Shown: positions 1 through 15,570 of the stretch, piece after piece
Numbering within the stretch: position 1 is the stretch's first letter
Layout: each line of letters begins with the position of its first letter
Sequence record: MZ666939.1
DNA length: 15,570 bases
Reading direction: 5' to 3' (one strand)
Program-made: the position numbers and the translations under genes
The notes under the pieces: generated by a model
What the model was told of the DNA's origin: nothing
Database searches by the model: none
The model's input: only the letters and a program-made list of their open reading frames with translations

Positions 1-48
1 CCCCCCCACTATAATTCATCTCTGGGCTTCCTTCTCCTGTTCGGTGGC

Positions 49-67
49 GTTCCGTTCAGAACGGAAC
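49..67. repeat. 19-bp palindrome GTTCCGTTC-A-GAACGGAAC
   Basis: 49-57 is the exact reverse complement of 59-67. The same arm GTTCCGTTC recurs at 15526-15534. Confidence 0.95.
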
Positions 68-128
68 TGTTCTAAACCTAACTAGTTGCGTCTATTGGCT
101 TTCATACTAATCATACTCTTAATCGAAT

Positions 129-155
129 CAGAACATATATATACAGAACAGAACA
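129..155. repeat. CAGAACA iteron-like copies (reverse complement of the TGTTCTG units at the right end)
   Basis: CAGAACA at 129-135 and CAGAACAGAACA at 144-155. Confidence 0.6.
135..143 (+). promoter_or_regulatory. Candidate TATA box for the first operon
   Basis: ATATATATA about 57 nt upstream of ATG 200, which has a GAGGT SD. Confidence 0.4.
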
Positions 156-199
156 ATCCTATTATAACCACAAAAACTATTAAAAAAGAGGTAAAAAAA

Positions 200-355
200 A
201 TGAAAAAATATTCTATGATTGATGAGCTTGTAATCATACTAAAAAAGGTTCAAGATAATGCTTTAAATTGTACTTCTAATCAGGTTTCTAAAATAGACTA
301 TTCAGAACTTAGAAATATAGCAAAAGAATTTGCTAATAAGCATTATAATGAATAG
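200..355 (+). CDS. Hypothetical protein, 51 aa (start revised from TTG 86 to ATG 200)
   Basis: GAGGT-A8-TG initiation context. The 86-199 extension runs through the repeat region. Confidence 0.7.
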   Translation: MKKYSMIDELVIILKKVQDNALNCTSNQVSKIDYSELRNIAKEFANKHYNE

Positions 356-386
356 GCAATAGTAAAATAAGAGATGATAAAAAAAA

Positions 387-539
387 ATGGTTGAAAAAAT
401 AGCGCAATGGATTAAAGAAATGGAAAAAGAATTAACTAAGAAATATCAGGATTTCTTTGAAAACAGAACGAGTTATACCGATGAGGAAATAAAAGAACTT
501 GTAGAAAAAGCAATAGGAAAACAATTCAAAAAAAACTAA
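387..539 (+). CDS. Small helical hypothetical protein, 50 aa (MVEKIAQWIKEMEKELTKK...), not in ORF track
   Basis: Manual translation. GAGATGAT SD-like motif 8 nt upstream. Fills the gap between neighbours. Confidence 0.75.
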   Translation: MVEKIAQWIKEMEKELTKKYQDFFENRTSYTDEEIKELVEKAIGKQFKKN

Positions 540-557
540 AAAAGGGGTAAAAAAATT

Positions 558-707
558 ATGATTGAATTAAAAAGAATTTATAAATGTCCTAATTGCGACG
601 CTATCGTATTAGAGAAGGTTTATTTCAATACAATCCATCGTTGTTCCTGTGGTGTTGATACTCATGCTAATAATTTATTGCTGCAATTACAGAAAAAAGA
701 TGACTAA
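558..707 (+). CDS. Zn-ribbon microprotein, 49 aa (CPNC...CSC), not in ORF track
   Basis: Manual translation MIELKRIYKCPNCDAIVLEKVYFNTIHRCSCGV...; GGGGT SD upstream. Confidence 0.8.
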   Translation: MIELKRIYKCPNCDAIVLEKVYFNTIHRCSCGVDTHANNLLLQLQKKDD

Positions 708-711
708 AAAA

Positions 712-1038
712 ATGGTTGGAAAAAGAGAAATCGCAGACATATTAGATGTATCTGAAATTGATTTAGATTGGATATTAAATAATTATAGGGAAATATGGAA
801 TGGCTCTCCAGAACATTTAGAATTGATTGATAGAATACAAGGACAAATTTTCTCTATAACTAATAGATTATATTTACTTAGAAGTAGGATTGAATACGAT
901 ATAAATAAAGGAAATACAAATAGAAGAATTTCAAGAGCTGTGGATAACGCAAGTAAAAAAGTTGGAAATTTATTCTTAGCCTTCCTAAATTTTGAAGAAG
1001 TAAAATATTATAATCTTAAAAGAAAATTAATCAATTAG
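712..1038 (+). CDS. Protein with N-terminal HTH-like motif (start revised to 712, alternative 700)
   Basis: KREIADILDVSEIDLDWIL resembles a helix-turn-helix. The 649 start overlaps the upstream Zn-ribbon gene. Confidence 0.65.
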   Translation: MVGKREIADILDVSEIDLDWILNNYREIWNGSPEHLELIDRIQGQIFSITNRLYLLRSRIEYDINKGNTNRRISRAVDNASKKVGNLFLAFLNFEEVKYYNLKRKLIN

Positions 1039-1114
1039 ATTTTGTTTTTTAAGGTATTGGGCATTTAGCCTAATCGAAAAGCAATTAATAGAAAAGAGAT
1101 GATTGAAAAGAATG
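1039..1114 (+). repeat. ~75-bp intergenic repeat, copy 1 (oligo-T, hairpin, SD, ATG)
   Basis: ATTTTGTTTTTTAAGGTATTGGGCATTTAGCCTAATCGAAAAGCAATTAATAGAAAAGAGATGATTGAAAAGAATG, near-identical to 2134-2208 and 2514-2587. Confidence 0.97.
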
Positions 1115-1258
1115 GTTGGTTTTAAGAAATTAAAAGTAAGATTAAGCGAGAGAAACGAGAGAATATTGAGAGAGATGTGGCAATTTACTCCAACAGATTA
1201 TACTTTTGAGGTATTTGTTAATAATTGGATTAGAGTTCAATTAAGTAAGGCGAGGTAA
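1112..1258 (+). CDS. Ribbon-helix-helix-like DNA-binding protein, 48 aa, not in ORF track
   Basis: MVGFKKLKVRLSERNERILREMWQFTPTDYTFEVFVNNWIRVQLSKAR: alternating strand KLKVRL followed by two helices. Confidence 0.6.
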   Translation: MVGFKKLKVRLSERNERILREMWQFTPTDYTFEVFVNNWIRVQLSKAR

Positions 1259-1263
1259 AAGGG

Positions 1264-1725
1264 ATGGCAAAACAATATTCTGAAGTATTTAAAAGAAATT
1301 GCGTTCAAAAATTAACAGATTTGAAAGCAAAAGGGATTGTTAGAATTAATAAAGTAGAGGTTAAAAACGTGAGAGAATTAGTTAAAGCTTTAGATATTTC
1401 TAACGATTCGTTGTATAAATGGAATAAAGTTTATTTCGCAACTAAATCAAACGATAACGATGTTTCTGACGATTTTTTTGATTCCGAAACGAAACCAAAA
1501 TCAGAACAAGAAATTAGTTCAGGAGAGATTTTTGGGATTCGTTATTATTCTTGGTTTGCTAGAAATCTAGGCGTTAAAAACTATTCAAGAATGGTTTTAG
1601 TTCAATTAAAACTAGCGATTGGAAACGAATTAATTAAACAATCTGGATTAGTTGATATGAATAAAGCTAGCAAAAAATTAAGTCAGAATGCAATAAATTA
1701 TATAAAAGAACACGGGGAATTATAA
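1264..1725 (+). CDS. HTH protein with IS3-OrfA/HTH_Tnp_1-like N-terminus
   Basis: KQYSEVFKRNCVQKL...NVRELVKALDISNDSLYKWNKVY follows the YSxEFK...VxExAxxLGISxxTLYxW pattern. GAGGT SD. Confidence 0.65.
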   Translation: MAKQYSEVFKRNCVQKLTDLKAKGIVRINKVEVKNVRELVKALDISNDSLYKWNKVYFATKSNDNDVSDDFFDSETKPKSEQEISSGEIFGIRYYSWFARNLGVKNYSRMVLVQLKLAIGNELIKQSGLVDMNKASKKLSQNAINYIKEHGEL

Positions 1726-1923
1726 ATGAGTACTATTTTTGTCTATGTATGTAATAAGTGTGGTGAGAGTTTTGATGTAGAAATGGAAGATGATTTTGCT
1801 AAGATTCCTTTCGAGGGGGTATGGAGTTGTGAATGTGGTGAGCTTATTAGGGTTAGATGGGATGGGAAGGAGTTGGAATATATAAAACGCAAAAACTTAA
1901 AGAAAAACGGTGATAATCTATAA
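1726..1923 (+). CDS. Zn-ribbon protein
   Basis: CNKC...CECG; abuts the upstream stop; GGGGA SD. Confidence 0.8.
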   Translation: MSTIFVYVCNKCGESFDVEMEDDFAKIPFEGVWSCECGELIRVRWDGKELEYIKRKNLKKNGDNL

Positions 1924-2120
1924 TGACGACAAACCTAATTACTTTTATTTGTCAAGGTTGCGGAACTAAAGTTCTCGCACATATAGACCGAGAAGGTGTT
2001 TTGAGATTTAGTATTAGAGATAAGCTAATAGGTTCGGAAGTACTTCTTAATGATTTAGGTTATTATGTTTGCGTTGATTGTCATAAAAAATCAGTTTTAA
2101 GATTTAGGGTGTTTGATTAA
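1923..2120 (+). CDS. Zn-finger protein
   Basis: CQGC...CVDCH; TAATG stop/start overlap; GGTGA SD. Confidence 0.8.
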   Translation: MTTNLITFICQGCGTKVLAHIDREGVLRFSIRDKLIGSEVLLNDLGYYVCVDCHKKSVLRFRVFD

Positions 2121-2133
2121 ATTAATAATTTAT

Positions 2134-2208
2134 ATTTTGTTTTTTAAGGTATTAGGCACTTAGCTTAATCGAAAAGCAATTAATAGAAAAGAGATGATTG
2201 AAAGGATG
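2134..2208 (+). repeat. ~75-bp intergenic repeat, copy 2
   Basis: Direct comparison shows only a few differences from copies 1 and 3. Confidence 0.97.
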
Positions 2209-2352
2209 AAATGTATAACCTGTGGTGAAAACGAAGCAATTAACGATTTTTATAAAGAATGTGAAAGATGCATAGAGAAATATCAAGAACAACAAAAAGA
2301 GAGAGGTTTTTTAGAAGCATTGAAAGAATTAAGTGATTTTGGAGTGTGGTAA
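2206..2352 (+). CDS. Zn-finger microprotein, 48 aa (CITC...CERC), not in ORF track
   Basis: Manual translation MKCITCGENEAINDFYKECERCIEKY... The start is supplied by repeat copy 2 (alternative in-frame ATG 2194). Confidence 0.8.
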   Translation: MKCITCGENEAINDFYKECERCIEKYQEQQKERGFLEALKELSDFGVW

Positions 2353-2357
2353 AAAAA

Positions 2358-2513
2358 ATGGGATTTGTCGAAAGAATGAAAGAAAATCATGATTTTATTA
2401 CAGAATGTAATGATTTAGCATTTATCTTAGATATTGATATAAAGGAATTAGATAAATGGTTTAATAAATCTGAAAATAAGGAATTAATAAAACTATTAGC
2501 TTTAATCAAATAG
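2358..2513 (+). CDS. Small HTH-like protein, 51 aa, not in ORF track
   Basis: MGFVERMKENHDFITECNDLAFILDIDIKELDKWFNK...; resembles the HTH-like segment of 712..1038. Confidence 0.7.
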   Translation: MGFVERMKENHDFITECNDLAFILDIDIKELDKWFNKSENKELIKLLALIK

Positions 2514-2587
2514 ATTTTGTTTTTTAGGGTATTAGGCACTTAGCCTAATCGAAAAGCAATTAATAGAAAGAGATGATTGAAAGGATG
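2514..2587 (+). repeat. ~75-bp intergenic repeat, copy 3
   Basis: Perfect 7-bp stem ATTAGGC/GCCTAAT (2531-2549). Shares an extra 11/12 nt upstream with copy 1. Confidence 0.97.
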
Positions 2588-2947
2588 GGAATGAAATTGA
2601 ATAGAAAAATAAAGAGAGCAAATAGAGATTTTTATAGAGCAATTAAAGAAAGAGAAAATAAGAAGTTTTTAATAATGAAAGAAGGCGCAATATACGATTT
2701 AAACAAAATAGACCAAATAAGTAAATTGAAATTAGATTTTTTCTGTTTTGATTATTATTTGAATAGAAAAGAATCTAGACCTTATTTATGTCAAATCTGT
2801 AAATTAAACGAAACGTGCCAAAACAATTTTGATTATGAATGTGTAGAAACTAGCGATTTTTTATTTAATGCCAAAACAATATTTACTGTTAAGGATGATT
2901 TTCTTGATTCTTTAATTAAGAAAAGTAATAAAGCGTTGAGGGGTTAA
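2585..2947 (+). CDS. Hypothetical protein with Cys cluster (CQIC...C...C), start 2585 or 2573
   Basis: ORF track. GAGATGAT lies 7 nt before ATG 2585. Confidence 0.75.
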   Translation: MGMKLNRKIKRANRDFYRAIKERENKKFLIMKEGAIYDLNKIDQISKLKLDFFCFDYYLNRKESRPYLCQICKLNETCQNNFDYECVETSDFLFNAKTIFTVKDDFLDSLIKKSNKALRG

Positions 2948-2952
2948 ATAGA

Positions 2953-3084
2953 ATGTTATTACACGAATACAAAAAAATATTAAGAATAAGGATTTTATTA
3001 GACGAAAATCCTACTAAAGCAAAACAATTGCTAACTGATTTAATCAATAAATTTGAATTAGAACATTATAAAATGGGTGAATAA
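2953..3084 (+). CDS. Small helical hypothetical protein, 43 aa, not in ORF track
   Basis: MLLHEYKKILRIRILLDENPTKAKQLLTDLINKFELEHYKMGE; GAGGGG SD; fills gap. Confidence 0.65.
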   Translation: MLLHEYKKILRIRILLDENPTKAKQLLTDLINKFELEHYKMGE

Positions 3085-3085
3085 A

Positions 3086-3322
3086 ATGGATTTTGAGAAA
3101 AAACTAGAGATTTTTGTAAATTTTTTTTGGTTTGCTATTGGATATTTATTTGCTTTAGGGGTTTCTATCTTTACTTTAAATATTATACAAGGTAGTCCTG
3201 GTGAAGCAACTTTAGAAATGACTTATATTTTTACCGTTGGGTTTTCTGTTTTTGGAATTATTGCTGTGGTTTTTGGTTTGATTTGGTTCTTAAGTCAATA
3301 TGAAATCGTAAAAAGAGGTTAA
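3086..3322 (+). CDS. Small two-TM membrane protein (start revised to ATG 3086)
   Basis: Two hydrophobic stretches. The GTG at 3077 is part of the GGGTGA SD. Confidence 0.75.
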   Translation: MDFEKKLEIFVNFFWFAIGYLFALGVSIFTLNIIQGSPGEATLEMTYIFTVGFSVFGIIAVVFGLIWFLSQYEIVKRG

Positions 3323-3327
3323 ATAAA

Positions 3328-3477
3328 ATGAAGTGTCCAAATTGTAAAATTGTAGAATTGGATGATTGGGGATTTGATAAATATTTTTGTTCTAAATGTA
3401 AGTCAATTTTTATAGAGATATACCATTCCGAATTAAGAGAAATAAAGCAACAGAAAAAAGGTGAAGTAAATGGCTAA
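3328..3477 (+). CDS. Zn-ribbon microprotein, 49 aa (CPNC-x14-CSKC), not in ORF track
   Basis: MKCPNCKIVELDDWGFDKYFCSKCKSIF...; GAGGT SD. Confidence 0.8.
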   Translation: MKCPNCKIVELDDWGFDKYFCSKCKSIFIEIYHSELREIKQQKKGEVNG

Positions 3478-3775
3478 ATCAAATAAAGACGTTTTAAGCG
3501 TTGATATTAAGTCCGAGAAATTGGAATATACTAAGATTTTAAGAGATTGGGCGAAATTAAACGAAACAAATCAGTTCGATATGGCGTTAATGCTAATTGC
3601 TACTTTTTATAGAGCTTTTAATGTACAAGAGAGCTTTATTAGAGATAAAGGATTAATCAATGAGTTTGTAGATTATTTTACGGGATTAGAGGCAGATTAC
3701 GATAGAATGTTTGCGAAGTTATTTGATTTTAGAGATAATGTAAATAATAAAGTTATGCCTAGATTCGGAGTGTGA
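3470..3775 (+). CDS. Hypothetical protein, possible RHH-like N-terminus
   Basis: GGTGA SD. VLSVDIK strand followed by helices (weak match). Confidence 0.7.
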   Translation: MAKSNKDVLSVDIKSEKLEYTKILRDWAKLNETNQFDMALMLIATFYRAFNVQESFIRDKGLINEFVDYFTGLEADYDRMFAKLFDFRDNVNNKVMPRFGV

Positions 3776-3779
3776 AATC

Positions 3780-4022
3780 ATGGCTAAAAAGTATAAACTT
3801 CGTTGTTTTAATTGTGGAGAGTTATTTAACGAAAAAACGGAAGTTCATAGGGTTATGGGGATGCCTAATTGTGAAGCTTGTTGGGTAGAGTATCATACAG
3901 GTATAGCAGAGTTGGACGCTTATGATTATGAAATGAAGAAATGGCACGAAAGTCATCCAAATCAAGATTATGAACAATGGCAAATAGACCAAGCAAATAT
4001 AAGAAAATATGGTGAATTTTAA
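3780..4022 (+). CDS. Zn-finger protein (CFNC-x17-CEAC, LIM/treble-clef-like spacing)
   Basis: Cys pairs; GGAGTGTGA upstream. Confidence 0.75.
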   Translation: MAKKYKLRCFNCGELFNEKTEVHRVMGMPNCEACWVEYHTGIAELDAYDYEMKKWHESHPNQDYEQWQIDQANIRKYGEF

Positions 4023-4229
4023 ATGGTTAAGAGAGATTATTATTATAAATTCATAATTAAAATGGATAGAAAACTAATTAAAGGCGAAATAGAAGGAATA
4101 AAAGAAGTAATCTTTCAATATTTAGGTGAAATTCCAAGAGTAAACATACAAGGCGGAGAAGCTAATAATACGGGATATTATAAATTTAAAATTAAGAACG
4201 ATAACAAAATACAACAATTTAGGTGTTAA
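4023..4229 (+). CDS. Hypothetical protein
   Basis: Abuts the upstream stop; GGTGA SD. Confidence 0.7.
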   Translation: MVKRDYYYKFIIKMDRKLIKGEIEGIKEVIFQYLGEIPRVNIQGGEANNTGYYKFKIKNDNKIQQFRC

Positions 4230-4231
4230 AA

Positions 4232-4378
4232 TTGAAAGTAAAATATTCTAGTTTGAGAATTAAAAGAAAAAACAGAATTTTAATATTCACCTGTACTTAT
4301 TGCGAATTTAATTATTATCTAAATAGATATTATCCTAAAGCGATTTTATTGATGATAATTGAGAAATTAAATAATTAA
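4232..4378 (+). CDS. Small basic protein, 48 aa with CTYC, TTG start, not in ORF track
   Basis: AGGTG SD at 4221-4225; ends just before the T-tract. Confidence 0.55.
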   Translation: MKVKYSSLRIKRKNRILIFTCTYCEFNYYLNRYYPKAILLMIIEKLNN

Positions 4379-4382
4379 CTTA

Positions 4383-4414
4383 TCTTTTTTTTTTATCGTT
4401 TTTTTAGCTTTTTT
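4383..4414 (+). terminator. Oligo-T archaeal-type terminator ending the early block
   Basis: TCTTTTTTTTTTATCGTTTTTTTAGCTTTTTT directly after the last early ORF. Confidence 0.65.
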
Positions 4415-4426
4415 GGGCTATTTTTG

Positions 4427-4442
4427 GGAATATATTTATAAA
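4427..4442 (+). promoter_or_regulatory. Candidate TATA box of the capsid operon
   Basis: GGAATATATTTATAAA with TTTATAAA at 4435-4442, in the largest internal intergenic gap, upstream of the capsid gene. Confidence 0.6.
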
Positions 4443-4523
4443 GGGTTTAGTCTTATTCTTAAACAATCTAAATAAAACAATTCAATAAAATCGATTAAAA
4501 ATTAAAAAAGGTGGATTTAACTA

Positions 4524-4769
4524 ATGGCCCCTCCAGTAAATCGGGTAATTATGATAGTTATAGCCTTAATGGTAATTGCAGTTATAATTCCTTTAGCAAT
4601 AGGAATGATTGCTGTTATGGATTTAGCAGTAATTACGTATCCTAATGGAAGTACAGGTGTTTTAAAAGACGTTGCAGACCCTGCTGTAATTATACTTTTG
4701 ACTGTTCTTTTACCGATACTTGCCGTTATTGGTTTAATTATGTATTTTCTACCAAGTAGAACAGATTAA
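4524..4769 (+). CDS. Major capsid protein 1, spindle-virus-type hydrophobic helical hairpin
   Basis: 81 aa; two long hydrophobic helices joined by a polar loop with an NGS sequon; GGTGG SD; tandem paralog follows. Confidence 0.85.
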   Translation: MAPPVNRVIMIVIALMVIAVIIPLAIGMIAVMDLAVITYPNGSTGVLKDVADPAVIILLTVLLPILAVIGLIMYFLPSRTD

Positions 4770-4797
4770 TTAATTCAGTTAAAAGGTGAAATTAAAA

Positions 4798-5058
4798 ATG
4801 GCTCCCCCAGTAAATAGAGTAATTATGATTGCTATAGCCTTAATGGTAATTGCTGTTATTGTTCCTTTAGCAATAGGAATGATTGCTGTTATGGATGAAG
4901 TTTTAATTACAGTCCCATTTAATTTGACTGGATTAAACGAAACGCAACTTCCTCTAAAAAGTGTTGTCGACCCTTCTCTTATTGTACTTTTGACTGTTCT
5001 TTTACCGATACTTGCTGTTATTGGTTTAATTATGTATTTTTTACCCCGGAAAAGTTAA
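4798..5058 (+). CDS. Major capsid protein 2, paralog (start revised to ATG 4798, 86 aa)
   Basis: MAPPVNRVIMI start nearly identical to paralog 1. The GTG at 4786 is part of the GGTGA SD. Loop sequons NLT and NET. Confidence 0.85.
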   Translation: MAPPVNRVIMIAIALMVIAVIVPLAIGMIAVMDEVLITVPFNLTGLNETQLPLKSVVDPSLIVLLTVLLPILAVIGLIMYFLPRKS

Positions 5059-5073
5059 AACTAATTTTAAATT

Positions 5074-5091
5074 CTTTTTTTTTTTATTTTA
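5074..5091 (+). terminator. Oligo-T terminator after the capsid genes
   Basis: C-T11-ATTTTA 16 nt after the stop; would let capsid mRNA exceed downstream mRNA. Confidence 0.65.
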
Positions 5092-5107
5092 TTGAAAAAG
5101 TAAGGTT

Positions 5108-5281
5108 ATGAACGAATTAACAGAAATGGAAATAGAACGATTAGAATTAATTAAACAACAATTAGAGGTTAAATTACAAGTGAAAATTATGGTTTACGTC
5201 GTAGTTTATTGTTCTTTTTTTATGGTGTTATTTTGTATTACGTTAGCAATTGTAAAAAGTTTTAAAGAGGGATTTTATTGA
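5108..5281 (+). CDS. Small single-TM protein, 57 aa, not in ORF track
   Basis: MNELTEMEIERLELIKQQLEVKLQVKIMVYVVVYCSFFMVLFCITLAIVKSFKEGFY; TTGA overlap with the next gene. Confidence 0.75.
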   Translation: MNELTEMEIERLELIKQQLEVKLQVKIMVYVVVYCSFFMVLFCITLAIVKSFKEGFY

Positions 5282-8199
5282 AAAGAAAATCGTTGTTAAT
5301 AATTTCGTTATTTATAATTTTATTTGGTTTTAATTGTTTTAATTTAACTCAAAACGTAAACGCTATTTCTAACGTAAATTACACTTTTATAGACAATATT
5401 TTTTACGAATCTGACGATATTGAATTTGACGATTCTTTTAATTTACAAAACGAATCCATTGCGACAGAAGAATATGATGCTACTTATTCTTTTACTGATA
5501 TTGCAGAAGGAGAAATTCCTAACGGTTGGATTAAATTTTACGTAGCTTCAGTTATTAACAATTTAGACGGTCACGATAAAGTTCTACAATTAGGTAATAT
5601 TACGGCAACAAATTATATTTACAATAATTTTACAACTCAAAACGCTAGTTTTATGGAATTTTGGTTTAGAACTAAAGACGTATCGAAAAGAAGTGAAATA
5701 GATTTAATAAATAGAACTGGAGAAGTTAACGTAATTACGTTAAAAATGCACGAAAACGAACTTAAATATTACAATGGTGAGAGTATAACTGCTACTGGTT
5801 TAACTATGTCTAATAACGTTTGGTATCATATTAAATTAAAATGGTATCTTAATTATACTTATGATTATTGGATTAATGGAATATTATATGGTGATAAAGC
5901 AAATTTTATTGTTAATAATGGAACTAATGGGCTTAGACTTCGTAGTTATTCTGTTTTGAGTTTTTTTGACGCTTTTGGATATGGTTGGGAAGCTTTTTAT
6001 GATTTTACTGACGAAGTTGGTTTAACAAATACTGCAATATCTTACGTTGATTCGTTATCTGGAGACGATACAAATAAATTAGCAATTGTTTTAAATGAAA
6101 ATGATGGACGTTTTGAAGTTGTAAAGTTTACTTCAAATGGAGATGATGATACAATAGCTTATATTAGAAATTATTTTTCTGAAACTTATGGAATAATTGA
6201 ATTGTGGGTAAAATATATTGATTTAGGCGTTGGCCGTTTTAATTTTTATGGATATTCTGATTTTGGAGAAGCTATATTAGTAGCATCTTTAAAATCTGAT
6301 ATAAATAAATTCCAAATCCAATATGGTGATGGTATTGGTGGTTCTGAAATAGTAGAAATAGATGGTATTTCTAATACTTGGTATCATTTAAAAACTGAGT
6401 TTAATATGAGTTCTGATACTCATAATGTTTGGATTAATGGCGAACTTTTAGTAGATAATAAACCCTTTTATAATGATAGAAGAGGCGCTTCGATAACAAG
6501 ATACGATCTTTATTTTTCTTATGGTCAAGGAATAAATTCTTTAGAAGGTTATGTTGACTCTATTGGCTATTCTTGGAAACCTGGTTATAAAGTAAACGAT
6601 AATATTGTTCCTGTTTTTAATACGACTGACAATTTAATCGTAGCAAAAGACGAATTTGCTTTTGACGAAAACGGTGAATTATATGAAATAGGAGTAAAGG
6701 ATGCTTGTGGTTGGGAGGGAAACGATATTGATTACACTTATCTTATTCAAGATACTGAACAATATTACGATAAAAAATATAAAATTCATTGTGAAGGAGA
6801 TACAGATAATAATTTTATAAGAAAATATTACGACGTAAATGAAGGAGTTTATAATTTTACTCTTAATATTAGTTATTTAAAAATGTTAAATGCTGGTTCA
6901 TCTTATTGGTGGGCTATATATAATACATTACTTAATATAACTACTGTAATTGAAATAACTTGCACTGCTCTTTTTACTTTTGAGTTAAAATATTTAGATG
7001 ATATTGACTTAGAAACTTATACACTTATCGGTGAGATAGATAATGAAATTACTATTGATAGAGAATTAACGTTATTTATTGGGGATTTGTGTTATCTTAC
7101 TTATAAAGATACAACTGAATATTACGAAGTTATATTTCCAAAATTAACAGTAGGAAAAGGATTATACGAAATTTCTTTTGCTGGTGGTTTAAATGACGTT
7201 CTCTTTTATCAAAGAGTTTATATAGATAGTATAGGTGTTTTTGTTAATGGTACAAATTTAAACGACGATTTTGGTAGTTATTCTTTAAATTTAAATTCTG
7301 CTACTTGGTATTCAAAAACAAGTAATATAATAAATGTAAATGCTTTAGGTATTTTTAGTTTTGGAGTGCATTCAGAAACGGATTCAGCGTCGTTAAAAGG
7401 ATTTTATAATTATACCAATACTAAAACTTGGAATGTATATAATTATTTTCCTTATATAATTGACCCTTCACTTATTTTTATGACAAATAGTACAATTTCT
7501 ATTTCAAACATAAAAATAACCGGAGTTAAAATGAACGACGAAACAACTAATTTTATTCCTGATTTTTATAATTATAACATTAATATTGACGAAAGTTATT
7601 TTTACGTTGATTCATCTAATAGATTACAATTCAATCTAATAGCAAACGATAACGATACAGAATGGATTGAATTAAGGTTCGACATATTAATACAAACAAC
7701 GGAAAATAGAAGTATTCAATTTAAATCTAATATAAACGGTATATCTAAAGGGTACGTACATTTAGCGTATTGGGGTTATGCTATTACTAACATTTATTTT
7801 CCTTATTCCCCTACTACTACGACAAGTTATTTACCACAAGGATACGTAATTTTTACAATGTCAATTATAATATCTGACCAAGATATTACTTGGTACGACG
7901 TTTGTAATGGTTATATTACTAATTTAAAACTAATACATACCCCTGGAGGTATTGGACCAATTGATATACTTTATTTTGATATTTCTGTTTTAATTGCAAC
8001 TATAATACCATTAATTATTTTACTTGCACCTGCATTAGCTTTAAGCGTTAAATTTGGAAGAAAAATAATACTTCCAATGTTTATTTTTATGAGTTTATTA
8101 TGTGTTATAACTAATTTAATTCCAATATGGCTTTTTTTCGTAATTGCTATTGCTTGTGGGTCCTTAATTTTTGTAAGTCAAAAAAGAGGTGTTGATTAA
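5278..8199 (+). CDS. Large membrane-anchored virion glycoprotein / adhesin (VP4-like role) with two LamG/ConA-like repeats
   Basis: N-terminal signal-like segment, beta-rich body, about 19 N-x-S/T sequons, repeated WYHxK...WINGxL motif, C-terminal TM helices. Confidence 0.8.
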   Translation: MKRKSLLIISLFIILFGFNCFNLTQNVNAISNVNYTFIDNIFYESDDIEFDDSFNLQNESIATEEYDATYSFTDIAEGEIPNGWIKFYVASVINNLDGHDKVLQLGNITATNYIYNNFTTQNASFMEFWFRTKDVSKRSEIDLINRTGEVNVITLKMHENELKYYNGESITATGLTMSNNVWYHIKLKWYLNYTYDYWINGILYGDKANFIVNNGTNGLRLRSYSVLSFFDAFGYGWEAFYDFTDEVGLTNTAISYVDSLSGDDTNKLAIVLNENDGRFEVVKFTSNGDDDTIAYIRNYFSETYGIIELWVKYIDLGVGRFNFYGYSDFGEAILVASLKSDINKFQIQYGDGIGGSEIVEIDGISNTWYHLKTEFNMSSDTHNVWINGELLVDNKPFYNDRRGASITRYDLYFSYGQGINSLEGYVDSIGYSWKPGYKVNDNIVPVFNTTDNLIVAKDEFAFDENGELYEIGVKDACGWEGNDIDYTYLIQDTEQYYDKKYKIHCEGDTDNNFIRKYYDVNEGVYNFTLNISYLKMLNAGSSYWWAIYNTLLNITTVIEITCTALFTFELKYLDDIDLETYTLIGEIDNEITIDRELTLFIGDLCYLTYKDTTEYYEVIFPKLTVGKGLYEISFAGGLNDVLFYQRVYIDSIGVFVNGTNLNDDFGSYSLNLNSATWYSKTSNIINVNALGIFSFGVHSETDSASLKGFYNYTNTKTWNVYNYFPYIIDPSLIFMTNSTISISNIKITGVKMNDETTNFIPDFYNYNINIDESYFYVDSSNRLQFNLIANDNDTEWIELRFDILIQTTENRSIQFKSNINGISKGYVHLAYWGYAITNIYFPYSPTTTTSYLPQGYVIFTMSIIISDQDITWYDVCNGYITNLKLIHTPGGIGPIDILYFDISVLIATIIPLIILLAPALALSVKFGRKIILPMFIFMSLLCVITNLIPIWLFFVIAIACGSLIFVSQKRGVD

Positions 8200-8442
8200 A
8201 TGCTATTACAATATTCGATTGTTGGGTTTGAATGGATAATTGGTCTTGGATTAGCTTTTGGTCTTGCTTTCTTTTTAAATTATTTGACTTACAACGATTT
8301 ACCAACTTTTTTTATTTTTTTAACTATTTTTGACGCTTTTATGGTCTGGGTTGATTTTTTACCGTTATGGACGCTTGTAATTTGTTTAATAATCTTAACT
8401 GTAATTGCTTATACTAGTGTAAAAGGAAAAGAGGTGGATTAA
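8200..8442 (+). CDS. Small multi-TM membrane protein
   Basis: Almost entirely hydrophobic; GAGGTG SD. Confidence 0.85.
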   Translation: MLLQYSIVGFEWIIGLGLAFGLAFFLNYLTYNDLPTFFIFLTIFDAFMVWVDFLPLWTLVICLIILTVIAYTSVKGKEVD

Positions 8443-8443
8443 T

Positions 8444-8884
8444 ACGATAATTGGATTAACTTTAACTATATTACTTGTTTTAGTTTTATTGTCTTTAATT
8501 CTTGGTGGAGTTTTTGTTAATGTTCCAATGAACGTTGATGTTAAAGGAACACAAAAGCTAGAGGGTGCAACTAGTAGTTTTGAACTACCAATAGGTGATT
8601 TTACGATTAGAATCGACCCTGTAGCAGGATTAATAGTTATATTTATAGTTATAATTGTGATAGCAGGACTTTTAGGTATTCAGGTTTTAGCTTCTGGGCT
8701 TTCACCTGAAAGTATTAAATTTATAATGAACGCAATTTTATATTTTGGTATTTGGAGTTTATTAAGTGCTTTATGCTTTAACTTAATAATTAGTATTGAA
8801 ATATTTGGAACTTTAGTTTATATTACTCTTACAATTGCTTACGTAATTGGAGTAATACAAAAACTTAGTGGAGGGAACAATTAA
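8444..8884 (+). CDS. Multi-TM membrane protein, probable non-canonical start upstream of the TTG 8489 call
   Basis: The frame is open from 8423 and encodes TIIGLTLTILLVLVLLSLILGG. GAGGTG SD at 8431-8436. Confidence 0.7.
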   Translation, partial: TIIGLTLTILLVLVLLSLILGGVFVNVPMNVDVKGTQKLEGATSSFELPIGDFTIRIDPVAGLIVIFIVIIVIAGLLGIQVLASGLSPESIKFIMNAILYFGIWSLLSALCFNLIISIEIFGTLVYITLTIAYVIGVIQKLSGGNN

Positions 8885-9186
8885 TGCCAAAACCACCTGT
8901 CTGTGAATGTGAAGCAGATGCAATTATTCTTAGCGCTTGGATTATTATTTCTCTTTCAATTTTGATTTTTTTAATGGTTTTAACGTTGTTTATGTATTAT
9001 TCAAGAAAACCCATAGAATTTGTACCAATGCTTATAATATTTCTATTTTCAATAATAATTGGTATTGGTTCGATTTCAATTCAACTTCCGCTTACGCCTT
9101 ATTTTCAGATATTTTTTATGCTATTTCAAACAATATTTTTTGTATTAGTAGCTTTAGATTATTACAATAATAAAAAAGGATGGTAA
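8884..9186 (+). CDS. Three-TM membrane protein with N-terminal CEC motif
   Basis: TAATG overlap; three hydrophobic stretches; GGAGG SD. Confidence 0.8.
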   Translation: MPKPPVCECEADAIILSAWIIISLSILIFLMVLTLFMYYSRKPIEFVPMLIIFLFSIIIGIGSISIQLPLTPYFQIFFMLFQTIFFVLVALDYYNNKKGW

Positions 9187-9190
9187 AATA

Positions 9191-9628
9191 ATGAGAAATA
9201 AAAAGAAAAAGTATTACGCTGTATTTTGTATAAAAGAGCACGATGTCTTTAACATGTTAGCTAAGAAGCGGATTAGAGGCTCAAATCAGATAGTTCGCTT
9301 TAGAAAAGGAACTTATGTCGTAAATGTTTCTTTTCCTACTTATGTTAAAGGTTTGAACGTATTTTACTTCATAGATATTAAGAAAGGGCAACAATTAGCA
9401 AAAAATACAGAAATAAATATCGCTAAAGGGCACATTCTTTTTAAAGAGAATGCTAAGGATAAACCGTTAATGTCGCCTAAGTTTCTTGATATGTTAATAT
9501 CTCAAAAGATTGTAGGGCAATTAACATCCAACTTATCAAATAACGCCTTGAAAATGAACATCATTACTCTAATTGTTGGGGCTATCATAGGTGGGTTAAT
9601 AGGATATATTATTGCGGGGATGATTTAA
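9191..9628 (+). CDS. Basic protein with C-terminal TM anchor
   Basis: IITLIVGAIIGGLIGYIIAGMI at the C-terminus. Confidence 0.8.
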   Translation: MRNKKKKYYAVFCIKEHDVFNMLAKKRIRGSNQIVRFRKGTYVVNVSFPTYVKGLNVFYFIDIKKGQQLAKNTEINIAKGHILFKENAKDKPLMSPKFLDMLISQKIVGQLTSNLSNNALKMNIITLIVGAIIGGLIGYIIAGMI

Positions 9629-9970
9629 GTGAGTTTAAAGAGTTCATCTATGGATGATATGAAACCAGATGACGACGATTTAACTTTTGAGAAAATATTA
9701 AACGCTTTATTAGATGGCAAAAAGAACCTTGATTTAAAAACGCACATTAATAAACCAAAACAATTAGCGGGTCTTAAAATCGTAGAAAATGTTCTTAAAG
9801 ATTCAAATTGTAGAAAATCAAGTGGAATAATTAACGCATTTACCCAAAAATATCTAAGGTATATGGTAAGTTATGATAGATTAAGTAGAAAAGAGACTAT
9901 TAGAGCAATTTCAGAGCCAAGAAAAGAGATTGAAAGCGAAAAAAGTAAGTTTGCTAAGAAATTAAATTAA
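9629..9970 (+). CDS. Hypothetical soluble protein next to the ATPase (GTG start)
   Basis: GGGGATGA SD; abuts both neighbours. Confidence 0.75.
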   Translation: MSLKSSSMDDMKPDDDDLTFEKILNALLDGKKNLDLKTHINKPKQLAGLKIVENVLKDSNCRKSSGIINAFTQKYLRYMVSYDRLSRKETIRAISEPRKEIESEKSKFAKKLN

Positions 9971-9971
9971 A

Positions 9972-10667
9972 ATGCTAGTTTGTATCTTAGGGGCAAAAGG
10001 TTCGGGAAAAACGCTATTTACTACACGAATGGCAATTAATTCAAAAAGAGAAGTTTACGCTAATTATTGGATAAATATTGAGAATTATAAGCCTTTAGAA
10101 ATAATGGATTTTATAGATTTGCCTAATAATGTAGATGTTTTGATAGATGAGGGTTATACGTGGTTAGAATCCAGAACATCGAGTTTTTTTTTGAATCGTT
10201 TTTTGTCTTATATCTTATGGCAATCCCGAAAGCGAACTATAGACATCTATTTAACTGCCCAACGCTTTAGGTCGCTTGATTTAAGGTTCAGAGACGAAAG
10301 CGACATTATCGTTAAATGTAAGACTAGAACTAATTTAAAGAAAGACGATTTTAAATACGCTATTTTATGGATTGCGGAGAATAGGGAAAAGCATTTCACT
10401 TTATCGTATAATGACGCTAAAAAATATTTTGATTTATTCGATACTTATGAAATCGTTGAACCATACACTAAAGAGCAATTAGAGTTTAAATTATTAGAAG
10501 GCGACCCGGAAAAAAGATGGAAAAAAGCAATGGAAATAGGGGATATAATTTCTAAAGGAATTGATTTAATAACACATCCAATTATTAAAGCAAGGTTAAT
10601 GAAATTTGGATACGATTCGAGTTATGAGCCTTTAGTGTATGTTTATCTTAAAGGCTTAGTAAGTTAA
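9972..10667 (+). CDS. Zot/inovirus pI-like P-loop morphogenesis ATPase
   Basis: Walker A GAKGSGKT (9990-10013), Walker B VLIDEG, QSRK and YLTAQ motifs followed by LDLRFR. Confidence 0.88.
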   Translation: MLVCILGAKGSGKTLFTTRMAINSKREVYANYWINIENYKPLEIMDFIDLPNNVDVLIDEGYTWLESRTSSFFLNRFLSYILWQSRKRTIDIYLTAQRFRSLDLRFRDESDIIVKCKTRTNLKKDDFKYAILWIAENREKHFTLSYNDAKKYFDLFDTYEIVEPYTKEQLEFKLLEGDPEKRWKKAMEIGDIISKGIDLITHPIIKARLMKFGYDSSYEPLVYVYLKGLVS

Positions 10668-10727
10668 AGTTCACTAAATCAAGATGGGGGGTAGTGAATT
10701 AAAAAAAAGACTTCCCAAATAGTATTT

Positions 10728-11042
10728 ATGATAAATAGAAAGAAAATTGAATTAATAGAAAAAAGAAAAAGAGAGAGAGCGCTTAAAGAATTAGAAATGA
10801 AATGTGATATTTGTCAATTGAGCCATTTTAACGAAGTATTTATCTTAAGGAATAATAGATTTGCTAAGATAGTCCCCCGCTCTATTTCTAAAACCAAAAC
10901 AAGTAGAGTTTGCTGGGAATGCGCTAGATGGTTGTTTAAAAATCGATATTATAATTTTGGAGATTCCTGGAGAAATCTTTTTTTTTATCAATTGCATATA
11001 AAAGATAAAAATAGAGAAAAATACATGGTGATTCACGCTTGA
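10728..11042 (+). CDS. Basic Zn-finger protein
   Basis: CDIC...CWEC. Confidence 0.75.
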   Translation: MINRKKIELIEKRKRERALKELEMKCDICQLSHFNEVFILRNNRFAKIVPRSISKTKTSRVCWECARWLFKNRYYNFGDSWRNLFFYQLHIKDKNREKYMVIHA

Positions 11043-11287
11043 CTGATTGGGATAGACTAGTGGATTATATCATCGATTATTTTCCCGACCCTTCATATTC
11101 AAGTCAAGATATTAGAGATTGGGCAAATAAGAGCGTTCCCGCATGGAAGTATATGGATAATAATACAAAAGACAAGATTTTGGGTGATTGGGAAAACTTT
11201 ATTTTGCCAGAAGTTAAGAGTTGGCTTAGACGAATGAGTGAAGGTTTTAGAGAGAGAATAAGAAGGTTTCTGGGGAGGGCTTATTAA
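11039..11287 (+). CDS. Trp-rich helical hypothetical protein (TTG start)
   Basis: GGTGA SD; TTGA overlap upstream; TAATG overlap downstream. Confidence 0.8.
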   Translation: MTDWDRLVDYIIDYFPDPSYSSQDIRDWANKSVPAWKYMDNNTKDKILGDWENFILPEVKSWLRRMSEGFRERIRRFLGRAY

Positions 11288-11499
11288 TGAGATTCTGTGA
11301 AATTTGTAGTAAATGTGAGATTGGATTAATGATTCATAATGCGTTGTACACATGGAAATGTAATCATTGCGGATTCAGTTATAAAATTGACCCATCGGGG
11401 AGAATTCCTAAAATTACGATTTTAAATCGTGGAAATAATAAAAGACGCTATATTTTGCCTTTAGATAGAAAAAACAATCATAGAGGGGTGAAATGCTAA
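11287..11499 (+). CDS. Zn-ribbon protein
   Basis: CEICSKC...WKCNHCGF. Confidence 0.8.
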   Translation: MRFCEICSKCEIGLMIHNALYTWKCNHCGFSYKIDPSGRIPKITILNRGNNKRRYILPLDRKNNHRGVKC

Positions 11500-11500
11500 A

Positions 11501-12409
11501 GTGAAGCAAAAGACTAAAATTAATTTTAAGAGAAGTTTCACCTGCGATAAATCGATTGCAAAAGGGATTAAGTTTTTGAATAAAAATGGATTTTATACCG
11601 TTGGATGTTGTTCGGGTTTAAAGATTGACCACGATAACGAAAGAAATAAAATGTATATCGAATTTGCGGGATTAAGCAAGGCAAAAGAGCTTAAGGTTAA
11701 ACATATAGCAAATCAATTTGGTTTTAATGTTAAAAATAAAAGGATATTGAGAATTGAGAGCGAAAATGATGATAAATTAGAAATGTTTAACGATTTTATT
11801 TCCTATTTGAAATATAATTCCCAGAAACTTAGTTTAAGAGCAATCGGAATCTCTAATTGGGCTTACGATTCTGAAAAGAAAAAAAGATATTCAATTCAAT
11901 TCTACGATTACGATTTTAACGGGGATATAGAACACATTCCAAGAGAGGATTTATTGCGAATATTAGAGATATTTCCTTACGATTGCTTAATGTATGAGAC
12001 TAAGGGGGGCGTTCATTTTATTAGCTTTTCGATTCTGTTGGGGCTTCATGTCTCTAAAGCGAGGGTTTTAGAAACGAGCAAAAGCTTAGAAGGTCAAGAT
12101 TATTGGACTGAAGGAAAAGATTTAACGTTGAGAGTAAGTGCAAAATGGAAATTAAGGCTTTTTAGAAAGCGTAAAATCGTGTCAAAAAAGCCAAAATTTA
12201 AAGGATTAATTAAAGGTCCGGATAATTTAATCAAAACTTCAAATACCTTTCTTAATTCGAAAAATCCGAATAAATACGTCGTTTCTAAAAATCATTTGGA
12301 ATTTTATCGGAAATATATGGATTTGCCCGATTGGGTTTATGAGCTATATGCTGATTGCGATATGAGAGATTTAAGGATTAAGAATTACCATTACAAAACG
12401 AGGGATTGA
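11501..12409 (+). CDS. Two-domain protein: TYW3-like N-terminal motif plus AEP primase-polymerase-like C-terminal domain
   Basis: N-terminus DKSIAKGIKFLNKNGFYTVGCCSG. C-terminus FYDYD (motif I-like), YETKGGVHF (motif II-like), DLTLRV (motif III-like). Confidence 0.55.
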   Translation: MKQKTKINFKRSFTCDKSIAKGIKFLNKNGFYTVGCCSGLKIDHDNERNKMYIEFAGLSKAKELKVKHIANQFGFNVKNKRILRIESENDDKLEMFNDFISYLKYNSQKLSLRAIGISNWAYDSEKKKRYSIQFYDYDFNGDIEHIPREDLLRILEIFPYDCLMYETKGGVHFISFSILLGLHVSKARVLETSKSLEGQDYWTEGKDLTLRVSAKWKLRLFRKRKIVSKKPKFKGLIKGPDNLIKTSNTFLNSKNPNKYVVSKNHLEFYRKYMDLPDWVYELYADCDMRDLRIKNYHYKTRD

Positions 12410-12414
12410 TTCAA

Positions 12415-12558
12415 ATGGGATTAATGAAATATTTGGCAATTGCTTTTGAAAATAGAAAGCATTCATGCTCTAAATGTCTCTATGGTAAACACGAGAATCT
12501 GGATGTTTGTTATAAATGTGTTAAAAAAGAATCGCAATTTAAACCTAAGAGGGATTGA
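12415..12558 (+). CDS. Zn-finger microprotein, 47 aa (CSKC-x10-CYKC), not in ORF track
   Basis: Manual translation; GAGGGA SD. Confidence 0.75.
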   Translation: MGLMKYLAIAFENRKHSCSKCLYGKHENLDVCYKCVKKESQFKPKRD

Positions 12559-12559
12559 A

Positions 12560-13198
12560 ATGAATCTAAAAAAGAGAACTGAAAAAATAAGATATAATAG
12601 CGTACTTTTAATTGTTAAACATATTACGCCTTCTTTATATCAAAAGATTTTACCAATAATTAGTAATAATGTTAAACTTTTGTCAAAAGTTCCAAGACCC
12701 TCTATTCTTTTTATGAAAGAATATTTTAATCAAGATTCTGTAATTGGTGCTGAGATTGGTGTAGATAAAGGAAGAAATGCTAAAAGTATTTTAACTGAAT
12801 TAAACATTGATAAATTGTACTTAGTGGATGCATGGTTTAATTATAAAGAAATTCAAGCAAATAGACCTCAAAAGACTAATTTTAAATTTGTTTTAAGAGA
12901 ATTTGAAAATGATAAGAGAGTAGAAATAATTAGAGCTTTTTCTATAAATGCTGTAAAAGAGATTGTTGATAATTCTCTTGATTTTGTTTATATTGACGCA
13001 AATCATTTGTATGAATTTGTTTATCAAGATATTAATTTATGGTATAATAAAGTGAAAAAAGGGGGAATTATTGCCGGACACGACATTTTTGGTCATATTG
13101 GTGTTTTAAAAGCTGTTAAAAGATTTTGTAATGAAAAGAATTATGTTTTTAATATAGAAATCCCAGATTGGTATTTTATTAAAGGAGGCTTAAAATGA
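12560..13198 (+). CDS. Class I SAM-dependent methyltransferase, Methyltransf_24-like (start revised to ATG 12560)
   Basis: GAEIGVDKG, LYLVDAW, LDFVYIDANHLYE and GGIIAGHD motifs. Confidence 0.85.
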   Translation: MNLKKRTEKIRYNSVLLIVKHITPSLYQKILPIISNNVKLLSKVPRPSILFMKEYFNQDSVIGAEIGVDKGRNAKSILTELNIDKLYLVDAWFNYKEIQANRPQKTNFKFVLREFENDKRVEIIRAFSINAVKEIVDNSLDFVYIDANHLYEFVYQDINLWYNKVKKGGIIAGHDIFGHIGVLKAVKRFCNEKNYVFNIEIPDWYFIKGGLK

Positions 13199-13917
13199 TT
13201 GAAAAAGAAATTGTAGGTCAAATACCCTATGATATTGAGAAAAGGCAAAACGAAATTCCTAATAAGAATATGATGGGTTTTAAAAGCGAATTATTAAGAT
13301 TTCCTAAGTATCAAAAATTAAACCAAATCAATGAACATAGAAATCAAAACAAAAATAGGGAACTCGCCTTTTATTACGAAACAAGCGCGGTATTAGGGAA
13401 ATTACAGCTTTCTATTAAATTGAGGGCTTTAATATTGAGAAATGCTGAGAACTTTTATTCAGTATTAGGGTATAGTACAAACCATAGAGGTGTAAAGGTT
13501 CTAATTCCTGTGTCTGTTTATCTTACTTGTTTAGAACACTTTATTTTCGTTAGACGTAAAGAATTTTATCAGTTTTGTACTAAGCATAATTTTGACCGTT
13601 GTTTGAAAGCAATTCTCATAAAGAATAATACATTAAGATTAAAACTATTATCTAAAGATTTTAGAATCAAAACTATAAAGGTTCAATTAAACGGATTACA
13701 AACTCATTTTTATCTCAATGGTTTGTTTTTTCAGAAAGCTTTCGAGAATTTGGATAAATATTTCAATAAAGTAAAAAACGCTATGAATACATCAATAACC
13801 GCGATTATTTTTGATTTAACTGCACATCAATTAATGGGGAAATTTATTCTTATGTCTGAAGTTTGTCATTTTCTTGGAATAACGCAATCTACAGTCTTTA
13901 GGAGGCGCTTATATTGA
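13195..13917 (+). CDS. tfb: Divergent TFB/TFIIB-like transcription factor (two cyclin repeats plus C-terminal HTH, no Zn ribbon)
   Basis: RELAFYYETSAVLGKLQL, RGVKVLIPVSVYLTC and MSEVCHFLGITQSTVFRR align by eye with archaeal TFB segments RNLAFALSELDR...LxL, RGR...AAxYxAC and QREVAxVAGVTEVTIRNR. Confidence 0.7.
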   Translation: MIEKEIVGQIPYDIEKRQNEIPNKNMMGFKSELLRFPKYQKLNQINEHRNQNKNRELAFYYETSAVLGKLQLSIKLRALILRNAENFYSVLGYSTNHRGVKVLIPVSVYLTCLEHFIFVRRKEFYQFCTKHNFDRCLKAILIKNNTLRLKLLSKDFRIKTIKVQLNGLQTHFYLNGLFFQKAFENLDKYFNKVKNAMNTSITAIIFDLTAHQLMGKFILMSEVCHFLGITQSTVFRRRLY

Positions 13918-14318
13918 TTGAAATACGCGATAAAAACTTTAGCAAAAATTATTCTAACGGTTGTCGTCATTCCAAAAATCTAAATACTCTATTTGATATT
14001 AGTAATAGCGGTGTAGATTATTATAACGATCATAACATTGGATTTGAGTTTAAAGAAAGTTTTATGGAAAATCCTAAAAATATTTTTTTTAAAGTACCAA
14101 GGTACCAGGCCAAAATTTCAGATTATTTTGTTTTTTGTGTAAGTGCCATAGAATATATTTTAGTCCCAAAAGAATATATTTTAGAAAGATTTAAATTTAA
14201 AACTAAAAGGAAAAACGCTAATATCCGAATTACTACAATTCGAGATATGGCAATATATACTACTATTGATGTAAACGATTTGAAAGAATATATCGATAAA
14301 ATAGAGGTGAAAGGCTAA
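13914..14318 (+). CDS. PD-(D/E)xK-type nuclease-like protein (TTG start)
   Basis: GVDYY...IGFEFKES motif; GGAGG SD. Confidence 0.6.
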   Translation: MIEIRDKNFSKNYSNGCRHSKNLNTLFDISNSGVDYYNDHNIGFEFKESFMENPKNIFFKVPRYQAKISDYFVFCVSAIEYILVPKEYILERFKFKTKRKNANIRITTIRDMAIYTTIDVNDLKEYIDKIEVKG

Positions 14319-14319
14319 T

Positions 14320-14517
14320 TTGATTCAAATAATCGATAAAAGAGAGGGAAAATATTCAATTAAGAATGTTGATTCTAGTTTTATGATTAAATATAACGGT
14401 GAGATTTACGCTTTAAAAGATTTGGAAGTTATAGGTTTAAAGATTAGTGCTGTGGTTCTTAAAGATAATGAGACGGATTTAATATATAAGCGAGTGATAA
14501 AACCTGAAATCGATTAA
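14320..14517 (+). CDS. Small beta-rich hypothetical protein (TTG start)
   Basis: GAGGTGA SD. Confidence 0.7.
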   Translation: MIQIIDKREGKYSIKNVDSSFMIKYNGEIYALKDLEVIGLKISAVVLKDNETDLIYKRVIKPEID

Positions 14518-14545
14518 TTTTACAGTTAAGAAAAGAGAATTGATA

Positions 14546-14881
14546 ATGGGATTAAAAAAGCAAACTATTAGATGTTTATTTATTCCTACTTATGAGGTTG
14601 GGGAAATCGTTAAGATTAATTTTAAGAAAAAACTATTGTTTCACGCCAAAATAGAAAGGATTTATCCTAAATTAATGAAAGATATTACTGAAAAAGAAGC
14701 TATTTTAGATGGCTTTTCAAACCTTTTAGATTGTCAAAAAAAATTGTTAGAACTTAATAAAATTAAATCTTTAAATCGATATTGTTTTATCGTTGGTTTT
14801 GAACCAATATCAACGCTAATAGACTTTATAGATGAGAAATCTAATATTCTTGATGTTAATAGCTATTGGATTAAGGAGTAG
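14546..14881 (+). CDS. ASCH/PUA-like domain protein (start ATG 14546 or TTG 14540)
   Basis: KKQTIR...YEVGEIV...DITEKEAILDGFSN...IVGF pattern. Confidence 0.8.
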   Translation: MGLKKQTIRCLFIPTYEVGEIVKINFKKKLLFHAKIERIYPKLMKDITEKEAILDGFSNLLDCQKKLLELNKIKSLNRYCFIVGFEPISTLIDFIDEKSNILDVNSYWIKE

Positions 14882-14887
14882 ATTAAG

Positions 14888-15025
14888 GTGAATGAAAGAA
14901 TTGAGTGTTTAGATTGCCCTTGTTATATGTATTGCACTATGGATTCTTGTATTGATGATATTGATTTAAATGAAAATGATTACAAAAATATGGAGATTAT
15001 TGATTATTTTGAGCGAAAAATATAA
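14888..15025 (+). CDS. Cys-rich acidic microprotein, 45 aa (CxxCxCxxxCxxxxC), GTG start, not in ORF track
   Basis: MNERIECLDCPCYMYCTMDSCIDDIDLNENDYKNMEIIDYFERKI; GGAG SD 9 nt upstream. Confidence 0.65.
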   Translation: MNERIECLDCPCYMYCTMDSCIDDIDLNENDYKNMEIIDYFERKI

Positions 15026-15063
15026 AAACGAATAAGTCAAAATTTAGAATCTTGAGTTGGTGA

Positions 15064-15180
15064 ATGACGATTAAGATTGTTAGATTCTTTAGAATCTTAT
15101 TTACCAAAAAGAGATTAATGAAAAATAAGAAATTACAATATTTATTTAATAGAATGTTTGAGAGAAATAAAAAGGAGTAA
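15064..15180 (+). CDS. Very basic 38-aa peptide, not in ORF track
   Basis: MTIKIVRFFRILFTKKRLMKNKKLQYLFNRMFERNKKE; its end carries the SD for the next gene; its own SD spacing is poor. Confidence 0.45.
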   Translation: MTIKIVRFFRILFTKKRLMKNKKLQYLFNRMFERNKKE

Positions 15181-15186
15181 ATTAAG

Positions 15187-15510
15187 ATGTTAGCTAAAAT
15201 TACCAAAACATCAAATCAAATCGATTTTATTTTTGAGTGTAATTTTACTAATTTTTTAAAGAGGTTGCAGTTAAATCTTGCTCTCTTAAAAGAAAGGAAA
15301 GAAGTAAAAAGGATTATTCCTTTATTCTTGTATCCTATTAAGAGATTTGACATACAGAAAAGCGAAAACTCTCTTTTCTTAGTTAGCATAATACAGCGTA
15401 CCCCGTACCGTATCACCTCCGACCTAATCTGCAGATTAGGTATTATAGCAAAATGGTTTCTTTTGTTCTGTTATTGTTCTGGTTTGAATAATCATATTAC
15501 AAAAGCCTAA
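15187..15510 (+). CDS. Hypothetical protein; 3' third overlaps palindrome/repeat DNA
   Basis: AAGGAG SD 9 nt upstream of the ATG. Confidence 0.55.
   Translation: MLAKITKTSNQIDFIFECNFTNFLKRLQLNLALLKERKEVKRIIPLFLYPIKRFDIQKSENSLFLVSIIQRTPYRITSDLICRLGIIAKWFLLFCYCSGLNNHITKA
15422..15441. repeat. Perfect 20-bp palindrome ACCTAATCTGCAGATTAGGT
   Basis: Read directly; 10+10 self-complementary. Confidence 0.95.
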
Positions 15511-15524
15511 GACCTTAACCTTTA

Positions 15525-15570
15525 TGTTCCGTTCTGGTTTTGTTCTGTTCTGTTTTGTTCTGTTCTGTTT
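15525..15570. repeat. Pentamer tandem array, including (TGTTC TGTTC TGTTT)x2 at 15541-15570
   Basis: Six consecutive TGTTY units preceded by TGTTC CGTTC TGGTTT; more GTTCTG copies at 15465-15485. Confidence 0.9.

Follow-up and report, generated by a model that had tools for sequence, protein, structure and literature searches.

A repeated terminator/promoter-like cassette with a covarying hairpin in the left arm of the Lokiarchaeota virus WyrdV1 and its relatives

The genome of the Lokiarchaeota virus WyrdV1 harbours three copies of an intergenic element (E1 to E3) which, judged by sequence comparison, are members of a conserved cassette family. The cassettes are terminator/promoter-like, contain a covarying hairpin and, in related viruses, head swappable blocks of small genes of unknown function. 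Our preferred reading, held with moderate confidence, is that of a composite cassette combining a terminator with a co-regulated promoter, similar to the promoter-early stem-loops (PeSLs) of T4-type phages, which would head variable accessory modules. Wyrdviruses are one of the few virus groups assigned to Asgard archaea.

Three copies of the element in the WyrdV1 genome

The stretch of DNA analysed here (15,570 nt, hereafter the window) is the published genome of WyrdV1 (MZ666939.1), a spindle virus whose host is a Lokiarchaeon. The paper describing this virus nowhere mentions the element, promoters or repeats. Each of the three direct copies of ~90 bp (E1, 1024-1114; E2, 2119-2208; E3, 2499-2587) spans the interval from the stop-codon region of one gene to the ATG of the gene behind it, and their pairwise identity is 86-87% (gapped, over 95 nt). 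A direct-repeat search of the window returned copies at 1024-1111, 2119-2206 and 2499-2586, with a spacing of 1095 and 380 nt, and thus matched the three near-identical copies that a preliminary description had placed at 1039-1114, 2134-2208 and 2514-2587, counted from the start of the T-tract to the ATG. The same description had set the copies directly after a stop codon and had called the genes downstream unrelated. Both statements hold: TAG codons at 1036-1038 and 2511-2513 abut the T-tract and a TAA (2118-2120) lies 13 nt upstream of it, and gp5, gp9 and gp11 show no mutual BLASTP similarity. The string CGAAAAGCAATTAATAG occurs exactly three times in the window, where 0.18 occurrences are expected, and none of 200 shuffles reached three. 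All three copies contain the palindrome ATTAGGC-N5-GCCTAAT, with 0-1 mismatches.

The repeats are real, since independent unitigs and independent assemblies of related viruses, which also contain the element, agree with the deposited genome; this rules out the assembly artefact that had been raised as a possible objection. Two Logan unitigs (run SRR30888626) are 100% identical to window positions 1079-2195 and 2174-4617, and their breaks fall precisely at the point where the 38-nt stretch common to copies 1 and 2 has to collapse in a k=31 graph. A CRISPR-like array and a bacterial promoter were considered as identities of the element and rejected.

Anatomy of the element

Throughout the family the parts follow a fixed order. 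Stop codons lie in the 5′ box, and the oligo-T tract behind it has TTTTTTAAGG as its 3′ end. Next come the stem of 7 bp with its loop of 5 nt, C-GAAAA, an A-rich stretch, and a variable leader of 11-40 nt with a Shine-Dalgarno (SD) box, up to the start codon. The conserved core is formed by the oligo-T tract ending in TTTTTTAAGG, the stem-loop and CGAAAA. The features in the window are as follows.

1024-1114, plus strand: E1; 5′ box TTAATCAATTAG including the TAG stop codon of gp4, T-tract at 1039-1050, TATA-like TTTTTTAAGG at 1045-1054
E1 hairpin: lower stem 1042-1050 with 1076-1084, upper stem 1056-1062 with 1068-1074, loop 1063-1067
E1 3′ part: CGAAAA at 1075-1080, SD-like GAGATGAT at 1096-1103, ATG of gp5 at 1112-1114
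2119-2208, plus strand: E2; T-tract at 2134-2145, SD-like box at 2191-2198, ATG of gp9 at 2206-2208
E2 hairpin: lower stem 2137-2145 with 2171-2179, upper stem 2151-2157 with 2163-2169, the latter with one G.U pair
2499-2587, plus strand: E3; TAG stop codon of gp10 (2511-2513) in the 5′ box, T-tract at 2514-2525, SD-like box at 2570-2577, ATG of gp11 at 2585-2587
E3 hairpin: lower stem 2517-2525 with 2551-2559, upper stem 2531-2537 with 2543-2549, a perfect palindrome
346-393, plus strand: degenerate partial copy of the 3′ half only (leader, SD, ATG), 73% identical to 1071-1118

The oligo-T tract, hairpin, SD-like box and next ATG previously noted in each copy were thus all located in E1 to E3. 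The unit is a real, portable-looking intergenic module that reaches from the stop region to the ATG, as had been supposed, and it is far better conserved than the neighbouring coding DNA. GAGATGAT lies 7-8 nt 5′ of the ATGs at 1112, 2206 and 2585 and is read as an SD-like box and not as a start codon, because the ATG inside GAGATGAT of copy 1 is out of frame with the next ORF. Elsewhere in the WyrdV1 genome the usual SD is GGTGA/GAGGT. The partial copy, located upstream of gp2 and devoid of T-tract and hairpin, is probably the remnant of an earlier element or of a crossover event.

Occurrence in related viruses

The element is also present in related wyrdvirus contigs. Six copies were found in ENA contig NODE_118 (L031), and six other contigs possess one to three copies each, some of them diverged. 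Contigs L010, L012, L017 and L008 carry single copies, and structural variants occur in L013 and L037/L038, where they lie on the minus strand, as do the local genes. In all contigs the element is intergenic and co-oriented with the genes. A structural scan gave 20 matches, compared with 1.9 expected in shuffles. The covariance model R1 missed the diverged variants of L013 and L037, both of which were detected by the custom structural scan. A stop codon is found 0-15 nt upstream of the T-tract in 14 of 15 copies, and the element sits tighter on this codon than on the start codon downstream.

E1 and its positional counterpart in NODE_118 (copy 1396) are 96.6% identical over 88 nt, compared with 69.8% for the adjacent gp6 gene. 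Their homology stops exactly at ATGG, which is compatible, at the level of sequence, with a joint at the 3′ edge of the motif. The 3′ part is nearly identical in six copies from these two viruses.

The ATPase is present in some 100 further contigs. Pattern scans with the BRE/TATA string in viral, metagenome and genome collections, and scans of IMG/VR with two hairpin-core patterns, returned chance matches only, in unrelated contexts. No relatives were obtained from IMG/VR by single-protein searches with the ATPase and the capsid protein or by a gp11 profile, and an ATPase profile retrieved distant wyrdviruses only. A blastn search against deposited phage and archaeal-virus genomes had WyrdV1 itself as its sole match.

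Cargo blocks and their exchange

The copies delimit the following blocks of genes in the window.

1112-2120, plus strand: cargo block 1 with gp5, gp6, gp7 (Zn finger) and gp8, of which only gp6 is conserved in relatives
2206-2513, plus strand: cargo block 2 with the ORFans gp9 and gp10, without homologue in any fetched relative
2585-4378, plus strand: unit behind E3 with gp11, then gp12 to gp17b, largely common to relatives but in a different order

Searches of Pfam and PHROGs gave no match for the cargo proteins. The gene gp5 is a fragment-paralogue of an 81-aa gene, and gp11 is 5′-truncated relative to its 229-aa homologue in NODE_118. Both WyrdV1 and NODE_118 possess gp6, gp11, gp12 and gp15-17, and they have no element-bounded block in common. 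The ORFans located between copies differ entirely from one virus to the other, whereas the flanking genes are common to both. All their copies are located in the variable left arm, with three in 1.5 kb of the window and six in 4 kb of NODE_118. The preliminary description had reasoned that identical cargo in relatives would speak against gene shuffling; cargo is wholly different and copy number is three in WyrdV1 and six in NODE_118. Because the cargo between copies differs, and with it the copy number, the proposed analogy to PeSLs is apt in the sense of "works like".

Other relatives show further arrangements. In L010, gp6 and gp11 lie side by side. L008 possesses an additional module made of an element and a methyltransferase gene, flanked by two TAATCTTTTTTTT tracts, with the element 5′ of its gene. 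The sole replacement that could be resolved concerns window positions 1927-2648, which correspond to 1908-2160 of L031. Its ends are a gene junction and a point 30-60 nt beyond E3, so that the breakpoints fall outside the elements. In the preferred reading the copies would serve as substrates for homologous recombination, since they are near-identical over 70-90 nt, and exchange at or near the elements would produce the cargo variation, by analogy with PeSLs in T4-like phages.

Promoter and terminator signals

Archaeal RNA polymerases terminate at oligo-dT. In the composite cassette, the oligo-T tract located 0-15 nt after the stop codon would terminate the upstream transcription unit, and its 3′ end (TTTTTTAAGG) would act as the TATA box of a promoter. 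Transcription would start ~25 nt downstream of TTTTTTAAGG, at the conserved CG(A) just past the hairpin, giving a short SD-containing leader for the next gene. The inverted repeat between TATA box and start site is the putative regulatory part, which would make the copies one co-regulated promoter class, probably serving early or accessory genes.

Several features are consistent with this arrangement. TTTTTTAAGG resembles the conserved TTTATAAAGG box found upstream of capsid genes in six relatives, and the variant of the TATA-like box in L037 is TTTTATAAAC. SD-like boxes (GAGGTAAAG, GAGGTTTA and GAGTTGAT) are retained in copies whose leader is otherwise unrelated; therefore the start site should lie upstream of the SD, which rules out the AATTAATA box and agrees with a start at CGAAAA. 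Against this arrangement, no purine-rich BRE was found upstream of the TATA box in the T-tract, where (A)GATTTTG precedes TTTTTTAA, and the sole BRE-like string, CGAAAAG, is downstream of the hairpin.

The hairpin and its possible role as RNA or single-stranded DNA

The hairpin, one of several parts listed in the preliminary description, is far from minor: it is the most strongly covarying part of the element, with a pairing that extends over the T-tract and the A-tract. Paired cells amount to 98.6%, and double changes occur in 10 of the 17 pairs. Pairing reaches beyond the upper stem, as the T-tract pairs with the A-rich stretch after the stem, and T-tract interruptions are mirrored by complementary A-tract bases in 13 of 15 cases (2.2 expected, with some ascertainment bias in this comparison). 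It is the structure and not the sequence that is conserved, including an asymmetric internal loop. In the clade of WyrdV1, NODE_118, L010, L012 and L017 the last three bases of the loop are always TTA, despite the differing stems.

Because of G.U pairs, the sense-strand fold is more stable than the antisense fold in 14 of 15 copies, by 4.6 kcal/mol on average, which hints at a role as single-stranded RNA or DNA. Copy 4765 of NODE_118 carries two compensatory changes relative to the sister copies of the same genome, and such changes are better predicted by a structure than by a sequence-specific operator. Moreover, a plain double-stranded DNA promoter leaves unexplained why the pairing covers the putative TATA box and the bases transcribed first. 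It is possible, if rather unlikely, that the ~45-nt hairpin is a sense-strand RNA or single-stranded DNA structure read by a viral or host factor, either as a cassette-exchange site (integron-like) or as an RNA 3′-end/processing signal tied to U-tract termination. Such a structure would explain why the pairing continues through the putative TATA box and start site, why G.U pairs are favoured, and why copies of one genome differ by compensatory changes.

The strongest rival to the promoter cassette, to which we give a small but appreciable chance, is that the element is a sense-strand RNA signal and not a promoter, with the left arm transcribed as long read-through RNAs. This intercistronic signal, made up of U-tract, upper stem and A-tract, could be a processing site, could protect the upstream cistron at its 3′ end, or could bind a viral RNA-binding factor that modulates U-tract termination, and the ASCH-domain RNA-binding protein annotated in the WyrdV1 genome is a possible factor. 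The covariation of both helices (G.U pairs included), the more stable sense strand, the mirrored interruptions of T-tract and A-tract, the compensatory changes among copies of one genome, the invariant TTA next to differing stems, and the position closer to the upstream stop codon than to the downstream start all fit an RNA element, as does the annotated ASCH protein itself. However, archaeal RNA polymerase is expected to terminate at an oligo-T tract of 11 nt, ahead of hairpin synthesis, and the downstream genes would then need a promoter anyway. The stability difference between strands also comes mostly from two T/G columns, which are perhaps fixed for other reasons (TATA-box end, +1 purine). 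Folding z-scores are unremarkable (-0.6 to -1.6), which is weak for an RNA element, and a search of window positions 900-2800 with the Rfam 15 covariance models found no match with E <= 1. C/D-box, H/ACA and K-turn RNAs were rejected, as their motifs fail to fit by eye. A bacterial intrinsic terminator, i.e. a GC-rich hairpin followed by a U-run, was likewise rejected; on either strand an A-rich stretch follows the hairpin.

gp6 and other candidate factors

Two genes of the window were considered as sources of factors acting on the element.

1264-1725, plus strand: gp6, with an N-terminal HTH, an acidic linker and a helical C-terminal domain (leucine zipper in GenBank)
13195-13917, plus strand: TFIIB/TFB-like ORF (depositors' annotation), with a homologue of 56% aa identity in NODE_118

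Members of the gp6 family match Pfam HTH_Tnp_1 (best E 3.9e-6; four of five homologues), an HTH domain of the type found in insertion-sequence OrfA. In WyrdV1, NODE_118, L010 and L012, gp6 is located in the block immediately downstream of an element copy. The upper stem is the same in NODE_118, whose gp6 is 65% identical, and it has 2-3 changes per arm in L010 (55%) and L012 (34%). In these sequences, divergence of the upper stem runs in step with that of gp6, and gp6 is named here as a candidate element-binding regulator. As a ligand of the hairpin that is itself encoded behind an element copy, gp6 would form an Aca-like autoregulatory loop.

The AlphaFold model of gp6 (pLDDT 70.8) gave no significant match in Foldseek, the top weak match being the IS-type HTH protein TnpE. 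Neither gp6 nor the 302-aa ORF nor the TFB-like ORF had a significant match in sequence searches of the PDB. The model of the TFB-like ORF (pLDDT 44.8) was too poor for a structure search; this annotated ORF is possibly relevant to a virus-specific promoter class.

Other readings of the element

A promoter at a different place within the element was also considered, with BRE CGAAAAG and TATA box CAATTAATA, (near-)leaderless mRNAs starting from the ATG, and the T-tract and hairpin reduced to a terminator and an upstream operator or activator site. CGAAAA is found in almost every copy and, like a strong BRE, is rich in purines, the ATG of type-A copies lies 29-31 nt after the start of AATTAATA, which is the canonical distance from TATA box to start site, and the near-identity of the 3′ part in the six copies of two viruses would also suit this arrangement. 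Nevertheless, we regard it as improbable. The BRE/TATA string GCAATTAATAG, which the preliminary description had taken for the promoter, did not prove to be conserved, being absent from three of the six NODE_118 copies and from L012, L017, L008, L013 and L037. In several copies the start codon follows the CG by 11-26 nt, which is too close. CGAAAAGCAATTAATA is too near the ATG for the conserved SD to remain in the transcript, and SD boxes outside the transcript would have no reason to be retained.

A structure-specific recombination or mobility site, at which a recombinase or transposase reads the single-stranded hairpin (attC-like or REP/IS200-IS605-like) and cassettes move by site-specific events and not by general homologous recombination, appears very improbable to us. 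Such a site would agree with a strand-specific hairpin conserved in structure and not in sequence, with its asymmetric internal loop, with the position at cassette boundaries right after stop codons, with a copy number of one to six and cassettes of ORFans, and with the HTH_Tnp_1 domain of gp6. No integrase, HUH or DDE enzyme was detected, however, by Pfam among the 20 window ORFs scanned or in the depositors' annotation. Likewise, attC R and L boxes in proper order, target-site duplications and clean empty sites were not found, and the breakpoints that could be resolved lie away from the hairpin.

A single-strand DNA replication signal, for priming or initiation on the displaced plus strand of a linear genome without its own polymerase, is hardly credible: the hairpin is sense-strand specific, WyrdV1 possesses neither pPolB nor a rolling-circle enzyme, and its ATPase has a relative in the pI/Zot ATPase of ssDNA filamentous phages, but the elements follow local gene orientation even in inverted blocks (L013, L037), occur also in relatives encoding pPolB, and have a strict placement from stop to start codon that fits expression signals.

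Implications for wyrdvirus biology

Read as a composite cassette, the element would serve throughout the family as the cis-regulatory signature of a set of small, co-regulated ORFan genes. An analogy with Sulfolobales viruses (PMC11065993) suggests that the ORFans headed by it are prime candidates for early or anti-defence functions. The element also nominates gp6 as a candidate regulator, and it is a source of candidate strong promoter and terminator parts for Lokiarchaeal genetics. The left arm of wyrdviruses would evolve by exchange of element-headed modules, which would carry the principle known from PeSLs in T4-like phages over to spindle-shaped viruses of archaea. A covarying hairpin that encloses a putative TATA box and start site is unusual, and it opens a testable question on transcription control in archaea.

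Comparison with known systems

For PeSLs of T4-type phages, promoter and terminator activity, crossovers within the motif, and mini-circles have been shown (Arbiol et al. 2010, PMC2839356; Comeau et al. 2014, PMC4122927). Similar to the wyrdvirus element, PeSLs are short composite intergenic motifs with a terminator-like part, a promoter-like part and a stem-loop, reaching up to the SD and ATG. They are present in many near-identical copies in a hypervariable region, where they precede ORFans, and related genomes differ by blocks that the motifs head. However, PeSLs possess a sigma70 -35/-10 pair and a GC-rich stem followed by a U-run, none of which is found in the element, whose host is archaeal. 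In the element the stem is AT-rich and the U-run is located before it, pairing with the A-run after the stem. Moreover, the promoter, terminator, crossover and mini-circle activities are demonstrated for PeSLs, whereas the element is known here from its sequence.

Integron attC and REP-type hairpins share with the element the conservation of structure over sequence, the strand specificity, and a position 3′ of genes between variable cassettes. Nonetheless, attC sites have a cognate recombinase, outer boxes (RYYYAAC...GTTRRRY) and promoterless cassettes, whereas the element carries its own expression signals. In addition, attC is located at the 3′ end of its cassette, in contrast to the element of L008, which travels on the 5′ side of its gene. 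GTTRRRY-like and RYYYAAC-like strings were found only in copies 2693 and 4765 of NODE_118, in inverse order and next to the loop. An identity as attC was rejected, given the wrong box order and the lack of an integrase (20 window ORFs by Pfam, GenBank annotation).

Among archaeal viruses, where experimentally tested precedents exist, similar repeated motifs with a TATA box and an inverted repeat have already been described in HGTV-1, HF2, SIRV2 and SMV2 (PMC3950731, PMC8707807, PMC11065993). For the motif of the haloarchaeal myovirus HGTV-1, which has been likened to PeSLs, a dual role in regulation and shuffling was proposed (summarised in PMC3950731). A conserved motif that combines a TATA-like box with an inverted repeat lies in front of most left-arm ORFs of HGTV-1, which resembles the situation in WyrdV1, although HGTV-1 is tailed, its genome is GC-rich, and the sequence of its motif is unrelated. 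To our knowledge, neither a covariation analysis nor an extended pairing of T-tract and A-tract has been reported for the HGTV-1 motif. The class I and II intergenic repeats of the halovirus HF2, for which measurements of promoter activity and start sites exist (Russ et al. 2021, PMC8707807), are likewise located between archaeal virus genes. They are 29-58 bp long and differ in having no conserved hairpin, and cargo shuffling is not a theme of that work.

The Sulfolobales viruses SIRV2, SMV2 and SSVs share regulatory sequences of early and anti-defence genes (Bhoobalan-Chitty et al. 2024, PMC11065993); the viruses analysed in that study did not include Asgard viruses or wyrdviruses. Some of the inverted repeats in these motifs are thought to be bound by a small virus-encoded repressor, such as Aca8 (wHTH) or a leucine-zipper protein (PMC11065993), to which gp6, with its HTH and helical domain and its position behind an element copy, is a parallel. 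Unlike the element, the Sulfolobales motifs have a strong, purine-rich BRE immediately 5′ of TTTAWATA. Similar to WyrdV1, these viruses place a near-identical promoter-containing sequence before many unrelated small genes of one genome. The shared motifs of archaeal viruses and the wyrdvirus element thus agree in a near-identical, TATA-containing sequence upstream of unrelated genes, which in the case of the element is kept in the relatives of WyrdV1.

The repeated element in WyrdV1

The window is the full record of Lokiarchaeota virus WyrdV1 (MZ666939.1; same as contig JAHLWL010000009.1), with Candidatus Lokiarchaeota archaeon 6Rcc_78 as assigned host. WyrdV1 is a spindle-virus relative with two His1-like capsid genes, an adhesin and a pI/Zot-like ATPase, and its genes lie on the plus strand throughout. 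According to its description (bioRxiv 10.1101/2021.07.29.453957), 'an array of short genes' takes the place of a polymerase or rolling-circle gene; the text of that description contains neither 'promoter' nor 'direct repeats'. The element is likewise absent from two later papers in which it might have been treated. Three copies, noted as near-identical in the preliminary description, were found:

1024-1111, copy E1, before the plus-strand gene gp5
2119-2206, copy E2, before the plus-strand gene gp9
2499-2586, copy E3, before the plus-strand gene gp11

Each copy runs up to the ATG of the following gene. The copies are spaced by 1095 and 380 nt and are 86-87% identical in gapped pairwise comparison. 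The window contains the 17-mer CGAAAAGCAATTAATAG three times (0.18 expected), and the palindrome ATTAGGC-N5-GCCTAAT is found in all three copies. The position just after a stop codon, described earlier for every copy, holds for E1 and E3, where the 5′ box includes the upstream gene's TAG; the stop codon before E2 is 13 nt upstream. As stated there, gp5, gp9 and gp11 have no relationship to one another. GAGATGAT sits 7-8 nt before the ATG in each copy. Since a GGTGA/GAGGT box is present at the same distance in nearly every WyrdV1 gene, and the ATG within GAGATGAT of E1 is out of frame, GAGATGAT is a Shine-Dalgarno-like (SD) box, in agreement with the role first suggested for it.

Two Logan unitigs from another sequencing run are perfect matches to window 1079-2195 and 2174-4617, and the break between them falls exactly where E1 and E2 have 38 nt in common. 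The arrangement of the copies is thus real, and an assembly artefact, a concern raised earlier, is ruled out by these unitigs.

The element in related viruses

Public assemblies contained 112 homologues of the ATPase, and longer contigs carrying it were retrieved for the element search. The ENA contig NODE_118 (loci L006/L031), whose ATPase is 61% identical to that of WyrdV1, possesses six copies (L031 1065, 1396, 2693, 3236, 4765 and 5055). The related loci L010, L012 and L017 have one clear copy apiece, and L008 has a weak one. A structure-based scan (20 hits vs 1.9 in shuffles) revealed diverged variants in the polymerase-encoding L013 and L037/L038, on the minus strand like the adjoining genes. 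Conserved in all copies are:

short 5′ box, (T)AATCAA(A/T)TAG
oligo-T tract with the 3′ end TTTTTTAAGG or a close variant (TTTTATAAAC, TTTTTTAAAC, TTTTTTGAGC)
stem of 7-9 bp with a loop of 5-7 nt
C/G-GAAAA, then an A-rich stretch

In 14 of 15 copies, 0-15 nt separate the upstream stop codon and the T-tract; the spacing between hairpin and following start codon ranges from 11 to about 240 nt. Two internal genes of NODE_118 are preceded by a second repeated leader, AAAAYYAAAACAAAAAATAAAAAAGAGATGAT..ATG (L006 1046-1100 and 1585-1639, equal to L031 2940 and 3479). This leader has neither T-tract nor hairpin, so here the ribosome-binding module GAGATGAT is reused by itself.

The covarying hairpin

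In a covariance-model alignment of 13 copies, 98.6% of the cells were paired, and ten of the 17 pairs showed changes on both sides (20 cells). None of 500 shuffles reached this level, and shifted controls gave at most three pairs. A nine-sequence MAFFT alignment gave the same picture. Upper stems are wholly different among viruses (ATTAGGC, GTTAAGC, CTTAGAC, AATAGAG, ATAAAGG, AATGGGG, TAATTAG, AATAATTC). The hairpin is extended by a lower stem of 9-10 bp, in which the T-tract pairs with the A-rich stretch. Across 12 distinct arm pairs the T-tract has 15 non-T interruptions, and 13 of them are mirrored by a complementary base (2.2 expected), a count that carries ascertainment bias, as the L013 and L037 rows came from a pairing-based scan. 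One fold shape is common to all 15 copies, and the sense strand is stabler than the antisense in 14 of them (mean difference 4.6 kcal/mol). Hairpin z-scores of -0.6 to -1.6 indicate a stability ordinary for sequence this AT-rich, so that the case for the hairpin comes from its evolution and not from thermodynamics.

Gene order and cargo

Left-arm gene orders (E, any copy of the element)
WyrdV1: gp1-4, E1, gp5, gp6, gp7, gp8, E2, gp9, gp10, E3, gp11, gp12 ... gp17, capsid genes
NODE_118: x, 85 aa, E, 88 aa, E, gp6-like, gp11-like, E, 66, 84 aa, E, 417 aa, E, 77 aa, E, 63, 73 aa, gp15-, gp12-, gp16-, gp17-like, capsid genes
L010: E, 131 aa, gp6-like, gp11-like ...

The comparison of cargo between copies, proposed in the preliminary description, revealed that blocks private to one genome are all headed by the element and all consist of ORFans. 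E1 and the NODE_118 copy at 1396, both preceding the gp6 block, are 96.6% identical over 88 nt; their homology stops at ATGG, and the adjoining gp6 genes are 69.8% identical. In L008 (2440-2640 and 3190-3335), a module of element and methyltransferase gene is flanked by two TAATCTTTTTTTT tracts. WyrdV1 has at this site just a T-rich terminator before the capsid promoter.

L031 1908-2160 is replaced in WyrdV1 by window 1927-2648 (gp8, E2, gp9, gp10, E3 and a new gp11 5′ end). The left end (1927) is the old gp6/gp11 junction and the right end lies 30-60 nt past E3; element positions do not account for all breakpoints. At the end of gp7, 36 nt (window 1891-1926) are 92% identical to the gp6-stop/gp11-start junction (L010 1361-1396, L031 1883-1907 in NODE_118). 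This relic delimits the inserted WyrdV1 block on its left side. Genes gp5 (1112-1258) and gp12 (2953-3084) match the N- and C-terminal parts, respectively, of one 81-aa gene intact in the related locus L009 (544-789), and thus are two partial paralogues in separate places.

Other genomic features

WyrdV1 and NODE_118 share a left terminus, CCCCC..ATAATTCATCTCTGGG (window 1-156, L031 1-71; 79% identity, 72 nt). Near its left end WyrdV1 has CAGAAC repeats (129-154), mirrored by GTTCTG repeats at the right end (15465-15567; region 15465-15570); together they resemble imperfect inverted iterons at the termini of a linear genome. An internal CAGAACAGAAC in NODE_118 (L031 3313-3323) adjoins a GC-rich hairpin just past one element copy.

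A 302-aa ORF (window 11501-12409) is kept in all relatives without protein-primed polymerase, with 81% aa identity in NODE_118 and, across about 200 residues, 60-70% in L009, L010 and L012. It had no Pfam or PDB match and is a candidate replication protein of this lineage. The ORF at 13195-13917, annotated TFIIB/TFB-like by the depositors, has a 56% identical homologue in NODE_118; its AlphaFold model (pLDDT 44.8) is too poor for confirming the fold.

The capsid gene is tandemly duplicated in WyrdV1 (4523-4636/4797-4910 and 4663-4753/4955-5045), NODE_118 (L031 6659-6905/7068-7314; 247 nt, 94%) and L008 (3288-3587/3616-3915; 300 nt, 98%). In the latter two, the leader and promoter region upstream are duplicated as well, which would fit duplications that are recent or homogenised. 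The adhesin gene of L009 contains four tandem 129-nt (43-aa) repeats (3212-3715).

Predicted function of the element

Oligo-dT tracts are established intrinsic terminators of archaeal RNA polymerases, and the oligo-T tract directly after the stop codon may be such a terminator. The following gene would then need a promoter of its own. Only one promoter-like feature recurs in all copies, namely the T-tract's 3′ end, which is similar to a conserved box, TTTATAAAGG, situated 85-95 nt before the capsid genes in six relatives. With this end as putative TATA box, transcription is predicted to start at the conserved CG(A) directly past the hairpin, about 25 nt further downstream. Leaders starting there would keep the SD boxes, which are kept even where the remaining leader is not conserved. 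From the terminator position, the shared TATA-like end and the retained SD boxes, we interpret the element as a fusion of terminator and promoter, and consider such a composite cassette somewhat more probable than all other readings combined. Its regulatory part would be the inverted repeat (about -20 to -2), with gp6 as candidate ligand. This protein combines an HTH domain (Pfam HTH_Tnp_1; E 3.9e-6 among family members) with a C-terminal helical domain; in four genomes its gene lies behind a copy of the element, and upper-stem divergence parallels gp6 divergence.

Three observations do not fit a plain double-stranded promoter with operator: lower-stem pairing spans the putative TATA box and the first predicted transcribed bases, the sense strand is favoured, and the NODE_118 copy at 4765 has compensatory differences relative to other copies of the same genome. 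They leave room for a role at the RNA or single-stranded DNA level, be it as processing or 3′-end signal, in structure-specific recombination or in priming. An RNA element without promoter function is the strongest alternative to the composite cassette, at roughly one chance in five. The BRE/TATA placement of the preliminary description fares worse and is improbable, as GCAATTAATAG is limited to one subtype (three WyrdV1 copies, three NODE_118 copies, partly L010) and a promoter at AATTAATA would start transcription at or after the ATG, leaving the conserved SD boxes outside the transcript. A structure-specific recombination site is still less probable, and a replication signal very unlikely.

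Comparison with known systems

The three copies noted in the preliminary description are confirmed, and part of its interpretation finds support. The architecture proposed for the element appears to be the same as that of the shared early/anti-defence promoters of Sulfolobales viruses (PMC11065993), the intergenic repeats of HF2 (PMC8707807) and, as far as summarised in PMC3950731, the HGTV-1 motif. In evolutionary behaviour it matches the promoter-early stem-loop cassettes (PeSLs) of T4-type phages. Cassettes with regulatory and shuffling roles are known from other viruses; the element adds a new variant, distinctive in its unusually extended and covarying hairpin, and is, within the searchable literature, the first such cassette reported for Asgard or spindle-type viruses.

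Follow-up and report, generated by a model that had tools for sequence, protein, structure and literature searches.

A predicted two-domain protein of Lokiarchaeota virus WyrdV1 combining a very small AEP primase-type fold with a reduced TYW3-like domain

The nearest known systems for the gene considered here are found in the AEP superfamily. Members of the PrimPol-PV1 supergroup (PolpTN2-like, RepB'-like and PrimQH; Kazlauskas et al., 2018, PMC5862659) reside on mobile elements, and His or Gln at motif II together with an invariant downstream Arg (motif IV) is the signature of the PolpTN2/RepB'/PrimQH type. This H/Q variation is known for PrimQH and PolpTN2-like AEPs, including PolpTN2, which is active (PMC5862659). 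The PrimQH primase in the M. voltae A3 provirus provides an AEP precedent in a relative of the spindle viruses. AEPs in general are recognised by motif I (hhhDhD/E), the nucleotide-binding motif II (sxH) and motif III (hD/E), which supplies the third metal ligand. One property of the small AEPs pRN1 ORF904 and RepB' is that they require a helix-bundle domain for the first dinucleotide (for RepB' see PMC8567376). Other systems to be compared are PriS (PF01896), the viral PrimPols of ASFV (C962R N-domain) and cyanophage S-2L, and PF24387 ('AEP-like / primase 1D-like'), the members of which are 127-185 aa long.

A different kind of relative is represented by the TYW3/Taw3 proteins (PF02676; SsTaw3, 1TLJ), which are SAM-dependent tRNA-yW N4-methyltransferases. 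They bind the tRNA anticodon stem-loop and are defined by the motif (S/T)xSSCxGR, in which the Cys and the Arg are essential, the Arg on evidence from yeast TYW3 (PMC5311493).

The window analysed is the whole 15,570-nucleotide stretch of MZ666939.1, the complete genome of Lokiarchaeota virus WyrdV1, an Asgard-archaeal spindle virus. The paper describing the wyrdviruses reported no recognisable replication gene in WyrdV1, neither a PolB nor a rolling-circle endonuclease. It suggested that some of the short WyrdV1 genes might code for replication initiators, or that the whole machinery comes from the host. In other wyrdviruses the replication genes are at a different locus. The gene at 11501-12409 lies after the morphogenesis module, away from that paper's replication locus. 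Its open reading frame matches exactly the CDS deposited as QYW08128.1, a 'hypothetical protein' for which no name has been published. TGTTCTG iterons are clustered at the WyrdV1 genome junction, where there is a hairpin and iteron region.

The overall arrangement of the gene and its neighbours is as follows.

10728..11499, plus strand: three small upstream genes, g28, g29 and g30 (Zn finger), downstream of the morphogenesis ATPase gene and travelling with g31
11501..12409, plus strand: the whole gene (g31), 302 aa, with a GTG start overlapping the 3' end of the upstream Zn-finger gene
11501..11824, plus strand: N-terminal TYW3/Taw3-like domain, residues 1-108, helix-strand-strand-helix-strand-strand-helix with a predicted RAGNYA-type core
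11825..12406, plus strand: C-terminal domain with a predicted minimal AEP (primase-polymerase) fold, residues 109-302, model pLDDT 90.6 and pTM 0.87

The gene appears to encode a two-domain protein, a very small AEP primase-type enzyme fused to a shortened TYW3-like domain, and the AEP domain probably primes replication of the WyrdV1 genome. The full-length AF2 model has a pLDDT of 88.3 and a pTM of 0.73, and no helical bundle is present in its 302 residues. With Foldseek, the two-domain model gave only noise against the PDB, so the domains were compared separately with VIA-align; Foldseek of the C-domain by itself returned nothing from the PDB below E 0.07. Among 48,161 PDB chains, nine of the ten best VIA-align matches to the C-domain model are annotated AEPs, with Z of 6.2-4.3, although such scores are modest (4-6, all below 7, with rmsd 4-6 Å) and may reflect common arrangements. 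The nine include the ASFV PrimPol (Z 6.2), two LigD polymerase domains (Z 5.7 and 5.5), Pol alpha-primase small-subunit chains, the S-2L PrimPol, Prim-PolC and CAPP. The tenth chain, HP0184, belongs to an uncharacterised DUF1882 protein. Below the top ten come MPXV E5, human PrimPol, archaeal PriS and RepB', and generic ferredoxin-like folds rank after the AEPs.

The ESM Atlas points in the same direction. It matched the C-domain at TM 0.66 (158 of 198 residues, 2.8 Å) to a PriS-like cluster, 49% of whose members have PF01896, and also to clusters with PF24387 and AEP_C962R. The Atlas's own independent model leads to the same AEP families, and the nearest named cluster in its language-model search is 'primase 1D', PF24387 (0.90). 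These feature and structure searches count as one source of evidence. In BFVD there were weak matches to D5-type helicase-primases. The models support an AEP fold for the C-domain, in which a two-sheet alpha/beta core contains an RRM-like module. A preliminary description of this DNA, made from the letters alone, had named the absence of such a core as grounds for abandoning its AEP reading, and the core was recovered by both structure prediction and fold search.

At the level of sequence or profile, no match to an AEP family is significant. Neither the protein or its halves nor the family profile produced a usable match in Pfam, PHROGs, NCBIfam or PDB sequences. Alignment of the family with 30 Asgard PriS proteins by hhalign was not significant (E 0.53); only the motif II stretch aligned, and greedy alignment added nothing more. 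Two marginal family members do match Pfam families across the motif-bearing region, one the AEP-like family (E 1.2e-4) and one RepB_primase (E 4.7e-4), but both matches are below threshold and neither is better than a spurious one to PAZ_2 (4.3e-5, member P0118), which overlaps the AEP region and was taken as chance. Searches of the WyrdV1 genome with the PF24387, PF02676 and PF21897 HMMs found nothing. PF24387 was absent from all 201 Asgard genomes searched, and PF09250 occurred in one of 151. No match to the two 'bridging' members was obtained by tblastn against plasmids and phages, and no relative of the gene or of the ATPase was found in IMG/VR. A weak family match in one Asgard genome (G188) was rejected, being PEP carboxykinase.

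What carries the argument further is conservation, assessed in 65 diverse homologues down to 19% identity, with some positions scored on 64. The elements of the C-domain are these.

11894..11914, plus strand: AEP motif I, I-Q-F-Y-D136-Y-D138, at the C-terminal end of beta-strand 128-138 in the model
11999..12019, plus strand: AEP motif II, T-K-G-G170-V-H172-F, at the start of a beta-strand
12095..12103, plus strand: candidate motif III, Q-D200-Y201, 11 residues ahead of an invariant Arg
12119..12145, plus strand: DLTLR and downstream residues, with R211 as a putative motif IV-like Arg that would bind nucleotide
12218..12274, plus strand: low-confidence insertion, residues 240-258, only in the closest WyrdV1 relatives (alignment A1), where pLDDT dips to about 50-70
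12284..12307, plus strand: conserved C-terminal helix with S262 (62/64), H265 (59/64) and Y269 (54/64)

The preliminary description had placed FYDYD at 11900-11914 (residues 134-138), TKGGVH at 11996-12019 (within E-TKGGVH-F, residues 166-173) and DLTLR at 12119-12133 (residues 207-211), all of them correctly, and had read the three as AEP motifs I to III in order. That these motifs are not a matter of chance follows from their conservation in homologues. Failure of the D and H residues to be conserved there was the other ground on which the description would have dropped its reading. Motif I stands without exception, since position 136 is D or E in 64 of 64 sequences and D138 is present in all 64. 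Motif II largely stands too: G170 is kept in 64 of 65 (98%) and residue 172 is His in 57 (88%) and Gln in six (9%). However, DLTLR is not motif III. Its Asp, D207, occurs in only 23 of 65 homologues (35%), whereas L210, R211 and K215 are invariant. A better candidate for motif III would be D200 (53/65, 82%), next to Y201 (61/65). The R211-V/I pair is retained in 65 of 65 sequences on a short strand 11 residues past D200, the same spacing as between D134 and R145 of RepB' (PMC8567376), an equivalence suggested by spacing and not by superposition. Neither D200 nor D207 is preceded by a clear hydrophobic strand residue. As far as sequence can indicate, D200 and R211 would be motifs III and IV of an arrangement resembling the RepB'/PolpTN2 type. 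Readings of the domain as a DxD glycosyltransferase or an HUH nuclease found no fold support and were rejected.

How does this compare with the described AEPs? The PrimPol-PV1 enzymes share with the WyrdV1 family their place on mobile elements, the acidic residues of motif I, the His/Gln at motif II, the invariant Arg past motif III and, in RepB', the D-to-R spacing of 11; the match of one marginal family member to RepB_primase is a further point of similarity. In contrast to them, the WyrdV1 domain has about 190 residues with no PriCT/helix-bundle or helicase, keeps the motif III acid in 82% of cases only and has no significant sequence match to the supergroup, and a TYW3-like domain has been reported in none of its members. 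PriS (chains at Z 5.1-5.5) and the viral PrimPols are the best structural matches, but WyrdV1 has neither the Zn-knuckle insertion nor a PriL partner gene, and its domain is less than half their size. PF24387 is similar in size and aligns at TM 0.74 (by target) over residues 111-238. However, the one family member that matches it does so below the gathering threshold and WyrdV1 itself is unmatched.

The N-domain model (residues 4-108, pLDDT 88) was compared by VIA-align with all four solved Taw3-like structures, giving Z of 11.4 (2qg3), 10.6 (2dvk), 9.7 (1tlj) and 9.2 (2drv), with the fold core matching over 105 residues at rmsd 2.7 Å. Alignment of the N-domain profile with eight Asgard Taw3 proteins by hhalign (P 4.4e-4) paired its Asp and T-x-x-x-C-S-G with the TYW3 signature, so that the Asp, the L/I-N pair and Y-T-x-x-x-C-S-G all have counterparts. 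Pfam TYW3 (PF02676) is the family most often matched, though weakly (three of 34 N-domains, best E 0.012), and at gathering score it matched neither the WyrdV1 protein nor the genome. The signature itself, based on conservation and hhalign equivalences, is the following.

11546..11632, plus strand: TYW3-type signature, D16, L26-N27, T33-x-G-C-C37-S-G39-L40 and H44

The pattern D16-x2-I19-x6-L26 N27-x2-G30-x2-T33-x2-C36 C37 S38 G39 is present just as the preliminary description had written it. No substitution occurs at L26, N27, T33, C37, S38, G39 or H44 in the 34 N-domains. D16, present in 90% or more of them, is paired by hhalign with the essential TYW3 Asp (D25 of SsTaw3). However, the position of the essential TYW3 Arg is L40 in WyrdV1 and L, V or I in every relative. 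H44 is four residues past the motif, compared with about 22 for the invariant TYW3 His (H73 of SsTaw3), which ends a RAGNYA strand, and the hhalign alignment ends short of it. A Zn site made of C15, C36, C37 and H44 was considered and rejected, as C15 and C36 are variable. The alignment to TYW3 covers about 105 of about 190 residues, which is too short for N-terminal extension, RAGNYA core and SHS2 insert together. The resemblance to TYW3 claimed earlier is borne out for the core of the fold and not for the full signature or size, and the N-domain is TYW3-like yet outside TYW3's own definition. Judged from the model, it most likely derives from the TYW3/Taw3 tRNA-methyltransferase fold, with Asp, Cys and a His kept and the essential Arg and about half of the fold lost. 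Its role is probably that of an accessory nucleic-acid-binding or ligand-binding module, not that of a wybutosine methylase.

The distribution of the two domains differs. In a set of 1.84 billion proteins the family forms 59 clusters at 50% identity, and it is restricted to WyrdV1-like virus contigs. Most relatives, including all distant outgroup members, consist of the AEP domain alone (about 170-200 aa), and the N-domain is patchy across the WyrdV1-like contigs. No separately encoded N-domain was found in contigs with AEP-only proteins. A counterpart of the fusion was not found elsewhere. The fusion is not a fixed feature of the family. By comparison, the order ATPase-g28-g29-g30-g31 is maintained in about 25 wyrdvirus-like contigs, where g31 is a core gene, and no PolB or rolling-circle endonuclease was present in the DNA examined of these contigs. 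The gene has no homologue in Muninn virus, a spindle virus whose PolB is protein-primed and whose ATPase is related. The g30 product weakly matches Zn_ribbon_PriA (E 0.0015). Complex prediction for the C-domain with the co-conserved helical g29 product scored 0.00, which speaks neither for nor against binding. From synteny, it is possible that g28-g30 encode accessory subunits.

The published annotation is in keeping with the view that g31 is the genome's sole candidate for a replication enzyme, and the earlier two-domain interpretation is largely supported; that the product is a replication protein, and a primase rather than an enzyme of some other nucleotidyl transfer, is what we infer. The enzyme would be a metal-dependent nucleotidyltransferase that synthesises the primer for WyrdV1 genome replication, perhaps together with the first stretch of DNA. 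At its putative site, D136 and D138 of motif I and probably D200 of motif III would hold metal ions, and G170-x-H172 of motif II, R211 and K215 would hold the incoming nucleotide. After priming, replication would pass to the host replisome, since WyrdV1 itself encodes neither a polymerase nor a helicase.

What if the domain is not an AEP at all? It might be a generic RRM-like or ferredoxin-like sheet serving another enzyme, such as an HUH-like nuclease acting through H265 and Y269, or a DxD transferase. The low Z-scores leave room for this, S262, H265 and Y269 are conserved with no explanation, and the SV40 T-antigen OBD and AAV Rep do appear low in the structural lists. Nevertheless, the nine AEPs in the first ten ranks, the extent of the Atlas match and the convergence of the language-model search on the same superfamily all argue the other way, and the HUH motif is absent, making this a reading of slight probability. 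Another thought is that an AEP-derived fold serves as a non-catalytic initiator that binds the origin or recruits the replisome. The acid of the canonical motif III does vary, 12% of homologues have another residue in place of the motif II His, and the clustered junction iterons suggest some sequence-specific initiator. However, strict [D/E]xD, G170, R211 and K215 down to 19% identity have the look of a preserved active site, and active AEPs such as PolpTN2 show the same H-to-Q change (PMC5862659), so that loss of catalysis seems very improbable.

A more serious alternative, though still an unlikely one, accepts the active AEP-fold nucleotidyltransferase but not its replicative role. It could work in repair or translesion synthesis (like LigD-Pol or PrimPol) or in counter-defence. 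It could also act on RNA or tRNA, the TYW3-like domain then delivering a stem-loop as substrate. The scores of LigD polymerase domains are as high as those of primases, the helix-bundle initiation domain is missing, TYW3 proteins do bind such a stem-loop, and the gene is away from the published replication module. Against this, RNA targeting cannot be the core function when most relatives, and all distant outgroup members, have no TYW3-like domain. The gene is also a core gene of a lineage with 15-kb genomes that has no ligase, Ku or other replication enzyme.

The primase reading raises the question of how an AEP of this size could initiate primer synthesis with no helix-bundle partner. Perhaps the TYW3-derived domain is itself the answer, as a RAGNYA-fold stem-loop binder with an Asp/Cys/His pocket that has replaced the helix-bundle or PriL-type domain as a new primase accessory module. 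It might hold a template hairpin (e.g., the junction hairpin and iterons) or the initiating nucleotide, or make priming SAM-responsive or tRNA-like-primed. This is speculative and rather doubtful. If true, it would be the first tRNA-modification fold recruited into DNA replication and, with an AEP core of about 190 residues, the smallest self-sufficient primase architecture known. As for the AEP domain, it would add to the superfamily a compact sequence-orphan family with a motif pattern resembling the plasmid and virus PrimPol-PV1 group, and would provide a first candidate for a replication enzyme in the WyrdV1-like lineage of Asgard-archaeal spindle viruses.

A tblastn comparison with deposited phage and archaeal-virus genomes matched the product of the open reading frame at 100% to MZ666939.1, Lokiarchaeota virus WyrdV1 (15,570 bp), whose deposited annotation has 39 genes, all on the + strand. 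The product itself had zero matches in direct scans of Pfam, PHROGs, NCBIfam and PDB sequences, and a literature search found no mention of a wyrdvirus primase in the later Asgard-virus papers it covered. Translation confirmed the frame and every motif where the preliminary description had placed them:

11501-12409, + strand: the gene under study, deposited as 'hypothetical protein' (QYW08128.1)
residues 16-39: N-terminal pattern D16...L26 N27...T33-x-x-C36 C37 S38 G39
residues 134-138: FYDYD
residues 167-172: TKGGVH
residues 207-211: DLTLR

The preliminary description had read the C-terminal half as a domain of the AEP (primase-polymerase) superfamily, and predicted folds and motifs I and II both support this. 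The full-length AF2 model has a pLDDT of 88.3, and a model of residues 105-302 built from a diverse alignment reaches 90.6 (pTM 0.87). When this C-domain model alone was compared with 48,161 PDB chains by VIA-align, annotated AEP enzymes made up nine of the first ten: ASFV PrimPol (Z 6.2), two LigD polymerase domains (Z 5.7 and 5.5), Pol alpha-primase chains from human, yeast and Tetrahymena that are of a length consistent with the small subunit, as well as cyanophage S-2L PrimPol, Prim-PolC and CAPP. Rank ten is taken by HP0184, an uncharacterised DUF1882 protein. Next come MPXV E5, human PrimPol, archaeal PriS, RepB' and HSV primase, followed by generic ferredoxin-like folds. The Z-scores are modest, and Foldseek by itself gave no significance. 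The ESM Atlas matched the domain (TM 0.66, 158 of 198 residues, 2.8 A) to a cluster with PF01896 (DNA_primase_S) in 49% of members, and further to clusters in which PF24387 (AEP-like) and AEP_C962R occur; the same families came up when the search started from the model that the Atlas itself has for the protein. The nearest annotated language-model cluster is 'primase 1D family, PF24387' (0.90), and BFVD gave weak matches to uncharacterised archaeal filamentous virus proteins and giant-virus D5-type helicase-primases. On these models an AEP fold is highly probable, and we take it as established.

The preliminary description had staked this reading beforehand on conservation of the DxD and His residues in homologues, and they are conserved. 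Across 65 diverse family members, with identity to WyrdV1 down to 19%, position 136 of motif I is Asp or Glu in all and D138 is invariant; in motif II, G170 is kept in 98% and position 172 is His in 88% and Gln in 9%. In the same set R211 and K215 are kept without exception, and P231, S262, H265 and Y298 are nearly invariant. The proposal that DLTLR is motif III fared less evenly: its Arg is the invariant R211, but its Asp, D207, is kept in only 35%, whereas D161 and D200 are kept in 88% and 82%. What, then, is motif III? Kazlauskas et al. give the AEP motifs as hhhDhD/E (I), sxH (II) and hD/E (III), and describe for PolpTN2/RepB'/PrimQH-type AEPs, in which motif II may hold His or Gln, a motif IV just after motif III with an invariant and functionally essential Arg (PMC5862659). 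The WyrdV1 family has that pattern, with His or Gln at 172 and invariant R211. The catalytic residues of RepB' are D77, D78, D134 and R145 (PMC8567376), and the D134-R145 spacing of 11 equals that of D200-R211. The pRN1 ORF904 site consists of D111, E113, H145 and D171 (PMC2965215), whose spacings, 32 and 26, come near those in the WyrdV1 protein, 34 and 28. Because of these spacings and the H/Q-and-Arg pattern, D200 is the likelier motif III residue and R211 would be motif IV, as judged by order, spacing and secondary structure.

At the level of sequence, AEP membership of the family is not established. When the 65 members were compared with Pfam, P0144 matched AEP-like (E 1.2e-4) from motif II to the LR-x-S-x-K stretch and P0146 matched RepB_primase (E 4.7e-4) across motifs I and II, both below the gathering score. 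These matches are suggestive only, because a PAZ_2 match of similar strength on another family member is evidently spurious. Against 30 Asgard PriS proteins hhalign gave E 0.53, and the sole stretch aligned set the family's motif II on that of PriS.

A word-indexed search found 91 homologues, about 35 of them full length and about 55 limited to the C-terminal ~190 residues; no source gives any of them a functional name, and those few that are named at all are called 'hypothetical protein'. When 1.84 billion cluster representatives were searched exhaustively with the profile, only 59 clusters emerged; almost all are stand-alone proteins of 170-210 aa, and none is a long multidomain protein. The family is thus a small, compact one and, by sequence, an orphan. 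No member turned up in IMG/VR; 23 JGI sediment contigs carry the gene, and so do three short contigs among GTDB species genomes, of which two belong to Promethearchaeota MAGs and resemble virus fragments swept up in binning. Of 400 Asgard genomes searched, 2 contained the gene; a third match, to PEP carboxykinase, was discarded as chance. An 83% identical copy (L005, 3-392), its frame stopping near residue 277 of 302, lies on a contig of 1.75 kb assigned to a bacterial MAG labelled 'uncultured bacterium'; it is probably a mis-binned virus fragment and possibly truncated.

The N-terminal half had been likened to TYW3, and this held in part. With the same exhaustive VIA-align search, the top four chains for residues 4-108 are TYW3/Taw3-like proteins: 2qg3 (Z 11.4, 105 residues, 2.7 A), 2dvk, 1tlj and 2drv (Z 10.6, 9.7 and 9.2). 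Fifth is the SAM-binding regulatory domain of MTHFR (Z 7.5). TYW3/Taw3 is defined by an invariant Asp, an (S/T)xSSCxGR motif and an invariant His (Currie et al., PMC5311493), and Asp, Cys and Arg are essential in yeast TYW3 (PMC5311493). Among 34 viral N-domains L26, N27, T33, C37, S38, G39 and H44 are invariant and D16 nearly so. Against eight Asgard Taw3 proteins, hhalign aligned residues 14-40 with the Taw3 signature (P 4.4e-4), pairing D16 with Asp, L26-N27 with I-N, Y32-T33 with Y-T, C37 with Cys, G39 with Gly and L40 with Arg. However, Leu, Val or Ile occupies the Arg position in every N-domain, the domain amounts to about half of TYW3 and the His lies 4 residues past the motif rather than about 22. 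Pfam TYW3 is the family matched by most N-domains, yet by only 3 of 34 (best E 0.012). Signature and model together indicate a domain homologous to the TYW3 core but outside the family's definition. TYW3 belongs to the RAGNYA fold (Balaji and Aravind, PMC2034487), in whose members the open sheet face binds nucleic-acid stems or nucleotides (PMC2034487). Our reading is that the N-domain serves as a predicted accessory module for binding, in which a pocket of Asp, Cys and His has been preserved; it is unlikely to be a wybutosine-type methylase. Only 8 of 61 sampled Asgard genomes (G004-G063) gave a Pfam TYW3 match, and G001, a MAG with a wyrdvirus-like contig, gave none.

The fusion of the two domains, also claimed earlier, is present in WyrdV1 but is not constant, given the ~55 relatives with the C-terminal part only. 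In a quick maximum-likelihood tree of AEP domains (SH-aLRT support only), presence of the N-domain changes at least four times across well-supported branches, and all distant outgroup members are without it. No separately encoded N-domain was found in related contigs. P0148, a stand-alone 122-aa protein on a 937-bp contig, has the N-domain's signature, D-K-S...L-N...T-I-G-C-C-S-G...D-H; the TYW3-like module therefore occurs unfused too. In a literature search only the RAGNYA paper (PMC2034487) mentions both 'TYW3' and 'primase'.

BLASTP of ORFs from 29 related loci against WyrdV1 proteins revealed a fixed order: adhesin, g22-g26, g27 (the morphogenesis AAA+ ATPase), g28, g29, often g30 (Zn-finger) and the AEP-like gene, which is therefore a core gene of the WyrdV1-like lineage. 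In related contigs (L002-L030) g28, g29 and often g30 (window 10728-11499) always lie between the ATPase and AEP-like genes. g30 weakly matches Zn_ribbon_PriA (E 0.0015). The three might supply accessory subunits to the primase; a predicted complex of g29 with the AEP domain returned no verdict and counts neither for nor against pairing. A TFB-like gene often adjoins the AEP-like gene, directly upstream or downstream in L011 (597-1328), L012 (627-1358), L028 (161-892) and L013 (2650-2946); in WyrdV1 itself two genes intervene. On a 29-kb contig (L002, 3979-6659) two large genes (419 and 470 aa) without a Pfam match lie between the g26 and ATPase homologues. The few large ORFs of related loci that lack a WyrdV1 counterpart showed no polymerase or Rep domain. 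Muninn virus (Odinarchaeia) encodes a protein-primed PolB and an ATPase 41% identical to that of WyrdV1, and no homologue of the AEP-like gene was found in it. This single data point fits alternative replication modules.

The window has 12 copies of the heptamer TGTTCTG where 0.88 would be expected. Of these, nine are grouped at the contig ends (15464-15570 and 1-156), in opposite orientation:

15464-15567, + strand: six copies of TGTTCTG
129-155, - strand: three copies of TGTTCTG
49-68: hairpin GTTCCGTTC/GAACGGAAC, 8-bp stem, with TGTTCTG copies on both sides if the genome is circular

By itself the hairpin is unremarkable (z -1.85). In a circular genome, 15464-15570 plus 1-156 would look like an iteron-flanked candidate origin, and this junction region is a possible substrate of the AEP-like protein. 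The contig starts with a run of seven C. Elsewhere, an 88-nt intergenic repeat in three copies 76-92% identical (1024-1111, 2119-2206 and 2499-2586) heads blocks of small genes.

Judging from motifs and models, and with moderate confidence, priming of viral DNA replication is the most probable function, carried out by what would be a new and minimal family of AEPs whose motifs are PrimPol-PV1-like. In both pRN1 (PMC2965215) and RepB' (PMC8567376) the first dinucleotide requires a helix-bundle domain, and the isolated catalytic domain is inactive as a primase. Unlike these, the 302-aa AF2 model of the WyrdV1 protein has no helix bundle. Perhaps a partner or the N-domain fills that role, or perhaps initiation works differently. 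AEPs are common in archaeal mobile elements; the WyrdV1 protein would fill an acknowledged gap for Asgard spindle viruses, and would do so bearing an unprecedented accessory domain, the TYW3-like module.

Follow-up and report, generated by a model that had tools for sequence, protein, structure and literature searches.

The gene at 13195–13917 in record MZ666939.1, the Lokiarchaeota spindle virus WyrdV1 (the window is the whole stretch analyzed, 15,570 nucleotides, and is 100% identical to this record), encodes a real, very divergent relative of TFB/TFIIB without the polymerase-docking zinc ribbon. It is a member of an Asgard-specific TFB-like family that lies below Pfam thresholds and is new here. 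The reading that we favor, with a probability of about 0.45, is that the protein is a promoter-bound modulator that does not itself dock RNA polymerase (RNAP), its putative binding to DNA, TBP and RNAP being read from alignments. The identity of the gene is already known, and its identification is itself no novelty: GenBank annotates the CDS as TFIIB-like, and the WyrdV1 paper names a TFIIB-like protein, the top HHpred match in that annotation being a giant-virus TFIIB-like protein (e.g., mimivirus L250) with a probability of 99.94%. The original prediction called it unusual for a spindle virus to have a basal factor of its own; the annotation, the publication and the TFB homologues in several other archaeal viruses speak against this. 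Such homologues occur in the rudiviruses ARV2, ARV3, MRV1 and SSRV1, in the Sulfolobales viruses YNP1 and YNP2 and in Halorubrum tailed viruses (PMC9501531), and have also been reported for the Asgard viruses JinchiV1, PBV300 and Baiyanviruses.

The ORF map and translation give a protein of 240 residues (Table 1). Its start had been taken as fixed by a GGAGG motif and an ATGA overlap, and both were confirmed. The upstream O-methyltransferase gene ends in a TGA that overlaps the ATG (ATGA, 13195–13198), which suggests that the two genes are translationally coupled. In the ORF map no start codon lies between the preceding in-frame stop and 13195, so that an N-terminal extension in this frame is impossible. 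The TFB-like gene is part of a conserved module of co-directional genes, which also encodes a 302-residue protein with invariant YDYD and GxHF motifs as well as small zinc proteins. A primase-polymerase assignment for this 302-residue neighbor was rejected, since its DxD/GxH motifs are merely suggestive and PDB, Pfam and PHROG give it no support.

Table 1. Coordinates of the WyrdV1 TFB-like gene, its upstream motif and the segments of the encoded protein
Feature	Position	Strand	Basis or remark
GGAGG Shine-Dalgarno-like motif	13184..13188	+	6 nt 5' of ATG; read from sequence
TFB-like gene	13195..13917	+	profile, fold, hhalign, GenBank annotation
Residues 1-22, remnant at B-reader position	13195..13260	+	no ribbon, no Cys; pLDDT 54-60 (low-confidence)
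Residues 23-55, B-linker-like segment	13261..13359	+	hmmsearch, hhalign, family conservation
Residues 56-152, first cyclin-like repeat	13360..13650	+	alignments, model, Foldseek
Residues 153-240, second cyclin-like repeat	13651..13914	+	model, Foldseek, hhalign, column statistics
Residues 217-240, terminal helix-turn-helix (SEVCHFLGITQSTVFRRRLY)	13843..13914	+	hhalign, MAFFT, column statistics, model

The TFB-like segments of the WyrdV1 protein are detectable by profile or structure methods only. As a single sequence it had no significant match in Pfam, NCBIfam, PHROGs or the PDB, and the TFIIB repeat (PF00382) did not appear among its Pfam matches at E ≤ 10. When ten long relatives were scanned singly, every TFIIB-repeat match fell below the Pfam cut-off; the repeat was matched at E ≤ 0.01 by 5 of 55 family members. 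A profile of 8 sequences gave merely E = 1.1 to TFIIB. With a ribbon-less profile of 33 homologues, human TFIIB was matched at E = 3.4e-9 over residues 81–219, i.e., the B-linker and repeat 1, and yeast Sua7 at 2e-5. Contamination by ribbon-bearing relatives was rejected as a source of the TFIIB match, the value of 3.4e-9 still being obtained with a profile rebuilt from ribbon-less members only. Using hhalign against P. furiosus (Pfu) TFB, residues 71–295 of TFB were aligned (E = 3.6e-4), a span that opens with the B-linker and closes with the terminal helix-turn-helix (HTH).

The predicted fold agrees. An AF2 model made with the 8-sequence alignment was unusable (pLDDT 52); the prediction was repeated with 55 sequences, giving a pLDDT of 88.7. 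The best 20 Foldseek PDB matches of this model were all TFIIB or TFB, and the best archaeal structural match was the P. woesei TFBc structure 1d3u_B (TM 0.70, normalized to 1d3u_B; rmsd 3.4 Å; 198 columns). Non-TFB proteins with a cyclin fold were clearly worse, with E = 1e-2 for Brf2 (Brf2/Brf1 E ≥ 0.01) and E ≥ 0.05 with a TM of ~0.3 for cyclins, and giant-virus TFIIB-like proteins were among the best BFVD structural matches. The second repeat opens with a family-specific S-x-x-F-R-x-K-x-I motif, in which R157 is present in 52 of 55 sequences. Helices are modeled at residues 220–227 and 231–235, and the protein stops directly after the recognition helix. The B-linker and core start, both cyclin repeats and the terminal HTH that had been read from the sequence are thus borne out by the profile match, the hhalign alignment and the AF2/Foldseek results.

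The N-terminal C4 zinc ribbon is absent and, as had been stated, there are no Cys pairs in the N-terminus, the first Cys being C112. At least 33 homologues start at the same point as the WyrdV1 protein, just past the last ribbon strand of the ribbon-bearing relatives, which in the alignment read CxxC..CxxCG-[IV]VLE-x-QKLEYHRPY..Q. Residues 1–22 carry a conserved clade motif, P-R/Y-D-F/I-E-K-R-Q-N-E-x-P-N, and its clade-specific form PRDFEKRQNE is invariant among 8 close homologues. A canonical B-reader (EWRxF-type helix plus loop) was not found at this position, where there is a family-wide deletion of ~17 residues versus Pfu and Asgard TFB; the ribbon-bearing relatives carry a short EYHRPY..Q segment, and the WyrdV1 clade has Q-I/L-P-Y/R-D without the Arg. 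Residues 23–55 do align with a B-linker, namely human TFIIB 81–112 and Pfu TFB L71–R100. Few parts of the family are as well conserved as this segment (G28, E32, Y39 and L42, with G28 and L42 nearly invariant). The zinc ribbon is essential for RNAP recruitment, the TBP and BRE functions residing in the core (PMC6212726, PMC3025549).

The residues facing TBP and the BRE were mapped with alignments at 14%–18% identity. A conserved Arg (human R169) and a Thr of TFB/TFIIB contact two Glu residues of the TBP C-terminal stirrup, and the human TFIIB mutation R169E prevents TBP-TATA association (PMC7221094, PMC6004067). In the low-identity alignment, L113 (13531–13533) stands at the position of the TBP-contact Arg (human R169/Pfu R164) and R120 (13552–13554) at that of the TBP-contact Thr (Pfu T171/human T176). 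Leu is the majority residue at family position 113 (L in 33 sequences, K in 14, Arg in none), and the Arg is kept in a canonical Asgard TFB on contig L006 and in the TFBs of SSRV1 and a Halorubrum tailed virus. R98 (13486–13488), which aligns with human R154/Pfu R149, is kept in 49 of 55 sequences. The TBP-contact surface would therefore be lost in part, with the Arg/Thr pair replaced. It had been proposed that the protein could occupy TBP; because the stirrup-contact Arg and Thr are replaced by Leu113 and Arg120, this cannot be safely inferred, and with the signature lost the protein could conceivably not be at TATA/TBP at all.

The terminal HTH corresponds in position to the HTH with which TFB reads the BRE (EVxxFLGIxxST aligned versus EVAEVARVTEVT). 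V283 and R286 of human TFIIB reportedly read the BRE, and the BRE-reading Val and Arg positions are occupied in WyrdV1 by S232 and F235. Because these positions are Ser and Phe, HTH specificity probably differs from that of canonical TFB, and the HTH had been rightly called divergent. The host-type TFB on L006 retains both the TBP-contact Arg and the Val/Arg pair.

Homologues comprised 8 close sequences (52%–76% identity) and 50 representative clusters. The contigs that carry ribbon-bearing family members look cellular, and several wyrdvirus or MGE-like contigs carry a large ribbon-less clade; in the largest clade of the tree, 37 of 38 rows are ribbon-less. The TFB-like gene was also found in two more wyrdvirus-like contigs (L004 and L010) and in the MGE-like contigs L001, L003 and L009. 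Scanning viral contig and genome contig collections with the close-family alignment yielded no relatives, and searching a word index with the 33-sequence profile yielded nothing further. That the ribbon-less clade might form a distinct TFB-derived class, acting on host initiation without RNAP docking or canonical TBP contact and arising, through loss of the ribbon, from TFB-like paralogues of Asgard cells, is a doubtful though possible extension. Its members might, for instance, be promoter-capture or anti-TFB proteins that have a DNA specificity of their own, or proteins with a novel B-linker engagement of RNAP.

In the mechanism that we propose, the protein would bind promoter-proximal DNA in a TFB-like geometry, Arg98 being kept, the B-linker conserved and the HTH kept but re-specified. 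Host RNAP would not be docked or positioned as by TFB, because the zinc ribbon is absent and the B-reader vestigial, and any interaction with TBP would be non-canonical, given the replacement of the signature Arg/Thr pair that contacts the stirrup. The protein would then be a promoter-selective modulator of host initiation, acting either as a competitor/repressor or as a timing switch by which host TFB is displaced or remodeled at some viral promoters, and perhaps at host ones too. Since RNAP could not be docked as TFB does, we prefer a modulator to a basal factor, and a self-sufficient basal factor is not likely. Unlike giant viruses, which encode their own RNAP and often TBP (PMC7221094), WyrdV1 encodes neither, so its factor must act on host machinery.

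The domain order, i.e., B-linker, two cyclin-like repeats and C-terminal HTH, is that of canonical archaeal TFB (P. furiosus/woesei, PDB 1D3U/1AIS, and the Asgard TFB on L006), as is the repeat-1 framework of the loop Arg (R98) and Y109/C112; the differences are those already described in the ribbon, the B-reader, the TBP-contact and BRE-reading residues and overall identity. Other archaeal-virus TFBs are likewise encoded by viruses without their own RNAP, and their function is putative throughout (PMC9501531). They were found by tblastn with Pfu TFB (23%–38% identity), however, and include the ribbon segment, because their alignments begin at residues 1–15, whereas the WyrdV1 protein lacks it. 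The SSRV1 TFB keeps a ribbon segment with just two of four Cys together with the TBP-contact Arg; WyrdV1 has neither.

Closest in domain content are the engineered core-only proteins TFBc and ΔN-TFB, cores without a ribbon (PMC2602779, PMC6212726). TFBc forms TBP/DNA complexes 5–10 times better than full-length TFB (PMC2602779), and RNAP recruitment has been assigned to the N-terminal domain that it is missing (PMC2602779, PMC6212726). Unlike TFBc, the WyrdV1 protein keeps the B-linker and lacks the canonical TBP-contact residues, and its binding mode need not match. Sulfolobus TFB3, a paralogue with a specialized, non-basal role (PMC6101591), is also a naturally truncated TFB relative, although its truncation is reciprocal (a ribbon without a core). 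The ATV protein ORF145/RIP offers a viral parallel in that it interferes with host initiation, part of it mimicking, at the RNAP clamp, the B-linker of TFB (PMC9501531); in contrast to the WyrdV1 protein, its fold is unrelated, it binds RNAP directly and it is a global repressor, and no similarity between the two was found.

No viral TFB has been characterized biochemically (PMC9501531). The WyrdV1 protein can be seen as a natural separation-of-function variant, in which core and linker are kept and ribbon, reader and TBP signature are lost. It bears on how archaeal viruses take over a eukaryote-like transcription machinery, on whether initiation can be regulated by a TFB core that does not dock RNAP, and on how Asgard viruses time gene expression.

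A tentative alternative, on the unlikely side, is a positive viral initiation factor that replaces host TFB at viral promoters and recruits host RNAP non-canonically, initiation being redirected via the re-specified HTH; promoter redirection by viral TFBs has been considered in reviews (PMC9501531). Recruitment could proceed through the B-linker and the PRDFEKRQNE motif, or through a separate zinc-ribbon partner. The TFB linker contributes to RNAP binding (PMC3025549), and strong conservation of this RNAP-cleft element in the family could reflect productive RNAP engagement, which would favor an activator; the invariance of the N-terminal motif points the same way. However, RNAP recruitment is described as requiring the zinc ribbon (PMC6212726), and the B-reader of the WyrdV1 clade is shortened and degenerate. 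As for a partner, TFB3 shows that separate proteins can share the functions of TFB between them (PMC6101591), and WyrdV1 encodes several small zinc-finger/ribbon proteins. None of the small WyrdV1 proteins was significant against the TFIIB ribbon, however (best E = 0.04), and no zinc-ribbon gene accompanies the TFB-like gene consistently: none lies near it in L010, and the 70-residue ribbon gene is missing in L004. A split TFB with its ribbon supplied by a small viral zinc protein was rejected on these grounds.

Host shut-off by a global decoy, the idea put first in the original prediction, with the core occupying TBP/TATA-BRE complexes genome-wide and RNAP not recruited, appears very unlikely. 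The protein is ribbon-less, as such a decoy would be, canonical TFBc binds TBP/DNA very efficiently (PMC2602779), and ATV RIP represses archaeal RNAP globally by another route (PMC9501531, PMC5123050). Against this stand the replacement of the stirrup-contact Arg and Thr by Leu113 and Arg120, R169E in human TFIIB blocking TBP-TATA association (PMC7221094, PMC6004067), and BRE-reading positions unlike those of the host-type TFB. Moreover, a global block would hit the virus too, because it encodes no RNAP and canonical BRE/TATA elements are present in its early cassettes (PMC2602779). Spindle-shaped viruses are also described as non-lytic and chronically released.

Equally improbable is a non-transcriptional, ORC6-like use of the TFB core in DNA binding, e.g., in viral origin recognition or the organization of a replication complex: the conserved module, the lack of a polymerase, rolling-circle endonuclease or other identified replicase in WyrdV1 and ORC6_2nd matches in four relatives would fit it, but those matches do not reach the Pfam cut-off and coincide in part with the TFIIB repeat, TFIIB/TFB come first in Foldseek with no ORC6 among the 50 matches listed, the databases lend no support to a replication function of the 302-residue neighbor, and L010 carries the TFB-like gene despite its own protein-primed PolB.

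The original prediction pointed to an element repeated three times in the early region as a candidate target of the divergent HTH. The repetition is confirmed: the 16-mer CGAAAAGCAATTAATA has three exact copies in WyrdV1 versus 0.09 expected, and forms the core of a longer repeat cassette of ~88 nt. A special target is not needed to account for it, however. The 16-mer matches CGAAAAG, the canonical BRE core of archaea, with a TATA-like box after it and an ATG 20–26 nt downstream, and the M. jannaschii promoter consensus is MRCCGAAAAG plus TWTATATA (PMC2602779). Most simply, it would serve leaderless early genes as an ordinary promoter for host TFB and TBP. Two further candidates were rejected, i.e., the 16-mer as a genome-wide motif, degenerate matches being at chance (10 found versus 9.5 expected), and the cassette palindrome as a stable hairpin (z-score −1.14, not significant). 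A TATA-like element, GGAATATATTTATAAA, occupies positions 4427–4442 and lies upstream of the MCP gene at a distance of 82 nt.

The architecture set out in the original prediction, a B-linker, two cyclin repeats and a terminal HTH without a Zn ribbon, proved correct. Queried as a single sequence, the WyrdV1 protein found no match in Pfam, NCBIfam, PHROGs or PDB. An exhaustive HMMER search recovered 50 representative clusters of relatives; the close homologues number eight (52-76% identity). A profile built exclusively from 33 ribbon-less members matched human TFIIB with E = 3.4e-9 over residues 81-219, i.e., the B-linker and first cyclin repeat, and yeast Sua7 with E = 2e-5. Using hhalign, P. 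furiosus TFB (a sequence confirmed to match chains 1D3U_B and 1AIS_B at 100% identity) was aligned over residues 71-295 (E = 3.6e-4). When an AlphaFold model derived from the 55-sequence family alignment (pLDDT 88.7, pTM 0.80) was compared with PDB by Foldseek, all 20 best matches were TFIIB/TFB, with 1d3u_B (P. woesei TFBc) at an rmsd of 3.4 Å and a TM of 0.70. Brf2 and Brf1 ranked next, and cyclins scored far lower (TM ~0.3). The viral structures matched were giant-virus TFIIBs and the TFB of the rudivirus SSRV1.

The absence of the ribbon does not depend on the choice of start codon. Position 13195 is the first start after the preceding in-frame stop, and therefore a longer N-terminus is impossible in that frame. 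As predicted, a GGAGG precedes the ATG, which overlaps the methyltransferase stop as ATGA, and the N-terminus is free of cysteine, the earliest being C112. An N-terminal CxxC...CxxC ribbon is present in distant family members of 300-465 aa, in which the Pfam TFIIB Zn ribbon gave sub-threshold matches only. The sequence following it reads "...CG[IV]VLE-x-QKLEYHRPY-x-x-E-x-x-Q...IG", and ribbon-less proteins, including that of WyrdV1 (MIEKEIVGQIPYDIEKRQNEIPNKNMMG), start immediately past the final ribbon strand.

In the B-reader loop, ~17 residues are deleted throughout the family relative to canonical TFBs, and the WyrdV1 clade lacks the reader-motif Arg. Conservation is high in the B-linker, where G28 and L42 hardly vary, and R98 in the first repeat, aligned to human R154 and Pfu R149, is present in 49/55 sequences. 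At the C-terminus, the HTH can be aligned to the one that reads the BRE (EVCHFLGITQSTVF versus EVAEVARVTEVTVR), Ser232 and Phe235 occupying the Val and Arg positions of the latter; in human TFIIB, V283 and R286 are the BRE-reading residues. An Arg and a Thr of TFB/TFIIB make highly conserved contacts to two TBP-stirrup glutamates (PMC7221094), and R169E in human TFIIB abolishes TBP-TATA association (PMC6004067). In our alignment, these two positions are Leu113 and Arg120 in the WyrdV1 protein. Across the family, 33 sequences have Leu at column 113, 14 have Lys (concentrated in long ribbon-bearing forms, 8/13) and none has Arg; the TBP-contact Arg is kept in the canonical Asgard TFB on contig L006, the SSRV1 TFB and the TFB of one Halorubrum tailed virus.

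RNAP recruitment requires the Zn ribbon, and TBP and BRE binding reside in the core (PMC6212726, PMC3025549); formation of TBP/DNA complexes is 5-10 times more efficient with a core-only TFBc than with the full-length factor (PMC2602779). Without a ribbon and with the reader reduced to a vestige, a protein should be unable to assemble a productive PIC alone. With a probability of about 0.45, we favor a promoter-bound modulator that would act at a subset of promoters, as a competitor/repressor or a temporal switch, because the ribbon is missing and the reader vestigial, a DNA-contact Arg, the HTH and the B-linker are kept, and the gene recurs in viral genomes dependent on host RNAP. A non-canonical activator, for which the strongly conserved B-linker is the main argument, would be possible but rather unlikely. 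The decoy mechanism proposed originally was not upheld: the TBP-contact signature is lost and the virus itself relies on canonical promoters, making a protein that occupies TBP globally improbable. An ORC6-like, non-transcriptional role would be a long shot.

The proposed target was a 16-mer, CGAAAAGCAATTAATA. Its three exact copies are real (at 1075, 2170 and 2550; 0.09 expected), but its role as target was not supported. Each copy lies within a repeat of ~88 nt composed of a T-run, an imperfect palindrome (ATTAGGC-N5-GCCTAAT), the 16-mer and a conserved ATG-containing stretch. Strong M. jannaschii promoters have an extended BRE, MRCCGAAAAG (core CGAAAAG), then TWTATATA (PMC2602779). Against this consensus, the 16-mer is BRE-like, including CGAAAAG, and AATTAATA resembles a TATA box; all three copies have an ATG 20-26 nt past this box, a spacing that fits leaderless transcripts, and GenBank CDSs start at 1112 and 2591. 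From these features, the element is most simply read as a canonical BRE/TATA promoter of the host type that serves early genes, and the ~88-nt cassette probably combines terminator, operator and promoter in one unit for leaderless early genes. Degenerate versions of the 16-mer were not enriched elsewhere in the window, and the hairpin stability of the palindrome was not significant; the palindrome is a better candidate operator for one of the dimeric HTH proteins than for the TFB-like protein. We found no specific tie between the cassette and the TFB-like protein; at the BRE-reading positions, the HTH of this protein is different.

The relatives with a ribbon are encoded on MAG contigs of Promethearchaeota/Lokiarchaeota, among cellular-looking neighbors such as an ABC transporter, a nitroreductase and URO-D. 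Repeatedly, a giant prenyltransferase-repeat protein is found near them; on L006, L007 and L008 it has 993-1427 aa and lies within about 4 kb of each relative. The wyrdvirus-like contig L010 also encodes a ribbon-less protein, and WyrdV1 is therefore not the sole wyrdvirus with a TFB-like gene. In a quick ML tree, incompletely resolved and with ribbon columns included, two canonical TFBs formed a separate long branch, ribbon-bearing lineages were basal, and the largest clade (SH-aLRT 85) comprised 38 rows, all but one of them (37) ribbon-less. The tree would fit a history in which the ribbon was lost in one main event.

A Pfu TFB query retrieved the TFBs of YNP1/2, Halorubrum tailed viruses, ARV2/3, MRV1 and SSRV1, which keep the ribbon segment, since they aligned from Pfu TFB residues 1-15; judged by its cysteines, the SSRV1 ribbon may not bind zinc. 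The ribbon-less WyrdV1-type protein therefore stands apart from the known viral TFBs, a point of which we found no mention in the texts consulted.

The gene itself is already known, so that the claimed novelty of a virus-carried basal factor fails, although the homology and missing ribbon stand. In the phage/archaeal-virus collection, the sole tblastn match of the ORF was MZ666939.1 ("Lokiarchaeota virus WyrdV1, complete genome", 15,570 bp), with 100% identity over 240 aa at the same coordinates. Medvedeva et al. (bioRxiv 10.1101/2021.07.29.453957) report this 15,570-bp genome and raise recruitment of host machinery by such factors as a possibility; their supplementary table gives gene 15570_00034 an HHpred probability of 99.94% to the mimivirus L250 TFIIB-like protein. 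What we add is modest: that both the ribbon and the TBP signature are missing, and how far the ribbon-less clade extends. This addition makes a clear biochemical experiment worthwhile.

Coordinates of features in WyrdV1 and on contigs carrying relatives or comparison TFBs
Sequence	Feature	Coordinates	Strand	Remarks
WyrdV1	~88-nt intergenic repeats around the 16-mers	1024-1111, 2119-2206, 2499-2586
WyrdV1	65-aa CxxC...CxxC protein	1923-2120		weak generic Zn-ribbon matches: A2L, RPAB4, TFIIB, Rrn7 (E 0.03-0.17)
WyrdV1	TATA-like box	4427-4442		82 nt upstream of MCP gene
WyrdV1	302-aa hypothetical protein	11501-12409		56-75% identity; adjoins TFB-like gene in L001, L003, L004
WyrdV1	GGAGG	13184-13188		upstream of TFB-like ATG
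WyrdV1	TFB-like ORF	13195-13917	+	240 aa
WyrdV1	134-aa ORF	13914-14318		TTG start overlaps TFB-like stop (TTGA); own GGAGG
L001, L003	ribbon-less members			WyrdV1 right-hand module only: Zn proteins, 302-aa protein, TFB-like gene, 134-aa protein
L004 (wyrdvirus contig)	ribbon-less member			synteny to WyrdV1 from adhesin through TFB-like gene
L006 (cellular-looking Asgard contig)	relative	10001-11242		413-425 aa (with L007); full ribbon
L006	canonical TFB	18482-19411	-	309 aa
L007 (cellular-looking Asgard contig)	relative	8334-9611		413-425 aa (with L006); full ribbon
L008 (cellular-looking Asgard contig)	relative	10001-10804		267 aa; half ribbon only
L009 (13-kb contig)	ribbon-less member			small ORFs
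L010 (Logan SRR30652678, 12,372 bp)	ribbon-less TFB-like gene	2211-2972		33% identity; contig has MCP, adhesin, morphogenetic block, ATPase, protein-primed PolB
L012 (SSRV1)	gp30, rudivirus TFB	298-1110		ribbon segment kept, 2/4 cysteines (CPPD...CTET)

The TFB-like gene has an O-methyltransferase on one side and a hypothetical protein on the other, with an ASCH protein further on. The start of the methyltransferase (12440-13198) is ambiguous, the ORF opening with TTG at 12440 and the GenBank CDS at 12503; a small GenBank CDS (12415-12558) overlaps it. In L001 and L003, the 134-aa ORF comes directly after the TFB-like gene; its identity, 68-72%, exceeds that of the TFB-like gene. It is absent behind the TFB-like gene in L004; its D...E-F-K motif suggests that it might be a nuclease. 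The 302-aa protein has invariant YDYD and K-x-G-x-HFI motifs, which we have a hunch may resemble primase-polymerase motifs I/II; Pfam, PHROG and PDB gave no support. No replication protein was identified in WyrdV1. The matches of the 65-aa protein are too weak and generic to identify it as a TFB ribbon supplied in trans. At the 3' genome end are tandem GTTTTGTTCTGTTCT units (15537-15566), 81% complementary to 126-156, and the 5' end begins with C7; these end features (1-160, 15460-15570) could be a terminal or recombination-related structure. The record is linear, labeled 'complete' and filed under Fuselloviridae.
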